A stretch of 64,000 nt of DNA from Rhizodiscina lignyota. Lineage: Eukaryota. This document shows positions 1 to 64,000 of the stretch, in pieces. Each line of letters opens with the position of its first letter. Positions within the stretch are counted from its first letter, which is position 1. The notes under the pieces are model-generated. The model was given only the letters and a program-made list of their open reading frames with translations. It was not told the DNA's origin and ran no database searches. Position numbers and translations under genes: made by a program. The stretch spans positions 1,488,001-1,552,000 of the forward strand of contig ML978127.1 of the NCBI GenBank assembly GCA_010015805.1, in the 5' to 3' direction.

Positions 1-1
1 C

Positions 2-217
2 AGTGCAATAGAAGGCGCAGAGACTTTAAAGAGACTTGTGATCAAGGGCCACGAAAACAATCTAGAGGTTATGCCCGGTGGCGGAGTACGGTCATCGAAC
101 ATTTCTCAACTCAGAGAGAGGACGGATGCGACATGGTTCCATTCTGCAGCCATTCTCGAGGGTGGACTGCCGAGTTCTGACGAGATTAAAACGATGCTAT
201 CATCCTTTCTAACATGA
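2..217 (+). CDS. cutC: Copper homeostasis protein CutC, C-terminal part (runs off the left edge)
   Basis: Frame 2 translates as SAIEGAETLKRLV...EVMPGGGVRSSNI...WFHSAA...FLT*. MPGGGVR and FHS(S/A) are CutC C-terminal motifs. Confidence 0.8.
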   Translation, partial: SAIEGAETLKRLVIKGHENNLEVMPGGGVRSSNISQLRERTDATWFHSAAILEGGLPSSDEIKTMLSSFLT

Positions 218-582
218 CAAGAATTTGTGCTGAGGAATTCGAGATCTGGAAAAGAAAAACTTGGTCAGCGAATCATATTCCCCCTCTCAATGGGATGAGA
301 GTTGGATTGTGTTTCTCCTATCGCTGTGTGGATAGTGGTCTGGTAAGCTTGATTAGTGCAGCTGTGCTTGTTTGCCAGACGATTCCGAGAACACGGTAGA
401 GACTACAGTGACATCAGGAAAAGCGTCACTACGAATATTTGAGAGACCAGAAGCCGTGAGCGTGACTGCGTGGGAGAGAATTGCGAGTCTGGAGTTGGTG
501 CGGAAGTAATAGAAGCAGATTCTAGGTAAGAGCGTTACAGGCGCAATGATTTTGTTTCTTCTACTTTCATTTCTACATACTA

Positions 583-1930
583 TTAGTGTAGAAGCATTTC
601 TGCCAGATTATCCCAAAAACCTAAATCATAGACATTCTCCACACTGGCTAGCCTCCACACTCTACGCCATGAACTTGCGTCCACTATCCGCTCCATCTCC
701 TTCGGCAGCGTCCGCGGCATCTGGCCATCAGACGTCTGCACAACGCATTGTCGCGGCCGCGTTGGCCAATAACATTCCCATTCGCGGCTTTTTGGAACAC
801 CAACGTCTTGCCCCGCTTCCGGCGTTTTCAAGTCCGCAAGCCATACTACGCCATCTGCCATGTCTTCTCGCCAGTCCGACCACTTGCTGTTCTCGTTCGT
901 TGTAGTTCCCGCCCAGATGAGATACACATGGTAAGCTAGTAATCCGAACGGAAGAGCTGATGTGAAAGTGGCGAGGAGGCCGACGCCGGCGACAGAAAGG
1001 CCGCCAATGTTGATTGCGATTTGGATATCGCGCATCGTGAACCAGAACCACGCCACTATCGGCGCAGTGATGCGCTGCCACGTCGAGGATACAACGATTT
1101 TGGACTCTTGAGATTCCGGATATACAGCGGCTCTGTACACTCGCACTTGTGGTGCGAGGACAATATATGCCAGATATGCGCCGTAAGCCACGAGGATGGA
1201 AGTCGAAAGAAGCAGTGCAAGGAACCATCGTAAGTTTCCGCGGCCGACGCAATTGTTGACCCAGACGCAATGGTGGTCGGAGCGGGAGATGCAGCTTTTG
1301 CAGATGGAGCAGTGCTTGCTTCGGGCAGGTTTCTGGAAGTGGCAGGTTCGGCATCCAGCACCTGGATGATAGAGTGTGTAGTCGTATGGGTAATAAGACA
1401 TTTGACGGCTGTGATTTGAAGAAGTGATGTACAGCTCTGGATTACATTTCACGCTGGCGCAAAGGTAGGTGAAGAGGTAAGGAAGTGGTAGCAGGATGGC
1501 TATTAGCATGTGGTGGAACCCCGATAGTTGGAACCAGATTTGGTATAACATCATGACGGCGCTGCCAGATATAAGTCCGAGGAAGAAGATCTGTCAATTG
1601 TGAGCAATACCAAAGCAATAGGACCAAGTGAGGCGCACCATGACAATAGGATGCTTCTCATATAAGAGGTAATGCCCTGTGCGTGACAGGGACGAAACCA
1701 ATCGGCCACCTGTGACCGTCTGGTCTATTCGGCCAAGGAGTCTTGGAATATGGATCCATAATACGCGGTGAAGAAACCCAATCGGGGTGTTTCTAAAGAA
1801 AATGAGCAATGAATTGCCTCTTTTGAAGATATCCAACTGACCGTAGACCTGGAAGTCGACCAAAGAAAGCGACAAAAGTCATGAATGAAACGGAGAGGAC
1901 GAAAAGAGCGATGTTGCGGAGACTCGCCAT
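583..1930 (-). CDS. SWF1: DHHC palmitoyltransferase Swf1 (spliced)
   Basis: N-terminal exon [78 protein letters not shown] motif; [11 protein letters not shown] near the C-terminus. Confidence 0.9.
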
Positions 1931-2189
1931 GATGGGAGTGTGAAGTGATACGGAAGCAGAACACTCTAATACATCTCCCAAAATGGTAATGAAGGACTTG
2001 CAAGCCACTGAAAACAATTTTGGTTGAATTGGAGGAATACAAGCTGCACTCGGCGTGTTCGAGGTCGCGTGAGCGAAGGCCGCAACCCCGCCAACTGTTC
2101 AATAGGCACTGTCGCGTCTCACTTTGGACGCGTCGAGTACTTCTTCCCTTCTCTTCTTCACTCACATCTCCACCACCAACGCTTTTACG

Positions 2190-4409
2190 ATGGCGCAAGT
2201 TGTATACACACGCGCCGACGGCAATTCCGAAATCAGAGGTGATCTTTTCAGCGGCTTCAAATTCTTCATCGCGCAGCGATGCCCATCCCGCTCCACATAC
2301 GTCGAAAAAGTCACGGTCAATGGCGGGGAGCTTGTGAAACTCGAGAAGCACGCCGACATCCTCATCGCAGATCATGCGAAATTCTTTGATGCTCCTCCTG
2401 GATCTATATCCTACAAATTCATCGATGAATCAATTCGACAAGGAACGCTCGCAGATGTCGAAGCCGACGAATTCAGAGTCGGCCCAGCGAAGGGCTCATC
2501 GCGCCCTGCCGGTTCCGCGAGGCCTGCAAAGACGGGCAGGACACCATTCACAGCTGAGGATGATAGGGTATTGTGGAATTGGATAAAAGATTACGAGCGC
2601 AAAGGCGGCTCTCTACTTGGGAATGAGATCTACAAGCAGCTTGACGCAGTTGTAAGCTCGCTCTTCTCCGCGCCAAGAAACGTTAATAACTGATAGACGC
2701 GTGCCCAGAATACACGTCACACATGGCAGTCTTGGAGAGATCGATATGTCAAGACACTGCGATACAAACCACCAACTAGCGCGCCTGCGCCTGTCCCAAG
2801 TAATGCCCCACCGACACCACCAATCGACCAGAACCCCACGCACATTTCAGTCGAAGAAGCTGAGAGCAACAGAGATGGCGACGGCGACGAGGATGAAGAG
2901 GAGGACAGTGTAAATGATGCTGCGAAGGAGGACGAGCAGGATGAAGTGATATCCATATGTGAATACAGAGCGCAAGACTTCAACGACTTAATTGGTAACG
3001 GCGGAGATATCCTGACTACGGATCCCAAGTTTGAGCAACAGGCATGGGATGCATGGTCCAATTTGGCGCCAGAACACAGTGCCAGTCAGTGGAAAGCATT
3101 CTGGACGCAAATCGTTCTCCCAATCTATAATGAGGTCGGAGAGGAGAGTAGACGTTCAAAGATTTACAAGAAGCTGTGGAAACCGTGGGTAGATGCGAAT
3201 GGTTGGGACGCAGAGGCAGCCGCATGGCTCAGGTACTACGAAGAGAACGTCCGACCACTGTTTCACGAAGAAGATAGGGATCTGGGAAGAACACCAGAAA
3301 AACAACAAAGCGACGAAGTCTTCAAACAATTTTCTCAAAGCGGGCCTGACAGCGGCGCTCGCGAAGTTGATACAGATACTCCGGCTTCCTCGCCACCAGA
3401 ACGACAACTTGGCACCAGGATGGATGGAACAGCCGATGCATCATCTCGGCCGCAAAGCCGCAACGAACTTAAGAGATCCCGCGACGATTTCGAGGAGGGT
3501 GATAAGGGGACTAGCGCTACCAGTAAGAAGGTCAAAACACAGATTGACCCGATCAACGAGTTCATCATATCTGATGATGCTGAAGAAGAGGAGGATGACG
3601 AAAATGAAGATAGCAACGACGAGGATCAAAATCCTCAACACGCCCAAGAAGATCTGCCCCCTTCCTCACCTCCCGCAGCTGCAGCTAAGCCTACACCTCG
3701 CACTTCGGGAGGGAATGCATTCGACACACAAGCCATCGTCGATGCAGACACTCAGTTCATTGACTTTGACATTCCTTCACCTGAAGGTGGCTTCGGCGAC
3801 GAAGATGATGGAGATGGCGTGCATTATCCTGAGCTCCCATCATCGCAAGGCGACCCTCTAGGTCGCGAGATGGCTACGCAACAAGCAATTGCGATCGCAG
3901 CGCAACAGCAATTAGATGAGGACGTCCTCGATCCACAGCTCGTCGGCAGAGACTCAAACCATCAGCAAGAAAGTGCACAGACATATTACGAAACCGCACC
4001 CGAGACACAATCGAAAAACCTCCCCGCCCCATCAAGCAGCCGTCATGCACCATCAAGTAGCTACAACTCGCCTACCCCCCATCGCGCCGGAACAATGAGT
4101 CTTGAGCGGCGCGTTGCAGTGCTCAAGATCCGCCAGCTCTTCGGTATGGGCCACTCCCAAAAGCACGTGTTGTGTGCAGTGAAACGGACGTCTGCCGATC
4201 CGAGGTTGTTCTACAAAGTTCTCGGCGCGCTGGAGGCAGGCTTGGGCGTGCCGGACGACATCACTGGCGTATGGACTGAGGAGGACGATGCCGCTATTGA
4301 GGGCGGAGATGCTCGCGGAGTGCAGAGGATGGAGCGGAAGCATGGCTGGGACGGGCTCAATGGCGTGGAAGGTAGACTGGAGTTCTTGAGAGAGTGGAGG
4401 GAGCCTTGA
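2190..4409 (+). CDS. RAP1: Telomere-associated protein Rap1 (BRCT, Myb, RCT); one intron ~2652-2697
   Basis: N-terminal BRCT-like LFSGFKFFIAQRCPSR...ISYKFIDESI; Myb GRTPFTAEDDRVLWNW...GNEIYKQL|..PRHTWQSWRDRY; C-terminal RCT-like PDDITGVWTEEDD...KHGW...RLEFL. Confidence 0.85.
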
Positions 4410-5113
4410 TTTTGAACGGCATGTATTGCTCAGGGTATCTGGGCGCTTCGTGGGCGAGGTACACACATTAATGCATTGCACATAGCGCGGCGCCTTGAGG
4501 TCTTGCGGATCTTGCTAGAATGAGATTATATCTCTGCTGAACAACAGACAGCTTCATGAATTACAGTGGCTACATAATCTGTTCTTTGAGTAAGGAAATC
4601 TGTGAATGCTAGAAGCCGAAGTCATCTAGTCCTGGAAGCCGCGTGAAATGGCCTCTCTCAAGGCTGCATCTGCACCTAGATGCCAGTTCAAATGGACGGA
4701 AGGCCAGCTCAAGCCTTGTGACTGTATACGTTGAAAGCTACAGAGCTGGAATTGCGTACTTTGAATTTGAGGCATACCTTGTATAGTGAAGGCAAGCTAG
4801 AATGGTATCACGACCTTCGGCCGAAAAGGTTGGAGAGTCCTGGAGCTACCACAATACCCATGATCAAGGTGACAACTTAGCTGGCACGGGCGAACGTTGA
4901 AACAGTGGAGAACAGATGAGCTTTGCTCGTCACCTTAAACGAGAGCATCACCAAAAGCCTACTACGATATACACTTAACGCCATGTTCCGTACGGCTACA
5001 CTTAAGTGGATAACAATGTCTTTATTTCAGCGGCCGCACACGTTTGCGGCTCGACGTATTGTAGCAACCGTTCGTTGAGCGATGATGCTCCCTCATCACA
5101 AGCACCTTGCCCC

Positions 5114-6724
5114 TCAGATGTGCAAATTATTCATTTGCGCGGTGATCTCCCACGCCTCGTCCTCGTCGATATCCATCTTATCCCACTGTTCTTCCTCCAC
5201 CTCCGAACCCTTCATCAGACCACCGTAGTCATCTCCCTCTCGAAGCAGCTGGTTCGCAAACGGTGATCTCGCTTTGGCGGAGGCCCTCTTCGGTTTGCCA
5301 CAGAGAGTCTCGCAAATGAACTCCACGCCCCTGGAGGCAAATATTGCTCGAAAGTCGTCTTCTGCCTTGCCTGTCCACTGGATCGAAGGGTATTCGATCC
5401 CCAGATATTCGTAGCTCATGGCGCAGATACGCACGACCTTGTGCACTGTAATGCGCTTGAGGTTGTGTAAATTTGCTGCACGCCCCCAGGCCAAGTGGCA
5501 AAGAAGGTCGTTGAATCTCTGTAAGCATGTTTCGGATAGCTGTTCCTTCGTAAAGTTGCCATAAAATCGTATTGTTTCGAGGGTGGCGGGCAGGGGAACC
5601 CTGATTGGAGTGATGACGCCCGAGATCAAGATGATCCAGCCTTGATCGTGGTCGAAGATTGCAGTTGGTAGCGTTAGGTGGCGCAAACTTGACGTACTCA
5701 AGTCGAAGAAGAGTCGAGGCTGGGACAGACACGCGCTTGAGATTCGCAAGTGAAGCTCTTGGACATGACCGTGAAGCGCTGCAAGTAATTCTTCGATTCG
5801 GGACTCTATCTGCTCTGGCGGTAGTCGAGCCAGAAACCGCTTGTCAAACCTCAAATTCCACGTAATCAATCGAAGGTCTGGTGATCTGCTGAGGAATTCG
5901 TCTAGGAATTCTTCACATAAGAAGCTTTAATTCAACGTAAGAGTCGAAATGGAGAACTTGCGAGATGGCACAGACCGCGCATACTGATCAAAAACATTGT
6001 TCAGTTCCAGTTCCCGGAGGTTCTGCGATTGCAGGAGGTCAAGGAGGTAGATTTTGGTCTTCAATAAGTGAGACAGCCTGGACATGTGGAAGCCATCTTC
6101 TGAGGTGATGGAAAGCTTTGAGAGATGTGGTAAGTTGCTCAGGACCCGACCAAGTGATCCGGTATGCTGGGTGCAGTTCAGGTTATGGAATGGCGGTATG
6201 CCTAATCTGCTCCATTCACGTCCTTGACGCGTGCTGTACAGAAGCTCAAGAGACCGAAGATTTGACATACGCTCTAGTATGAGACAGGGAACAAGGTCCG
6301 AAATTAGCATCGGCCTGTAGGGAGTTGTGATGAGAAATGCGCTGTGTGCAGTAATGGCCTTCCTCACGACTTCGGTGAATTCAGGCGTCCATTGAGACCA
6401 CACTAAATCCTCCAAGACTGCGTCAAGAAATGAAATCTTGGTGGTACGCTGAGCAAGATCTGGTCGTCGTTCGACCATGGTCAACAGAGCCGCAGCTCCT
6501 CGTGATTCCCACCCCCTGACGTTGATGACTTGGAAGAGCAGTGGGTGAGCGATCCGATAGCAAGCTTGAGAAACTTGTATCAGGTGGTAAAGATCTTCCT
6601 GGACGTGGCCATCGCCCCGATTCGCAACGTCTTTGATAATCTGTTCGAGTATCTCTTCTGGTAGTTCGTAGGATGGAGGGCGGTGCACCAGTCTGAAGAG
6701 TTTCGAAGGGATGAGGAGTTGCAT
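5114..6724 (-). pseudogene. F-box-like protein gene with one in-frame TAA at 5927-5929
   Basis: LPEEILEQII...LIQVSQACYRIAHPLLF resembles an F-box. ORFs 5927-6862 and 5114-5869 share a frame and are joined by TLTLN*SFLCEEFLDEFLSRSPDLRL. Confidence 0.6.
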
Positions 6725-7013
6725 GCTCGCGAAGGACGGCTGTTGAATTTTCAGAGCGGTTGAGTTTTGGGTTCCGTTGACGTTGTAGAGAGTAGAGGCC
6801 CGTTCAAATTTGGTAGGAGGTAAGAAAGCGTGTCTGTGGGGAAGAAAATCTGAAAGAAGCATGTATGCAAAACGAATTGTAGGTGTTCGTAGCTTGCGTA
6901 GGTTTCGTAGGTGTTCGTAAATGTTGTGGGGTTATATGTTCAAAAGCCGGGTGTCAACATTAGGCGATTAAATAAATAAGGAAGGTGACTATATAATTAA
7001 TATCAGATTTAGA

Positions 7014-7187
7014 TCTCTCACCAATCGGCCACTGCACAATGGCCGAGGTGGTAGTCTAAGTAAGAGTTTTAACCCGAAAAGAACATCTACACGTTAACCG
7101 TTTACAGTGCATTTGACCCCCTGCTAACCCATAGGTCGACATCCGGATATCCTGAGTTCAGATCCCAGAGGGGACATCTTTTTTTTT
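7014..7187 (+). ncRNA. Candidate small structured RNA containing a spliceosomal-type intron (identity unknown)
   Basis: TATATAA at 6990; hairpin CACC..TCGGCCA/TGGCCGA-GGTG (7019-7050); GTAAGA...GCTAAC..TAG intron signals (7060-7134); GTTCAGATCC at 7156; ACA then a T10 run at 7178. Confidence 0.3.
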
Positions 7188-7735
7188 CCTTTTCTTTTTT
7201 TTCTTTATGTGCAAAACGAAGAAATGAGGGCAGTGAAATACATGAGTTCGCGGTACGAAATAGTTACGTTTAATCCGACCAATTCTCGTACGGTGGTTTA
7301 AAATTTTGCACACAGCCGTCATGGCCATTGGGAATTGCAGTGGCAGCAACAAAACTTCAACAACATACCTGCAGCATAAACACAAAGCAAAAGAGACGCT
7401 CATTATAAACTTCCTTTTCTTCTCCAAAGCATGACCCCTCTTTTAATACGTCCACATCGACGTAAGACAGCTTCGGTCTATGCCTCGATATCAAATATAA
7501 TCGTGTGTACAATTCCGCGTCGCCGGAGTCGTCAAATCTGCAAGACAGAGCACGCCTTATCCTTTCGTTTTATGCTCTGTCTGTGATCGCACAGAACGAT
7601 AATCGCTTACGCTCAGTGGTCGAAATGGAGAAATTTCGAATCCGTCTAATGTCTCCACAGTTGTGTCCATACTTCTGACATCAAGATCTTTTCCATGAAA
7701 CATATCGATGTGATCACCAACTTCTCTCCAATGCT

Positions 7736-8045
7736 TCAAGTTTCTTTTGCCTTACTGCCCACAAGTTCTTCCCAAGCAATTCCCCATCTTCGCTTCAATA
7801 CTTTCGCCGTCTGCGTCGTCGTGCGGCCTTTCTCCTTCTCTTCGCGATGAATGCGGTTTGCGGCAGCTAGGACTCCAACTGAAGCAGCGAATATAGGATC
7901 GACAACCCTGGAAGATTCTCGTTAAATGCTGAATTCAATGCGATCGTGCAAGTAGATACTTGCTATTTGGGTAGCCGGAATGCACTCGGAAGAAGGGAGA
8001 GGCATTAGCTTACTTTGAAATAATGTACGCAGGCGCTGCTGACAT
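7736..8045 (-). CDS. NCE101: Non-classical export protein 1 (NCE101 family), 67 aa, 2 exons (8045-8014, 7907-7736)
   Basis: Spliced translation MSAAPAYIISKVVDPIFAASVGVLAAANRIHREEKEKGRTTTQTAKVLKRRWGIAWEELVGSKAKET*. Y-I-I-S-x-x-x-D-P-I-F-A is typical of NCE101. The intron is GTAAGC...CAG. Confidence 0.75.
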
Positions 8046-8606
8046 CGTTGGAGTAACTCAACTAAGGACGAACGGGTGTATATCGAGGGTGTCGAAGGAA
8101 TTAAACAGTATATTGCATTGCATCGAGATGGGACGAGGTTCACTGGAGCTCTCGCGCTTTGCCAAAAGTGGTAAGGAAAGTGGGACCGCTCCATCGAATC
8201 AACTTGAGGCTTCGGTCACATCACGGAAACAAGGAGTTTAGAGATGCTGGGAAAGCTGGGCTGGTTGTGAATGATGCCTTATGAAGCGATCAGAAGTGTG
8301 CTTTATGTTATGTTTGCACATGTATTTAAAATCGTGCCGTGCGAACCTTTTCACACTTCCGTCATCTAATAGGGAGTCGCTACTGGAATTAGCGCTAGCT
8401 ATGAAACGTCGTTGAAGACTCGCAAGATTCAAAATAAAGCTCGCCGATCAAGTGATCAATGTAGTTGGTGGTAGAGAGCACCCAGTTCAACTGCTCGTGG
8501 ACAAAACCTTCTTATCTAACAGCAAAGCGTGCAAGAAGATGCGAAAAGATGAAGTGAATTTTCCTCCAAATAGCAAAAGTAGATGGCGAAGCAAAATCCG
8601 AAGCCT

Positions 8607-10719
8607 TCAGTTGGTCAAAATGCCACGCACATACTCGATGTCATTCCAATCTGCCTGCCAGATATTTAGCACAGCGAGTCTCCACTCATGATCCTCCCTC
8701 TTCATCCGTGCAATGCACCTGCACAACTTCTCCTCCCCATGCATATCAAGGAATACCTTCGAGTCCTCATCCCAGAGGTCTGATCCCTTCCAAATGTCGT
8801 AAGTGCCTTTGATGCTTGGACCGCGGCGCGCCCAGATGTCTGCGAACATGAAATGCTGCTTCGAGGTATGTGCCTCTCGGTAGGAGGAAATAACGCGGGC
8901 GTACAGCTCAAGAATGACACTGTTCCCTTCTCGAATAGCTTGAGCGCCGACATTGAGAGCCTCACCGACCCGAAAGCATACGCGGAGAAGTGTACTTGGA
9001 GTCACTCCAACGATAGGAGACCTGTCTCGGATCGGCTTTGGCAAAGGAGCCCTCACAATAGGCTTGATGGGGTGATTAATGGTGTCATTCACTGATGGAG
9101 TCAACTCGCTAATATTGGTCTGTGACGAACCTTTCCGTTCTGTTAATTGAATCCGAGCGGCTGTCTCATGGTCCTTCGGTTCAAGGTGCGAGTTGATGCT
9201 AGCATCTGCGTCAATGATATCAAGAAGAACGGTTTCGTCTAAGTCAGAAAGCTCGACCCAATCATCTTCGTACAGCACATCGTCTGAAGGTCTTTCGCAA
9301 GCACCTTGAAGTAGTGATGACGGATTAGAGTCCGACTGCAGCGGTGCTGGAAGTCCTGCTACTGCATGACCGTTGACTCGCGGGGTAGCATTGTTCTCCA
9401 AGCGAGTTCCAGAACATCCCGAAGGCCCACTTGGCAATAAATCGAGGAAGTCAGTATCAGATAGATCGTCATCGCACAGGTCGAACACATCTTCGGCGCT
9501 TCCGCACCTGTCAACCCTTCCACTCTGAGAGATGTCGCTCGCCTGATGCTTGCGCTGCAGCTCGCTGTGAGTAGCATCCTTGACCCTACTCTCCTGACGC
9601 GGATAAGCATTAGTTGAATGAGCATCTTCATCAGAAACTTCATGGATTGTATCAAGATGCGGGCTTTGAGCGAGAGAAGACGTTCTGCGGTGACCAGCTG
9701 GCTTGCAATCTTCCAGGACTTCATGACCCATACGATCAGTTTGTGATTGCTTTCTTCTTGTGCTGGGCCGGCTCGTCGTGCTCGACTTCTTGGAGCGACC
9801 TTTCAGAATGATCTCTTGCTTCGGCGTGCCCATTGACAATGGTGAAGATATCAGTGGAAAGGTAAGACTGTCCATCGTTTGTGGAGCCCCATTGTAGAGC
9901 GTGTAGCCGAAACCATCACTACGCTTCAAACTGCCAACGGCAGTTGAAGGGGCAAGAACTTGGATGCGATCATCGACAGCTTCATTTGTCCTGCCGATTG
10001 AGTCGCTCCTTGTTTCGTTCGACTGATCCCCATTGTATCTGAAGCTGCGCAATTTGTTTGCTGTGGACTCGGAGAGCTTAAATGATGGTTCGGAGAATCC
10101 ACTGTCAGTAGCAATTGAAGCAGTTGTTGGCACTAACTTGCCATCATGACCAGAATCTGGGCTGACACGGGAAGCAGTTGGTTTGACGATGGGCAGTCCA
10201 TCGGATATCGACGACGCTTTCTTGCTGTTTCTTGTTTTATTCTGGCGGGTCCCAGCCTTTCGACTAGACCGTGAATTCTTTGGGGCTCCATTTGTTGTCA
10301 AATTGGGATCATCGAAATGACGGTCTGATTCATGGAAAACAGTCTCAAGTCTTGATGATTGGTCGGGTACGTTGACGTCGAGCATCAAGTACTCGGCAAC
10401 CAATTGATTTCGATGCGGAGAGCCATGGCCTTGGGCCGGCCCGAGAGACCCTGACTTGTCAAGGTTCACGTGGGAAGCGGTGTCGTTGGGTGCTTGAGCT
10501 CCGCTAGAGAGCGGGGAGTAAGAGAAAGCATTGATCGGGGTAAATGCTGAGCCAGTCGGCGCGACGCATGGCTCACTGCTCCGACTGCATGAAGCTGCGC
10601 ATTAGCTACACCTCAAAAGTACCTCATGTGCAGCTGCAGGATTTCGGAACAGAGGGTAGACACCTTCTCTTGGGGTCCGATTCCTCTAGTTCTCCGTCGG
10701 CGCTGCGCTTCGTCCGCAT
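8607..10719 (-). CDS. Uncharacterised fungal protein: long disordered N-terminus and compact C-terminal domain; start uncertain
   Basis: 620-aa ORF that stays open upstream to ~10595. C-terminal block PIVRAPLPKPIRDRSPIVG...LRVCFRVGEALN...LELYARVISS...LCRCIARMKR...WQADWNDIEYVRGI. Putative first exon MRTKRSADGELEESDPKRR at 10719. Confidence 0.7.
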
Positions 10720-11746
10720 CCCCTCAACGTTCAAGCCGACGTTCCAGCTGTGGTATCGCGACATGGCGTAGCGCACGTGTTGCAGATTCCAAAGCTCCTT
10801 TTCGCGGATGTACCTATGTACTCCGACGCGACGCGTACCACCGGCGATAGGAAGCCGCACGCGATTAATTTGTTATTCTGCAGTCTGCACGTGAGATATG
10901 CACCAGTGAGCATTGGACTGAACGGCTTTTCTCGCTACGCGTCCAATACGAGCATGAGGTAGGAAAAATCGCAAATGGGAGGTTTTTGGTCGCAATGTGG
11001 TCCATGGCACAGACGGGGCGTGACGGTGATCGGTGGCGGCAGCCTCCGGGCGTCCTTGGCGAAATCGCTTGAGCTCCCGACCTCAAGAGTTCCACATTTC
11101 ATGCGCCAACCGAGAACTGTCCAATATTCGCCCTCAAGCCTTTCTACAGCTCTATTTTGGGCAGTTCGAGTCCGCTGCTTCCAATTCTCCACCTCTCCTT
11201 TTGCGTTGTGTACACTGAGCTGCTTGCGTCGGCCGCCTTCGGCTCCCCGCTGCTCTCGATATTGGCGAAACAACCGCCAGTATCAAGGTCATCTGGTATC
11301 TCGCGGGGCATCAAGCGAGGTGTGGGGACTATTTCAACGTGTTTCCTGCTTTGGCGCAGAAACACGATCGGCAGCAGGGCGTTTTGCAAGACGTAAGAGG
11401 TCAGAGTCGAGCCTGTCACTGCCCGTTCCCTGGGTCTGCTTAGGTGCTTTTTGGCTCTGCAAGTCTGGGGTAGAACATGGTTCGTGCTTTGTCTTTCATT
11501 GATCCTTCTCCGTTGTGGCTCTCAGATCTAACGCAATGCGTCCTGGAAAAGCTAGTTAGCTGAGTCCGGCCCGCGTCGAGATCCCTCGAGATCCCGTGCT
11601 GTCAGTGCGGTGGTTGCCAATTGCCGTCAAAGCTTACACTGGTTTGCTCGTCTCGATCATTCGGCGCTCATCGCGACTGTCCCAAAAGTAGAATTCAATT
11701 TTGACGCCCGTCAAGGCTCACGCGCGAGCATTTACAGGGCTTAAAC

Positions 11747-13511
11747 ATGTTTAGCTCAGGCTCAGTACGTTCCCTGACTCTCTTATACTTGCCGCCCCCT
11801 CTGCATAGCATTTACCAATGCCCTTCTTTCTCTCCCTTCCTTCTTTCCTTCCTTCCTCTCCTCTACCACCTTGTGGTTGATCGATATGGAAGAGTGCCCA
11901 AAGTACCGCTCCCGCGAGAAGGTGAATCTTCTCAAGGAGAAAGACTCTTCTCCCGTACCTTATGCATCCTGCTTTGCTGGATCAGGCGAATCTCCTCTTG
12001 ACCCCCCACCATATTCTCAAAAGCCTGTTCTGCTTCAACGAAGTGGCTCTCAATACAAGAGGAGGTCTCAATTGCTGTGCTCAACCACCAAGAAAGCCAA
12101 ACTAAAAGGCGCTTGCCCACTCTGCGTTGCCCGTTATTTACGAGATGTACTGAGAGATTGGGTGCTATCACAGAGGAAGCCATACTCGGCCATTACTGTT
12201 CAAATCGATCGCCTTACCAGCGAACAATACGAACCAGATGAGCTCTCGGGGATTGTCGACTTAGTGGAGGTCATCAGAATACAGGAGTCTGGGCCGACGG
12301 AAGCTGCTAGAGCAATCCGGAAGAAGTTGTACGTCTGGTGTGACCTGCGTCGACATACTATCTCTCACATGATCGCAGGAAGTACGGGAGTCCGCATCGA
12401 CAGCTACGAGCTCTGACTATCCTCGATGGCCTCATCCAAAATGCAGGTAGCCGCTTTCAGCGAACTTTTGCAGACGAGCCTCTTCTCGAGCGCTTACGCA
12501 TCCTTCCCAAAGACGAACTGGTTGATCCGGAGGTCCGCCAAAAATGCAACATTCTGTTCCGCCAGTGGGCAAATGCATATCAAAACACTCCCGGCCTCGA
12601 ACGAGTTGCAACCTTGTATAAGCAGCTACCGTCCAAGCCGAGACGAATGGATCAGTCACAGTCGAAAGTGCTTCGGGAGACAGAAGTAGATGCGGTAGGG
12701 GACTCGTCTCCACCACGCTCTCCGTTCGGCGATCCAGATCATGTCAAACGAACAAGCACGGCGGCTTCGGCCTCCAGTGCCCCATCACGTCCCGTCTCGT
12801 TACTCTCGACAACCTCCACCCAGACGTCATCATCTTCATTTTTTGGCAAGAAGGACAAGAAGAATAAGCTGAAACCTTTTAATCTTGAGAAGGAAAAGCA
12901 GCAAATGCTTGAGACTATTGCTCAGTCATCTGTAGCTAGCACTAATCTCGTGAATGCGCTTAAGCTCATCAACCGCGAGAATGAGCAAGTCAGCGACAAC
13001 GCAGAAGTTATGCGGCGATTTGAAACGTGTAAAGTTCTCCGTCGCCAAGTCTTGAGGTACATCCAGCTCGTGGAGTCAGAGCAGTGGATCGGCAGCCTAA
13101 TAAGCGCGAACGATGAGCTCGTGAAAGCTCTCATGGCATTCGAAATTCTTGACAAGAGCATCGACGACGACAGCGACAGCGACAATGACGCTTATCTCGC
13201 CCGTAAGCTCGACTTTCAGCAGAGGTCTGCTGGCCATCGGGACACCGAGGAGGCCTTAGCTGGCTTGAACCTGAACGAACCTGCTCCTGCGAAGCCCCCT
13301 CGACCGGGTGCCATGCCACCCCCAGTGCCTGCTGCTGGCAAGCAGAGGCAAACTATTGATCCAGAGGATGATGAAGACGAAGAGGATCCATTTGGCGATC
13401 AATATGCCTCCCAGACCCCCCATGTAGAGAAGAGTGGCATGACTTGGTGAGTTACTTTCAATAGCGTTGAGCAAAGAACAGTTCTAACAATACTGTAGGA
13501 GAGATGTCTGA
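11747..13511 (+). CDS. LSB5: Lsb5-like VHS/GAT endocytic adaptor (4 exons)
   Basis: MFSSGS|RKPYSAITVQIDRLTSEQY...GPTEAARAIRKKL|KYGSPHRQLRALTILDGL (VHS-like); GAT-like RRQVLRYIQLVESEQWIGSLISANDELV; acidic DPFGD near the C-terminus; last exon ends WRDV*. Confidence 0.85.
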
Positions 13512-13782
13512 AGTACTAGATCCACGTGAACACTGCTATGAAGGAACGCCGATATATGGACGACTTATGAATCAGCACTTTTAGGTTGGAGAGTGGATGG
13601 AGGCCTTGGATGCACGGGTTATCCACATATTCATCATCTATAATACCCTTAGGCCGCGGTTGGCGACGTTCGTTTGTACGATGTACCACATCACATACTC
13701 CTACACCCCACGACGGTGCATATCCAGCTTATACAGAACCAATCTTATGAATAATATCCCCAATATCCTGCGAAATGCAACT

Positions 13783-14455
13783 TCAGACCGGAGATACTCC
13801 TGGACGTTGCTTCAAGAGACTAATAATGGGCTCGAACAAGCGTATCTGTAGTGCCTTCTCATCTTTATCACCTGTCCCCTCTCGTGCCTTCAATTGAGCA
13901 TCACCAATAGCTTTCATTTCGTCCCAGGAAATCCAAGCCCACCCTTCACACTTATCTGGTTCCATCAACTACAACCGTTAGCTAATCCTAAGTAATCGTA
14001 TGCGGACAATGGCCGCGGTTTCCAGCATGAATGCATCCTTCTCACCTTCGGCTCCACAGGACTACTCTCACTAAGTCTTCCAACCATGAAGATGGTAACA
14101 TAATGTCTCAGCTCCCCCGTTTTCGCATCTGCCAAATTGATAGTATTCGTCGCCGTGAGGAAACGAAGCTGCTCCACCTCTAGTGCCGTTTCCTCTAGCA
14201 CCTCACGCGCCGCGCATGCCTCGAATGATTCGCCCGCTTCGAGATGCCCGCCGGCAAGCGAGTATGTTCCTGCGGGAAGGATTTAAGTTTATTATTTAGA
14301 ATTGAAGACATTTGCATGATTTCGCGATTTGCATTTATGAGATAAGGGTACGTACCGGCGCCTAAACTGCCCTTGCGCTCGCCGAGGATGATTCTGTTTT
14401 GCTTGTTGAGGACGAAGACGCCGACGCCGACACCGACGCCGACTTGAGGCGCCAT
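13783..14455 (-). CDS. NUDIX hydrolase (NUDT15/MutT-like), 3 exons
   Basis: VGVGVFV...GERKGSLGAG; Nudix box GGHLEAGESFEACAAREVLEET; MEPDKCEGWAW. Confidence 0.88.
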
Positions 14456-15161
14456 TATCGTATTTCTTTTCTTTTAGGAAGCTGGAATGTGTCTCATTGC
14501 AAATTTGAATTGTTGATGTGAAGAAGAAATTGGCAGAAATTTGAAATGAGAGTTAAGAGAAGAAAGAGGATGCGATGGTACACCGCAAGCTACATGTGTA
14601 CACCGTATCGCTGAGTCATTGGTGTATCGGACTTATACCTATATGTTCCTTCACTGCAGCGTATTGGAATGTTCAATCAAGTTGAGCGTCTACACCTGCA
14701 TGTGCTAATCGTTTATTCGACTGCTGTTCATTCTGTCCTGTCGTTGATTGGAGGTTTCAGGCGACACTCGAAATGCACTGTCTAGCTGTCTCACAGTACC
14801 GTAGAATCGCGGCACTGGAATGGCTACCGGAAAGCGGAGAAAACGCTCCCATAGGAAGAACTGATTGTCTTGAAGGAAGCGGTGTTCAAACGATGTGCAA
14901 GTCGTTGCTCAATTTTAGTATGCATCTAGAGGTATGTAGATCCACTCTTCGTCGTATCCAAAAGCGCTCCAGCCTCCGTAGGTATATCATAAAGTGCGAG
15001 AGCTGTTACGAGAAAGATTCAGGCCTTGTTTAATCCAACGCTCGAACCATGCCATGCAAGACCGAATCCGCAATGTAAAACTGTAAAACCACCACCATGC
15101 CCCATCCTCCCATGCTCCAAGGCTTTATTCCGAAGCTTCTCCAACAGGAGAGACTCAACAT

Positions 15162-15305
15162 CTACATGACCGTGCAAGGAATTATGCAGCAGGAGCATCC
15201 ACCATCGTCGTCTCCACACTCTAAACACTTGGTTTTGGGTGGTTGTGCGGGTTTGGTGAGGGTCGAGAGCGTTGAAGCGACGGAGTTCGTGTTGCTTCCA
15301 GGCAT
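15162..15305 (-). CDS. 47-aa Cys-rich micro-protein with C-terminal CaaX (CTVM)
   Basis: TTCACAATG start context; MPGSNTNSVASTLSTLTKPAQPPKTKCLECGDDDGGCSCCIIPCTVM*; probable 5'UTR intron 15471-15414 (GTAGGT...CTGAC...CAG). Confidence 0.7.
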   Translation of the reverse strand: MPGSNTNSVASTLSTLTKPAQPPKTKCLECGDDDGGCSCCIIPCTVM

Positions 15306-16127
15306 TGTGAAGAGGTAGCGGGTGCAACTCGAATCGGCGACTTTCGCTTGAACAGATGGGTACGCAAGACTAGGAGCTAACCGGAACGAACTTGAGGCTC
15401 TGCTCGTAGCTACCTGCGACGAAGGTGTCAGATTCTTGACGGGTAGTGAAGAGAGCTGATTGGCTACCTACTTGAAGTAACTGAACTCCTCTCGCACGAC
15501 AGTGGTCTTCAATTGAGGGTATCGAGGTAGGACGTAGTAGCAAGACTGGGGAAACGAGAGCTAGAAGAGGTGGAGAAGCAGAGCTGCAGCAACTTAAATG
15601 GCGGTAGACTTGCGTGGCAGGTGGGCGATGCTCGGCTTGTTTCATGGCACTGGAAACGCGGCATGACGACACTGCCACATTTCACCTCTTGGTACGGGCA
15701 GGGGTTGTCTCTACTGATTCCACATCGAGCTTCGAGCATCGCTTTCTCATTATGAGTATCCCTCATGACTTCGTCGTCGCTCACGTCAACTTCCTCTCCC
15801 CTGCGTAAATTAAGAGGAGCAGGGCTGATTCTGGGTCATATTGTGTGACCTTGTTCATTCGTCATGTCGGCTTCCTTATTTTCGAACCCAACGCCTTCGC
15901 AAATATTTCGTAGATGCATCCTACTGGCGTTCTTATGAGTCTTTGCAGCATGAGAGCAGTCCCAGAAACTCGGAACGTAACCTAGCTGTCTTCTTTTGCG
16001 ACCCCGCTGCAGAGCTGCCAGGATGCGTGTTGCGTGGAGGCCTCGTATCCCACGTATCCTCACACCAGTAGAACAGCATACATGTCTTCTACTTCACAAG
16101 AATCTAGTAGGAGACTAAACAAGTAAT

Positions 16128-16898
16128 ATGGCTTCGACTGCGCTTCCTACCAAGGTCGTTGGCGGCGTCACTGTGCCCGACACGTCGCTGATAACCAAAG
16201 CTCTAGACTTTGCACGGGAGCATTCCACGGACTACACTTACAACCACATCATCCGCTCTTTCGTCTTTGGCTTCATCATCGCAGACAAATTACCACACAC
16301 CAAAGATCGCGACCGGGAAGCTCACGCTGTTGCCGCAATCCTGCATGATGTTGGTTTCCCAATTGGCCATCCACCTCACAGCGATGTGATCAGCAAAGAC
16401 AATCGCTTCGAGGTGGACGGTGCAAATGCAGCGAGGGAGTTTTTGAAACGCGAGGCTAGTTCTCAAGAATGGGACAAGCATCGCTTGCAATTGGTGTGGG
16501 ATGCCATCGCACTGCATACGATTGGTAGCGTCGTATTCCACAAAGAACCGGAGGTACAGGCCTGCTCGTATGGCATTTGGGCCGATTTCCAGGGGCCTGA
16601 TCGAGTGGCAGGAGGTTTGCTGTCATGGGATGAATATAACACTGTCGTCGAGGTATGAGACCATTGCTGTTTGAATTAGAAGCTGATCCCATGACAGGAA
16701 TTTCCCCGACTGGGACTCATGAAAGGCCTGAAAGATAATATGCTGCACCTTTGCAGGACGAAGCCCGAGACTACATTCGACAACACTGTCGGCGAATGGG
16801 GAGACCGCTATCTCAGTGTAGATGAGTATAGCCGCAAAGGAAAACTCACGCAGGATCTATTGGAGACTTGCGACCTCGACGAACGGGAACCCAACTAA
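16128..16898 (+). CDS. HD-domain metal-dependent hydrolase (2 exons, intron 16653-16697)
   Basis: NHIIRS...AAILHDVG...RFEVDGANAAREFL...VWDAIALH; the second exon EFPRLGL...LCRTKPETTFDN is in frame. Confidence 0.85.
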
Positions 16899-17148
16899 AA
16901 CTGCTATGTCACATCGCGCGTTGAGTTTCACTTTTCTTTTACTATTAAGCACGTAGTTGGATGTGCAATCGATCGAATGTGATACCGTCATGCACTGCGG
17001 TCCTTTGTTGCTTGTGAATATACAAGCGGCTATCTAAAATAACATATATCAGTGTCTCTAGCTTTATCGCTAAGTCTCGAGTAAATATGCTTCTTCAGAG
17101 CGTCTTTCTTAAGCCCAAATGTTTGCTTCATATCTGTACCTCTTTCCT

Positions 17149-18336
17149 TCACAAGTATCTTTCAAATGTTTTCGCTGCGTCAACCACTGTCTGCTCAAAT
17201 GGGATCCAGTCTTGCCCAGTGAGCTTCGGTACCTTGGTGTTATCCACCTGCACCAGATCTGGCGGAATTTGGTATCCTGGAACGTATCCCGCCCCCGGCT
17301 CGCCAACTGGGATGATACCCTTCCTTTCCGGATAGTGCTTGTTTAAGATGTCATAGTATGTCTGAGGAGTTGCCCAAGCGCTCGTTGCAAGATACCTCTC
17401 ACCATTCACCTTCTCTGGGTTCTCGGCAGCAAATATAATGACTCGGGCCACGTCACGCACATCAACGACGTTGCCAAGACCCGGGCCAGCTTCTGGGACT
17501 TCTTGTCCCACCAACGCTCGCCAGACGTTCACAGTGGTTGACTGGAGCTCGTCAGGGCTGTCTGGCAATGCGCCAGGTGCACCAACGACGAATCTACATT
17601 CCATCAGTGAGTCTTCTGTTAACGCGAAGGTAGTCAAATGCACTCACGATGGGTTGACGGCAGCCATGCTCCAATTTGGCTTTACCCTATCTCTAAAGCT
17701 CCAGAACACCTTCTCGCTCGCTGTTTTGCTCGCACGATAAATGTGTCCAGCGCCAGATTCGACACCCATATTCGCGACTACATCTTCCGAGACTTCGTTC
17801 CAGTTTGCCTCAGTCAAAGTATATGGCGGATTCTCATCGCTCCGAATAGCGGCGATTGAAGACATCTGCACGACCACGCGGAGTTGTGGACCGGCATGCT
17901 TGTAAGCAGACTGGAGGATGACCGACGTGCCCACAGTGGCACCCTTCATCACAGGAGCGGGGTCCACGAAGCTGAGGGAGATGGGAGCAGCAAGATGCGC
18001 GATTGCGTCAACACCTATGGAGAGCGGTTAGTACTAATCGCATTATTGAGGGCCAATCGCAAGATAGCTTCCTATCTACCAACCGGACAAGCGACGCTCA
18101 CCTTTGACGGCTTCATCAAACGCGCCGGATATGGTTATGTCTTTCACCTCGACGATTTCGAAGTCTCCAGCATCTATATGCCCTTTGAAAGCATCGCCGA
18201 GCAACCGCAGGCTTGCTTCCTTTGATCGAGCTGTTCCTCTCACACGCCAGCCTGCATCAAGAAATGCCTTTGCGGTGCTATTTGCAATGTATCCGTTCAC
18301 GCCAGATATGAGCACGAGGCTTTTTGCTCCCGCCAT
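17149..18336 (-). CDS. NAD(P)-dependent aldehyde reductase / epimerase-dehydratase (Gre2/Ari1-like), spliced
   Basis: VLISGVNGYIA Rossmann motif; AHLAAP; MSSIAA; YRASK catalytic motif; VDVRDVA. Confidence 0.88.
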
Positions 18337-20268
18337 CTTGATTGTTTGTGATTAGATGTCCCTTCGAAGAACGAATTAAGGAAAGATAAGATTGAGATAT
18401 AAGGGACAATTCAGGTGTTGTTTGTCATCGTGAATTGGTTCGCTTCTCAATGGCCTTATATATAACTTGGCCCATTTGGCACCATATGAATAGTGCGATG
18501 GAATGTCAATTGATGTTTAGTCGACATGGTGGTGCATTTGAAAGCCCAGCAATTACCCTTTGAGTTAACCAGTCTCTGAAATCCCATTTTGCCGCGGCTC
18601 ATACTGGCGGACCAAGATGCACGAACGGAACAGCGACCTATTGTATCATTCGAAGAGGCGCTCATGTAATCGGGCTGAAGGCCTATTCCTCACACGAGGA
18701 TAAGTAATGCACAAAAGCCATCTGGATGACAAAGGTATTATGCAAGATTCACCGCACGGCCCATGGCATGCCATGGCATAATATCACTAATAAAACTGCT
18801 TTCGGCCAGTCCCCGTGGAGAACTTCGCCACCCTCGGCTTCCAAAGTCACGGACTCGCCGAGTCGGGCTCACCGTATTCCGATGAAGTCGCCCGGAGTTG
18901 ACGCAGTCCGTGTGCGCAACTTTAAATCTCCTAGCTCCCGCACCTGAGGAGAGCGATGAAGAGGGATACGTTCACCAAACGTCATTCGGGCCGAGCATCT
19001 CCACACGATTCTATTGTCGAAGACTTTTGGCCGCCCTCGATACTCATCTCTTCGACAAAGCGTTCAATCAATGTTCAACAACTTGCCAGATATTCAATTT
19101 TCTGACGAACGCAGCTATTCTACGTCCGTTATTGTAGCAAATGTCAGCTATTGGGGTAGGTCCGCTGTGCGGAGTATGTCTATGTCTGGTCACACAATTG
19201 TCTCGTTTCATACTCTATTCTTAATGCCAGTATACTCTTTAGCTTTCATTGTTGGAATTTTTTTGGGCATCGCCATCATGCTTTACAATCCAAAGAGCCC
19301 TCTGTGCGTGCGTATGGAACTCTTACACTCGCGGATGCCAAATTTCTGAGCCACCTCAGTTTCTCTCAACTACCTATTATCGCGTGGGAAGGAAGTATGG
19401 ATTGTATGCATCATCAAGCAAATGGCAACGATCCCTCCAAACCTCAATATCTGTTATCTTTTCATGCGCCACTGATAGCATGGACGCTCAACGACTGGGG
19501 TCGATGTGGCGAGTGTTCTTCGATATCGGCGCCTCTCCGGCCAACACCAGATCGATCGAAGTTGATGGCTTTTGAAACTACGACACTGCAAGGGCATGAA
19601 GAGATCGCGTTCCACCCGTCTGACTTGCATTTCATCATACTTCCAAAGAAGTACAGGAATTCCGGCGGGTCGAGCCCTCATTGCGCGATACCTTATCTAA
19701 TCTCCAACTCTATCTTGGCGGTGGAAAAGCCGCGCTTACAGCACCCCGTATCCATGCCCCCGTTTGCCGCTCACACGCACCGAAGGAAGCTAGTTCCTCG
19801 CACCGTTCCGGTTCTAAACCAACCACCAACCTCCCAGATCCCCAGACCGTACTCTTGGGTTACACTTTGTCCTGTGGCGGAGGAAGAAATGGGACCTTGC
19901 GATGATCCTCAAGGATTTGCTTTGTCCGGCCCAGGCCTTGGTTAAGGCAAATCCTCCCCTTAGCTCCTCCGAAAGCTGCTTTAGCCTGCGTACTTCCTAC
20001 ACTATATGCAAGGAATCGTCCACGGGGAAGCCGGTGCTACAAGGAACCCAGAAGCGCACGCGACGGGCGAGTAGTAGGACGGCTAGAACTTATCTCCAGG
20101 GCCTTCAAGGTTGTGGATCTTCGAGCCTTTCAGAGCTACTAGCGGCTTTGACCATGATAGCTCTCATACGCCTCCAAAGTCCATGATGTACTTAAGTAGA
20201 GCTGATATCACGCATGCTTCGCGTAGTAACCTCACACTCTCACCCAAGGATTGCCGTGTGTCGCCGAA

Positions 20269-22157
20269 ATGGATTTCGAGAAGAAGCCTGAGTATGTGAT
20301 CGGTTCTGAGAGCCCGGCTCGCAGCGATACCCTCGATAGCGCAGAAGGCGTCGTTGAGAACGCTGATGGATTGCACCGCAAGCTCTCCAACCGCCAGATC
20401 CAATGGATCGCGGTAGGAGGCTCGATTGGTACTGCATTGTTCGTCAGCATAGGCTGGGGCTTACTGGAAGGTGGCCCTGGTAGCTTGTTCCTGGGATACT
20501 TCTTCTACGCCTGTGTTATTGGTGCTATCAACAATAGCATGGCCGAAATGGCCGTCTACATGCCGATCTCCGGGTAAGAAAGATATGGAGTGTTCGAGAG
20601 AGTAGCAGCCAGCTAACACAATCTAGTTCGTTCATTCGCTTCTGTGCTAAATGGGTCGACGATGCGTTCGGTTTCATGGCCGGCTGGAACTTCTTCCTCT
20701 ACGAGGCCATCTTAATCCCCTTCGAGATATCTGCTCTCAATCTCGTTCTCACGTTCTGGCGCGATGATATCCCCGTCGGTGCTGTCTGTGCGGCCTGTAT
20801 CGTGATCTACGCCATCTTGAATGTCTTTGCTGTCCGCTGGTTCGGCGAAGCGGAGTTCTGGCTGTCTTCCGGCAAAGTGCTCCTGATCATCATCTTGTTC
20901 TTCTTTACCTTCATTACGATGGTCGGCGGTAACCCTACCCACGATCCGTATGGCTTCAGATACTGGAACAACCCTGGTGCATTTGCGGAGTACATCACAA
21001 CCGGGGCTCTTGGCCGCTTCGAGGGCTTCCTTGGAGCTCTGTTCGCCGCAGCATGGACGATTGTCGGACCGGAGGTACGCCTGAAATATGCCCTATTCCT
21101 ATTACTTAGCTAACAGCCCACATAGTACATTGCTATGGTCGCCGGTGAGGCCATTTATCCTCGTGTGACCATCAAGCAGGCGTTCAAGACTGTCTATTGG
21201 CGCTTCGGAATCTTCTTCGTCGGGGGCGCTCTCTGCGTCGGGATTGTGATTCCATATAACGACCCTCACCTTACGAACATCCTCAATACCTCCGGAACGT
21301 CCACTGGCGCCGCCTCGCCATATGTTATTGCAATGCAAAATATGGGCGTTACTGGGCTCCCCCATCTTGTCAATGCCCTGTTAGTCACCAGTATCTTCTC
21401 TGCGGGCAATTCGTACGTTTACATGGCGACTCGTTCTCTCTACGGCCTCGCGCTGGACAATCAAGCACCAAAGTTCTTGACATACACCACGAGGAATGGT
21501 ATTCCGATTTGGTGTTTCTGCGTAACGATGGTCTTCCCCTTCTTGTCCTTCCTCTCTGTCGGAAGCGGCTCGGCGCAAGCTATTAAATGGTATGTCCATC
21601 CGACAGTGCCACGTGATGTCCTGAACTGATGGTTCTTAGGCTCGTCAACCTCGTTACTGCATCCCAGGTGCTTAACTATGTTATTATGGGCATTACGTAC
21701 ATATTTTGGTACAGAGCACTCAAAGCTCAGAACATCGACCGCAAGACTCTGCCATACTACGGCTGGGTAAGTTCTGCTCTTTCTGAATTTTTCCTTCCGT
21801 ATCGGGCGCTGACTTGATCAGTTCCAACCATGGTGCAACTACTTCGGCCTCACCTTCACGACCATAATCGTCTTCATTCAGGGCTACACCGTCTTCCTCC
21901 CAGGCAAGTGGAACGTCGGCAACTTCTTCACGTACTACACCATGATCTTCGTGTGTATTTTGCTGTACTTTGGCTGGAAAATTGTCAAGCGCACAAAGCT
22001 TGTGAAGCCCCACGAGGCTGACCTGGTATGGGAGAAGCCAATTATTGATCGCTATGAGGAAGCCGCTGAGCCACCGTTGGGTCTGTGGGAAGACATGTGG
22101 TTCACGACGAGGAAGGTTCTGGGTAAGGTCGGTCTTAAAAAGAAGGAGGTCGTTTAG
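20269..22157 (+). CDS. Amino acid permease (APC/YAT family), multi-exon
   Basis: LHRKLSNRQIQWIAVGGSIGTALF; FGEAEFWLSSGK; GFRYWNNPGAF; SPYVIAM; TSIFSAGNSYVY. Confidence 0.92.
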
Positions 22158-24025
22158 ATTCGGAGATGCGGAAACATATCAGCGTACTGTAAATAGATTG
22201 ATTGAAGTACGAGGCGCTGCGGCCACCTGTTATGACATGAACGATACCCAAGATAGCAATACCACAAAAGAGATATTGCGCTTTACGGAGTATGTGCTTC
22301 AGAATCAAAGGGACACCTGCAAGATCCACTTGCTGTTCGTGGTATTAGCAACGTCAGAATCAATTCCGATGCTGATGACGATTACTCTAGCTTAATGAAA
22401 CAGTTAACTGCGTTTATTATATCATCGGTATTGTTCTCCACTATGCGAATCCTTCTGGATCGCTGGAACACACTGCTGGAAATTATCGAATCTTGTAAAA
22501 CAGTAGCAGGATCTCGCTGCGCACTTCCAAGGATTTTGCGAATGCTTACTTGAAGCGTGAGACGAATGTGCATCTCGGCGACTCTATCGGGTAATGAAAA
22601 TGGGAAATAAAACAGATCAGTCAGACATAGAATTAACACTCTCTTGCAACAGTCGAGGTTCCCGTTGCAGGAGACGCTCTTCAGCATCGTAGCCAGAAGA
22701 ATATCGTATCCTAAGGGTCTCTGTTTCGGAGATCCCGAGAACGAGCTTGCACAATCGGCAGTGCCTCAAAATGTACGCTCCTTTGGCCGAAGGCGAATCG
22801 CGGGGAACTCGCGTGGTTTGTGGCATTTTTCGTTTCTAAGAGCCTGGAGAAGCCTTCGTCCTTCATCTGGGATCATTGCCGATCTTGGGGGCGGTGGAGT
22901 CATCGTGTCTTTTCACCGCCCTTTTTCACGCTGAGTGCACTTGATCCAAAGCCCGGCCCTGATTCCTCATCCCCCCGGTCTTTTCAACGTGGAGCTGAAA
23001 TCAATGGAATGATAGAACCAATCTATGCAGTGATGTGTGAGAAGAGCATTTGGAATGGATGTTGCGTTCCTGATCAATGAGCGCCATCGCAGTGCGAAGC
23101 TGATGATCCCGATCAAACCGGAGCTGAAGTTGAGCTTGGTAAATGGTATTCCCCTGAGTAGCAAGTCCCTTCAGCTAAAAGGGTGAATGCAGCGCTGACT
23201 AAAAACAGGCAACAGAGACACGTCACTCAGTCCTAGTAGAAGCGTTCAGTATCCCAAAGCTCTTTAGCAACAGCAAACTCTTTTAAACCCCTTAAGTTTT
23301 GGCCTGTTTCGTCTACCAGATGTTCTCATCAGCTTCCTACTCATGTGAATGTGATATTTCGTGGATTACTTCAGGGTGGAAACTGCCCTTCGTGCATTAT
23401 CCCATCGTATCCCTAATTGGCCAGTAAGCTTAGTATAAGCCTCCTTTGGAATCCATCTGCAAGGCACGAAACCCTACTGACGGGGATTTGAATATCCAGA
23501 TTGGTCGGAGCTGTACAGGATCAACTAAGTTAGGTGCTAAGCTACTATTACACACAGTGCTTTCCGGGTACCTTAACTCGCGTAGATGTGGGGCTTCGCC
23601 TCCCCTTCCTTGATCTCATAGAGTACATACCTCACTCATCAATTGCTGCCGGTGAATTGTTCCGAGTACGAGCATCAGAGTGTGGCTGGGTACCTTATGA
23701 GATGGATTCGGACCTCTTTGAGAACACCGCAGCAGCTTCTTTACGTACAATTTTCGAAATGAGGCACATCGGCTCTGGAGACCGTTCGAGGATCCAGGAA
23801 ACACCGCGAATAGAATCGGAGGAAGGTGAGACCACACAGCAACTTCTTCTTTGTAGCGTCACTGTGTAGCTTACTGGTCAAGGCTGTACGCCCTGTGAGT
23901 TGTTGTGCTCAAGGTCCAGTAGTATTTAAGCGCACCATTTCCACTACTCTCATCGAACATCAAGCCCAGTCCTTTCCACTTCCACAAGGCCAATCTTCTA
24001 TCAAAGGAAAATACCGTCGACAAAA

Positions 24026-24536
24026 ATGCACTCCTTCACTCTTACCATCCTTGCGGCTCTCGCTGCTACTGTAGTAGCAGTTGATACGATAGAGCTCACG
24101 AGTCAGAAGGGAGTGTACGTTGTTCCTTGCTTTTGCGTTGAACATATCGAGAAACTTTCAGCCTGACAGCCTCTTAGTACGCAATTAATCGACGCCGCCC
24201 TTGTCCACAACGATCAGCCTATTATTACGTCCGGTACGCAGCAGAATTGCTTCAGCTGGTTAGGTCTTGGATTCGCCGCAGACGACGGTAACGCGTTAGA
24301 TTCGGCGCAGCCAGGTATGAACTCGATAGATCATAGGGGTTTTCAATTACATCTTTGAGACTAACATCATAACAGGCATTTGCTTTGTTCTTCACGAGGG
24401 AACTGATTGCACGGGAACTGCTAGCTCCGGAGAAGGAAACGGAAGCCCACTCGATGTTCTAACTCTTAACGGTGGCCAATTCGTATCTCATACTGGTTCA
24501 ATCAAGGTGTACAGGACAGTTCATGGGAAGTGCTAG
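24026..24536 (+). CDS. Small secreted protein (~128 aa, 4 Cys), 3 exons; effector-like
   Basis: Signal peptide MHSFTLTILAALAATVVA. Introns GTACGT..CTGAC..TAG and GTATGA..CTAAC..CAG keep the frame. Ends ...GICFVLHEGTDCTG...HTGSIKVYRTVHGKC*. TATTTAA ~100 bp upstream. Confidence 0.8.
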
Positions 24537-24848
24537 GCACGAAGAGGTTGATTTAGTAGTGCATTAGACGGTTAGAGGCAATCCAACTACATTCTCACAA
24601 TTGCTACAGAGCCATTCCATTACAGTCGACTTCAGCACTTCCAAGAAGCTCCCACACACAGGCGAGTTTACATTCGAGATTGCCGGGGAACAGCTTGCCA
24701 GGCTTGCCTTAGAAGATCTGCCTCTCACTGTCGCGATCCCAATGCTTTCAACAATACCAGCTCCTCTGATCTAATACATGCCACATATCAGTTCGGCTGA
24801 CTCCCCGAGCCTATGTATATATCGGAGGACCCAAGATAATCACCCCCT

Positions 24849-26264
24849 TTAAATTAGTACAACATGCTGAGGGGTCGTATCTGGCAGTAGAGCATCAATC
24901 TACCCACCTATGAGCCCATGTACATAGCATTCACCAATGAACTCGAAGCGGTGCGCTATAACCTCTCTTGGCATGTAGAGTACCTGTCCACCAGCTAAAG
25001 CTGCAACAATATGTCAGGAGGTACCCAGAACGTCCTAGCGCGTGAGCACGTGCATTCGTGTAATTATAGAATTTCTTCTTCACAGATTTCTCTCTTCAAT
25101 CAATCCACGAGATTCACAAATTCGTGCTTGCTACGTTCCTCTCCGATACAATATCTTGGGGTCTGGTTGCAGCTGGCGCAACTGCCATGTAACCCCTGTG
25201 AGTGGCTGCCAGTCTCCGTACAAAGCACGTCTGGGAAAATGTAATGTCCATCCCATACCTTATACCCCTATCTTCAGGCGTCATCGTGTCAAGACGTTGC
25301 GGAAAAAGACTCTAGTCAATATTGCCGCCGCGACTTACATCGTTCAAATCCACGCCCTTGTGTATGTCGGCCAGTACCGTGGTGCGGAAAGCTTCGTTGT
25401 ATTTTTCAGTGTCTTTGACCATCGACGACCATCTACGAACTCCCTCTCATCCTGGCTCCTCCCGTATACTCGAGAGCTTTGCTATCCCGTCTACAAGGAT
25501 TCCACTGAGATGCAGCTCATGCTTCACGATGTGTGCGTTGCAGCGTTGAAAGGAATCTTGCATCCGGATGCGTTACAAGCATCGGCGTCTGATGGCCTAA
25601 GGCATTTCCTAAGCGGCACAACTTCAAGACGCTCTCGCTAGTCAGGTACCAAGGAAGGCATCTTTTCCTCGGCACATGCACGTTGCATGTGGCGCGATTT
25701 ATCTACAGGATGGACGACGTAGCCAAGGACGTCCAGACTTCGAGCTCTTTCCAGGTATAGAGACACAACTTCTTCATATATGTCGGTAGTAGAGCGCGAG
25801 TAATCCGGTAACGATTCGTTTGGACCAACATCCGTCGCCAGATTACGAGGAGCAAATACCTTGTCCCGTGAATCGGTACATTTCGTGGTCCGAGTCGAGT
25901 GCAGCAGTTGTATGAGGCGAGAGGCGGCGGAAAGGAATATCTTGTCGAACCAAGCATCTCCACCACAGTAACGCGTTTCTGAGGGGCCTGTTGCCTCCTG
26001 TTGAATCCAAGTGCGTGTCCAGTAGCGCTAGTTGAACATCTCCATGATCCCGCACCAGCCCTTGTACGTGTCGCTGCCAGGGAATGGAAATAGAGACGGG
26101 TCATCTGCAGACAACTCGGTAGAGCCAGCATTCATGACTAATTGGTATTGTACTAAAAGAGCTTGGCCACTAATTTTCTCACCGCCGTACGTGTGGCCTC
26201 GCGACTTCCTACCTTCTAACGTCTGTCTCTCATACCTGTCACAGACAGACCATGCTACTGTCAC
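24849..26264 (-). pseudogene. het-6-like HET protein, C-terminal part, decayed
   Basis: WCGIMEMFN*RYWTRTWIQQE (end of HET domain); KCTDSRDKVFA...PDYSRSTTDIYEE; MPSLVPD* (LPSWVPDW-like); FEFIGECYVHGL...HVVLI* terminus; several stops and frameshifts. Confidence 0.8.
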
Positions 26265-26460
26265 ACTGCCATTGCTTTAGCGGCCCTCCGCTGCTCCCTG
26301 TTGAATAACAATCTGGTTGAGACGCCGTTTTCTTACTAATGCAGGACGCTGAAAGCTCCAGGAGACGATGCTGAACTGCGAAATAACTTGTCCGTCTGTT
26401 GTGTACGATAGCTCAAGGAGGGACGTTGCCATCAAATTCAAGAGCGCCCCGTTACATTCG

Positions 26461-27540
26461 TCAATCATTTGCGGAAGGCCTCTTATGGTCTGCAGGTACG
26501 ACGACTTTTTCTTCGTAGTCTGGTTGAACGGCAAGGTCGCCGCTACGCCGCCTTCGAACCCATTCGCGTATCTTTCCAAAATCGCGGCACACGTGCGTCA
26601 CATCAGAGTCGGCAAAGTTGCGGTCCTTGGACTTGTAGTATCTTGTGCCGTAGACTGTTATGTCGCCGGTGCACATTACGTATTGGCGTATCTCGTCTAT
26701 GCAGTGATCTGTCACAACGGTTAATGAAAGATCGACACTGATGAAACTCGGCTTACTGCGGTGTCTAATAGACTCGTCTGTCGTCTCTATCCCGTAGTGC
26801 TCAGCGTGGAAGTATTGGTAGATCCTCGCCTTCACATTGTCACAGCATTAAATCTCGGGCTTCATAGTGCGCACATGGATGCTCACCAGACAGTGAAGGG
26901 TATGGAACATGCTCAACCCGACATAGTATCCTCCTTTGGCGTTGTCCCAGTGTAATTCATAATCGGATGTCCACAACGCCTTAGCTTCCTCCTCTGAGAT
27001 GAGGAAATCCCTCCCTATTCCGTAAAACATAGTCAGATGGAGCACGACGACCACACGATAGGAGCAGTTACACACCTCCAACCAATGCTAGCCAAGCCGC
27101 ATCAATCTCTGGGCTTGGCTCGCCAGTGTACGTGACGTTGCCGGGATTTGGCGTGAAGAGAGTGCCGTCTTCGTAGACCGACGGGTCTCCAGTGAATTGG
27201 ACGCCAACAATATCAATATGCTTCCTTGAATCGGCTTTCAGCTCCATTAGTCTCGCTGTCCTTTCCCCTAGTTCCAATCTACCGAGTAACTCTTACGAAG
27301 TTCAGTGCTCCATCCGGCTTCGAACGATCCATATCCATTTTGCTCGCCGACATCTCGTAGGTTGGACCAAATTAAAAAACAAATAAGCAGAGTCGTGGTC
27401 GAGGCAAAGAAAATGGTCAAAATTTTCCAAATGGGCGAGGACTTTCGGAACGATCGTTGCTCAGAAGCCAATAATGTGCTTGTCTCGGAATCCGATTCTA
27501 ATGTTGAAGCAATCTTTTCAAAATTTTCACCGGCCATCAT
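26461..27540 (-). CDS. DUF3328/UstYa-like oxidase #1 (5 exons)
   Basis: N-terminal TM anchor; YTGEPSPEIDAAW; FHTLHCL; spliced HRNHCIDEIRQYVMCTGDIT; THVCRDFGKIREW. Both HxxHC motifs are intact. Confidence 0.9.
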
Positions 27541-27960
27541 AATCGCGAATGAGTACGAAAGTAGCGTTCTTCTCGTTAAGAGGTACTATGCACACCGCCA
27601 TGATCAGAGACCTAGTTGCAGATACCTTTTGAAGCAAAGGGCATTCGCGCGAGATGCAGGTAATCGCGCAGGATTCCGCATGGCAGTATCTCCGTGCTCG
27701 CTTAGATTAAATCTCACCTCATCATGAGTCCACATTCTTAATAGCTCTAATTAGCGTTGGCGGGAACGAGATTAAAGGTTCAAAGTGCTAATCTAGTAAA
27801 ACACTCGGAAGACGGTCGACCTTCGATTACATCAGTGCTCTTGAGAACGGAGATAGCACGGAAGAAGAGATATAGAACTTGTGGATCATTGTTCTTGCTT
27901 TAGCTAATTCTTGTACTGTCAAATCGACCGAGTCGACTTCTCATAGACTTGTGCGTCAAA

Positions 27961-28785
27961 ATGCGGGAGTGGAGAAATCAGGCTAGAATTCATCGGCGTT
28001 CTCTAAGGCTTGTCATTGCTCTGCTGCTTCTTCTGCTCAGTCTGGCTACCCTGTACGCCAGGACTGTTGTAATCCCTACTCAGCGCCAGTGCCAGAACCG
28101 CATGTTCCTATATTCTCCTGCTTCAGATCATGTTCATTACCAGTGGACGAATTTCAAAAAGTTTTACTATCCGCCATCCGAGCTCGTTGGTCCTCCTACA
28201 CCTGAGCGGGAGCAGCTCTGGGACGAATATGTTCCAAGTATGTCTATGTTCTCGCCAATATATTAGAATTGTAGAACTGACGAAGATTGCAGACTCTATC
28301 GTATCGGTTCCATACGATCGAATCAGTGAACTAGGCCATGTCAATAACGAAAATTGGTGGGCTGTCGCCCCAGAAGCAGGAGGAGGCGTCGCGGCTGTGC
28401 TGGCTGTCGACTACCAGCTGAACTGCCTGGTAAGACCAGATCGAGAACTTATGTTGTTGTGCGTAGAATTAATCTGCGGTAGTCACTCCTCCACAGATAC
28501 CTATACAAGTCAGCGTACAAGCACATGTTCAACCATAGTCAAGTCTCTGAGCACCGGCTCAAGGCTCAGAAAAACCTCTGTTTGGAGGTCCTGCGACAGG
28601 AGTTGACATGCTACGCTGATCCCACATTGTATCTCAACTGGAGGAACCCGAAGTCTCAGAAGAATGCTGCGGCTGATCTTGGATCGTGGCACAAGTGCAG
28701 AGACTATGATGCAATAAGGGATTGGGCGTGGTCACACAGGATCTACAATTTGCATGTATCAAATGTATTAGACCTTACAGTGTGA
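27961..28785 (+). CDS. DUF3328/UstYa-like protein #2 with degenerate HxxHC motifs (3 exons)
   Basis: TM anchor; YSPA; GPPTPEREQLWD; VDYQLNCL; QKNLCLEVLRQELTCYADPT; HKCRDYDAIRDW. The frame is intact across GTATGT/CAG and GTAAGA/TAG introns. Confidence 0.85.
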
Positions 28786-28828
28786 GAATGTTATGAAAAT
28801 CCGTACACAAGCAGTTGAGATAAGTATA

Positions 28829-29799
28829 TCATTCTGCTGTTCCCGCGAAGTGTACAGGCAAGGTATTTTCCCTCCCATATCTCATGATATTGTCCCAGTT
28901 ACGACACTTTGCACTTTTGTTCAAGTTTAGTCTCATGTGATGCATGTCCGAATGTAGATCCCGCTCGATGAGATATGGGGTCACATCAGCGTTGCAGTGT
29001 ATAATGCTCCGTATGTTCTCAATACAGTGCTCGACATGTTCAAAGAGGACGTCCGGGGCCTGGTACCAAAACCTCCGGTCACTGAAATCGTAAGAGTCCT
29101 TGAACGTATACTGGCGGAGGAGAGACTATGTAAAAGTTTAGCATTATGATCTTGTAACCACTTGGCTTGACTTACCAAGCAATGGAGACGATGGTAGCCC
29201 TCATACAGAGCTCCTATCTTGCCTCCGTATCGTGGTTTGTCGCTGTCAAGATGCACCCACTGCACTTCGTTCGACTTGTTGAGGAGGTTAACTTTGTCAT
29301 CATCGATGCCTATGGCGCCATCTGTCTCAGGTCAGGAACAGCCCCTCATTGGATGGTGCGAATAAATGAATACAGTTCCAAAGTTCGTCCCATGCAGCCT
29401 CCACCTCGTCTGATGGAGGAGACGTATAGACGCTCTGGACTGACGGGTCGAGACTCGTCCATTCGTACTTGAAAGTTTCTATCATTGGTGCTGTTACGTA
29501 TCGGGTAAGCTGGAAATTCTGGGGATGCTGTAATGTTGAGACGGCGACTTACACCAATGGAACATCCTCGCGGTACACTTCTGATCAAGGTCGCCAGGAA
29601 GAAAGGAAAGGATGAATATGCATAGTGCTGCGACAATAAAAGCAGCTGGAGACCATGTGAAAATCATATCCAATGCATCCCGTGAATAAATTGACATGAA
29701 GGATAGGCTTTCTTGAATTCCCAAACCATGAGAGTCGAGTAGCGCCTTCTCGGAGTCGTCCGCTTCAGAGGTACTTCGTAAACGAAGATAGGGAGTCAT
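28829..29799 (-). CDS. DUF3328/UstYa-like oxidase #3 (4 exons)
   Basis: TM anchor; WSPM; SPPSDEVEAAWDELW; YHRLHCL; HVEHCIENIRSIIHCNADVTP; KCRNWDNI. Confidence 0.9.
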
Positions 29800-30377
29800 T
29801 ATGGTAGCTGCTATGTCTGTGTCTTTCGGGCTCGATAGATGACAGCGTTTTATCAAAATTCTATAGCCTATCCTCGGCGCAGTCGCTGTATACGCTAGAA
29901 ACGTCAAAAGTTAACTTGTCGTTTCAGTCTCGATGGAACCTTATCTCAAAAGAATACCTGCCCGTGCGTGATTGCTGAAGGTGTCCTATTTTATTATCAA
30001 TATCCCGATTTCCGCTAATCTCATACCTAGAGGCGTGATGACATGAGATTGATTTCCGTCGATTTCCGGAAACTCTCCCAGAACACTTTTGGTCAAGCAT
30101 TGACTCGCGCGAGAGCATCTAAAACGAGCTAAACAACTTGGTTTCCTGTCAGGATGCCCATCCTGGTACGTGAGTACGTGCATTCGAATATTATAGCCTT
30201 CCTCTCCCTCAGTGATTTCACTTTCTTGCAGTCAATCCACGATATTTGCTACTTCGTGAATCGTGCTCGCTACGTGCTCCGATATTTCCCCCTATAAGAG
30301 TTTCAATATCCAGCTGCTCTTGTCTCTACATTATACGAATCGATTATTCCGCAAGCACATCACATCCACATCTCAAG

Positions 30378-30598
30378 ATGAAGGCGTACATCACTATTAT
30401 CATTGCAGCCTTTTGCTCCATGATCGCTGCAGCGCCGGTCAGCCAGGGTACACTTCGTCTAATCTCTACAATGTAACAATTGAGCGAATACTAACCTTTA
30501 TACGAGTAGTCTCTTCCGCCGGTACTTCGGTAGCCAGTGAAAATCTTGCCATTCGCGAGGTTGTTGAAGAATACGATGGGGATGCGGAGAGCTGGTGA
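30378..30598 (+). CDS. Putative RiPP precursor peptide, 52 aa, 2 exons (30378-30447, 30510-30598)
   Basis: Spliced: MKAYITIIIAAFCSMIAAAPVSQVSSAGTSVASENLAIREVVEEYDGDAESW*. Signal peptide ends AAA-P; LxxR site; acidic Tyr/Trp C-terminal segment; CTAAC branch point; divergent from DUF3328 #3. Confidence 0.75.
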
Positions 30599-31003
30599 AG
30601 AGGAATAATAGTGACAAATACTCTTCGGAGAGAATCGTGTCACTTGAGGAACCCGTCAGAACAACTGAATCTTATGTACTAGTTCATTAGTTTGGCGAAT
30701 TCGGTGCCTCGTGTGAGAATGTGAGAGGTCTACATACTCCGTGTCTGTCTTTGTGTTGATTGCCGACGTGATCTTGAAGAAAGCGCGCTCAACGTTCAAG
30801 TACAATCGATTAAGGAAGGAGAGTCGCCAGAGGGTGGCAGAAAGGCTAATATGCTGATAGAATCAACGCGCTAACTGGTGAAATGCGAACGAACGAATTT
30901 GCCGGGTCCAACTAGTCAGATGCGTATAATTAGGCACCTCAAGAAATTGAGGTACAGGCCGCAGGAATCCGAGGTGTGTCATTATGGTTCGATGGGAATA
31001 CAT

Positions 31004-31294
31004 ACAGACAGCATCGACGTACAAGCGGTATTTAGAGCTGCGTAAGTGTCTAAACATATGGCGTAGCGCGTCGTGTAGATTCTCTTGGACTGAAAAGACT
31101 TCTCCGTTAAGTTTAATGTTGTATTTCGTATCAAGAGGACGGCCTCTCCGGTATGGTGCTGGGCCCCATGTGTAAGAAAGCGCAACGTACGTTGGCGCTT
31201 CATTGATCTCATGTGTCTCGAGGGCGAAAGCAAAGTCATCACCCTCTAAAGGACACAAAAGTCGAAACCCCCTCTGCATCAGAGCCTTGTACAT
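31004..31294 (-). pseudogene. het-6-like HET protein, N-terminal exon only
   Basis: MYKAL...FRLL...APTYVALSYTWG...VQENLHDALRH...LYVDAVC, then a GTATGT donor. No recognisable INQ/QV..M..IY continuation follows. Confidence 0.75.
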
Positions 31295-31807
31295 GTTGAA
31301 GAGTAAACAGAGAAGCTTCGAATACCGTCGCTACAAACTTCAAACCTCAAGGCTGCAACTCACGTGGCGACTCTTGGTACCAGGTACGATATTTTGGCCG
31401 CACGTGTCCCAGGAGCAGACGCCAGCTGGCAATGGCGGCATTGTTGGCAGGGAAAGGAACGACTCATGATAGATTTCACATAGAGAGATACATCAAAAGC
31501 CATTGAGGCGACGGAAGTGTAGAACTGCCATTAAGATAGGAGTATTGAGACACGTCGTCTGACGAGGAACACGTTAAGTTGATCACTTTCAAAGTACCCT
31601 GTGGCGGTGCAAGCCCCTGAGCTAGCCCCACGCCCAGTCTTGGACTCTTGGAAAGCCACCCCTGGACGCCTTCCGTCATAAGGCGCCCGCCGTAATCCTA
31701 CCACCTACATACCTGCTAAAACTCCACGCGCTACTGTCAAGTTCCGAATCCAGTGGAAAACAGTCAATAAACTCCTCTCATGTGCTAGAGCCCTACGGCA
31801 ATTGCGG

Positions 31808-32992
31808 ATGTTTCGACCGTCTCACCACGCAAACGACTCGCGAACCGCATTCAGGAACCCATGGCCGTCAGCGCAGCCGCCAACATGGGCAGATTTTACC
31901 TCCATGTCCCTCCCGTTCAGCTGGTATCCGAAAGACTCGCCAGTTGAACGGCCTCCTATCAAAGTCGTCGCTCCAGACTGGGGCGCCTCCAAACTTAAGA
32001 ACCAGAGCACCACGGACTACGTTGTCGGCACATGGCTCGGCCACGCCAGCGTTCTGGTGGAATTCAAGCCTCTGTCATCTACAGTCAAGAACAAAAGCCT
32101 CTACGCTTTGTTCGACCCCATGTTCTCTATGCGCGCTGGGCCAACACAGTATACTGGCCCGTCGCGATTCAACAAACCGCCGTGCAGCATCTCTGACCTT
32201 CCCGGATGTGACGTGGTATGCATATCACACAGCCACTTTGACCATCTGGACACTTCGACGGTGCTGCAAATAATCCGGTATTTCCCATCCGCGAAATGGT
32301 TTGTGCCTCTGGGGCTCCAGGAGTGGTTTGTCACGACCGGTGTCAAGGCAGAAAACGTCAAAGCGATGGACTGGTGGGACACCTGGGATGGATTTACCTC
32401 GAAGAAACTGATCGGCAAAGCCTCATCTTCGTTCAGGATTTCCTGCGTTCCGGCGCAACATAATTCTGGACGGGGAGCATTTGACCAGGGGAGCACGCTG
32501 TGGTGTGGATGGGTTATTGAACGGTTCGTCGAAGACGCCGAGGGCAGGACCAGACATGGCTCAATCTACCATGCTGGAGATACTGGATACCGGCGTTCAG
32601 CGGCATCCAAGGACGTCTGCCCCGCCTTCAAAGAGATTGGCAGCAAGTTCAATGGCTTCGATCTATCGTTTATTCCGATATGGCGAGGCGGCAGTCTCGG
32701 CTTCATCTCCTACATCGGCCTCCGTCTAAACCATCACGAGATCCCCGCACAATTCCATTGCTCTCCGGCAGACGCTGTCTTGATCCACAAAGATACAAAG
32801 TCACGCAATACGATCGCTATACATTTCGGCACTTTCGTTGGCTCGCAAAACGAATCGAACGAGGCGTTGAAGGAGTTTTATACGGCAATGAAAGATGAGG
32901 ACGTACAGACTCTAGATAGTCAAGGCCCCAATCCGAACGGTCGGGCAGGAGCTGTTGATATTGGTGAGAGCCTTCCCATCGAAGTAGACTGA
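31808..32992 (+). CDS. NAPE-PLD/Fmp30-like metallo-beta-lactamase-fold hydrolase
   Basis: FRNPW; TWLGHAS; FDPMFS; ISHSHFDHLD; PAQHNSGR; YHAGDTGY; IHFGTF. Confidence 0.9.
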   Translation: MFRPSHHANDSRTAFRNPWPSAQPPTWADFTSMSLPFSWYPKDSPVERPPIKVVAPDWGASKLKNQSTTDYVVGTWLGHASVLVEFKPLSSTVKNKSLYALFDPMFSMRAGPTQYTGPSRFNKPPCSISDLPGCDVVCISHSHFDHLDTSTVLQIIRYFPSAKWFVPLGLQEWFVTTGVKAENVKAMDWWDTWDGFTSKKLIGKASSSFRISCVPAQHNSGRGAFDQGSTLWCGWVIERFVEDAEGRTRHGSIYHAGDTGYRRSAASKDVCPAFKEIGSKFNGFDLSFIPIWRGGSLGFISYIGLRLNHHEIPAQFHCSPADAVLIHKDTKSRNTIAIHFGTFVGSQNESNEALKEFYTAMKDEDVQTLDSQGPNPNGRAGAVDIGESLPIEVD

Positions 32993-33646
32993 ATCATCCG
33001 ACTATTGGAGTTTATGGTGGCAGGAAACAGCATGCATCAATACCCGTATATCAGTACATACATCAATGACGATTCTATTTTACTCTGGAATGCCCAACTT
33101 GAGCAACGCTGAGCTTAGGCGGCAACAGTGGCTCACGTAGCGCCAGGCCTTCCATGGTCCATACATTGAACAGACGATTTCTGCGCGTCTTTTTTGAGAA
33201 CTTTACATCCTTCGTTAGATACTTCTGTGCTTCCATATGCGTTGCCGTTCTAAGTAGTGGCAGTGCAGTCTAGGCCAAAAATGAGCTAGACGTGATTTTT
33301 CTCACAAACATACAATACGGTGCTAACCACTCTCGTAAAGGCCAAACAGGACATATCCTGAAGGCAAGCTCATGGCCACTTAATACAGTTTCTGAAAAGC
33401 CTAGGGTCCTAAAGAGAGGTAAGCCACAGTCCGCTACTTCGTACAGTACTCTAAGTCTGGGACCGGGGCAGACCCTGACGGAAATCCGGTTTGAGCTTTC
33501 TGCCCTCACCCATGCGCGCAAGAGGTTGATCCCGAGTGTGACGTCACGCGCTATTGGTAGGTAGAAAAGTATATCACCTCAACTCGATCCTTCGGAGGGG
33601 ACTCCATTATTGAAAAAAAAAATTTGAAAAATAGTTAACTGTAAAC

Positions 33647-34353
33647 ATGCCATCGAAGGAACAAGCGTTGACGAGGAAGCAGGCGCAGGAGGTGGCTCCT
33701 GTGCAGCAACAATCGCAAGAAGTGGCCGCGGCGAGAAACCAGGCCGCGAGAGATGTAGAGGAGTACGAAGCACATGGAAGTGCAAGTGCACAGGTGCGTA
33801 CCCTTTTAAATAAGCTTTTAAAAAGGGTTTTATCAAGTTAACAAACTCTGTTTAATATTTATCATTGCGTCTGCATTTTCCTTCATTTCATACCTCCTGC
33901 TAGAATTCGTACGCTGCCTCCAGCTGTCACGCGATCCTTGTCTCCATTTAGATACAGATGCACCCCCATTCAGCTTTTCCTAACTCCATTTCCCAGGCTG
34001 GCCTCAATCTCAACATCTTCGCCGCCTTCTCCGGCGCCTTCAGCGGCAAGCGCAAGACCACGCGAGACACGAAAGCCGACGGCTCCTCACACGAAGTGAT
34101 CGACGAGGAGGGCCATGGCCACGCACGCGGCGCTGCCACGGGCAACATGCAAGCGTATGGAACCGCACAGGAGCAGAGCGCTGTGAGACGTAAGTTACCT
34201 CGTTCCCCAATAGGCTTTTGTTAGCAGGGGAAGCGCTAATGGCCGCGACCAGATCAAAAAGGCAAGCATGCCATAGAACAGAAAAAGGCGAAGCAGACGC
34301 AGCAGGTGGACCATTTGGGTATTGAGGGACTCATCGAGGGACCGAAAAGATGA
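33647..34353 (+). CDS. Small hydrophilic hypothetical protein (3 exons)
   Basis: MPSKEQALTRKQAQ...GSASAQ|AGLNLNIFAAFSGAFSGK...AVR|HQKGK...LGIEGLIEGPKR*; canonical GT-AG introns with CTAAC/CTAAT branch points. Confidence 0.7.
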
Positions 34354-34634
34354 GAAATTATGAATGAACTTCGTGTAAAGAATTTTGTACAGTGCCGTAT
34401 CGGAGTTGGAGTTCGCTTTGAGATATTCAATTTTTGCAAGCTACCAGATGCTATTGCTGCATGAGGGGGGAATGGAGAAAAAGGCGACCAAAGGACGCTG
34501 AGAACGCCATGCTCACAGCAATTTGGATATATTACAAAAAAAAACAATCCAATGCCTTGTCCCTTTTACCGTTCCAAACTTGTAGCTCCGTTGCTCCAAA
34601 ATAGAGTCAAGCCGACGCCTTCGCTATCATCCAT

Positions 34635-37183
34635 CTACCGATAGAAACCCTCATCGTCACCACCGGCTCTAACCGCACCACCTGGCGCTCCATATGGTTG
34701 ATAGGGCGCCGCGCCAGCACCACTGCTTCCCGGACGTTGAAACGTAGGATATGCGGTCTGTGCGACTGGGCTCTCCGAATCCGGTGGCTGGCTGGGTCCT
34801 TGCTGCTGGTGCGTTCCATAGACGGAATATCTATGTTGTGGCGGTTCAGCATAGGAGTCTCTGATAGGTGGCTGTGCTGGTGGAGGATGCGAGGGCTGCG
34901 GCGGCATCTGTTGCTGCTGCGGCGGGAGCTGCTGGTTCGACTGTGCGCCTGATTGTTGGGAGTAGACAGAAGTGGGCGATTCGAAGGACTGTTGGCGCTG
35001 GGGGATGTTCTGATTCTGCAAGTGCGGTGGGAACTGTTGGGGGTTCTGCTGATTTGGCTGTTGCTGTACGTTCAGAGGCGGAGGGAAGCTGTGTCGGTGA
35101 TCGATTGGGCTGTCGAAGCTGCCGGTTGCTAATTCCTGCACGGGCGGAGGTATACCTGACGGTACGCCAGTCGAGAGAGGCGCTTGTTGCGGCTGCTGGC
35201 CTTGGCTTGGAGGAATTGCCATGCTGACAGGCCTGGCGTTATTGCCTACGCTACCAGAAGGTTGTCTCTGATTTCGCGTGTATGGATCTGCCGAACCTGG
35301 CTTAGGAGACATTCTCTGCCCCATTGGTGCTTGCGGTTGCTGTCCCGGTGGTATCATGTAGAAGGGTGCAGGGCCGTTTTGAGCTGGAAATTGAGGCTGC
35401 TGCTGGCCTGCAGGCGGTGGGCTATATATTCTCTGATCCTGTGGCGGTCCACCGTACTGCTGACCTTCGGGAGGATAGTTGTTGTACTGTTGCTGCTGCG
35501 ACGGCAATGGTGCTGAGAAGCCTACGTTTGGATATTGCTGATGCGGAGCCTGATATGGAGGGCGTCCAAAGCCAGGGCCGGGACCGGGCGGATGCGACAT
35601 TGATGCTTCGAGCAGATTCTCATAGTCTCGTCTTGCCTTGATGAATTTCTCGTTGAGCTGCGTAAAGTCGTCCTTCTTTTGCGAGTATTTCCCGATAAGC
35701 TCGATTAGCTTTGGTCTGATTGCGAGCGTAGAGTGATAGAGAGTCTAAGTGACCCGTCAGCCGGAACCATTCACAAGAGGTATAGATGTCGCGTCTCACA
35801 GTTATCTCCTCATTTTCCCTTACATCTCCCACTTCCCTGGAGCTTGTACTCAACAAAGCGAGCAACTTCTCCACATTGCCGATCTGTCCGAATACCTCCG
35901 CCTCCATCTCCGCCTCCCGCTCCAACTCTTCCTTCGTCGGATCCTGCAGCTTCTCAACATAATTGAGAGGAAAGATTCCCGTGTTCCCACGCAAGCTGCC
36001 CTTCCACCAGTCCTTGTACACGCTCTCCAGCACCGCAATGATATCGCCCTTTCGGAATGCCAACTCTCCCGGCTCGCTTGGTGTGAAGTCGAAGAGCGCT
36101 CGGACGCGCGATACTGTGGCGGCAGTAGTACCTTGTGGAGGTGTAGGCTGGGCGGCAGGTTGAGCGGCGGAAGAAGTACCACCTTGCGCTTGATTGTTCG
36201 CTGCCGGAGATGCCGCCTTGTCTTTGATAGACAGTGCGAGCGCCATTTGTAGCTCCTGCTCCTCACGGTCTCGGTCGGATTGTGTGATTTGGGATTTCTG
36301 AGGTCTCGAAGGTGGATGGAGGTTCGGGTCTGTTATAAGCATCATCAGCACAGTGTCTAGTGGTATTCGACGGTGTTGGCAGACTCTGCGACTTCAGCTT
36401 CATAAAAGCACCATCCATGATGCCCAAATCGGGATCTTTGGAGAACATCTGTGTCCATTCCGCCATTCTCTCGAGAATCTTGGCTTTGACCTGCTGATGT
36501 GTATTCTGGGCCCATTAGCCTTGTCCCTACCAATATGGCCTGCACACCTACCCTATCTGCAGCCAATCTCAGGAGCGCATCTGTGAAGCTCCGTGACGCC
36601 AATTCCTTGTGCATCTTCAGGCCACAATTCTGCGACAGTGCGTTCGCAAGCTCGAGGGTATACAGCTGGACATTGGCGTTCCGATGCGCCAGGCGCTTGA
36701 TCATCGCTGCAACAGCATCTTTGGCTCTGTAAACGGAGCAACAAATTAGCAACGAGTATGCTCCTCCTGCTGGCGCTGTCCGAAAGACGAGGCTACGCAC
36801 CCATTTTCTTGGCCTGTCACTTTATCGCACACATCCTAATACAGCAACATCAGCCTATGCCCTCCATCAATCCGCCCATATGTCTCAAGACATCCTCGTG
36901 ATAAGTAAGCCGGCGCATCGGAGGCGACATACAAGAATGAATTCCCAATTCTCGCTCGTGAGATTCTCGTCGGTTGCCTTGACTGCAGATTGCGAGACAG
37001 CGTCAGCAAATCCATATCTCTAGCCCATCCAGCTTCTGATGCTCCTCCAAAGACCCCTGGAAGTGTGGCAGCCCGAAAACCCAAGCTCTTGCCTCGAAGC
37101 TAGGCAGCTTCGCGAATGTGGCACAAGGTAGAGGCGAACTCACCAACCAAGTCGTCGAACGCATTCTGCTGCGCGCGAAACAT
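34635..37183 (-). CDS. HSE1: ESCRT-0 subunit Hse1 (VHS, UIM, SH3, GAT, Q/P-rich tail), multi-exon
   Basis: MFRAQQNAFDDLV; ATDENLTSENWE; HRNANVQLYTLELANALSQNCG; UIM EEQELQMALALS; SH3 VRALFDF...WWKG...GIFPLNYV. Confidence 0.93.
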
Positions 37184-38437
37184 GTTTGCAATCTGCTGTC
37201 AGAGCAGCAGTTCGTGGATGAAGGTAGATTGTCCGGAGAGGGAGATGTAGGCCGGAGAGGAGGAGATATAAATTGGATAGTTCGACGGGTGGCAGCATCA
37301 TCATCATCGCCCACCGCGGGCTTGGCGGGACGTGACACGGACAGGGAACATGCAAGGCTCCGCGACGCGCGGTGCCAGTGAAAAGATGCCCCGATGCCTA
37401 GTCATTGCCTACGAATGCGCCTCGCCAGTGCTCAGTGGTGCGTCAGCTGCCTACGAATTGCGAAGAATTTCCAGAAGGGATTCGATATTTATATTTCCTG
37501 ATTGTCATGTCCACCGCAATTTTCACGTAACGGGGGAGGCACAGGCACAGAGCGGTCATTTCAAGTGAGATCCTCCCTCCGTTTTGCTATCAACCATCTA
37601 CCTGTGCTAGTTGCATCTGCATTCACAAAGGCTTCGGTCGAGATTGAGGCTTCTTGAATTCCCTATTCAGAAGCTTGTTCTAAAAGGTTCCACCGAGTTC
37701 AAACCCATCCATCGAAAAACCTGTCCGCCAAAATCGAAGTCCAAACCTCCACCTCAGTCCGCCACCCACCGCAACCACGCTCGAAAGTGTAGAAGTCCCA
37801 TGGACTTTGAAGCTGTGATTTAGGAGTACAAGTAGTGTACTGGCCACCAGCGAATCCGTTGCAGTTCCAAACCCGAGTACCATCGAGAAACGCCACCGAA
37901 ATCCATCGTAGTCGCCAGAAAATGCAAGTCAGGTAGGGGGAAGGGGGGCAGAGGTAAAGACAGATGATCGCTTAGCAGGGGAAGCATGAGAACCTTGGGG
38001 TGGAGAAGCCAAATCTAGCAAATGCTCTCATGTGTACTGCAGATGCAATGGCGTACGCAAGAAGGAAAGCGCATGCTGTATGCTCGCAGTCGCACGCAAG
38101 TGAGAGCCATTGAAGTGCATCCCCAAAAATCAAACAAGAAAAGAAGCTCGAAGTATCGTCGACGAAGGTATCGAGGATAGAGCACAGTGCAAATCGCTCG
38201 AGAAGGGATCTCGTCGAATATCATAGTCGAAGTCGCCGTCGAGGTCCATAGTATCGGCGGATGTAATGTCAATCGCTGCAGATGATGATCGTTGCGTTTC
38301 GGAATAGTCGTGTACAGTAGAGGGTCGTCGCCACATTAGAGAAATATGTAGAGGTGGAGAGAAGAGGTCCGCCCACAACGAAGGCATATTTGGCACTGGC
38401 GTCCAGATAGCCAACCGGTTTATGCTTTTGGGCTTCG

Positions 38438-41285
<2,848 letters not shown>

Positions 41286-43178
41286 CCACGGCCTCTACTC
41301 AGCCACCGAGCTTGGCGCGCTCTGGTCTCGGTGCAGCAGGGCAGCAGGGCACGGCGGGCAGCTGGCAGCGAGTTGATGCGGCACGACGGGGCGTGGACGG
41401 CGGTGCAGCGTGAGCAGGTGTCGCTGGAGCGAGTGCTTTGAGCGAAAAGCAAGATGTTTACTCGTGGGCATACATAACGGTGTGATGATGGGCAGGCTTG
41501 GGGGACGGCGCAAGCACAGGACACGCTCTAAGGGCCGCGCAGGCGGGCCTCCACCCACTGCGCTCCTAGCTGCACCGACGCAGGCGCAAGTCAATTGGCC
41601 GGGCGTCGACTTGGACCTTGATAATGGATATCCCCATGCCCGCCCAGCCGTGCCGGCTCCAGACGTTCGAACGGCTTCCTGTTCCAAGCCTCAGGTTCGC
41701 TCGCACCAGCGTGACGTACCCGTTGAGGCTCATCTGCCCATCGCTGCACGCACGCAGGAACGCACATGAAGCTCCAGCACTCCCCGTCGTCAGGCGTTTC
41801 ACCTTCGCTGTGATGGCGCCGTGCCTTTCGAGCCGCAAGTCCTGGATAATTCCACGCAAGGATGGGCCCAGTTGCACCCTTGGAGCCCAATCCAACTCTT
41901 GCCCGCCGCGTCCAACTCCCTCTCTACGCCTCTGAGGTGGCACTGATATTACAGCTGTACCACCCAATCGCGGATGTACCGCTGCCTGCCCACCTTGGAA
42001 TCTTGCAGCAATGCAGACAATGCGGAGGCAATACATACGGAGCACTGGAGAGGCCGAGCTGATAATGGAGCGCTATCTGCATCGCCAATGACACCGGCAG
42101 TGGAGCTGACCACGAAAACTCTTCCAGTCACTATTTCCGATCCTTACCAGAGCGTAATCGCCTGCTGGATGAATGAGTCTCATCCTGGCCCGCGATCCCC
42201 TCTGCCTTGCCATCGCGATGTGCCGCTTTGCCCCGTACTCCGTATCGTGCTGCTGCTTATTAGACATGGGCAGACACGTGCGCGGCCGAGACCCCGAACT
42301 AGTTCTTACGCCTCCAGTGCCTCTCACCCTCGCTCTCGTAGAAGGAAGGTGACAAGGAGATATTTAAAGTCAGCACTATCCGAAGTATTGGGTGATGGCT
42401 TGAGCCCCAAATGCCCCGACATGCTGGCTTTCTCCGAGTTCCAGAACGAGACACTATGAAATTGGCTGTCTCGACGCTCATTTCCCTCCTCCATCTGATA
42501 ACCAACATGTCAAAGATAAAGGAGCGGCTCAATATCTGCATGCGTGATTCGCCAGCACCTCTAAAAGGCTTTCTCGTGTGAGAATCTTCAATTTCGCAAC
42601 TTTTGGTGGCACCACGGAGTAGACAGCAATTCTCCTACTTATCGCCAATCATGTCTGTCTGTTTGATTGGTCCTGTCAACGAGCTGTTTCACTTCTCCTA
42701 TTCTAATGTGAAGACTACATGAACGGATGGAATCCTCACCAAACATCGCAAATTAGCAGACAGCCTCCAGACAGTCAAATCTTCCGTAGGGACATTTCGC
42801 TCGCCTTTCCGGAAGTCGCTGGTCTGCTTGAAATTCCTGAATCCAAAAAAGTCGACGAAATATTTGCAAGTTGCAGTGCATCCACAAAGCCCAACCGTCG
42901 GCTTCACCTCGAAGCGGTGACGAGCAGCATCGCGCGCTCCTCAAGATGCTGCTCTTTCGCGCTTGGCTAACGCTGGAAGTTCTCACTTAGCACCGTCCTG
43001 AAGAACACCATTTGCACCTGAGCATGCGTCAGCCATCGTCAGATGCAACAAGGCCTCCATTGGCTTCTCAGCTAGAGGGCATGGATCGACGGAGGCACGA
43101 AAGCGGAGGATAGCGTGCCTAATCTGGAGTGAAGACATCGTTGCTACATTGTTTCCTCGTTGAGGGTCTTGAAAAGAC

Positions 43179-43907
43179 GTGACAAACGATTTATCGCGCC
43201 TTCAAACGGAGGCCGTGATTGGTCCAAATTCGCCACAGTCGATTTCCTTTCGCCTTACAATCTCTTTCGGATCACGTGTTCCGCGGAACTTCTCGCTCCA
43301 CAATATTTCTTCATATGGTACGCTCTTATTTAAAGGCTTCCGAAAGCACTGGTGCTCGCTGAAGGTGGCGTGGGAGTCGAGTGTACTACTAAAGAAGTCG
43401 GAGCATGAAGTAATAAAGCGCTTTGATGTGCTCCATCTGCTTATAAAGAGATCAAGATACCATGTATCATTGATGTCAGTCCCACAAGCGGATCGAGAGA
43501 CAATTCCTTATCGTGGACTTGGTCTTCTGGGACACCATGAATACAGTATGACTATGTTCCATGTCGTACGTATGTGCCTCAACACCCTGGAGGCTTCGAT
43601 TTGCTCAAACTCTCATCCAGATACAATTGAGACTGCTGGATACGCACTCAAACTTCGGGAGAGAATGCACGTGGCAGCTCTCCAGCCCATTTTCCAAAGT
43701 CACGCCGTGTTTGTGGAGATTCCGGTCATAACCAAACAGCAAATTGACACCCTTGGAACTTTGATTCAATCAAACTCTGCTTTCCTCGAAATTCAAGCTG
43801 GCAGCTTCTATTGCACCTTCGGAAGAGACCAGAAAAGGAGCAAGGAAAACACCTTTCTTCGAAGTCGTGCGGCATTTGTGAAGACTCCAGGCATAACCAA
43901 ACTGTAA
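43179..43907 (+). CDS. Unassigned 242-codon ORF, possibly a gene remnant
   Basis: Length only; GTG start, no recognisable motif. Confidence 0.25.
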   Translation: MTNDLSRLQTEAVIGPNSPQSISFRLTISFGSRVPRNFSLHNISSYGTLLFKGFRKHWCSLKVAWESSVLLKKSEHEVIKRFDVLHLLIKRSRYHVSLMSVPQADRETIPYRGLGLLGHHEYSMTMFHVVRMCLNTLEASICSNSHPDTIETAGYALKLRERMHVAALQPIFQSHAVFVEIPVITKQQIDTLGTLIQSNSAFLEIQAGSFYCTFGRDQKRSKENTFLRSRAAFVKTPGITKL

Positions 43908-44284
43908 CCCAACACCCTTGGAGCTTAAATACGACCGAAGTCTTCCTCACTTTTACGTACAGACGTCGGGCACGTACGGATGGGTTGTAAAGATACTTAA
44001 GAAATCTCACAGCCCACTTCGCGCCCGCCGTGTTAAGGCGATTGAATATGGTTAAGGCCAAACTGACTGACATGCAATATACAGCGCGCCCTGTAAGTAG
44101 CTACACTTCTGAGGGGATTGAAGTAGTAGCTTTGAGCTAGTTTGAGATCAAGCAAGGTTCTGGCAACGGGTAGCGGCCGGTAAGTAACCGCACTCACCTT
44201 GAGGTGAGGCTGGCTACGACAGGCAGTGCTAACTCTCCAAGTAGCGATTTCTAGGTCGTTCGTATCTTGTTTATCTTCATTCTA

Positions 44285-46322
44285 TCACACAATCTTGTCG
44301 TCTTTCACCGTAATTCCTTCAACATCCGAGCCTTCAGAGCCATGTATGTCGGATGCGGCATCTCTTCTCCTCTCAGCATGCAGTTCCATGACAAATGGAC
44401 TTCTGCCTCTCTGCTTCTTCGTTGGGAATATCACCATGAGTGCCCAAAATAACAGTCCTGAGACGAAGAAGCCGAAGAAATAGGAGAGATCGTAGACATG
44501 GTCCCATCCGTTGCCATTGGCTGTACCACGGACAGAGCGAACAAATCCCGCTGGGCCGGTATTAGTCTTTACGAATCTCGAGGGATAAATTCGTTCCACT
44601 TACGCAACATAGGCCAAATTCCCATACCCCAAGCAACGAATGCTCGCCAATTGAATCCGGCAGTATACCAATAAGCAGACTCACTGCTACTCATGTAGAG
44701 GTCGCCGATGTGCAACTGCCCGCGCCGGACGAGAAAATAATCGCTGATCAAGATTCCGGTCATTCCGCTCAGGAAGATCGACCAACCGCTGAGCACTACG
44801 ATGAATGTCGAAGCCGCATTCACATAGTTCCACGGGCACACAGCAATGGCAATGATTGTCAAAAGGACACAGCCGCGGCGGATGTTGATCCACTTGGGAC
44901 AGAGAGCGGCCATGTCCATGCCGGTGCTGATGGCATTGAGGACGATGCAGAGTGCCATTTGGCTGGCAAGGAACGCGAGTCCGGAGAAGAACGTTCCTGC
45001 GCGCGCAGCGGGAGTGAGCGATGTCTGCTGGATGTGCAGCAACAGCTCGAATGGGTTCCAGTAATAGCCACCGTAGATTGTTTTGGCCGCTGACGTGACG
45101 ATGGCTCCACAGATGGCGGTAACGATGATGGTGAGCGGTGCGGTGACACCCTGACCGAAGAGCGACGCATTCGGTGTCTTTGCGTAACGGGTCCAGTCTG
45201 ATAAACTATTAGCTCACATTCACTGAAGAGGAGGGACGGGAATGGCAGACCTGACTGGCCAACAATTCCACCACTCCATAGTCCAAGGACCGCCTGTACA
45301 CCATACAAAGCCTGCCATGAGAGCTTGCTCCCGTGTATCGTGGATGGCTGGTGCACAAACTCTCCCGGTCCATGAGCCGTTCGGACGGCCCAGATCAGTA
45401 GCCCAAAGATGTTACACACAATCATAACAAAGGCGACCTTGAGGGGCTTCTGGAGCTTTTCAGGAGGCAGAAGGTAGAAGGGACAGAAGATGAGGAGATA
45501 GATGAAGAAGCACACCAACGACGAAGTATCGACGTTGGCGCCCGGGGGCAATGTATTCCTCCAGTTAACGAACTTGGGTCCGATGAGGCCTCCGAGGATG
45601 ATCTTGACAGCTTGGCCACCCCAGTAGGTCTGGATTCCCATCTAATAGTTCGTTAGCTAGATGAAGATCGCGTCCTCGGAGCAGAGGCGACATACCCATA
45701 TGCATGCAGTCATGATTCTGTTCAGCACCGGCCAAAACCCGCCTCTCATGCCCCAGGAGCTATGACTGGTCAGTGTCTAGTCTCTTCGGATGAAGCTTTC
45801 GAGAACTTACGCTCTCGACATGACAGTGAATCCGAGATAGTCATGAGAGCCCATCCAGCCAGCAACGATGGCGATGGCGCCGATTATCAAGGAGGCACCT
45901 ACAACGATGCCCATCGTTTGACTGAAACTCAGACCAAGGGCGAAGCTGGCCATCTATTAGTCCAGTTCACTGAAGAAGTTACGTCGAGATTGGATTGGAC
46001 AAACAGTGTAGAGCCGGCCATCCAAGCGGAGTTGTTCGCTCCAGTGATGATCCAATAGCCTCCAAAACCTTCCCATGTCCATGCTGCAAGATATTCAGTT
46101 AGTGCAGAATTGAAAAATTTGATATTACTTGACGTACTTCTTCGATCAGGCGGGATTGGTATAAGATCCCTATTGCACCACTGAAGGATAGCATTAGCGA
46201 TGGGTCAGCTGAGAGACCCAGCAACTCACATATGTATTCTCATACCAAGCATTCTCATCAACCGGACACTCCAATCTCTTCGCCCAATACCGCACACGCT
46301 CTTTTGTCTTCTCGGAGACCAT
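44285..46322 (-). CDS. NCS1 nucleobase:cation symporter (Fur4/Dal4-like), multi-exon
   Basis: WCNRDLIPIPPDRR; GFTVMSR..WGMRG; GIQTYWGG; DWTRYAK; PKWINIRRG; CPWNYV; GFNWRAF. Confidence 0.92.
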
Positions 46323-46871
46323 TCTGCCGACCGCCGTGTATACTGATCGTGCTTTCAACGGCGGCTCCCTAATCCTGACCACAAGGAGAATTTGTCGTTT
46401 CAACCACCATTTAAACACCGAACGTCGCATTCCGCCCTACTTATGTAGCTCGGCATTTCCATCTGACCCTCCCAAGATTGATAGGCAGTCTTATCGCGCT
46501 TCCCCAGCTTCTTTGTGCCACTGTCGGCAGGTTGTTGTATCCGCATGCTCGTTTCCGCGGTGTGGATCACTTCCTATCTTGTTGGCACATGTAGGACGGG
46601 GATGAGGGGAGGGGTCAGCGTCGGCCTGGATTCTGCATGATAAAGTAGGTAACATGCAATACTTCCTCGGAAGGACTATATCGGAAAGAGAGGTTGGTGA
46701 AGCTAGTTACTTTCAGTTAAAGGATCCGTCTGAAGAGCTCGGGACGAGGGTTGGCGGCGATGTTCTATCATTCGCGACAGCCACGTCGACGCTTTGAAGT
46801 TTTCAGTTATCTTTAATTTCTTCTGTATTCTGTGAACTGTATCTCTAATTGTTTCATTGACTGTCTTTACA

Positions 46872-47991
46872 ATGTCTCCAGCAATTCCAATAGTCGACTT
46901 TTCTCCCTACCTTTCTTCCACAGCCAACCCATCAGACCGCGCCGCCGTCGCCCAAAAGCTCGTCACAGCATGCCGCGATACCGGCTTCGTCTACATCACA
47001 AACCATGGCATCCCGCAGTCCCTCGTCGATGAGACCTTCTCCTGGTCCCGCAAATTCTTCGACCTCAACCAAGAAGAGAAGATGAAAGCCCCTCACCCGC
47101 CAGGCTACGCGGTACACCGTGGGTATTCCTGGCCTGGCCTGGAGAAGGTGTCACAGGTCATCACGAGCCATAGATCTAGTGATGACCCGGACATACAGAA
47201 CAAGTTGCGCCAGGTCGGAGACTGTAAGGAGAGCTTCGAAGTTGGGAGTGAGGAGAGTAAGGAGCAGCCCAACATCTGGATTCCTGAGGACACCCTCCCA
47301 GGCTTTCGGAAGTTCACGACGGAGTTCTACTGGACGTGTAATAAGCTTGCTGTCGAGCTCATCCGCGCGTTGTCGCTGGGGTTGGGGCTCCCTGATAATG
47401 ATTATCTGATGCAGTTCCACTCAGGGCATAATAATCAACTACGGCTTCTCCATTATCCGCCTATTCCGGCGGCGAGTCTGGAGGATCAGAGCGCAGCGAG
47501 GATGCCGGCGCATACTGATTGGGGGACTATTACGTTTCTGTTTCAGGATGAGTGCGGTGGACTAGAAGTACAGACCGCGGATGGAGATTATGTGCAGGCC
47601 GAGCCCGTGGAAGGTGCGATTGTCATGAACATTGGTGATTGCCTGATGCGGTGGAGTAATGGTATGTCGATCTCAAAGTAATGGCAGACTGAAATGATCC
47701 TTACTGATGGGGACAGATAAACTCAAATCGAACATGCATCGAGTAACGCTGCCGCCAGCGGAAGACCGGTACACGGGCAAAGATCGTATGACACGTGCTC
47801 GTTACTCAATTCCTTATTTCGTTGTGCCTGATGAGACGGCGCCCATAAAAACGCTCGAGGAATGCATCACGCAGGCAAAACCTGCACACTATGCACCGCT
47901 GGAATCATACGGGGACTATCGAATTCTGCGAGGAAGCGTACAGTATGAGAGCAAGAGACCAGAGCCGAATAGTATAGCAGCAGCAGCATAG
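46872..47991 (+). CDS. 2OG-Fe(II) dioxygenase (IPNS-like/DIOX_N), 2 exons
   Basis: IPIVDFS; GFVYITNHGI; LRLLHYP; HTDWGTIT; NIGDCLMRWSN|DKLKSNMHRV; RYSIPYF. Confidence 0.92.
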
Positions 47992-48286
47992 AAGAGCTGG
48001 TTTCGAAAGGAATTGTTTGATAATGTTTCATGGACTGCTTATATTCAATACCTGCAATATTCATATTGAAGTTGCAATCATCGAAAGAGTCTCTGAAGGA
48101 CAAGGCAAACAAATCTCATTAAACGCCAAAGCTCATGCACAGGCCTGCCAGCCCCAGCCATTTCGGTATCATCATGCCGTTCGTCAAGCATGTCTTATGA
48201 TGTAGCTCATTCATTAAGCAGCCGAATGTCCCTTCATGAGCTCGTCCCAACAGTGCGCAGCAAGCGCAACCAGTACTCAGCACCGC

Positions 48287-48925
48287 TCAGATATCATCAA
48301 TCTCAATATCTTTCGCGTCTTCCGCATCGCTGCTATCCCGATCCTCGTCAAACTCGAAGCCGATGCCCTCGTTGCCCTCGTCACCATATGTATCGGTCTC
48401 GTTAATCTTGGCGGTGTCTGGCAGCTCGCCGTATGCCTTCAGACTCCTCGCCTCGTCGGCAGAGTACTTGAGAATGACGTCGCCCTTCTCGTCCTGATAG
48501 TCTCGCAGCGACAGCAGGATAATGTCACCCTGGTTGATCCACACCTTTTTGCGCAGCTTGCCGCGGATATGTGCGAGACGCTTGGGACCATCGAAGCATT
48601 GCGCTTCTAGACGGCCGTTTCCGAGCATCTTGATGACTTGTGCGTATTCTGTGGCAGCGAGATACGTCAGTGTGGCTCTAACAATGTGGCGATGGAGAGA
48701 GTCTTTGGGCGTCAGTGGCGGTGGGGTAAATTGGTGGACGTACCTTGACCTTCATCTTTGAAGGTGAGTTCGCGCTTCTCGTTATCGTTCTCGTTTTTTC
48801 CTCGCCTTCGGTTCTTGCCTCCCTACGAAGAAATCAGTAAAATATTCTTTTGGAGTCCACTAGTGGATGATTTTGGCAGCGGATGAGGGGTATTGCGGCC
48901 TTACCTTTCCCTTGTTCTTAGGCAT
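48287..48925 (-). CDS. TIF11: Translation initiation factor eIF1A (3 exons)
   Basis: [20 protein letters not shown]...[30 protein letters not shown]; acidic tail ending DIDDI-like. Confidence 0.97.
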
Positions 48926-49207
48926 ATTGGCCTTCTCGCTGTTCTTGTTGTGTGTTGATTACTCGCGGCGTTCTGAAGTGTCTTATTGCAGTCGCTTAGA
49001 GTGTTGTGGGATGAAGCGAAAAGTTGTGGGAGAGAGGGAGTCGTAAGATATTTATGCAATGGCTTGTTCGGTGATGTGGGCTGAACTTTCAACCGTGTTG
49101 GCGGCAAATCCACGCTAAGCCGCATTCGGCCGCGCGCCTTAATTTATTCGAAGACGGCGAATATTTTGACTCAACGGCGCTCTTTGCAACCACTCACTCG
49201 CTCGCTG

Positions 49208-49882
49208 ATGCCACCCCCTCCGCCTGCTCTCCGAAACGCTCTGAAAGTGCCGTACACTTCCACGTTCTATTTCAAATACTCGAAATCCTACGAGCCTCCC
49301 GACTATCTGCAACTTCTCGTCACCGAAGGAAATCCAATACAATTTAGAGTCAAAGCGAGCTACGAGAAGCGGCCACGCACTGGACTCTGGTTATCGGTGC
49401 GCTCCACAGTCAATCAGATTCCAAAGGCAATTATCCGGTCTCATTGCAGGCGAAAATTGAGGCATGCGTTTAGGACGGCCTTGACTGAACACGGTCTAGA
49501 CGAGAATGGCGTGAAGCTGAGCAATAACAAGGGATCTAACGATGTGGAAGAGTTGGCAATGAAGGGGTTTCAAAAAGTTTCACAAGAACTGTCGGAGAAA
49601 CAATCGCGTGGCAGATCAGGACGGTCGAAGACGGATCTATTCCAGCCAGCGGAGCCTTCTGATCTTCACGGGACTCTTACACTTTTCACCAAGCCGGCGA
49701 TTCTAGAGGCTACAAATGATAATGTTAGAGAGGATGCTGGCAAGTTGATTCGGTACCTCCAACGACTTACGCAGGCCGACAACAAGGAGTCAATCTTCAC
49801 TCCTGGAAGGATGCAGCTCAATGGCAGGAGCAACCGACCTGCACGCTCATCGCGCCCTCTCCAGAGCATTGGAGAAGCATAA
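49208..49882 (+). CDS. Basic hypothetical protein with an RnpA-like helix motif; possibly mitochondrial
   Basis: LWLSVRS...IPKAIIRSHCRRKLRHAFR resembles the KAVxRNRxKRxLRExFR motif of bacterial RNase P protein. Confidence 0.6.
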   Translation: MPPPPPALRNALKVPYTSTFYFKYSKSYEPPDYLQLLVTEGNPIQFRVKASYEKRPRTGLWLSVRSTVNQIPKAIIRSHCRRKLRHAFRTALTEHGLDENGVKLSNNKGSNDVEELAMKGFQKVSQELSEKQSRGRSGRSKTDLFQPAEPSDLHGTLTLFTKPAILEATNDNVREDAGKLIRYLQRLTQADNKESIFTPGRMQLNGRSNRPARSSRPLQSIGEA

Positions 49883-51379
49883 TACTAGTGGCTGAACCTC
49901 AGTCAGGATAATGAACAGTAGCGAGGATGCCCTCAACGCGTCTTAGTCGTTTTGTACGGGAGTAGGAGTCGCTCTCCAGCTGCACCCAGCGAAGGCAGGA
50001 CCCTCTCAACCATGTCATAAGAGGGGGCTCAATCGATCGATTCTCCAGCTGGCACCGATGCTCCAGCCATTCCATAGCAATGATGTTGACGCTGCAATGT
50101 GTACGAGGTCGTGCGATTCGGACGGTGATCGTACGGGCCGAAAGAACACGCTGCTACGTTGCTCAAGGTGGCACACAAATGATGTGTAAGGAAGTTAATC
50201 AAAGCCTGGGCGACCGCAGCTTCCCCACCATCAATTCAAGAGTCGTAGATTTCTGTTTCAATATGAAGGGTATATTCTGCCCCCTTTGCTGAGTAGACTG
50301 AACGGCCATTGATTCAGTAATTTCTAGCTACATATCGGCTAATTTTAGGTCTACCACAAGGATTTTCTCTCCCATGATTGTCTCCATTTTAATGTTCGCT
50401 ACAATTTTGATAAGGCCGCCTAATACCAGTGTTCTCTCGTCGGACTGTTTAGACTGCCAGGGCATGGTGCTGTGAAAATCAAAATAGTCATCAACTAAGT
50501 CGGGATCGAGCCCCGAAATCGAAGCGCAGAGTTCCTCGAGCGTATCTCGCGTCTCGTCGAGTTGGCAGAGAGATATCCATTTCGACCATTCTCCCAGCGT
50601 ATACCCAACCGTTACAACGAAATCCCCATATGGATGAGCCCGCAAGTGGATCACCCCGCGAATTGAAGGTCCATTTGGGATGTACAGTGTAGCTGCATCT
50701 ATATTCCAGAATTTGGATGGATATGCATTGATCACGGATATTTGGCTCGAATATGGTAGGCCTGGCCATCGCACCCAGCACGCTGGGTTTCGCGGTCGTT
50801 GTGCTCCTGCACCTTTTACATGTTCCACTGTGGAAAAGTCCTTCACGATTAGGAGAGGTTTTACTTCAGCTCTTTCGGCTTGCTCGTTGCGGATAATAGG
50901 TATGCCGTGTTTCCACACAGTGCATACACCGTCTTCATATGTGAGGGGCAGTCCAATGGGGCCTCTGAAGTCATTCTCGAAGCGACAGGCCAATATCGCG
51001 GTTTGACAGTCAAGGTGGACCATATCCGTCCCTGGGAAGCCTTCAAGGGGTGGGAGACTGATACTGAGACCTGCATTGGTCATAGTAAATGGCATTCTGC
51101 TTTGCTCGGTCGCCAGGCGCACAATGGTGCTACAATTCTCGAAGTTACTTGGGTTTGTCGCGAACAGGTGTGTATTATCGTCATAGTTGTCGCTTTTCCA
51201 GGCGAAGATGGACTGATCGTTCGAGATGTTGATAATGGCCTTTTGAAGCCGAGTAAAAGCTCGTCTTCCTTCTCCATATAACATTGGTATGTTAACCCAA
51301 ATAATCCAAGTAAGCAATAGGCTTCATCTTCGAGTCTGGCACTGCGCCTGCCTGCAACCCAAGATATCTTTCTGCCAGG

Positions 51380-51454
51380 CGCTGTGGGATATTAGTACGG
51401 CCGCGCTGATAGTTAGGCGATGATGTGACCATCGTGTACTAATATCCCACAGCG
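51380..51454. mobile_element. 75-bp mini-element with perfect 19-bp inverted ends, flanked by CAGG direct repeats
   Basis: CAGG|CGCTGTGGGATATTAGTAC...GTACTAATATCCCACAGCG|CAGG. Confidence 0.55.
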
Positions 51455-51467
51455 CAGGAGGTGATCA

Positions 51468-51477
51468 NNNNNNNNNN
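51468..51477. other. Assembly gap (10 N) followed by a poly-C run
   Basis: N run visible in the sequence. Confidence 0.99.
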
Positions 51478-52039
51478 CCCCCCCCCCGGCCCCTCCTTCG
51501 CCTCAGCGCTCCCCTGTATGTAAGCGGGTACTTCTCCTTATGAGCTTCCTTCCTTAATCAATCAACTCACATTGATCATTCGTGCTCCGTCGCTTTCTGT
51601 CTATACACTTGTTTTCAATAGAGCTTTCGCCCATTAAGACGTCTTCATCAATCTTGGTGACTCGGCTAAGAAGTTTGGCGAGACCTTCCTTCGAACCAAG
51701 GAACTGCTTCTTAGAATCGAAGAACCGTACTACTGATCGCGCGATGAGCTCCTGCAACGTCCAACCTCTTGTCACCCAGCGGCACCTTGCAATCAACGGT
51801 TCTAGCTGAGCGACAGTTATCGGAATCGGATCGGTCCTCCGCTGGAGGATTCCTTTCCAATGCCGAGAAGCCATACATCTTCGAGGTATACATAGCAATA
51901 CCTTGCTTGCTTGTACCACTCGAACATGGAGTTTATGGCTTCCGCCAACTTAACACTGCTGCTTTTGTCGATGCAAAATCCATTAACACTGACGACAACA
52001 TAGGAGTGATTAGCGCCTTCGCGTGACGTGTAATTTTCC

Positions 52040-53130
52040 ACTTTAGCTTGAATTCTAATTTTGTACTTTTTATTCTCCTGTACCTTTCGAACTACTTATT
52101 GTACGATTCTCTATTGGATTTATATACTCCCTGTGAGTAAGCGACTTTGTGCGTCTATGAAATCTCGTATAGTGGAACTGTTGCCGCCGTCGTATCTTCT
52201 AGACCTTTGAATGGATCTGTCAGAGAATTCTAAGTGCCAAGCCCTTTCAAACGTTTTATATCTCTTGTCATACAAGTCTCAATTGCGATACAGTTTCAAT
52301 TGCTTCAGAATTCGCTATTTCTAACTGTTGTTGTATCGGTTTCAGGCGCTGTTTGTACTAAGGGCTGAGATTTCACGTGGTTTATCACTATATATATCGA
52401 TCCGAGCTGCGCTCGAATTCTGGTAGCCAGATTGCCTTCAATTAATGCAATTTCGAATTAACAACACGTTTTCAATCTGCATTTCATAACAGATAAAATC
52501 TTTGACAGGATCTCGCCCTGTAAATACTAAAGAGATTGATCGGCTGGAAGTATATATGAGTATTAGCTTACTACTAGTCGATAAAGAGTTTAATTTTCTT
52601 TGGGCCTTTTCTAGCCCAGGCGTGGCACATGTTACTTCCTCTTCTTTTGTTTTAGATTGCCTTCAACTATTATTGATAGCAATAGTTTATAGAGAAATCG
52701 ATGCCTTTCTTCGATTAACTCCATGGCTAGGAACTCCGGTCCTAAGTAAAGCATTGATATACTCTTTAGACTCATGACCTTATCTAATCACAAACTTCCT
52801 GGTTTTATCTTCCGTCCTTCTTTATAGAGAAGCTATTAACTCTAAGACTAAAGACATCTCTTCTACGCCTTGTTCTTTCTGTCCTCCTTATTATACTCGA
52901 CCTTAGCGAAAGCGAGATACTATGGCTTAATCATTCTACCTGTCTATCATCGCTGGATACATTCGACTCTAAACGCGGACTAAAGAGATTTAGCGAGGCT
53001 TTCAAAGAATTAAAATTCCGAAGCTGTTTGAGCCCTTAGAACTGTTTGATAACTGTGAGAAGTCTAAACTTGTAGCAGAGCTTATTTGGTAAGCCTCGCT
53101 TAGCCACGATTTCTTTGACAGAGGCTAATT
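52040..53130. other. AT- and TpA-rich decayed DNA, consistent with a RIP-mutated repeat or gene remnant
   Basis: Visibly lower GC, many TA/TAA/TAG, no long ORFs; origin not identifiable by eye. Confidence 0.45.
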
Positions 53131-53556
53131 AGGAAAGATGTAATTGACACGGAGGCAGAAGAGTAGCGAGCTGGACATCAATTCGGTACCCACCGGCCTG
53201 GTGTGCACCCCTTACTTTGGCGTGGCCTGTTAAAAAGAACGTTGGTAGAGCTTTGGGCTGGTGCTGTCCAAGTTCAAGGCTGCTGTAAAGGATCACCTGA
53301 GACTTAGCATGCTGCATGTACCTCAGGAAAGGAGCAGCTCGGCCTCGGACGTGCGGCCTTACCGTAGAGTACGGTATCATACAATAACTTAGCGCTGACA
53401 ACTTGCTGCTCAAATATAGACATAGTTGCCACGAACTGTTTCCACAACAGTCATTGCCGACACTTATTTTGGATACATTCTTTCCAGTGGAAAGAGTTCG
53501 GCATGAGGCTGTGGTAATGCGACTAATTGGCGAGTTTTGGGCTGCTCAATGCCTAT

Positions 53557-53683
53557 CTACACTACCCTTCTCAGCCTCATACATACACTGCGCTCCTCTA
53601 CTCTTGCATATACTACGCTCCTCAGCCTTCTACCTGCACTGTGCTCCTCGGCTCCTGCATGCACTGCGCTCCTCAGCCTCCTC
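53557..53683. repeat. Degenerate tandem repeat, ~51-bp period (two ~25-bp subunits), ~2.5 copies
   Basis: Recurring ACT(A/G)(C/T)GCTCCTC units. Confidence 0.7.
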
Positions 53684-53963
53684 CAATTCCCAAAGGGCCA
53701 ACGGCACGTCTTTGTCGGAGCAAATCTTTCTAAGCCATCAATAAGCATGCTTCGAACTGATATTTGTGCTTAAATGGAGAGGTTACGGAGAGTCCGTAGG
53801 AGATGTTTTCCATTACTTTCTCCCAAGTCAGTATTCGCTTCAAAATCAATCTATCCCTCTACTACTCAAATTCACTATATAACTACGTGGCCGTGGCCGA
53901 ACCTTCCTCTCTAAACGTGATACACAGACCAGTTATTGAGCAAAGTCAACCATTACTACCACT

Positions 53964-54565
53964 ATGCGCCCTTTGAAGGCCCAGAACGGCGAGATTGAAG
54001 ACATCTCTAATGCCACGGAACTTGACAGCGCTCTCCAACAATGCGCTATCATATCTCATCGATGGGGTGGCGTTGAACTTACTTTCGACGAATTCACCGG
54101 ATGTATAGACTCCACTCGGAATAACAATACCAACGAAGCCGAAACGTACAAATAGCGATTCCAAAACCCTGATAAAGTTGCCTTCGATATAGAAGAAAAG
54201 GGGCTTTCGAAAGTTGCATGGGCCTCCTTGATGGCTCGACAATTTGGATACAGAGGAACGGACGTGGAGAAAGACGTGCAAGAGCATTTACATAAGGGGA
54301 AAGAGACATTCCAGTCGTTACAGTATGTCTGGTTGGATACTTGCTGCATTGATAAAAACAAAGTCATCAAGACCGACCAAGCAATCAATTCAATGTTCCG
54401 CTGGTATCAAAACGCCAAGGTCTGCTACGCCTATCTCGGCGATGTCTCCAACTACGAGTCTGAATGGCAAGAGGAGATGAGAAATGATGACGGACTCGTG
54501 CAAGCAGCAATAGGGCCCTTTGAAACAAGTGAGTGGTTTAAGCGGGGCTGGACATTGCAAGAACC
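53964..54565 (+). pseudogene. HET-domain gene, truncated, in-frame TAG at 54153
   Basis: AIISHRWGGVELTF; YVWLDTCCIDK; AINSMFRWYQNAKVCYAYLGDV; SEWFKRGWTLQE, after which similarity ends. Confidence 0.85.
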
Positions 54566-54862
54566 GCCTGCCCGTCCGAACCACTTTCCCTACTTAATCG
54601 GGCTTAGCTTCAGTTAGCGTAATCTATTACGACGCTAGTACTGAAGCGGTAGGACAGGGGATAAATACGTTTGAGAGATGAACTGCAAAAACGGGGGATA
54701 AATAACGCTAGCCGATCTGATAGACTAGATGCATTAACTAGCCCGCGCTATAATCCATCATAAGCTGATATAAAGTAAGAACAGAATGCCAGTCGTCGCT
54801 GCTGTTGTTCACACAATATCGTCAATTAGAAATTTTGAGAGAGGAATTTCAATTCAACCCAA

Positions 54863-56022
54863 ATGTCACTCACAAACCAAGCCGCGTGGCTAGATGAAGC
54901 GGGAAAGCCGCTGAGAATCGGTCCTGCAGACTTTCCCACAGCAGGAGAGGGCGAGCTCGTCATTCGAAACAAGGCCCTAGCTGTAAATCCATTCTCGTGT
55001 ATGTTCCCCCTCAAGCACTAAGCGCTCCGCGGACTTCGACTTATTATAGTCCGTACTATCAAACTCACACCTTACAGGCAGAATCCAGAAGACCGGCTTC
55101 TTCGTGACGGACTGGCCTTGTATACTTGACTACGACATCTCGGGAGAAGTCTATGAAGTCGGAACAGGAGTCAACAGATTCAAGAAAGGCGATCGAGTTG
55201 TCGCGTAAGTGCCTACCAGCCCGCTGAATACATGCTGCGAACTGATCATGTCGTCCTCTCAGGCAAGTGACGAACCTTGTCGACGGCGCACCTAAGTATG
55301 GCGCTTTTCAGCAGTTCTCGGTAGCCAAGGAGAGAAGAGTGGCGAAGATTCCAGACCATACCAGCTTCGTCCAGGCAAGTGTGCTGCCAACATGCTTCAG
55401 CACCGCACTCGTCGCACTCTGCGCTGAAGCAGGGAAAGGGTTCGGCCTGCCTGGTCCATCTCTCAGCCCAAAGCCGCTCGATAAGACAATTGTGGTATGG
55501 GGTGCCAGCTCATCTGTTGGCCTGGAGACTTTGCAAGTCGCGCGTGCCGCCGGAATCAATACGATTGCAACTGCCAGTCCTCGCAACTTTGAACTCGTGA
55601 AAGGCGCTGGTGCGTCGCAGGTCCTGGACTACCATGCTCCATCCGTCGTGGATGACTTGGTTCGAGCTGTCCGGAACGCGGAAGGACACTTCGTTGGTGT
55701 TATCGATTGCATCTCGGATGAAGAGCAGTCTCTCAGATGCTGCATTTCTGTGCTTAAGAATGTCGGAGGCGGCAAGTTGGGAAGTGTCAAGCCGGAAAAG
55801 GAATTGGAATTGCCGGACAACATCGAATTGTGCCGTATCTTCGGGTTTAACGACCTCACAGCTCCGTACTGGAAGGACTATCTGACACCCGCTCTTGAGA
55901 ACGGAACGTTGAAGTGTTTGCCGGAGCCGCGCGTGGTTGGAGAAGGCTTGGAGTGGCTTCAAGAGGCCTTGAATACGCTAGACAAAGGCGTAAGTGCAAC
56001 CAAGCTAGTTGTGACGTTGTGA
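54863..56022 (+). CDS. MDR-family zinc-independent oxidoreductase (enoyl-reductase/ToxD-like), 3 exons
   Basis: NQAAWL...LVIRNKALAVNP; DISGEVYEVGTGVNRFKKGDRV; GAFQQF; VWGASSSVG; KGVSATKLVV. Confidence 0.88.
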
Positions 56023-56199
56023 TAGAGATTACGCTGCAGTTGTTGGTAGAAAACGTATGCGTTCTACACAAGTTGCCATTATTTATGACTATGACCATTA
56101 GACGACTATTGATGAACTTCAAGCATCAAAGCTGGTTGCAACCGCCTGCGTTGCGTGATTGGTACTTCCATAATACAATCAGGCTTGCTGCCTCTAACT

Positions 56200-56425
56200 T
56201 ACACATTTTCCCCCATAAGGTCCGGACGACACGCTGAGTTTCCACAGTTCATCGTGGTCCTCTTTCTCCAGTACAGCAATCTTCGCACCGATGCCTTGCG
56301 TCTGGTAGCGTGAGAATTGCCATCCCCATTTGAGACCAGCCCCAAATAACTCGTCCACTACTTCTAGTGATGGGCCGCGTAAGTTGGGAATGATGAAGAC
56401 TCCAGCCAAGAAGAGAATGAGGCCT
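56200..56425 (-). pseudogene. Sugar-porter (MFS) C-terminal fragment
   Basis: FFLAGVFIIPNLRGPSLEVVDELF resembles the PETKGxSLEExDELF motif; the rest of the gene is absent. Confidence 0.55.
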
Positions 56426-56635
56426 GAGCATGTCAGCGAAAGTCGCGCGTCCGTTCTTCGGCGAGTAAGTAGGAATAAGGTTGTCGCGGGAAACGGCCCA
56501 CAGGTAGCCTATCCTAAACGGCCCGCAGGGGAGCGGCCCGCTTTTAACATTCAAGCTTTGATGACAACGCTAGGCTACATGTAGAAGGGGGACGAGCGCG
56601 CTTCTACCTCAGACCTATGCTAAGATGTATAGATT

Positions 56636-57750
56636 CTAGAGCTCGGGACGAGCGGGTACACTCTTGTCCCAAGACTCACTAAGAAGCTTCGCTTGTTCTA
56701 CGGCAGATCCAGCGGGAGGTGTTTGACCATCTTTACCACCATCGAAGGTCTCGATTGAAATAGGACCAACGAATCCTGTTTTTAGTATCGCATCCGTCAC
56801 CTGGTCGACGGGCAAGAAACCACCGCCTATGCTCGGCTTGGTACGCCATGCAGCAGCCCAGTATAATCTTGGTGGCCATTTCAATTTTTCGGGTTCGGCT
56901 GGGGACGGCAGCTTGTACGCGTCGCCAAGTTGAACAGAAAAGATTTTGTCGGGGGAAACTGCTTCTGTAAGCCGCTTCAGACTCATAGAGAAGTTTGCCA
57001 CAACGTTTGGTTCTTCCAGTTGACCGCTTGCTGTAGTTGGATCAGCCCACTCAACCGCAGCGATATGAAACGTGTCAATGCAAAGCCCTAGATTTGGACG
57101 ATTCGCTTTCCTGACAACCTCCCAAGCAGTGCTCCATGTCGGTGCCGCAGTTGACCAGCAGACGAACTCGAACGCGATGCGTTGTCCGCTGGATTGCAAT
57201 ATATCTGCCAGCTCTCCTAGATCTTCAGCGACTGAATCCAGGTTGGTCTGGGCGGAAGGTGATGCGTTGGCCGCGACCTATATCGCGACTTGCGTCAACA
57301 GAGCTGGGACTGGAGTGTGTAGTTGAGCTCACTTACCACTAGCATGTTCGTTCCCATTACCTTCATCAGCAAGCTCCACTGCCGCAAGTTCTCCCTTGCT
57401 GTCGTGGCCTGCTCGCTTCCTTTTGGCCAGCCCTCGGCCTCAAACAGAGCGACCGCTGAAACCACCTGCAGACCATGGGAAGTGCATAGCGTGTGCACTC
57501 GTTCCGCAGCCTGGAAGAGAAGCTTCCAGTCCCCTTCAGTGAAGTTGAAATCAAAGACGTCCCTTACGGAGAGTTTACAATTGAAACTTTGCTCCGTGTA
57601 GGGTATCAGGTCCCACATGTACACATCGATCCCTTCGAACCCGGCCTGCGCGAGAGCTGCGATCTTCTCATCCAACGGTATGAAACCACCTGGGATCAGT
57701 TGGACCCCAATGGAGACCGATGCGGCGACCTTTAGGTGAGTTGTGCTCAT
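56636..57750 (-). CDS. Xylose-isomerase-like TIM barrel, 3-dehydroshikimate dehydratase-like (2 exons)
   Basis: KIAALAQAGFEGID; RIAFEFVCWST; NRPNLGLCIDTFH; KIFSVQLGDA; GFVGPISIETF. Confidence 0.8.
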
Positions 57751-58577
57751 GGTTGCAAACAATTTTGACTTGATGCGTTGCGTGGTTCGTGTGGAACATG
57801 AGGGAATAGAAAACGGCGCTGTTAAAATACATATAAGCCCAACATGGGCGCAGTCGTCCATCTCCTTGTTGCGAACGTGACGTCAAGTCTCGTACAACAA
57901 AGGTGGCAGTGCTCGGACTTCGTAGTGGTGAGCATTGCTAACTTTGCTCCGACATTGCTCTATGCAGCAGGTTGCACATCTAAGAGGCCAAAGATTCCGG
58001 TTGGGGATGATATGCACGATCAGCCAATGTGCCCGACTCTTCCCAACATAGATTAGCGCCATCTCCTGCTCGGGACCTCACCTGCGTCCTCGGGGCGGTC
58101 AGACTCTGAGATCCCTGAGGCTGGAAGCCTGATGTCGTCACTAACATGGTAGTAACGCATTAGAAACTGGACCAGCTGAGCACTAGCTTTGCGTATAATG
58201 GAGAAATTTGTGGTTTGACATACCTTATACCCTCCCATTACGTGCTGTCATACAATTCTTATCCTGTAAGTCAATCCTTCACTTCCAAGCTTAGTCGAGA
58301 ACACAAGGTAGACCGCTGCTACAACTAGAGCTTCCATCAACCAATCGGGTATCAATCCTATCTAATAGTGGCTATCAATCAGCCGTCGTAAGCAAGATTG
58401 GTAGCTTCAATCAATTCAATCTAGCGGATTACCTGATTACAATCCGATTAATATACCTAGATAGGCATTTGTTGTACCTAAAGAAGTAAGTAGAAGGCTA
58501 TCAGCCCAGAATATCAGAACTTGGGGTTAGTATCTATTGCCTTAGTAACGAGACTCGGATCTATGCTTCTAATGGTA

Positions 58578-58821
58578 CAGGCGTGTAGTGATCCGCCGCC
58601 GCCACGTACCTCGATATTTAGTTCCTAATTATATTAGCTTTTTCAATATCTAATGAGGCTGTTTATAATACTGATAATAGTGTCATCTTACCTTAGTGGC
58701 AGTGTTAGCCGAACATCCTCAGCTGGGTATTAGCTGTAATAGGGGTCCTTAGCTCGTGCTATATGTCTAAAACTAGGAATAGAGGTAGGGGGGGTGGCCG
58801 CGGTGGATCACTATACGCCTG
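58578..58821. mobile_element. 244-bp MITE (Tc1/mariner-pogo type) with ~28-bp TIRs and TA target duplication
   Basis: Left end TA|CAGGCGTGTAGTGATCCGCCGCCGCCAC; right end, reverse complement, TA|CAGGCGTATAGTGATCCACCGCGGCCAC (3 mismatches); AT-rich non-coding interior. Confidence 0.8.
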
Positions 58822-59141
58822 TAATCGATCGAACTAGGAAGCGCAAGCAGCTTGTTTGTTTAGAGGCCAAACAAGCCTGCTTGCTTATGTGAGGCTTGAG
58901 CATATTTGGCTTGTCGACCACACTGGTCGCAGCATTTTCCGGAGCTGAATATGATCGTCAATTATCAAGCCAAACTATCAATTCCTGATGATAACATCTC
59001 TATTAGCGCGTCGACGTATACAGCCTATGATCCTTCTGTTGCGCGACTCGAAACCTAGATCCTCTACTCTAAAGGACAAGTAAGCGAACGATATTTTCCT
59101 GGTATTAGCAGCTCGCGCCTCGCAGTTCATATCCTAAGATT

Positions 59142-61580
59142 ATGGCATGGCTCGACGATGAAACCGAGTCACTTGTACAACAACTCTACGACGCGTGGAG
59201 TACTAATGCGGATCCAACGTCTTACCTGAACCTTCGCGACCAACTCTTAAGCCGACATGAACGAGTTGATACATGCATTGCAACCTTGAGGACCGTCGTT
59301 ACTGTGACGTGTCCCCAGATCACTGAGACGGAACGCTACTTCGATCCGAAATGGGAAGAGTTATTCACCCTGGCGGAGTCCATTGAGTCGAGTTCTGAGG
59401 AAGACGATTGTAACCTTGGAAAACGAAAGCGCACGTACAACGAAGTTCACCGTCTGCGTAATCTGGCCGTAGTCTCCGCGTTATGGTCGCCTGGCGTAGT
59501 CCGCCACTATGGGTGGAATAATGCCGCTCAAGGCTGTCTGCGCCTTTTGAAGACTTGCGCTTTGCGATTCCCACACTTCGGCAAACAATTGTGCCCCTAT
59601 CTCAACCGTGTCCTCCTTGACAGGCATTGCGAAGCAATTGTATCCGGTCATCTGAAGACTCTCAACGAAGCTCCATTACAATGCTACAGGGACCTGAATA
59701 TCTTGGCCGAGGGTGGTATCGTCCCCAACCCGGAGGCCGAGGAGTTGTGGGTAACTAGCTCTGATGGAGCGGTACCTGTCGATTCAAATGGCCATCTTCT
59801 GAAAGATGTGAGACCATATCATGTCCAGCAGCACCTTTTACGTCGCGACCGCTACGGCATGCTCGTCGCCAGGGGCGAGTGCCGAGATCCTCCGGTGATC
59901 ACCCATCAACAGTCCGACTTTTCACTCGCGCCTTCCATGTTTGAAGAATTCCTCGCACATGACGACGGTCTCCTTGAGACTATCCCGGGATTGACGATCG
60001 CTCCATCTGACATATTCACACCATTAGGGGTAAACTCCTTGTTGGATAGTCTTGTGTCCAGTGACCAGGCTGAAACTCTACCTCATGGTCCAAAGGATGC
60101 TTCCACCATCACTTTACCCAGCGACAATGCTGTCGATCTGGCGTTGAACCCTACAAGTGATGCTTCTACCATCACTTTACCTAGGGATGATGCTGTTGAT
60201 CTGGCGTTAAATCCGGACGAAGTGCCCATCTCGGACAATACCTTCAGCTCAGATGTGTCTGAGCAATGTCATGCAGAGAGTGATAACACTCCTAACATGG
60301 GCACTGGGACTGGAAAGAACAGCAGAAGGCGGTCGCAGGAGGGCAGTGTTGTCAGCCTTTCTAAAACCACAAGAGCGGCACGGCTTCCGGCTAGTTCTGC
60401 GAACCCCCGTGCCCGAATTGGCGCACCTGCCCAACCGAAGGGGAAGCCGACGATGGAAGATGAGTTGCGCAATAGATACAACCAGATGTTGTCCACGTAT
60501 ATTCAACGACTAAGTGAAGAAGCTGTGCCAGGCTACGATCAGCGACGAGTGCGATCGCAATGGCTCACCTCAGACACCAAATGGGCACGAATCTGGTCAA
60601 TTTCTGGATCCAAGAGCCTACTACCCGGCACCGCGACTTCCAAAGCCGATTGCGATGTTCTGTATTGTTCTGTAGATGGCATTCTCGAAGCAGCACGATC
60701 TGGCGAAGTATTCCAGAAGCCTGTGGTCATCAAGGAATCGTTCTCTGATGCGGGCATGCACAACTATGAACGCTTTTTGTCGTTGCTCGAGGATGCTTCG
60801 AGCTCTGATGAGCAGGTGGAAGTTAGATGCATCGACATAACACAGCCTATGCACGAAGCCCTTGGAAAATTTACCGCCTATCTCCGCTCGCGGCCTGGAC
60901 TTTCGGATGGACTGTGGATGTCGACTGCTCGCAGTGTCGTCAAATGTCATCGCCCGCTCTTCACCATGTTGAATCGTTTCCGGCTCTTGGAAAGTCTATC
61001 TGAAGGTCTCCACGATCGTCAATCCAATTTAACGCCGTCGCCTCCGCTAAAGCCTATGTCTGTCAGTTTCAATACCATTTCTTTTCCCGGTGCTTTCTCC
61101 GGTGCGTATCTCAATACTTCAGCAGGTAGCTGGCAGCGTAATCTGTCTGGTGTGAAACTCTGGGTCTTTGTGCCGGAGACTGGAGTGCCTTTAGACGAGC
61201 TTGCTAATTTAGCGAATGAAGGAAATGACTGGCTGCCGCGAGGGAAGCAGCGCTTGGTTGTCTTGGAAGAAAATGATGTGCTATTTGTTCCTCCCGGGCT
61301 GCGACTCGTGCAGGCTTGGCACGCGCCGACGACTTGCTTGACCGAGCAAGGGATGTTGTGGGATGATCTTAATATCTTGTCGATCGTAGAGAGCATAACC
61401 TGGGGTCACGAGAATCAGGCTATTCAAGATGATCGTGCTTCACAGCAGCTCTTTCGCATGATAAACAACCTTGACCGCCTGATTAGGGAGCAACCTGATC
61501 GATTCAGGAGAAGCATGGCGCAGGACGAATTCATAAGTCGTTTCCGCGAGGCCGGTCAGTCATGGCTCGTTTCCTGTTAG
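59142..61580 (+). CDS. 812-aa protein with a C-terminal JmjC/cupin-like domain (metal ligands apparently degenerate)
   Basis: KPVVIKESF; GAFSGAYLN..GSWQRNLSGVKLWVFVP; LEENDVLFVPPG..LVQAW; intronless. Confidence 0.7.
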   Translation: MAWLDDETESLVQQLYDAWSTNADPTSYLNLRDQLLSRHERVDTCIATLRTVVTVTCPQITETERYFDPKWEELFTLAESIESSSEEDDCNLGKRKRTYNEVHRLRNLAVVSALWSPGVVRHYGWNNAAQGCLRLLKTCALRFPHFGKQLCPYLNRVLLDRHCEAIVSGHLKTLNEAPLQCYRDLNILAEGGIVPNPEAEELWVTSSDGAVPVDSNGHLLKDVRPYHVQQHLLRRDRYGMLVARGECRDPPVITHQQSDFSLAPSMFEEFLAHDDGLLETIPGLTIAPSDIFTPLGVNSLLDSLVSSDQAETLPHGPKDASTITLPSDNAVDLALNPTSDASTITLPRDDAVDLALNPDEVPISDNTFSSDVSEQCHAESDNTPNMGTGTGKNSRRRSQEGSVVSLSKTTRAARLPASSANPRARIGAPAQPKGKPTMEDELRNRYNQMLSTYIQRLSEEAVPGYDQRRVRSQWLTSDTKWARIWSISGSKSLLPGTATSKADCDVLYCSVDGILEAARSGEVFQKPVVIKESFSDAGMHNYERFLSLLEDASSSDEQVEVRCIDITQPMHEALGKFTAYLRSRPGLSDGLWMSTARSVVKCHRPLFTMLNRFRLLESLSEGLHDRQSNLTPSPPLKPMSVSFNTISFPGAFSGAYLNTSAGSWQRNLSGVKLWVFVPETGVPLDELANLANEGNDWLPRGKQRLVVLEENDVLFVPPGLRLVQAWHAPTTCLTEQGMLWDDLNILSIVESITWGHENQAIQDDRASQQLFRMINNLDRLIREQPDRFRRSMAQDEFISRFREAGQSWLVSC
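60096..60215 (+). repeat. 63-bp in-frame tandem duplication (2 copies)
   Basis: DASTITLPSDNAVDLALNPTS / DASTITLPRDDAVDLALNP. Confidence 0.9.
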
Positions 61581-61784
61581 AATGGAATGAAACAATAGAA
61601 TACCATTGAGGCGGTCATTGGCATGTTTTGTTAAGCGAATCTTACATTGAATTGTTGAATATAGTGAGCATTCTCGAAAAGGCTTAGAAAGTTTGTGAAT
61701 TAAAGGATTGGGAGGGCCGAGGGAGGAGAGGGCTCCCTGACCGATTATATACACTAAAATAAGGAGAAAGGCATCGGAAATGAA

Positions 61785-61828
61785 GACTCCGAAGCCCACG
61801 GCGACTCTGAAGCCCACGGCGACTCCGA
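61785..61828. repeat. 18-bp tandem repeat, ~2.5 copies
   Basis: GACTCCGAAGCCCACGGC GACTCTGAAGCCCACGGC GACTCCGA. Confidence 0.85.
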
Positions 61829-62229
61829 GCCGTGCAGTTTGACTGACTCGTTCAACATGTTTAATTTACGTGGAATCCTCAACAGATGGCTGGAAACTAT
61901 CAAGTCATGTGTAGAGTAACGAGCATGATGCAGAAATGAAGTGGTATTGAGGTTGCTGGGCCGCCATATTGATGGGGGCCGGACTGTACTAAATACAGGC
62001 AAAATTTCTAGGGAACGCGTACGGCCATACCCTTTCCCATACTGCTTACTTGACAGAAACATAAGTTGCCCAATCCAGCATCGTTCCACAGAATAGTGCG
62101 GAGTAGGCAGCATGCGACATGTTCGTCAGTCCGGCAGACTTTGCGTAGGTGCGTCCAGCCTGAATTTCTATACAACATATCCTGTCTTTGAAACAGTGCA
62201 ACAAAGTTGAAGTGTTCCGCCATCTGGTG

Positions 62230-64000
<1,771 letters not shown>

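Follow-up and report, generated by a model that had tools for sequence, protein, structure and literature searches.

Remnants of what was probably a single HET-domain gene flank a 4.87-kb block with three UstYa/DUF3328 genes in Rhizodiscina lignyota

Within a 64,000-nucleotide stretch of the Rhizodiscina lignyota genome (contig ML978127.1 of assembly GCA_010015805.1; hereafter the window, to which all positions refer), we find two pieces of HET-family coding sequence bordering a 4.87-kb block that holds three UstYa/DUF3328 genes and a small peptide gene (Table 1). As the two pieces are complementary, non-overlapping, co-linear, on the same strand and attached to the family tree at one node, sequence comparison gives good support for their having been one HET gene, now split by the block. 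The history we favour, with a probability of roughly 0.75, is that this gene was broken when the block arrived in a single step.

Table 1. Features of the split HET locus, by position in the window
Feature	Position	Strand	Remarks
3' remnant, C4	24852..25010	-	Profile 542-579 (IGECYVHGL); in-frame TAG 24902-24900
MITE-like repeat	25013..25147		135 nt, inside 3' remnant; multi-copy in genome
3' remnant, C3	25147..25548	-	Profile 403-543; in-frame stops 25449-25447 and 25314-25312
3' remnant, C2	25584..25925	-	Profile 276-393; in-frame TAG 25640-25638 (directly after PSLVPD)
3' remnant, C1	25923..26135	-	Profile 164-234; HET end RYWTRTWIQQE; in-frame TAG 26030-26028
Intervening block	26136..31003		4,868 bp, last 5' HET-like codon to first 3' one
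UstYa/DUF3328 gene A	26461..27540	-	Pfam UstYa segments 55-87, 94-138 and 139-219, in order
UstYa/DUF3328 gene B	27961..28785	+	Matches annotated NA57DRAFT_77035 (P0156, 238 aa)
UstYa/DUF3328 gene C	28829..29799	-	Matches annotated NA57DRAFT_77036 (P0157, 268 aa)
Second, diverged repeat copy	30148..30283		75% identity over 99 nt, E 1e-9
Small gene	30379..30598	+	Hydrophobic signal-like N-terminus (MKAYITIIIAAFCSMIAAAP...), as read from the sequence
HET 5' remnant	31004..31294	-	Profile 3-101; 97 codons from ATG, no stop

Starting at the 5' end of the former gene, the motifs YVALSYTWG, NLHDALR and YVDAVC, listed in an earlier note on this DNA, are all present downstream of the ATG at 31294. This remnant carries the first HET block alone (ALSYxWG ... 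DAxC; positions 1-57 of the 146 in Pfam HET), the ORF that contains it (30863-31330, minus strand) matching PF06985 with an E-value of 5.9e-08 and 33.6 bits against a cut-off of 22.5. Beyond the break the open frame runs on into unrelated sequence, reaching a stop at 30865-30863 after 143 codons altogether. The earlier note had called this piece an exon, which is wrong: in the two loci examined at the break point, the closest homologues among 80 metagenomic HET loci fetched, one open frame crosses the break (a single 606-aa ORF in L001; an ORF spanning residues 1-261 in L015). As these homologues have no intron there, the piece reads as a truncated gene fragment. A direct search with it returned, from 52 candidates, the fungus's own model only.

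The 3' part is decayed, as had been claimed, and the motifs reported for it (RYWTRTWIQQE, CTDSRDKVFA, PDYS, PSLVPD before a stop and IGECYVHGL) were all located; its proposed start at 26264 has to be moved, detectable homology beginning at 26135 (profile) or 26162 (tblastn). The closing HET block (YWxRxWxxQE) is found as RYWTRTWIQQE at 26027-25995, with a TAG stop directly before it, in segment C1, which scores 76.1 bits. Damage to this remnant amounts to five in-frame stops in 356 aligned codons, one frameshift (between 25584 and 25548, where the frame of C3 departs from that of C2), a deletion of some 41-45 codons that removes profile positions 235-275 between C1 and C2 and keeps the frame, and the insertion of a 135-nt MITE-like repeat. 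On either side of the repeat stands a 7-nt direct repeat, ACAATAT (25006-25012 and 25148-25154), a target duplication, and taking the element out together with one copy of ACAATAT (142 nt) brings C3 and C4 into a shared reading frame; tblastn extends the C4 match to the last residues of the homologues. The second, diverged copy of the repeat lies within the block, with gene C on one side and the small gene on the other.

Counting all its lesions (the 4,868-bp split, five stops, a frameshift, two deletions and a repeat insertion), the HET gene has no intact reading frame and is a pseudogene. At the stop rate of the 3' remnant (5 in 356 codons), the probability of meeting no stop in the 97 codons of the 5' piece is about 0.26, so selection is not required to explain why that piece is open. 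We read the evidence as reaching HET-family membership; the label of incompatibility gene, used in the earlier note, would go further than that for a dead gene.

Homologues were found with a 129-aa stretch (26027-25638), and five of them (P0002-P0006) are full-length proteins of 587-592 aa; the same full-length proteins match both sides of the block co-linearly. In tblastn, homologue residues 1-98 fall at 31294-31001, residues from about 141/161 to 380 at 26162/26135-25611, about 400-540 at 25548-25144 and about 536-592 at 25013-24852. A family profile of 596 positions, built from 19 homologues and run in six frames over 24700-31500, likewise finds positions 3-101 on one side of the block and 164-579 on the other (segments in Table 1), with no overlap between the two remnants; both analyses bear out the earlier observation that the halves share a strand and lie in the expected order. 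Profile positions 102-163 have no match in any of the six frames over 24700-31500, a sub-profile of the missing stretch reaches only -0.9 and -2.1 bits on 26100-26470, and Pfam reports no family on a read-through of 26399-25923. The HET central block (INQxDxxE...QVxxMxxIY...WLG; about Pfam positions 58-125) is thus absent from these scans, in agreement with the earlier remark that the middle HET segment was missing. The intervening block occupies the place of these positions and, as 62 of them are gone and the break is not clean, the complementarity of the two pieces is approximate.

All three UstYa genes match PF11807, their last exons scoring 52.7-63.1 bits (cut-off 25). Genes B and C have intact annotated products (P0156 and P0157), themselves annotated with PF11807; gene A, made up of three ORF pieces with a TM-like N-terminus and an ATG at 27540, is a predicted spliced model, read by eye, with no matching database protein. 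A search for UstYa homologues returned, from 2,273 candidates, the fungus's own two proteins only. The last exons of the three genes are 24-29% identical to each other, which marks the genes as old paralogues and therefore not as products of duplication in place after arrival. The small gene, which the earlier note called a precursor, has a predicted intron at about 30447-30506 with a TACTAAC branch site, and would encode about 53 aa if spliced, as we infer, or 32 aa if unspliced. The block contains all the promoters, and its outermost genes face outwards, with 325-405 nt from their stops to the HET remnants; the low-coordinate boundary of the block falls somewhere between 26136 and the stop of gene A at 26461.

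Whether the block came from elsewhere bears on the strongest of the alternatives, in which one HET gene was indeed split, by a local rearrangement: an adjacent cassette was shuffled in, or gene and cassette were duplicated in tandem and two deletions followed. The composition of the block resembles its surroundings (GC 0.472 against 0.503 for the window, with 22% of sliding windows exceeding its tetranucleotide distance), and it is not compositionally foreign. Transposon hallmarks are likewise absent: of 200 shuffles, 51 reach the score of the best direct repeat at the junctions and 107 that of the best terminal inverted repeat, so that neither exceeds chance, in line with the earlier report of no terminal repeats or target duplication there; UstYa is the only family in a six-frame Pfam scan of 26136-31003, with no transposase, reverse transcriptase or tyrosine recombinase; and the 73 flanking ORFs scanned, each of at least 100 aa, are free of mobile-element domains. 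The block thus shows neither the junction repeats nor the transposase-type gene, within or beside it, of transposon-borne or Starship-like cargo. Against a local origin, more breaks are needed than for a single insertion, and the window holds neither duplicated HET positions nor a leftover second cassette; we consider it unlikely.

Were the two pieces instead the stumps of two HET paralogues, truncated independently on either side of an older, resident UstYa cluster, there would never have been one gene. HET genes are numerous (another, unrelated HET-domain ORF lies in the same window at 54156-54617), and the break is inexact, with 62 profile positions absent. Trees were built with 51 homologues selected by similarity to the C piece. 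The N tree, of 52 rows and 97 columns, gives the N piece (P0004,(P0002,P0003)) as its sister group (support 86/74) in a nine-row clade supported at 98/89; this placement is not statistically exclusive, an alternative with P0032/P0136/P0023 having an AU p of 0.295. In the C tree (426 columns) the sister of the C pieces is again the group of P0002, P0003 and P0004 (SH-aLRT 92), so that both halves sit at one node and the match to different HET paralogues, which the earlier note named as grounds for abandoning the idea, was not seen. P0004 is the best match of the N piece among 153 proteins and ranks third for the C piece, with similar identities of 48% (N piece) and 50% (C piece, over 334 columns). 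Given also the shared strand and order, the lack of overlap and a gap of just 62 of 596 positions, an arrangement that by rough reckoning independent truncations would yield a few times in a hundred, we judge this account quite improbable.

An artefact is scarcely credible, whether as mis-assembly of unrelated DNA or as an intact gene with a giant 4.9-kb intron, for which nothing speaks except the genome project's model P0001, where the 5' piece is spliced onto sequence further downstream: that downstream part is antisense to the small peptide gene and is not HET sequence, the 3' remnant has five stops and, with the break, lacks 62 + 41 profile positions, the genes of the block lie on both strands, and an independently assembled contig (26,408 nt) covers 25090-31600 with zero differences, so the arrangement did not arise in the assembly of the record. 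The sequence is present in one public run only, the run behind that contig, which is probably the source data of the genome assembly.

Returning to the arrival of the block in a single step, we picture an ancestral HET gene on the minus strand, divergent from its metallo-beta-lactamase-fold (NAPE-PLD-like) neighbour, which would have encoded a protein of about 590 aa with a HET domain and the C-terminal region of the homologues, and with no intron at the break. The break would have fallen within the HET domain, just past the 'VDAxC' block, with loss of the INQ...WLG core and what follows it, about 62 codons in all, whose place is now taken by the block of about 4.87 kb; compact and self-contained, it appears to hold three intact UstYa genes and the peptide gene. 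A single insertion with deletion, for instance a DNA fragment captured at a double-strand break, may have produced this and would have left neither target duplication nor terminal repeats. Later, the 3' remnant would have decayed as a pseudogene and received the small MITE-like element, the 5' remnant being so short that chance could have kept it open.

The earlier note held that the cassette had inserted into, or replaced part of, a HET gene, and hence had moved as a unit. The first part stands, in that one gene appears split with about 62 codons replaced; movement as a unit is suggested by the position of the block between remnants of one gene, and arrival as a unit would be the most economical account since the UstYa genes are old paralogues, not made in place. 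That there was one event, that the block entered the gene, and how the break was repaired are likewise what we infer from the arrangement. It is a rather improbable further step that the block is a mobile mini-cluster, relocating or transferring between fungi without transposon machinery of its own and with HET genes, being dispensable and quick to evolve, as tolerated, perhaps recurrent, landing sites; if so, each arrival would also eliminate a non-self-recognition gene.

The positioning of secondary-metabolite clusters in fungi is usually inferred from patchy phylogenetic distributions, and the HET family is known for rapid turnover. Here the target gene itself would be the witness, both halves still bordering the block, and the locus a dated scar, readable at base level, that a cluster-sized insertion left in a gene-dense region poor in transposons. 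Taken by itself, in one genome, it is a tidy and unsurprising gene disruption, a fresh instance of an already known type of event. Should relatives carry an uninterrupted HET gene, it would cleanly document the arrival of a whole UstYa mini-cluster free of transposon hallmarks, and exemplify HET-gene loss through cluster insertion. The 80 metagenomic HET loci all lack a NAPE-PLD-like or UstYa gene next to them, and even the nearest reach no more than about 46-56% identity.

The nearest counterparts of the broken gene are HET (PF06985) plus PF26639 proteins of about 590 aa from Bathelium mastoideum and Trypethelium subeluteriae (P0002-P0004, hypothetical), to which both remnants align at 39-50% identity; the earlier note named the type 'het-6-like', and PF26639 we take to be the Het-6 barrel family. 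The homologues owe this architecture to precomputed annotation, and the local Pfam copy did not report PF26639; the window copy is assigned to it by its match to profile positions 276-579 and the same tree placement. It shares with these proteins the first and last HET blocks, the whole C-terminal region and an adjacent branch, and differs from the intact ones in being split and in lacking profile positions 102-163 and 235-275. Sequence comparison links no solved structure to this protein type.

As for the block, UstYa/DUF3328 genes belong to dikaritin-type RiPP pathways such as those for ustiloxin, asperipin, phomopsin and epichloecyclin, in whose precursors a signal peptide precedes repeated core peptides, with dibasic (Kex2) sites between them. 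Like such clusters, the block has three UstYa (PF11807) genes adjoining a small gene with a signal-like N-terminus. Unlike dikaritin precursors, the small gene, as read from its sequence, has no repeated cores and no KR/KK sites of the Kex2 type, only a single short tail; and unlike dikaritin-type clusters, the block contains no tyrosinase, methyltransferase or other tailoring gene in the six-frame Pfam scan. The UniRef name of gene C refers to cyclochlorotine biosynthesis, a non-ribosomal pathway, and UstYa genes alone are therefore no proof of a RiPP; the label of RiPP cluster, given in the earlier note, says more than this content supports.

Closest to the proposed event itself are clusters 1 and 33 of Aspergillus fumigatus which, according to Lind et al. 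(2017; PMC5711037), were seen at positions that vary from strain to strain, with transposable elements on their flanks. Compared with these clusters, our locus differs in being known from one genome, with movement deduced from a split gene, and in having no transposable-element genes in the block or the flanking ORFs scanned; it resembles clusters 1 and 33 in that a small gene set of secondary-metabolism type has apparently been relocated as a block.

Reading the locus in the direction of the HET gene, we see its 5' remnant as 97 HET-like codons, running from an ATG at 31294 to the motif YVDAVC, which ends at 31004; 46 unrelated codons then continue in frame until a stop at 30865-30863. The enclosing ORF (30863-31330, minus strand) gives a Pfam HET match (E 5.9e-08; 33.6 bits, cut-off 22.5) that spans positions 1-57 only of the 146 in the Pfam HET profile. 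The genome project's gene model NA57DRAFT_57407 (P0001; 193 aa; 30389-31441, minus strand) contains a stretch that matches this N-terminal piece at 100% identity, and a search of a large database with the piece returned that model of the species itself and nothing else (1 of 52 candidates). In the model the HET 5' piece is spliced to sequence antisense to a small peptide gene of the intervening block; it is best regarded as a chimeric ab initio prediction.

The remainder of the gene, its 3' remnant, survives as a series of C-terminal pieces. With 129 aa translated from 26027-25638 (minus strand) as query, five full-length proteins of 587-592 aa were recovered from 133 candidates (Bathelium, Trypethelium and JGI data; 38-45% identity; annotated PF26639 and PF06985), and the same five head the 544 relatives found by exhaustive phmmer at E <= 0.001; no solved structure related by sequence was found. 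The positions of all pieces, by tblastn and by a 596-position profile built from 19 homologues, are collected in the table.

Features of the HET locus and its surroundings (positions within the 64-kb window)
Feature	Position	Strand	Remark
Left neighbours			VHS/GAT, NUDIX and HD genes; amino-acid permease at 20230-22154
tblastn, homologue residues 1-98	31294-31001	-	
tblastn, residues about 141/161-380	26162/26135-25611	-	
tblastn, residues about 400-540	25548-25144	-	
tblastn, residues about 536-592	25013-24852	-	
Family profile 3-101	31297-31001		126 bits
Family profile 164-234	26135-25923		76.1 bits
Family profile 276-393	25925-25584		120.6 bits
Family profile 403-543	25548-25147		66.0 bits
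Family profile 542-579	25010-24897		30.9 bits
UstYa gene A	27540-26461	-	UstYa profile segments in order; model read by eye
UstYa gene B	27961-28785	+	NA57DRAFT_77035, 238 aa
UstYa gene C	29799-28829	-	NA57DRAFT_77036, 268 aa
Small gene	30379-30598	+	Hydrophobic N-terminus; predicted intron (30447-30506) with TACTAAC branch site
NAPE-PLD-like gene	31682-32992	+	Metallo-beta-lactamase fold; right of HET 5' remnant
Further right neighbours			VHS/SH3/GAT gene; PAK-type kinase

The 3' remnant is decayed, with five in-frame stops in 356 aligned codons (26030, 25640, 25449, 25314, 24902), a change of frame between 25584 and 25548, and the loss in frame of profile positions 235-275 (44-45 residues of the full-length homologues P0003/P0004). 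On the assumption that some 4-5% of random changes create a stop, five stops per about 1,070 nt give a very rough estimate of 0.1 substitutions per site since inactivation, so that the event is old rather than recent. The N-terminal piece has no stop in its 97 codons; were stops as frequent there as in the 3' remnant, chance would leave such a stretch open in about a quarter of cases, and selection on the fragment therefore need not be assumed.

A further lesion inside the 3' remnant is a 135-nt insertion at 25013-25147, with a 7-nt direct repeat (ACAATAT) on both flanks; once 142 nt, comprising the element with a single copy of the repeat, are removed, the flanking pieces share one frame, and an intron or frameshift at this point was rejected in favour of repeat insertion with a 7-nt duplication. 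A diverged copy (75% over 99 nt; E 1e-9) lies at about 30148-30283, in the interval from UstYa gene C to the small peptide gene, its target duplication degenerate (GTTTCCT / ATTTCCC) where that of the HET-remnant copy is clean. The two define a MITE-like family of ~135 nt with the termini GTCAGGA...CCGAT. Contigs from a public run break at the HET-remnant copy, where summed word depth reaches 480-610, compared with 152, and single contig pieces go as high as 1,300, indicating that the element is multi-copy in the genome.

That a single ancestral HET gene gave rise to both remnants, as the earlier note had proposed, is by far the simplest reading of the evidence, and we consider it well supported: the pieces lie on the same strand, co-linear and without overlap, and both find the same sister group. 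In maximum-likelihood trees of 51 full-length homologues, which had been selected for their resemblance to the C piece, the N piece (97 columns) is sister to (P0004,(P0002,P0003)) (86/74), within a starred 9-row clade (98/89), and the merged C pieces (426 columns; quick search) are sister to these three proteins as well (SH-aLRT 92). P0004 is the best match of the N piece among 153 proteins (48% identity) and ranks third for the C piece (50%), and the scores of the two pieces are correlated across 75 full-length proteins (Spearman 0.61). The same agreement is seen in metagenomic data, where 348 of 584 pattern matches from a scan with the HET alignment encode a relative: among the best 80 of these 348, a set found partly via an N-terminal pattern, the top N-piece matches (loci L001, L015 and L002; 42-46%) rank near the top for the C piece as well. 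That two paralogues, each truncated independently, should instead flank the block is quite improbable on this evidence; the 97 columns of the N piece do leave a placement with P0032/P0136/P0023 unrejected (AU p 0.295).

The join between the two parts of this one gene is incomplete. Profile positions 102-163, where conservation within the family is highest (INQ.D..ER..QV..M..IY..A..V..WLG), are absent from every frame of 24700-31500; a sub-profile of these positions, run against 26100-26470, reaches -0.9 and -2.1 bits, and Pfam assigns no family to the read-through of 26399-25923. In the homologues, HET occupies residues 36-207. The earlier note, which had not found the middle HET segment, was thus right, and the loss amounts to about 62 codons. 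Its term 'exon' for the N-terminal piece is a misnomer: the homologue at L001 is a single ORF of 606 aa and the ORF at L015 spans residues 1-261, both reading through the break (these 2 of the 80 loci were picked for the intron check as the best full-length N-piece matches), so that an intron there is rejected and the break falls within coding sequence. Two candidates for the middle were discarded. A tblastn alignment of P0003 reaching 26324 ('RLNQIVIQQGAAEGR') is an extension through weak similarity, the profile tests being unsupportive. The other is ORF 54156-54617 (+), which carries a first and a last HET block of its own; it encodes a HET domain of a different subfamily (...YVWLDTCCIDKNK...EWFKRGWTLQE), and its weak match to the het-6-like profile (positions 90-132; i-Evalue 0.0011) is the family's sole match elsewhere in the 64-kb window.

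The block between the remnants (26136-31003; 4,868 bp) holds three UstYa/DUF3328 genes and the small gene, and a six-frame Pfam scan finds UstYa (PF11807) only. The last exons of genes A, B and C are just 24-29% identical, marking them as old paralogues rather than in-place duplicates; a homologue search with these exons aligned returned R. lignyota's own B and C only (2 of 2,273 candidates). Genes B and C are convergent, with stop codons ~44 nt apart (28785-28829), and all three apparently share an intron position right after a conserved ...(H/N)CL motif. The outermost genes face outwards, the stop of gene A lying 325 nt from the 3' remnant and that of the small gene 405 nt from the 5' remnant; with every promoter inside it, the block is self-contained. 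Since the small gene has neither repeated cores nor dibasic sites, the label 'RiPP' for the cluster is at most plausible.

Rhizodiscina lignyota is a dothideomycete (order Aulographales), and the region around the split gene is gene-dense and ordinary. The locus is contiguous in contigs of the one public run found to contain the sequence, which show no alternative joint, and no RNA run was listed as containing it; an assembly gap of 10 N (51468-51477) is distant from it. Immediately left of the 3' remnant, outside the block, is a small gene (23930-24540, +) with a signal-like N-terminus (MHSFTLTILAALAATVVA...), none of whose three scanned ORF pieces has a Pfam match. No mobile-element domain was found in 73 flanking ORFs of at least 100 aa (12-24.8 kb and 33-44 kb; 73 of 78 taken, the five omitted being those overlapping the NAPE-PLD-like gene), and the six-frame scan of the block found no transposase-type domain. 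At the junctions, where neither TIRs nor a target duplication had been noticed at first reading, we likewise find no direct or inverted repeat common to both zones above chance. The simplest mechanism would be a single insertion with the loss of ~186 bp of target, for example a fragment captured during double-strand-break repair. Local rearrangement, instead of arrival from elsewhere, is an unlikely alternative. The composition of the block is unremarkable, with no sign of foreignness. Movement of the cassette as a single unit is, on grounds of parsimony, likely but unproven. In none of the best 80 of the 348 metagenomic loci did a neighbour of the NAPE-PLD-like, UstYa or left-flank type turn up within reach (E <= 1e-4), and none is orthologous, so that they are uninformative on an empty site.

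Among the papers listed, none linking DUF3328/UstYa clusters to HET genes was found, judging from titles or the opening of abstracts, nor any on this R. lignyota locus, judging from titles. Cluster-sized relocation within a species is documented in Aspergillus fumigatus, whose clusters 1 and 33 occupy differing positions among strains and have transposable elements on their flanks (PMC5711037). By comparison, the R. lignyota block differs in being known from a single genome, in having no transposon flanks, and in that its target gene persists as two recognisable halves.

Follow-up and report, generated by a model that had tools for sequence, protein, structure and literature searches.

Dikaritin gene clusters, including those for ustiloxin (ustYa/ustYb), phomopsin, and asperipin-2a (aprY), have one or more DUF3328/UstYa genes clustered beside the gene of a precursor that bears a signal peptide, and the precursor is oxidatively tailored in the secretory pathway (PMC7329392, PMC12048977, and PMC10540207). 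Known dikaritin precursors contain numerous core repeats with Kex2 KR sites on either side, and most of the clusters also encode a tyrosinase, a methyltransferase, or a transporter or peptidase. In PMC7329392, 1,758 of 7,878 genes for Kex2-processed repeat proteins (KEPs, with a signal peptide and several similar peptides between KR sites) have DUF3328 neighbors, mostly directly adjacent.

Several other systems are comparable in part. The epichloecyclin cluster (gigA/gigB/gigC/kexB) is a very small RiPP cluster in which one DUF3328 cyclase gene adjoins the precursor gene, alongside the methyltransferase GigC and the subtilisin-like KexB, which accounts for part of propeptide cleavage (PMC10540207). 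The cyclochlorotine pathway includes three clustered DUF3328 paralogues, CctO, CctP2, and CctR, each responsible for a different step on a substrate made by an NRPS encoded in the same cluster (PMC12435403). Lichen orphan UstY clusters of Clans R1 and R2 have no repeated precursor found, repeat-less signal-peptide genes being noted instead, and one possibility put forward for such lichen clusters is a precursor with a single core; they are described as having accessory enzymes and a conserved double HxxHC motif in every signature gene (PMC12048977). Biochemically, CctR, which defines the mechanism of the family, is an O2-dependent, membrane-anchored, luminal, disulfide-linked homodimer whose one transmembrane helix, at the N-terminus, precedes a luminal helical domain; the four His residues of its HxxHC(x)nHxxHC motif bind two Cu, and His/Cys-to-Ala mutants are dead, with the same findings given for ApnU and AprY (PMC12435403).

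The locus described here lies in a 64-kb stretch of Rhizodiscina lignyota DNA (hereafter, the window) and comprises three intact spliced UstYa genes and a candidate peptide gene between 26461 and 30598, arranged as two divergent pairs whose convergent g2 and g3 stop codons are separated by only 43 bp (28786-28828). The coordinates and layout of the original prediction were confirmed, including a small ORF of 52 codons with a putative signal peptide beside three UstYa-family genes. The features of the block are as follows:

26461..27540, minus strand: g1, UstYa gene 1, 299 aa, from PF11807 and a spliced model; 4 exons (27540-27297, 27234-27076, 27014-26887, 26829-26461) with GT..AG introns
27541..27960, no strand: g1/g2 divergent promoter region, 420 bp
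27961..28785, plus strand: g2, UstYa gene 2, 238 aa, from PF11807 and a spliced model; 3 exons (27961-28237, 28293-28429, 28483-28785) with GT..AG introns
28829..29799, minus strand: g3, UstYa gene 3, ~268 aa, from PF11807 and a spliced model; 4 exons (29799-29553, 29490-29374, 29321-29176 or 29309-29176, 29125-28829) with GT..AG introns
29800..30377, no strand: g3/peptide divergent promoter region, 578 bp
30378..30598, plus strand: candidate precursor gene, 2 exons, 52 aa, from an ORF and splice model
30378-30447, plus strand: peptide exon 1, signal-peptide-like
30448-30509, plus strand: peptide intron with donor GTACAC; an exact ACTAAC branch site precedes the acceptor by 19 nt, and 30506 is an alternative acceptor
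30510-30598, plus strand: peptide exon 2

Introns were placed by junction-wise enumeration of GT..AG boundaries, and the splice junctions of the UstYa models are consistent with a 22-sequence alignment. Positions 25090-31700 are spanned without any difference by one Logan contig of 26,408 nt from run X1, indicating that the gene arrangement is no assembly artefact.

All three UstYa genes matched PF11807 above its gathering score of 25 bits, as had been anticipated. Matches at E<=1 were obtained for 8 of 13 exon or ORF translations, four of them above that score (g1 last exon, 63.1 bits; g2 first exon, 39.7, and last exon, 52.7; g3 last exon, 57.3) and four more below it but in the expected profile order. 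In addition, the g2 last exon falls in UstYa clusters of the ESM Atlas (score 0.92). Each of the three models has one uncharged hydrophobic stretch of ~19-22 residues near its N-terminus. Relatives of g1 were recovered by an exhaustive phmmer search, the closest, a 267-aa protein (P0003), being 46.9% identical over 239 aa, nearly end to end; a word-index search with the g1 last exon against longer proteins gave zero matches, and metagenome contig scans with the g1 exon and with P0151 gave zero confirmed loci. The nearest named relative, MCJ1355240.1, is from the lichen fungus Icmadophila ericetorum, a further point of likeness to Clans R1 and R2.

The three proteins differ in the state of the copper site, so that the predicted twin HxxHC motifs were borne out for g3 only. 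In the alignment, g3 has the complete HxxHC(x)nHxxHC motif (HRLHC and HVEHC) in the family motif columns. By comparison, g1 (HTLHC and VTDHC) retains three of the four copper-site His residues, the first His of motif 2 being Val, and g2 (YQLNC and QKNLC) retains none, although both Cys residues are kept. Among the 135 relatives with a recognizable motif-2 scaffold, 56 share the xxxHC state of g1, which marks it as a family variant rather than decay, whereas only 3 lack both motif-2 His residues as g2 does. All three proteins also have the Cys that follows the RQ motif and the one within the HxCR motif.

The candidate precursor ORF has a coding-like codon usage. Its codon-usage score is 0.124 bit/codon in frame versus -0.14 and -0.15 out of frame, a value matched by only 3.7% of 328 short ATG ORFs; g1-g3 score 0.057-0.068. 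The ATG has an A at -3 and a TATAAG element ~80 bp upstream (30294-30299). The intron donor is without the usual G at +5, and the unspliced ORF meets a stop after 32 codons. The N-terminus is signal-peptide-like by a crude hydrophobicity rule; such an ORF beside the cluster is not rare by chance, as a filter of the same crude kind picks out 17 ATG ORFs with signal-peptide-like starts in 2 x 64 kb. The predicted mature part is Cys-free and acidic, with one Tyr and a C-terminal Trp. A search of proteins of 22-70 aa found no homologue, the query being 40 aa long with 10 intron-encoded residues and its self-match being absent as well, and the best ESM Atlas score (0.76) is noise. The possibility that the ORF is located antisense within a second decayed HET copy was rejected, as HET homology in 29.7-31.0 kb is noise apart from the N-terminal part.

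The expectation of a dikaritin-type precursor was not borne out by the candidate peptide. Known dikaritin precursors have repeated, KR-flanked cores, but the candidate is a single copy without any KR or RR (Kex2) site; repeats were found neither in its ORF nor anywhere in 26-31 kb, and it falls outside the KEP definition. GigA, for comparison, is a multi-core precursor, and no characterized UstYa substrate is known to be a single-copy, non-Kex2 peptide.

Of the five-part dikaritin definition given in PMC12048977, the block has the multiple DUF3328 genes (three), but a repeated-core precursor, a tyrosinase or methyltransferase, and a transporter or peptidase are all missing. It resembles dikaritin clusters in its clustered UstYa genes and adjoining signal-peptide gene, secretory-pathway tailoring being only proposed here; it differs in having zero accessory genes and in lacking the full double HxxHC in two of its three enzymes. 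A methyltransferase and a protease, both encoded in the epichloecyclin cluster, are likewise absent here. Compared by description, the block departs from Clans R1 and R2 in being UstYa-only, in having a His-less member, and in lying inside a HET pseudogene.

This last feature defines the limits of the block. An insertion of ~4.66 kb, carrying four genes, splits a HET-domain gene that is now a pseudogene, with the bounds obtained by tblastn of five HET proteins (587-592 aa) against the window:

26334..30982, no strand: inserted block, ~4.66 kb, boundaries accurate to ~15 bp either way
30983..31294, minus strand: HET pseudogene 5' part, homologue residues 1 to ~104
24852..26333, minus strand: HET pseudogene 3' part, homologue residues ~105/141 to 589

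The two halves are collinear with the five homologues on both sides of the block, on the same strand and in the same order, homologue residues 1-104 aligning to 31294-30983 and residues ~106/141-589 to 26324-24852. The 5' part matches PF06985 (E=5.9e-08 on 30863-31330) and is 41-48% identical to residues 1-98/104 of the homologues (P0155-P0159), and the 3' part is 45% identical to P0155, which has PF06985 and PF26639, at 99% query coverage. The 3' part also shows a gap of ~44 residues, and a dispersed repeat of 133 bp is inserted in it at 25014-25146. The pseudogene is interrupted by five or more in-frame stops. Between its halves lie exactly g1, g2, g3, and the candidate peptide gene, the latter and its shared 578-bp promoter region making up ~1.2 kb of insert beyond the g3 start codon. 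Both junctions are bridged by a single independent Logan contig, which shows the block to be a discrete unit. No convincing target-site duplication or terminal inverted repeats were found at the insert ends, and the GCAGGA hexamer that occurs close to each end can be explained by chance. Two tandem HET genes were rejected as an explanation, as the retained parts are complementary at ~residue 104/105 and there is no HET exon similarity beside the 140-bp patch; codon usage and GC3 were not diagnostic of a foreign origin.

The claim that the cluster is self-contained, with no tyrosinase, methyltransferase, transporter, or regulator inside it, holds for the block, which in addition is delimited as an insertion. 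Two ORF scans, one of 41 ORFs of at least 110 aa chosen across the window and one of 121 of the 173 ORFs of at least 75 aa in 14-44 kb (the remaining 52 being the block's own exons, HET pieces scanned separately, and ORFs beyond 39.0 kb), revealed no tyrosinase, methyltransferase, NRPS, or PKS. The window likewise contains no KEP-like ORF (at least 3 KR sites plus repeats), and thus no other candidate substrate gene among KEP-like repeat ORFs or, within the ORFs scanned, NRPS and PKS genes. No transporter or peptidase gene lies inside the insert, the nearest transporter being an amino-acid permease at ~20.2-22.2 kb, outside the HET gene. A separate small secreted-protein gene is located nearby at 24026-24536, and Rfam gave zero matches on 24-32 kb.

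Taken together, the best explanation is a minimal peptide-tailoring cassette, a plausible single-core, Kex2-independent, dikaritin-like RiPP system, although this reading is held with somewhat less than even confidence. The g1-g3 proteins would be type-II membrane-anchored, with catalytic domains facing the lumen of the secretory pathway. By its complete copper site, g3 is the likely catalyst; g1, with three His residues, may catalyze a second step, and g2 most probably serves as a partner without catalytic function or has another activity. We infer that the 52-residue candidate peptide is expressed and paired with these enzymes: it would enter the ER via its signal peptide, its acidic C-terminal part with one Tyr and the C-terminal Trp would be modified by the UstYa enzymes, and the product would then be trimmed by proteases encoded outside the block and secreted. 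A more specific version, in which the block is a movable four-gene RiPP cassette and a mixed assembly of UstYa proteins cross-links or hydroxylates the acidic Tyr/Trp C-terminus of its single-copy, Kex2-independent precursor, with copper-free g2 as scaffold or substrate-binding subunit for g3 and g1, is rather unlikely.

A substrate encoded elsewhere is nearly as likely as the peptide. The three genes would then be an orphan UstYa trio acting on another peptide, a non-ribosomal product, a polyketide, or some other luminal molecule, and the 52-codon ORF would be an unrelated small secreted peptide or a non-gene; this alternative is tentative in its own right. In PMC7329392, only 31.8% of 9,399 DUF3328 genes are near a KEP gene, and for ~68% no repeat precursor gene occurs within 15 genes. 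Members of the DUF3328 family also modify products of NRPS and polyketide pathways (PMC12435403; PMC12048977). At the locus itself, the sole dikaritin precursor hallmark of the ORF is its signal peptide, of a kind common by chance (the 17 ORFs above); its homologue search was empty, both among proteins of 22-70 aa and in the ESM Atlas; and the secreted-protein gene at 24026-24536 points to a region rich in such genes. Weighing toward the peptide, however, are its good coding score, proper branch site, and fitting promoter context, its position within the same 4.66-kb insertion as the enzymes, and the lack of a biosynthetic core gene among the ORFs scanned in the 64-kb window, where a cyclochlorotine-like NRPS (PMC12435403) was also not found. 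That the block is instead a passenger doing little or nothing at present, having arrived in the HET gene by duplication or transfer and now drifting, with g2 and perhaps g1 enzymatically dead, is decidedly unlikely. The copper-site His counts (0/4 in g2, 3/4 in g1), codon scores of g1-g3 at the low end of the 0.029-0.194 range of window genes, the decayed host gene, and a closest g1 relative that is only 47% identical would all agree with drift, but the reading frames of g1-g3 are intact, as are 10 intron boundaries and the structural Cys residues, inside a HET gene with at least five nonsense mutations, and the xxxHC motif of g1 is common enough in the family to be a variant.

Most fungal DUF3328/UstYa genes are without an adjoining recognizable repeat precursor, and what their substrates are is a question raised in PMC7329392 and PMC12048977. 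With three enzymes in three copper-site states and one candidate substrate, the present block is about the smallest possible such system. Since it is delimited by the insert and has no accessory genes, a 4.7-kb construct could put three questions to a direct test: can a single-core precursor without Kex2 sites serve as a UstYa substrate, does a copper site with three His residues function, and what is the role of the His-less member? If the mixed-assembly version were true, it would provide the first example of a dikaritin-like peptide with a single core and the first role assigned to a His-less DUF3328 protein; should the substrate be something other than the peptide, the block would still illustrate cleanly how an orphan UstYa cluster moves as one unit.

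The two divergent promoter regions were also compared. The number of 10-mers shared between them is not significant (2 observed; 300 shuffles gave 0.56 on average and at most 8). A palindromic TCGCGCGA(GA) occurs at 27645-27654 in the g1/g2 promoter region and at 30105-30114 in the g3/peptide promoter region, and TCGCGCGA has 3 copies in 64 kb, 2 of which are these. The g3/peptide promoter region additionally contains a short dispersed repeat in diverged form (30147-30284).

The UstYa genes g1, g2 and g3 and the adjoining candidate precursor ORF (the peptide gene) were modeled by junction-wise enumeration of in-frame introns followed by translation, the DNA of the window being fungal with short GT..AG introns:

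26461-27540, minus strand: g1, four exons, 299 aa, complete model
27961-28785, plus strand: g2, three exons, 238 aa, complete model
28829-29799, minus strand: g3, four exons, about 268 aa, complete model
30378-30598, plus strand: peptide gene, 52 codons, one intron (30448-30509), complete model

In a Pfam scan of stop-to-stop translations from 26.4-30.6 kb, 8 of 13 pieces matched PF11807 (UstYa), and four, including at least one from each of the three genes, exceeded the 25-bit gathering score. The complete spliced models and PF11807 matches bear out the original prediction as to the position, number, orientation and intactness of the four genes, and the g2 and g3 models reproduce the 43 bp between their convergent stop codons. 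The claim that no tyrosinase, methyltransferase or transporter lies among them also held: neither these (MFS/ABC for transporters) nor a P450, NRPS, PKS or peptidase was found in the ORFs scanned (41 long ORFs across the window and 121 of 173 ORFs of ≥75 aa between 14 and 44 kb). No repeat ORF resembling a Kex2-processed repeat protein (KEP) was found in the window, and the neighboring genes are ordinary, encoding an amino-acid permease, a metallo-beta-lactamase-fold protein, a VHS/GAT/SH3 protein and a PAK-type kinase.

With the g1 last exon as query, an exhaustive phmmer search turned up 789 relatives that passed E<=1e-3; 56 of these passed E<=1e-10, and none reached E<=1e-30. The spliced g1 model can be aligned with them over almost its full length, and its best match is P0003 (46.9% over 239 aa), a protein from the lichen fungus Icmadophila ericetorum annotated as hypothetical. 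Pairwise identity among g1, g2 and g3 is just 27-28%, so they are old paralogues rather than products of a recent tandem duplication. The top match of the exon search, P0001 (4,318 aa, 20 separate UstYa-like matched stretches), is either a fusion created by misprediction in a UstYa-rich locus or a genuine multidomain oddity.

Beyond the original prediction, the four genes were found to be inserted, as a block, in a decayed HET-domain gene. The beginning of a HET domain (PF06985) is encoded by a minus-strand ORF at 30863-31330; a second minus-strand ORF, at 25638-26027, matches HET-domain proteins of 589 aa in lichen-fungus MAGs with 45% identity and 99% of the query covered. When five such proteins were aligned to the window by tblastn, homologue residues 1-98/104 mapped to 31294-30983 and residues 141-589 to 26162-24852, on the same strand and in preserved order; a weaker alignment of one of them, P0156, begins at residue 106 (position 26324). 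The HET gene has a ~44-residue gap, and no fewer than five stops interrupt its frame; three of the stops fall on conserved Trp codons. Between its halves lie ~4.66 kb (about 26334-30982) containing exactly g1, g2, g3 and the peptide gene, with ~130 bp separating the g1 stop codon from one edge and ~385 bp separating that of the peptide gene from the other. The four genes thus came in, or were retained, as one unit, and their frames stayed intact while the host gene decayed. A single 26,408-nt Logan contig from sequencing run X1 spans 25090-31700 with zero differences, which shows that both junctions are real, X1 probably being the source sample and its contig thus independent only as an assembly. 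Neither a target-site duplication nor a terminal repeat was found at the insert ends.

The HET pseudogene is also broken, between homologue residues 538 and 536, by a ~135-bp dispersed repeat (about 25012-25148) with no Rfam match. Logan unitigs reach a depth of 600-1300 in it, versus 152 for the contigs on either side, and the read assembly is interrupted at 25040-25090. The g3/peptide promoter region holds a 71%-identical copy at 30147-30284.

As defined by the study of CctR (PMC12435403), the family combines a single membrane helix at the N-terminus with a helical domain in the lumen, is active as a disulfide-linked homodimer, and holds two copper ions through four histidines, those of HxxHC(x)nHxxHC; replacing His or Cys by Ala abolishes activity, and ApnU and AprY are said to behave likewise. 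One hydrophobic N-terminal stretch is present in each of the g1, g2 and g3 translations, and an alignment with 19 relatives shows that all three keep the cysteines beside the RQ motif and within the HxCR motif. The twin HxxHC motifs originally ascribed to all three genes fit g3 only (HRLHC and HVEHC), given the motif states in this alignment: g1 has HTLHC and VTDHC, and g2 has YQLNC and QKNLC. The motif-2 scaffold was recognized by regex in 135 of the 150 relatives listed, among which HxxHC occurs in 74, g1-type xxxHC in 56, HxxxC in 2 and absence of both His, as in g2, in 3. Judged from these counts (56 vs 3 of 135 listed relatives), the g1 state is a frequent variant within the family, and that of g2 is a rare one. 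With its predicted residues, g2 cannot bind copper in the manner demonstrated for CctR. A full-length UstYa relative from Penicillium malachiteum (P0134, KAJ5703471.1) likewise has none of the four motif His (FQTLSC and TMNRC in the motif columns); thus, His-less members recur in the family.

Several features favor the peptide ORF as a real gene: an A at -3 of its ATG, TATAAG ~80 bp upstream, an exact ACTAAC 19 nt ahead of the intron acceptor, and an N-terminus that is signal-peptide-like by a crude rule. Its codon-usage score also counts in its favor: at 0.124 bit/codon in frame (vs -0.14 and -0.15 out of frame) it exceeds those of g1-g3, and only 3.7% of the window's 328 ATG ORFs with 40-70 codons do as well. 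Against a real gene, the donor, GTACAC, is weak, the unspliced ORF stops after 32 codons, and the crude rule picks out 17 ORFs in 2 x 64 kb. The ORF also has neither a repeat nor a dibasic site, no homologue emerged from an index search (proteins of 22-70 aa sharing 5-mers), and an ESM Atlas search gave only noise. The mature part contains no Cys, is acidic, and has one Tyr and a C-terminal Trp; such a composition appears atypical of stable secreted proteins and would suit a peptide that is processed.

The reading tentatively preferred for the block is a RiPP cassette of dikaritin-like type, single-core and independent of Kex2; its chief catalyst would be g3, with g1 as a second one and g2 as a partner lacking copper. 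Orphan UstY clusters are described from lichen fungi in PMC12048977; they have signal-peptide genes without repeats, and a "single core peptide" is named as one possibility. Measured against the older five-part dikaritin definition, as given there, the block lacks the repeated precursor, tyrosinase, methyltransferase and transporter/peptidase; the newer definition, a DUF3328 with two HxxHC motifs, describes g3 only. It is nearly as likely that the substrate lies elsewhere or is not known, the peptide ORF being unrelated or spurious. According to PMC7329392, DUF3328 neighbors accompany 1,758 of 7,878 KEP genes, most often right beside them, but only 31.8% of 9,399 DUF3328 genes lie near a KEP; NRPS and polyketide products are also tailored by DUF3328 enzymes (PMC12435403 and PMC12048977). 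That the block is a drifting passenger is unlikely: the three UstYa reading frames are intact while the surrounding HET gene has decayed.

The 10-mer TCGCGCGAGA, with the palindromic core TCGCGCGA, is found in both divergent promoter regions (420 and 578 bp):

27645-27654 and 30105-30114: TCGCGCGA(GA), one in each divergent promoter of the block

The octamer TCGCGCGA has three copies in the window, two in these promoters and one at 51737, against a chance expectation of 1.22 (three copies were reached in 8 of 100 shuffles); the number of 10-mers shared by the two regions is not significant (2 vs a shuffle mean of 0.56, maximum 8). The palindrome is a possible common regulatory site, a statistically insecure lead only.

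About 320 bp past the 3′ end of the HET pseudogene, a separate three-exon gene (24026-24536, plus strand) encodes a small secreted protein of ~128-130 aa with four Cys and no Pfam match; it has a strong signal-peptide-like start and TATTTAA upstream. At 53558-53682, 23 kb from the block, lies an imperfect tandem repeat made up of 2.4 copies of a 51-nt unit or 4.9 of a 25-nt one.

What the first reader, a model, noticed from the sequence alone, without database searches (positions are those of the whole stretch)
27961..28785. DUF3328 pseudo-enzyme: all four HxxHC histidines replaced, cysteines kept
Seen: motif 1 reads YQLNC (28412-28426) and motif 2 reads QKNLC (28567-28581), against HTLHC/HRNHC and HRLHC/HVEHC in the two neighbours. 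The ORF, splice sites, TM anchor and LRQxLxC / CRDY cysteines are intact. Established: the HxxHC histidines bind copper in DUF3328 enzymes, and the halogenase ApnU was reported as a disulfide-linked dimer. Inference: this is a retained non-catalytic partner (heterodimer subunit, substrate-binding scaffold or regulator) rather than a decaying gene.
Basis: partly seen in the sequence, partly recalled or inferred. Interest (0 to 1): 0.7.

Follow-up and report, generated by a model that had tools for sequence, protein, structure and literature searches.

The report
Old copper-site-less DUF3328 paralogue, kept
This fungal gene is an intact member of a copper-enzyme family that has lost all four copper-binding histidines but kept the rest of the scaffold, and it belongs to an old, widespread histidine-less lineage that sits beside normal family members, so it is a retained accessory or repurposed protein and not a dying gene.

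Summary
Window 27961-28785 (+) is a clean three-exon gene. Its 238-aa product equals the annotated Rhizodiscina lignyota protein NA57DRAFT_77035. It matches Pfam UstYa/DUF3328, and its two HxxHC motifs read YQLNC and QKNLC.

It is not a one-off decay product. A scan of 1.84 billion representatives found about 20 distant relatives (41% identity or less) that also lack the histidines. They form two well-supported neighbouring clades spanning five Pezizomycotina classes.

Among columns at least 80% conserved in histidine-bearing relatives, the four His are the only conserved residues lost. All four scaffold cysteines and the LR/D/R/W positions are kept.

In Aspergillus section Flavi the His-less orthologues are as conserved (96.5%) as the adjacent His-bearing gene (94.7%). 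In all 3 lineages where neighbours could be seen, a His-bearing UstYa lies next door.

A heterodimer model with the 3' neighbour scored 0.90 (best control 0.01). This does not show specificity.

Best reading: a retained, copper-site-less subunit working with its catalytic neighbours. The main rival is a non-redox enzyme like CctO, a characterised DUF3328 protein with half its histidines. Decay is essentially excluded. I found no description of this lineage in the searchable literature.

The parts
27961..28785 (+). His-less UstYa/DUF3328 gene (NA57DRAFT_77035), 3 exons, 238 aa
27961..28237 (+). exon 1 (aa 1-92 plus 1 nt); includes the signal-anchor TM helix aa 15-33 (28003-28059) and C44
   Evidence: Pfam UstYa E 1.2e-9
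28238..28292 (+). intron 1, 55 nt, GTATGT..CAG, phase 1; same position as a phase-1 intron in both neighbours
28293..28429 (+). exon 2, ends ...YQLNCL
28412..28426 (+). degenerate motif 1, YQLNC (Y133, N136 replace His; C137 kept)
28430..28482 (+). intron 2, 53 nt, GTAAGA..TAG, phase 0 directly after 'CL'; shared with both neighbours
28483..28785 (+). exon 3 with stop codon
   Evidence: Pfam UstYa E 6.7e-14
28567..28581 (+). degenerate motif 2, QKNLC (Q167, L170 replace His; C171 kept)
28591..28611 (+). LRQELTC (L175, R176, C181), invariant in 19 of 19 His-less sequences; C181 corresponds by alignment to the cysteine type that forms inter-monomer disulfides in CctR
28693..28707 (+). KCRDY (C210, R211); C210 touches C214 of neighbour 3 in the complex model
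26461..27540 (-). neighbour 1: His-bearing UstYa (HTLHC/HRNHC), 5 exons, 283 aa; divergent from the His-less gene with 420 nt between the two ATGs
28829..29799 (-). neighbour 3: His-bearing UstYa (HRLHC/HVEHC), 4 exons (29799-29553, 29490-29374, 29321-29176, 29125-28829), 268 aa = P0112 = NA57DRAFT_77036; convergent, with 43 nt between the stop codons

Best explanation
The gene encodes a type-II membrane-anchored, lumen-facing UstYa/DUF3328 protein from an old lineage. That lineage has lost all four copper-ligand histidines of the HxxHC(x)nHxxHC centre. It has kept the fold, both motif cysteines, and the LRxxxxC / HxCR cysteines that make inter-monomer disulfides in CctR. It therefore cannot build the family's binuclear copper site (inferred from CctR mutagenesis) and is not a copper oxidase itself. 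Most likely it still forms the family's disulfide-linked dimer and works together with the His-bearing paralogues encoded on either side. The most probable form is a heterodimer with one active site instead of two, in which the His-less subunit supplies scaffold or substrate-binding surface. Shown: an intact gene, surgical loss of the four His, deep conservation of the His-less state, and recurrent adjacency to His-bearing paralogues. Inferred: no copper binding, dimerisation, heterodimer rather than homodimer, and an auxiliary role. Sub-claims: retained under selection about 0.9; no dicopper site about 0.85; heterodimer partner about 0.4.
For: (1) Intact ORF and canonical introns, identical to the annotated protein. 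(2) In the careful IQ-TREE tree (56 rows, His columns removed) the window protein pairs with the Agyrium rufum protein P0002 (YQTNC/QVHQC) at 98/96. It sits in a 6-row His-depleted clade (94/77) next to a 10-row His-depleted clade (95/94). Neighbours 1 and 3 lie elsewhere, so it is not a recent local duplicate. (3) Named members come from Dothideomycetes, Lecanoromycetes, Sordariomycetes, Leotiomycetes and Eurotiomycetes. (4) Comparing 16 His-depleted with 35 four-His rows, the four His are the only conserved residues at least 80% conserved in the latter and lost in the former; the only other flagged columns are two mostly-gap C-terminal tail positions. P53, W87, L106, C137, L138, R142, C171, L175, R176, C181, D184, C210, R211 and W219 are kept. 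The replacement residues vary, so no new consensus site appears. (5) In Aspergillus section Flavi over 10 species pairs, His-less orthologues are 2229/2310 = 96.5% identical against 1548/1635 = 94.7% for the adjacent His-bearing gene. (6) A His-bearing UstYa is adjacent in the window. In five Aspergillus species the evidence is consecutive accessions plus the fused gene model P0158. In Diaporthe amygdali it is the fused model P0166 = VQLGC/QADLC domain + HQLHC/HAAHC domain. (7) Complex model of neighbour 3 (aa 40-268) with the His-less protein: ipSAE 0.90 in 3 of 3 runs, best of 3 controls 0.01, 345-362 contacts, partner pLDDT 85, runs agree in at least 92% of contacts. The mark was reached by 51 of 78 solved complexes and 2 of 108 mismatched pairs. 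The interface covers the TM helices and both motif helices, and neighbour-3 C214 touches C210. No DUF3328 structure is in the PDB by sequence or fold, so the pass is not recall of a solved complex. (8) CctR: His/Cys to Ala mutants are inactive and dimerisation is required.
Against: The complex tool warns that close relatives of a true partner usually pass and that a pass does not tell which family member binds. The family forms homodimers, so a homodimer of the His-less protein is just as compatible, and I could not run it. Neighbour information exists for only 3 lineages. Two of those became visible only through fused gene models, which biases towards adjacency, and UstYa genes are often clustered anyway, so the base rate is unknown. 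The His-bearing partners differ between loci: the Aspergillus partner P0153 is very divergent (branch 4.2-4.6) and only 28% identical to the Diaporthe partner, so there is no conserved co-evolving pair. CctO shows that a His-depleted DUF3328 protein can be assigned an enzymatic role. C137 and C171 are invariant but are not among the predicted interface residues, so they serve something other than the dimer contact. There are no expression data and no codon-level dN/dS. The nearest relative of the window gene is only 41% identical.
Confidence: 0.45

Rival explanations
1. Repurposed stand-alone enzyme: the His-less lineage has exchanged copper-oxygen chemistry for a non-redox or thiol-based reaction (acyl shift, isomerisation, disulfide chemistry). 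It would act on the same pathway intermediate, as proposed for CctO, and would use the retained cysteine pair C137/C171 or other residues.
For: P0025 is 'Transacylase cctO' of Talaromyces islandicus, with motifs HQLGC/HVDQC. C137 and C171 are invariant in 19 of 19 His-less sequences although the His are gone, and they are not among the predicted dimer-interface residues. Deep conservation fits any retained function.
Against: CctO keeps the first His of each motif and belongs to a separate lineage (P0025+P0069, 100/100, elsewhere in the tree). The residues replacing the four His vary (position 133 V/L/Y/H/R/A; 136 N/H/G/A/E/Q; 167 R/Q/L/D; 170 Q/L/R/E/G/K). The only column conserved specifically in the His-less clade is W62, which neighbour 3 also has, so no new catalytic constellation is visible. 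I saw CctO's assignment only as a UniProt name and a paper title, not the data.
Confidence: 0.3
2. Non-catalytic homodimer with an independent role: a lumenal binding protein, for example a substrate or product carrier, a self-protection factor, or a Cu(I) handler using the Cys pair. It would act without pairing to a catalytic paralogue.
For: The family's default state is a homodimer. All dimer-forming features are kept. The partners at different loci are not orthologous.
Against: A His-bearing UstYa is adjacent in 3 of 3 visible loci (biased sample). Nothing positive points to a carrier or metal-handling role.
Confidence: 0.15
3. Recently inactivated, decaying duplicate of a neighbour.
For: All four replacement codons (TAC, AAC, CAG, CTC) are one base away from a His codon (read directly from the sequence).
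Against: No frameshift or stop, and intact splice sites. Y133, N136 and Q167 are shared with the Agyrium rufum protein, from another class. It groups with His-less proteins and not with neighbours 1 or 3. All other family-conserved columns are kept.
Confidence: 0.03

Closest known systems
CctR (cyclochlorotine hydroxylase, Talaromyces islandicus), with ApnU and AprY: copper-dependent DUF3328 enzymes (PMC12435403, passages read)
   Same: Pfam UstYa family; N-terminal TM anchor with a lumenal domain; two helices carrying xxxxC motifs; the LRxxxxC and HxCR cysteines that form inter-monomer disulfides in CctR; a predicted dimer through the TM helix and a four-helix bundle.
   Different: All four copper-ligand His are absent (YQLNC/QKNLC). 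In CctR, His to Ala mutants are inactive, so the same chemistry is not expected.
CctO ('Transacylase cctO', P0025)
   Same: A DUF3328 protein with degraded HxxHC motifs and retained cysteines, encoded in a cluster beside His-bearing DUF3328 genes (CctP2, CctR), and required for a non-oxidative step according to its name.
   Different: It keeps 2 of 4 His (HQLGC/HVDQC). It is a separate lineage in the tree (100/100 with P0069, away from the His-less clades). It lies in an NRPS pathway, and no NRPS was found among the window ORFs I scanned (only ORFs from 583 to 41294 were scanned, so 41.3-64 kb was not checked). I saw its function only as a database name and a title in a reference list.
UstYa/UstYb-type dikaritin RiPP clusters
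   Same: Several clustered UstYa genes; small secreted-peptide genes nearby.
   Different: No Kex2-type repeat precursor: no tandem repeat lies between 22 and 31 kb. No tyrosinase, methyltransferase or transporter was detected beside the three genes.
Pseudoenzyme partners of active paralogues in general (recalled concept, no call)
   Same: Selective loss of catalytic ligands with the scaffold retained, and genomic pairing with active paralogues.
   Different: No biochemical evidence here, and none found for any DUF3328 member in the searchable library.

Membership tests
Pfam UstYa / DUF3328 (PF11807) | Profile match above the gathering score | tested here: met
   Exon 1 scores 38.8 bits and exon 3 scores 52.7 bits against a cut-off of 25. 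Precomputed PF11807 on P0001.
Pfam UstYa / DUF3328 (PF11807) | Single N-terminal transmembrane anchor with the C-terminal domain non-cytoplasmic | tested here: met
   aa 15-33 LRLVIALLLLLLSLATLYA, mean hydropathy 2.36, basic N-flank; helix 2-35 in the AF2 model. The topology itself is inferred.
Copper-dependent DUF3328 oxidases (CctR/ApnU/AprY type) | Two HxxHC motifs supplying four His ligands for a binuclear copper centre | tested here: not met
   YQLNC and QKNLC: 0 of 4 His, both Cys kept.
Copper-dependent DUF3328 oxidases (CctR/ApnU/AprY type) | Cysteines for inter-monomer disulfides (LRxxxxC and HxCR positions) | tested here: met
   C181 and C210 are invariant in 19 of 19 His-less sequences and 97-100% conserved in 35 four-His sequences. 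C210 touches neighbour-3 C214 in the model. Correspondence to CctR C190/C213 is by motif position; CctR itself was not aligned.
Copper-dependent DUF3328 oxidases (CctR/ApnU/AprY type) | Dimerisation | tested here: inconclusive
   Heterodimer model ipSAE 0.90 against best control 0.01. This is a model only and the homodimer was not run.
Copper-dependent DUF3328 oxidases (CctR/ApnU/AprY type) | Copper binding (2 per monomer) and O2-dependent turnover | not testable with these tools
   Needs ICP-MS, EPR and an activity assay.
CctO-type His-depleted DUF3328 | Membership of the CctO lineage; first His of each motif retained | tested here: not met
   P0025+P0069 form a 100/100 pair elsewhere in the tree. 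The window protein has no His at those positions.
Dikaritin (UstYa-dependent RiPP) gene cluster | Adjacent precursor with a signal peptide and Kex2-separated repeated core peptides | tested here: not met
   No tandem repeat between 22 and 31 kb. The two small secreted-peptide genes (24027.., 30379..) have no repeats or KR sites on reading.
His-less DUF3328 lineage (defined here) | Groups with His-depleted proteins when the His columns are removed; 0-1 of 4 His; all four scaffold Cys kept | tested here: met
   98/96 with P0002, clade A 94/77. Cysteines as.

The most novel reading that the evidence does not exclude
Pezizomycotina carry an ancient family of copper-site-less DUF3328 'pseudo-oxidases' that are obligate disulfide-linked heterodimer partners of catalytic DUF3328 enzymes. 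The resulting asymmetric dimers have one active site, and the dead subunit sets substrate recognition or regioselectivity. As a corollary, the motif cysteines stay invariant without the histidines, which would mean they are a structural staple and not copper ligands in the whole family.
Probability: 0.3. Interest if true: 0.75.

Novelty: new variant of a known kind. Interest (0 to 1): 0.55.

Why it matters
DUF3328/UstYa proteins were shown only in 2025 to be binuclear copper enzymes that act as dimers. They are used as the class-defining marker, through their two HxxHC motifs, when mining fungal peptide clusters. A conserved lineage that lacks every copper ligand yet keeps the dimer-forming scaffold and sits beside active paralogues would matter in three ways. 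Motif-based mining would miss it. It could explain why some reconstitutions need several UstYa genes. It is also a natural experiment on the role of the motif cysteines. If the heterodimer reading holds, pathway reconstitution and enzyme engineering in this family would need the dead partner.

Tried and rejected
- Own genome: none is held, so I could not take a paralogue census or check synteny.
- Earlier scan notes: nothing by place, words or sequence.
- Word-indexed protein searches with exon 3 and with neighbour 3 returned only the proteins themselves.
- Metagenome context: the His-less alignment was too divergent to scan. A scan with P0090 gave two loci, and tblastn showed both to be false positives with bacterial-looking sequence and no UstYa. 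This left no further way to reach fungal neighbourhoods.
- Shared promoter motifs between the two divergent intergenic regions (27541-27960 and 29800-30378): two shared 10-mers against a shuffle mean of 0.4 and a maximum of 4; not significant.
- Pfam on 22 further ORFs at 22-26.7 and 30-31.5 kb: nothing.
- HET-fragment idea: Pfam at E up to 10 gave no HET hit for the 25.6-26.1 kb pieces.
- AF2 monomer: mean pLDDT only 69.5. Foldseek against the PDB gave no match at E <= 0.001, and the PDB sequence search found no DUF3328.
- Single origin of both His-less clades: the quick tree joins all 16 (SH-aLRT 81). The careful tree puts the long-branch four-His row P0050 beside clade A (81/40) inside the A+B group (72/69). 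One loss versus two is therefore unresolved.
- Literature: DUF3328 + heterodimer, 0 papers. DUF3328 + 'pseudo*', 18 papers, of which I saw 10 in the listing; these appear to match through organism names and I did not read them. A search on 'CctO' was swamped by a ceramic of the same abbreviation. 'UstY' + copper + histidine + homolog gave nothing relevant.
- The ApnU/AprY primary papers and Jiang et al. 2021 are not in the library, and I did not open supplements such as Fig. S7 of PMC12435403. They may already show His-less members.

Full report
**1. What is in the sequence**

The region 27961-28785 (+) reads as a three-exon gene: 27961-28237, 28293-28429 and 28483-28785. Its introns are 55 and 53 nt, GT..AG. 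The CDS is 717 nt and the protein 238 aa.

The product is identical to database protein P0001, named by NCBI 'hypothetical protein NA57DRAFT_77035 [Rhizodiscina lignyota]'. R. lignyota is a Dothideomycete.

Pfam UstYa (PF11807) matches exon 1 (E 1.2e-9) and exon 3 (E 6.7e-14). Exon 2 alone has no hit.

28412-28426 encodes YQLNC and 28567-28581 encodes QKNLC. A hydrophobic anchor (aa 15-33) follows a basic N-terminus. The cysteines are C44, C137, C171, C181 (VLRQELTC) and C210 (HKCRDY).

**2. The neighbours**

On the minus strand I built a five-exon model at 26461-27540. It gives 283 aa with HTLHC and HRNHC; an intron splits the second motif.

The other minus-strand gene, 28829-29799, has four exons. 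It equals P0112, NA57DRAFT_77036, 268 aa, with HRLHC and HVEHC.

All three genes share a phase-0 intron directly after the 'C-L' of motif 1. They also share a phase-1 intron after the conserved W-x-x-L/Y region, so they are paralogues of common descent.

The first neighbour is divergent from the His-less gene, with 420 nt between the start codons. The second is convergent, with 43 nt between the stops.

Beyond them I found no tailoring enzymes among the ORFs scanned:
- an amino-acid permease at 20.5-22.2 kb;
- a HET-domain fragment at 30863-31330 (-);
- a metallo-beta-lactamase-fold gene at 31682-32992 (+);
- ordinary housekeeping genes.

Twenty-two smaller ORFs around the cluster had no Pfam match. 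No tandem repeat of the Kex2-precursor type lies between 22 and 31 kb.

**3. Is the His-less state unique?**

No. phmmer against 1.84 billion representatives found 922 proteins at E <= 1e-3. The best non-self hit is only 41% identical.

I took the 143 rows of 150-350 aa (142 from the top-150 list plus neighbour 1). Of these, 112 have all four His, 18 have one to three (some because of gaps or truncation) and 13 have none.

The His-depleted rows cluster. A FastTree of all 143 rows gave an 8-row clade (96) and an 11-row clade (98).

For a 56-row subset I chose the following rows:
- 16 full-length His-depleted rows, leaving out the fragmentary P0048, P0130 and P0099;
- the CctO pair P0025 and P0069;
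- 38 other His-bearing rows, including both neighbours and the Aspergillus partner.

I removed the four His columns and ran IQ-TREE with LG+C20. The quick search joined all 16 His-depleted rows (SH-aLRT 81). The careful search took 600 s over three calls (78-80) and gave:
- window protein + P0002, 98/96;
- clade A (6 rows), 94/77;
- clade B (10 rows), 95/94;
- the two clades together with one long-branch four-His row (P0050), 72/69.

The label '0-1 His' needs 3 changes on that tree, against a shuffled mean of 14.7 (0 of 500 shuffles as low). One of the three is the separate CctO pair. Whether clades A and B reflect one loss or two is unresolved.

Neighbours 1 and 3 fall outside both clades. 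The window gene is therefore not a recent local duplicate.

**4. Who carries it**

Source names give the following.
- Clade A: Agyrium rufum (Lecanoromycetes), Echria macrotheca (Sordariomycetes) and Xylogone sp. (Leotiomycetes).
- Clade B: Aspergillus transmontanensis, parasiticus, arachidicola, novoparasiticus, sergii, minisclerotigenes, bertholletiae and heteromorphus, plus Xylaria, Glarea lozoyensis, Podospora australis and Diaporthe amygdali. Leptodontidium also appears, through the fragmentary row P0099, which was placed only in the FastTree.

A profile search with the His-less alignment added Aspergillus niger, Lasiosphaeris hirsuta, Thermothielavioides terrestris and three unnamed records. 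All six read VQLGC or VDLGC, then RA[YH]QC or RTYQC. Two further hits of that search have intact motifs.

The nearest relative, from another class, shares Y133, N136 and Q167 with the window protein. The replacements are therefore old.

**5. What was lost and what was kept**

I compared 16 His-depleted rows with 35 four-His rows, column by column. The four His positions are the only columns that hold a residue at >= 80% in the latter and lose it in the former. Two further flagged columns are C-terminal tail positions that are mostly gaps in the four-His rows.

P53, W87, L106, C137, L138, R142, C171, L175, R176, C181, D184, C210, R211 and W219 are kept. Across 19 His-less sequences C137, C171, L175, R176, C181, D184, H208, C210 and W219 are invariant.

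The residues standing in for the His vary widely. No new conserved constellation replaces the copper site. The one column flagged as 'gained' (W62) is also W in neighbour 3.

**6. Rate**

In Aspergillus section Flavi, over the same ten species pairs, the His-less orthologues are 96.5% identical (2229/2310). The adjacent His-bearing gene is 94.7% identical (1548/1635). These are protein identities, some from truncated gene models, and not dN/dS. They still argue against relaxed constraint.

**7. Pairing with His-bearing paralogues**

Three loci showed neighbours.
- In the window, the His-less gene is flanked by two His-bearing UstYa genes.
- In Aspergillus, the 90% cluster of the His-less protein also contained a different, His-bearing UstYa (HQAHC/HLEHC). 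The reason is that one annotation (P0158, 428 aa) fuses the two genes. In five species the two proteins have consecutive accession numbers.
- In Diaporthe amygdali an alternative gene model (P0166, 341 aa) likewise fuses a VQLGC/QADLC domain to an HQLHC/HAAHC domain.

So 3 of 3 lineages with visible neighbours show adjacency. For the other roughly 20 representatives I could not see neighbours. Two of the three cases were visible only because of fusion artefacts, and the base rate of UstYa-UstYa adjacency is unknown.

The partners are not orthologous to one another. P0153 and the P0166 C-terminal domain are 28% identical, and neither resembles neighbours 1 or 3.

**8. Dimer model**

I folded neighbour 3 (aa 40-268) with the His-less protein.
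- ipSAE was 0.90 in each of three runs, with 345-362 contacts.
- Partner pLDDT was 85 and the runs agreed in at least 92% of contacts.
- The best of three controls scored 0.01.
- The mark was reached by 51 of 78 solved complexes and 2 of 108 mismatched pairs.

The interface includes both TM helices, both motif helices of each chain, a strand pairing (neighbour-3 217-223 with 126-131) and neighbour-3 C214 against C210. This matches the description of the CctR homodimer: TM helix, four-helix coiled coil and C190-C213 disulfides.

No DUF3328 structure is in the PDB by sequence or fold. The tool itself warns that relatives of a true partner usually pass. The result therefore says the His-less protein still looks dimer-competent. 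It does not say that it prefers this neighbour.

The AF2 monomer is mediocre (mean pLDDT 69.5).

**9. What is known**

Passages of PMC12435403 state the following:
- CctR is a membrane-associated homodimer with 2 Cu per monomer.
- The four His of one monomer form a plane with the two Cys beneath.
- His or Cys to Ala mutants abolish activity.
- 'Most' DUF3328 proteins carry the motif.
- ApnU and AprY are likewise copper-, O2- and dimer-dependent.

Passages of PMC12048977 show the double HXXHC being used as the criterion for recognising RiPP-related DUF3328 genes.

One characterised member departs from this. P0025 is 'Transacylase cctO', with HQLGC/HVDQC. I saw the supporting paper (Jiang et al. 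2021, Org Lett 23:2616) only as a title in a reference list.

I found no paper in the held library that describes a fully His-less lineage or DUF3328 heterodimers. I did not read the ApnU/AprY primary papers or any supplements.

**10. Verdict**

The gene is a retained member of an old, copper-ligand-less branch of the UstYa family.

I rank the explanations as follows:
- an auxiliary, probably dimerising, copper-free subunit working with its catalytic neighbours (0.45);
- a repurposed non-redox enzyme in the manner of CctO (0.3);
- an independent non-catalytic homodimer (0.15);
- decay (0.03).

The motif cysteines are invariant in the absence of the histidines, and they are not among the predicted interface residues. 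This suggests, as an inference, that they are structural in the whole family.

Noticed in passing
window 30379-30598 (+): Small gene with one intron (about 30448-30508) encoding a peptide of about 52 aa with a signal peptide, ending ...AIREVVEEYDGDAESW. It is divergent from neighbour 3. It could be the cluster's substrate peptide, but it has no repeats or KR sites and no Pfam match.
   Followed up: partly
window 24027-24536 (+): Second small secreted protein gene (signal peptide MHSFTLTILAALAATVVA, apparently two introns, several Cys); no Pfam match.
   Followed up: partly
window 30863-31330 (-) and 25638-26131 (-): The HET-domain ORF matches only profile positions 1-57 of 146 and then stops. 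An ORF about 4.8 kb further along the same strand contains ...RYWTRTWIQQE..., which from memory resembles the end of HET domains. The three UstYa genes and the small peptide gene lie between the two pieces, so the cassette may have been inserted into a HET gene. Pfam at E up to 10 did not support the second piece.
   Followed up: partly
P0065 (2448 aa): A very long protein with 7 stretches matching the query; possibly a run-on gene model over a multi-UstYa cluster. My simple motif regex found nothing in it.
   Followed up: no
P0008 (409 aa), P0135 (344 aa), P0037 (497 aa): Fused gene models joining two His-bearing UstYa domains of different subtypes (a short 'CxADxTLE' type and a long 'SPA..Y.W' type). 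This suggests that adjacent UstYa pairs of these two subtypes are common in fungi, which bears on the base rate of adjacency.
   Followed up: no
P0154, P0160 (Aspergillus oryzae, A. flavus): The 90% cluster listed the His-bearing partner from A. oryzae and A. flavus but no His-less protein from these two species. Whether the His-less gene is absent, unannotated or simply in another cluster is unknown.
   Followed up: no
window 28412-28581: Each of the four codons replacing His (TAC, AAC, CAG, CTC) differs from a His codon by one base, yet three of the four residues are shared with the Agyrium rufum relative.
   Followed up: partly

What the first reader, a model, noticed from the sequence alone, without database searches (positions are those of the whole stretch)
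30378..30598. Atypical single-core precursor with no KR repeats, an LxxR site and a terminal Trp
Seen: 52-aa spliced peptide MKAYITIIIAAFCSMIAAA-PVSQVSSAGTSVASENLAIR-EVVEEYDGDAESW*. The ORF track splits it over two frames. The acceptor GAG/TAG is a tandem NAGNAG site (+/- one Val). Established: characterised dikaritin precursors carry several core repeats separated by Kex2 KR sites, with acidic leaders before an aromatic core. LxxR is a described Kex2-type pro-domain site in fungal secreted proteins. Inference: there is one acidic core (EEYDGDAESW) in which Tyr and the C-terminal Trp are the likely crosslinking residues. Repeat-based (KEP) genome mining would miss this type.
Basis: partly seen in the sequence, partly recalled or inferred. 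Interest (0 to 1): 0.82.

Follow-up and report, generated by a model that had tools for sequence, protein, structure and literature searches.

The report
Candidate single-core precursor beside three UstYa genes
A tiny, unannotated two-exon gene for a secreted 52-residue peptide lies beside three fungal peptide-modifying (UstYa) enzyme genes, and it may be the first repeat-free precursor for this enzyme family, but expression and conservation could not be tested.

Summary
ATG 30378, a 62-nt GT..TACTAAC..TAG intron (30448-30509) and stop 30596-30598 give the stated 52-aa peptide. The GAG/TAG tandem acceptor and the absence of dibasic sites are also real.

The peptide gene lies head-to-head with one of three UstYa/DUF3328 genes.

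New here: all four genes form a ~4.7-kb block inserted inside a HET-domain gene that is now a pseudogene. The block ends just past the 3' ends of its two outer genes, one of which is the peptide gene.

For a real gene:
- Codon usage is coding-like (top 3.7% of 431 ORFs).
- Signal-peptide-like small ORFs are rare in the window (4 loci in 128 kb).
- No KR-repeat ORF occurs in 64 kb.
- The only relative of UstYa C whose DNA I could fetch sits beside a classical six-repeat W/Y precursor cut after single Arg (R|DVEW..; here R|EVVE..).

Untested: expression (no RNA run listed), conservation (no genome held; the nearest relatives, lichen fungi at 50-54% identity, are out of reach), and the rest of the genome.

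Verdict: probably a real gene and a plausible single-core dikaritin-type precursor (about 0.45). The Tyr/Trp cross-link is conjecture.

The parts
30293..30299 (+). TATA-like box (TATAAGA), 79-85 nt upstream of the ATG
   Evidence: Read directly from the sequence. There is no other ATG between it and 30378.
30378..30447 (+). Exon 1 of the small gene: Met1 to Gln23 plus the first base of codon 24. It encodes the signal-peptide-like segment MK + AYITIIIAAFCSMIAAA.
   Evidence: Mean Kyte-Doolittle value is 2.65 over the best 12 residues.
30448..30509 (+). 62-nt intron with GTACAC donor, TACTAAC branch site and tandem GAG/TAG acceptor
   Evidence: The splice is inferred from the sequence only; no RNA evidence was available.
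30510..30598 (+). Exon 2: VSSAGTSVASENLAIR, then EVVEEYDGDAESW, then TGA. This is a pro-region with a single Arg (LAIR) followed by a 13-residue acidic tail (the proposed core).
   Evidence: Codon-usage score.
28829..29799 (-). UstYa C, 268 aa in 4 exons, identical to public protein P0001. It has an N-terminal TM helix and both HxxHC motifs (YHRLHC, EHVEHC). It is transcribed divergently from the peptide gene across a 578-bp spacer.
   Evidence: Pfam PF11807, E 5.6e-38.
27961..28785 (+). UstYa B, about 238 aa in 3 exons (my model). It has a TM helix, but both HxxHC motifs are degenerate (YQLNC, QKNLC), so all four His are missing. Probably not a copper enzyme.
   Evidence: For the role of the motif see PMC12435403.
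26461..27540 (-). UstYa A, about 305-312 aa in 4 exons (my model; the first intron is uncertain). It has a TM helix, an intact first motif (FHTLHC), and a second motif that lacks its first His (VTDHC).
26322..31001 (.). Inserted block of about 4.7 kb holding A, B, C and the peptide gene. The right end lies 403 bp past the peptide stop and the left end 139 bp past the UstYa A stop. The left limit is less certain and could lie as far left as about 26162.
   Evidence: Five of 5 full-length HET homologues map collinearly around it. No terminal inverted repeats were found.
31002..31294 (-). N-terminal piece of the interrupted HET-domain gene (residues 1 to about 98-104 of homologues), ending in YVDAVC
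   Evidence: Pfam HET positions 1-57; tblastn.
24852..26321 (-). Remainder of the HET-domain gene (homologue residues about 106/141 to 592). It is now a pseudogene with in-frame stops, frame changes and a 44-residue gap.

Best explanation
The ORF is a real small gene, and its product is the substrate of the neighbouring UstYa/DUF3328 enzymes. It would be a minimal, single-core precursor of a dikaritin-type ribosomal peptide.

Proposed course; every step below is inferred, none is shown:
1. The signal peptide takes the 52-aa pre-pro-peptide into the ER. Cleavage is near residue 18-19.
2. In the Golgi/endosomal lumen a kexin-type protease cuts after the only Arg (LAIR|E), releasing the 13-residue acidic tail EVVEEYDGDAESW. 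Alternatively the enzymes act before cleavage.
3. The membrane-anchored, lumen-facing copper enzyme UstYa C, perhaps with A, oxidatively modifies it. By analogy with known family members this would be side-chain cross-linking or hydroxylation at or near Tyr45.
4. UstYa B lacks all four copper-binding His. It would act, if at all, as a non-catalytic partner, since enzymes of this family work as dimers.

What is shown: the sequence anatomy, the family membership and motif state of the three enzymes, the absence of another candidate precursor in 64 kb, and the fact that the four genes lie together in one block inserted into a HET gene.
For: - Anatomy confirmed.
- Coding-like codon usage: top 3.7% of 431 ORFs, with both off-frames negative.
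- Signal-peptide-like small ORFs are rare: 4 distinct loci in 128 kb of strand sequence.
- 30378 is the first ATG after a TATA-like box, and the intron has a perfect TACTAAC branch site.
- 7 of 38 ORF fragments hit Pfam UstYa and they resolve into three genes. All three have an N-terminal TM helix, so their catalytic domains should face the secretory lumen, as shown for CctR (PMC12435403, passages). That calls for a substrate that enters the secretory pathway.
- UstYa C keeps the invariant H..HC residues of its relatives.
- No ORF with KR-separated repeats occurs anywhere in the window. No NRPS, PKS, tyrosinase, methyltransferase or peptidase domain was found in 38 + 84 ORF fragments.
- Five of 5 HET homologues map to 31294-31001 and then to 26324/26111-24852 on the same strand. 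The four genes are therefore one inserted unit whose two ends are the 3' flanks of UstYa A and of the peptide gene.
- The one retrievable relative of UstYa C (38% identity, L001) lies 1.5 kb from a signal-peptide precursor with six units DVEWTEKYVKPE(VE)AR, each cut site being a single Arg followed by Asp-Val. Here the sole Arg is followed by Glu-Val.
- A published survey of lichen UstY clusters found no repeat precursor and raised a single core as one possibility (PMC12048977, passages).
Against: - There is no evidence of transcription or splicing.
- The gene is not in the public annotation. A search with the 52-aa product among proteins of 28-91 aa found nothing, whereas UstYa C was found at once.
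- No homologue of the peptide was found anywhere, so there is no conservation test.
- The donor GTACAC lacks the usual G at +5.
- It fails two defining features of known dikaritin precursors: tandem cores and KR sites.
- Pro follows the AAA stretch, which is unfavourable if signal peptidase cuts right after it.
- DUF3328 enzymes also act on non-ribosomal peptides and polyketides (PMC12048977; PMC12435403), and many stand without a known substrate.
- UstYa B has lost its metal site and A one His, so the cassette could be decaying.
- In known Tyr cross-links the partner is often at i+2 (Y-x-I; PMC7329392). Here i+2 is Gly, which has no beta-carbon.
- The background statistics use thresholds chosen after seeing the candidate.
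- The rest of the genome could not be searched for a repeat precursor. The published KEP tables do not cover this species.
Confidence: 0.45

Rival explanations
1. The ORF is a chance reading frame in the promoter-side spacer of UstYa C. The three UstYa proteins act on something encoded elsewhere (a repeat precursor or a non-ribosomal product), or they have no dedicated clustered substrate.
For: - The ORF is not annotated publicly, while the neighbouring UstYa C is.
- No homologue was found.
- The donor is weak.
- The chance expectation of such an ORF beside UstYa C is about 0.07, which is not negligible, and its thresholds were set post hoc.
- DUF3328 enzymes are known in NRPS and PKS pathways (PMC12048977).
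- The genome outside the window could not be searched.
Against: - Codon usage is in the top 3.7% and the reading frame is clearly preferred.
- A TATA-like box, first-ATG position and perfect branch site are present.
- The inserted block extends 1.2 kb beyond the UstYa C start codon and ends 403 bp past this ORF's stop, as expected if the ORF is one of the block's genes.
- No core biosynthetic gene lies within 26 kb on one side or 33 kb on the other.
Confidence: 0.3
2. It is a real gene for a small secreted acidic peptide or pro-peptide, but it is not a UstYa substrate. The adjacency would be incidental or merely co-regulatory.
For: - The gene-like features are the same as above.
- It has none of the repeat or KR hallmarks of proven UstYa substrates.
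- Gly sits at Tyr+2.
- LxxR pro-domains are common in ordinary secreted fungal proteins (PMC8528282).
Against: - It shares a 578-bp divergent spacer with the one fully equipped enzyme gene.
- It travels with the three enzyme genes in one 4.7-kb insert.
- A mature part of 13 residues is too short to fold as a protein of its own.
Confidence: 0.15
3. The whole cassette is a decaying relic of a once larger cluster with a multi-core precursor. The small ORF would be what is left of that precursor (signal peptide plus the last unit).
For: - UstYa B has lost all four His and A has lost one.
- The block sits in a pseudogene.
- The last unit of the L001 precursor also ends without an Arg at the C-terminus.
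Against: - All three UstYa reading frames and the small ORF are open, with plausible introns.
- No degenerate copies of the core, at DNA or protein level, lie between the stop and the block's end.
- The HET gene decayed because it was interrupted, which says nothing about the insert.
Confidence: 0.1

Closest known systems
Dikaritin (ustiloxin-type) RiPP systems: UstA/UstYa/UstYb, AprA/AprY (asperipin-2a), PhomA/PhomYa-e (phomopsin)
   Same: - The peptide carries an ER signal peptide and is encoded next to one or several DUF3328/UstYa genes.
- The candidate core contains Tyr.
- An Arg-specific cleavage site precedes the core.
- The enzymes have a TM anchor and the HxxHC..HxxHC site (PMC7329392 and PMC12435403 passages).
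   Different: - One core instead of tandem repeats.
- No KR/RR site, only a monobasic LxxR.
- The core is the C-terminus of the precursor and ends in Trp.
- No tyrosinase, methyltransferase, transporter or peptidase gene is in the cluster.
- One of three UstYa paralogues has no metal-binding His.
Metagenome contig L001 (= L002): UstYa relative next to a six-repeat precursor
   Same: - Its UstYa is the closest relative of UstYa C whose DNA could be fetched (38% identity).
- Its precursor has a signal peptide, units rich in acidic residues with Trp and Tyr, and cleavage after a single Arg followed by Asp-Val, compared with Arg followed by Glu-Val here.
   Different: - Six tandem units (classical multi-core layout) against one.
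- One Pfam-recognised UstYa instead of three.
- The order of the aromatics is W...Y there and Y...W here.
Kex2-processed pro-domain (K2PP) secreted proteins of fungi
   Same: Signal peptide, then a short Ser/Ala-rich and probably disordered pro-region ending in LxxR (PMC8528282 passages).
   Different: In K2PP proteins the part after the site is a folded effector protein. Here it is 13 residues.
Single-core fungal RiPP precursors of other classes (borosin precursors with a C-terminal core; MSDIN peptides of Amanita)
   Same: One core per precursor; in borosins the core is at the C-terminus. This comparison is recalled from general knowledge plus the introduction of PMC10840396; it was not tested here.
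   Different: The enzymes are unrelated (methyltransferase, prolyl oligopeptidase), those precursors have no signal peptide, and no DUF3328 is involved.
CctR/CctO-type DUF3328 enzymes of the cyclochlorotine (NRPS) pathway
   Same: Same enzyme family and motif. One source names the UstYa C protein after 'cyclochlorotine biosynthesis protein O'. CctR is a luminal, dimeric, binuclear copper oxygenase (PMC12435403).
   Different: Those enzymes tailor a non-ribosomal peptide and lie in an NRPS cluster. No NRPS lies in this 64-kb window.

Membership tests
Dikaritin / ustiloxin-type (KEP) precursor peptide | N-terminal ER signal peptide | tested here: inconclusive
   MK plus a 17-residue hydrophobic stretch, then AAA. 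Only a hydropathy heuristic was used; no SignalP was available. Pro right after AAA is unfavourable for cleavage at that exact bond.
Dikaritin / ustiloxin-type (KEP) precursor peptide | Tandemly repeated core sequences | tested here: not met
   A single tail with no internal repeat. No degenerate copies lie downstream.
Dikaritin / ustiloxin-type (KEP) precursor peptide | Dibasic Kex2 sites (KR/RR) flanking the cores | tested here: not met
   The only basic residues are K2 and R39. R39 lies in LAIR, the expanded LxxR motif (PMC8528282).
Dikaritin / ustiloxin-type (KEP) precursor peptide | Gene within a few genes of DUF3328/UstYa gene(s) | tested here: met
   It is directly adjacent to UstYa C (578-bp divergent spacer), and two more UstYa genes lie within 4 kb. 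The published mean distance is 3.09 genes (PMC7329392).
Dikaritin / ustiloxin-type (KEP) precursor peptide | Aromatic residue (usually Tyr) in the core | tested here: met
   Y45 and W52 in the 13-residue tail. The published figure is 65.6% of repeats contain Tyr in KEPs accompanied by DUF3328 genes.
Dikaritin / ustiloxin-type (KEP) precursor peptide | Expressed, and converted to a modified peptide | not testable with these tools
DUF3328 / UstYa copper enzymes (the three neighbours) | Match to Pfam PF11807 above the curated cut-off | tested here: met
   C as a whole protein: 131.4 bits against a cut-off of 25. Exon fragments of A: 63.1 bits; of B: 52.7 and 39.7 bits.
DUF3328 / UstYa copper enzymes (the three neighbours) | HxxHC(x)nHxxHC metal site. 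His/Cys-to-Ala mutants of CctR are inactive (PMC12435403). | tested here: inconclusive
   Met by C (HRLHC, HVEHC). Partly met by A (HTLHC, VTDHC). Not met by B (YQLNC, QKNLC). The models of A and B are my own splicing predictions.
DUF3328 / UstYa copper enzymes (the three neighbours) | Single N-terminal TM helix with the domain on the luminal side | tested here: met
   A hydrophobic stretch of about 18-22 residues lies near the N-terminus of each. Topology is inferred by analogy with CctR.
Kex2-processed pro-domain (K2PP) secreted protein | Signal peptide, disordered pro-region, KR/RR/LxxR site, then a folded mature protein | tested here: not met
   The first three features are present in the sequence, but the part after the site is only 13 residues.

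The most novel reading that the evidence does not exclude
A self-contained 4.7-kb cassette that was moved as a unit into a HET gene makes a cross-linked peptide from the smallest dikaritin-type precursor yet proposed. That precursor has one core, no KR site, and a core that is the C-terminal 13 residues released after a single Arg. The cassette pairs one complete copper enzyme with a three-His paralogue and a His-less pseudoenzyme that may serve as a non-catalytic dimer partner or substrate holder. If so, the many UstY clusters of lichen-forming and other fungi in which no repeat precursor can be found may hide unannotated single-core genes of this kind.
Probability: 0.3. Interest if true: 0.75.

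Novelty: new variant of a known kind. Interest (0 to 1): 0.55.

Why it matters
Genome mining for UstYa-dependent fungal peptides relies on annotated, signal-peptide-bearing repeat proteins (PMC7329392). [quoted passage not shown] It named a single core as one possibility (PMC12048977).

The nearest relatives of UstYa C come from Icmadophila and Agyrium. Their families are the ones that paper reports as most diverse in RiPP clusters.

If the 52-aa gene is the substrate, this compact four-gene block is a small, easily cloned test case for that hypothesis. It also gives a search pattern: an unannotated small signal-peptide ORF, a monobasic site, and an acidic aromatic tail. If it is not the substrate, the block is still a clean example of a small enzyme cluster relocated as a unit into, and destroying, a HET gene.

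Tried and rejected
- Whole genome: none is held, so no genome-wide search for KR-repeat precursors or paralogues was possible.
- RNA evidence: no RNA holder is listed. One run was listed, holding 100% of the sampled words, and it is probably the source DNA. Read laying was not used because a DNA holder cannot show splicing.
- Homologues of the peptide: the word-based search with the 52-aa product found none among proteins of 28-91 aa. Longer or shorter proteins were not searched. tblastn of both exons against the window gave only self hits (next best E = 2.1). Pfam on the exon products gave nothing significant.
- Related loci: the first metagenome scan, with UstYa C alone, matched 96 pattern stretches and 0 were relatives. 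The second, with alignment A1, matched 5 stretches of which 2 were relatives, and those two are identical sequence. There the UstYa is a single copy beside a repeat precursor, so it is not a homologous triplet.
- The Icmadophila (54%) and Agyrium (50%) relatives could not be examined, because no tool gave their DNA.
- Complex prediction of UstYa C (75-268) with the 30-residue exon-2 product gave no verdict (score 0.00, controls not run). It counts neither for nor against binding.
- Solved structures: no relative of the UstYa alignment is in the PDB copy (best E 0.047, atlastin, taken as noise).
- Terminal repeats or target duplication of the inserted block: no inverted repeats. A possible 4-bp GTCT duplication at the junctions is too short to count.
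- Base composition: the block is 45-47% GC against 50-54% in the flanking housekeeping genes, but other nearby stretches are similar, so this is not diagnostic.
- Earlier notes of this scan: none on this genome and no look-alike. The word search returned only unrelated bacterial and archaeal findings.
- Literature: acalitide (PMC10840396) and the Trichoderma RiPP mining paper (PMC7099791) do not bear on UstYa substrates. The supplementary tables of PMC7329392 hold no entry for this species. Searches found no paper describing a proven single-core UstYa substrate. That holds only for the library searched. The work by Chiang et al. on AprY/ApnU, cited in PMC12435403, was not read.
- Considered and dropped: Tyr sulfation of the EEYDGD stretch (no support, not pursued), and a giant HET intron spanning the block (a GTATGT lies at the right junction, but the downstream frame runs into stops).

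Full report
**What is in the sequence**

The window is fungal. A protein identical to one encoded here is named by its public source as coming from Rhizodiscina lignyota.

At 30378 an ATG opens a frame that runs 70 nt to a GT at 30448. A 62-nt intron follows, with donor GTACAC, a perfect TACTAAC 16 nt before the 3' end, and the ending GAGTAG. Exon 2 runs from 30510 to a TGA at 30596-30598. Splicing at the GAG three bases upstream adds one Val. The two exons lie in different stop-to-stop frames.

The peptide's only basic residues are K2 and R39, and there is no dibasic site. R39 closes the tetrapeptide LAIR. The 13 residues after it (EVVEEYDGDAESW) carry a net charge of -6, Tyr45 and a C-terminal Trp52.

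**Is it a gene?**

No RNA data could be brought to bear, so the case rests on sequence.

- 30378 is the first ATG after a TATAAGA at 30293-30299 and has A at -3.
- The hydrophobic start (mean hydropathy 2.65 over 12 residues) is rare. With a threshold set just below that value, only 8 ATG starts on both strands of the 64-kb window qualify, and 5 of them (4 loci) yield a 40-120 aa product. The threshold was chosen after the fact, so the implied chance expectation (about 0.07 for the spacer beside UstYa C) is only a guide.
- I trained a codon-usage score on 17 long ORFs of the window. The spliced frame scores +0.166 per codon against -0.50 and -0.34 for the other two frames. It lies above 96.3% of 431 stop-free ORFs of 52-90 codons, within the range of the UstYa exons.
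- The donor lacks the usual G at +5. The annotated UstYa C uses GTATTC, and my models of A and B use GTGCGC and GTAAGA, so this is not disqualifying.

Against this, the ORF is absent from the public protein set. A search with the 52-aa product among proteins of 28-91 aa found nothing, while UstYa C was found immediately. No similar sequence exists elsewhere in the window.

**The neighbours**

Seven of 38 ORF fragments around the site match Pfam UstYa (PF11807). They resolve into three genes:

| Gene | Coordinates | Strand | Length | HxxHC motifs |
|---|---|---|---|---|
| A | 26461-27540 | minus | about 310 aa | HTLHC, then VTDHC (first His lost) |
| B | 27961-28785 | plus | 238 aa | YQLNC and QKNLC (all four His lost) |
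| C | 28829-29799 | minus | 268 aa | HRLHC and HVEHC (both intact) |

C is identical to P0001. The three are only 26-29% identical to one another, so they are old paralogues rather than recent copies. Each has one N-terminal hydrophobic helix. In C, the second-motif His and Cys are invariant in an alignment of its 12 closest relatives.

According to the CctR study, these motifs form a binuclear copper site. His or Cys to Ala changes abolish activity. The enzyme is a disulfide-linked dimer anchored by its TM helix, with the domain in the lumen of Golgi/endosomal compartments (PMC12435403, passages read). On that basis C is a competent enzyme, A is doubtful, and B is a probable pseudoenzyme.

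The peptide gene and C are transcribed divergently from a 578-bp spacer.

**The wider context, and an unexpected finding**

Pfam scans of 38 + 84 ORF fragments across the window show housekeeping genes on both sides: an amino-acid permease, a metallo-beta-lactamase-fold protein, a VHS-UIM-SH3 protein, a PAK-type kinase and others. They show no NRPS, PKS, tyrosinase, methyltransferase, peptidase or transporter near the UstYa genes. The nearest oxidoreductase-type genes are more than 16 kb away. A scan of all six frames found no ORF with KR-separated repeats.

Immediately right of the peptide gene lies the N-terminal piece of a HET-domain gene (Pfam HET positions 1-57). Left of UstYa A lie HET-like motifs. 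Five full-length HET proteins found with the left piece all map the same way on the minus strand:

- Residues 1-98/104 map to 31294-31001/30983.
- Residues from 106-169 onward map to 26324/26111-25605.
- The rest then runs to 24852, with in-frame stops, frame changes and a 44-residue gap.

At the junctions the gene reads ..YVDAVC up to about 31002 and resumes with LNQIVIQQ at about 26321. It is thus split inside the conserved IDAxCINQ motif. The left junction rests on weak similarity seen with one of the five queries and could lie up to 160 bp further left.

The three UstYa genes and the small ORF therefore form one inserted block of about 4.7 kb, and the insertion killed a HET gene. The block's two ends are the 3' flanks of its outward-facing end genes: 139 bp past the stop of A and 403 bp past the stop of the small ORF. 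I found no terminal inverted repeats. A 4-bp GTCT duplication is possible but too short to count. This does not prove that the ORF is functional. It does show that it belongs to the same transferred unit as the enzymes, and that the unit carries no other candidate substrate gene.

**Relatives**

A full HMMER search with UstYa C against 1.84 billion representatives gave 1155 hits at E <= 1e-3 and 13 at E <= 1e-30. The nearest are at 54%, 50% and then 42% identity or less. Their sources name them as Icmadophila ericetorum and Agyrium rufum, both lichen-forming fungi, followed by Podospora, Penicillium, Thozetella and Metarhizium proteins (10 looked up). I could not obtain DNA for any of these.

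Two metagenome scans were allowed. The first found nothing. The second found one sequence held twice, L001 = L002, with a UstYa 38% identical to C. About 1.5 kb from it lies a textbook multi-core precursor: a signal peptide, LKR, then six units DVEWTEKYVKPE(VE)AR.

Two points are relevant to the finding. This branch of the family does serve ribosomal peptides with Trp and Tyr. Its cut sites are single Arg residues followed by Asp-Val, which resembles the lone Arg followed by Glu-Val here. The resemblance covers three residues and was noticed after the fact, so I treat it as a hint only.

**How it most likely works**

My best reading, at about 0.45, is that the small gene encodes a pre-pro-peptide that enters the ER. 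It would be cut after R39 by a kexin-type protease; LxxR is a published expanded Kex2 motif (PMC8528282). Its 13-residue tail would then be oxidatively modified in the lumen by UstYa C, possibly with A, with B as a non-catalytic partner. Every step after translation is inferred.

The classical Tyr to i+2 beta-carbon ether (PMC7329392) is impossible in this peptide because i+2 is Gly, so the chemistry would have to differ.

The rivals are:
- a chance ORF, with the enzymes acting on something encoded elsewhere (0.3);
- a real small secreted peptide unrelated to the enzymes (0.15);
- a decaying relic cassette (0.1).

**Comparison with what is known**

As a precursor the ORF fails two defining features of dikaritin/KEP precursors, tandem cores and KR sites. 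It meets three others: a signal-peptide-like start, adjacency to UstYa genes, and an aromatic residue in the core. It should therefore not be filed as a member of that precursor class as currently defined. If real, it is a new variant of it.

Published KEP mining starts from annotated proteins, SignalP and tandem repeats. A 2025 survey of lichen fungi reports UstY clusters in which genes with signal peptides and Kex2 sites lack repeats. It raises a single core as one explanation and identifies no such precursor (PMC12048977, passages). My four literature searches found no paper that demonstrates one. This holds only for the open-access library searched.

**Verdict**

This is a plausible and compact test case for single-core UstYa substrates, strengthened by the block-insertion finding. 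It lacks the two tests that matter most, transcription and conservation, which these tools could not deliver.

Noticed in passing
window 24852-26321 and 31002-31294 (minus strand): A HET-domain gene is split inside its IDAxCINQ motif by the ~4.7-kb UstYa block and has since decayed (in-frame stops, frame changes, 44-residue gap). Its closest intact homologues (38-45% identical) include proteins named from the lichen-forming Dothideomycetes Bathelium and Trypethelium.
   Followed up: yes
window 27961-28785 (+) and 26461-27540 (-): UstYa B has lost all four His of the HxxHC..HxxHC copper site (YQLNC, QKNLC) but keeps an open frame and a TM helix. UstYa A lacks one His (VTDHC). They may be pseudoenzyme partners of a family that works as dimers.
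   Followed up: partly
L001 6615-6941 (-), 8017-9141 (+), 9249-9980 (-): This metagenome contig has a six-unit precursor (DVEWTEKYVKPE(VE)AR, separated by single Arg rather than KR) next to a UstYa. Beside them is a further ORF that carries HIEHC and HAHHC motifs but does not reach Pfam UstYa at E <= 0.01.
   Followed up: partly
window 24026-24536 (+): A likely multi-exon gene for a small secreted protein (starts MHSFTLTILAALAATVVA...), with no Pfam match and no repeats. It lies outside the inserted block, just beyond the HET pseudogene.
   Followed up: no
window 54156-54614 (+) and 51737-51975 (-): A second HET-domain ORF (Pfam HET positions 29-146) and, 2 kb away on the other strand, a short fragment 59-67% identical to part of it. 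This suggests more HET gene turnover in the region.
   Followed up: no
window 51468-51477: A run of 10 N (assembly gap).
   Followed up: no
(relatives of UstYa C): The nearest relatives of this Dothideomycete enzyme are in Lecanoromycete lichen fungi (54% and 50%). Everything else is at 42% identity or less. This patchy distribution fits, but does not prove, transfer of the block.
   Followed up: no
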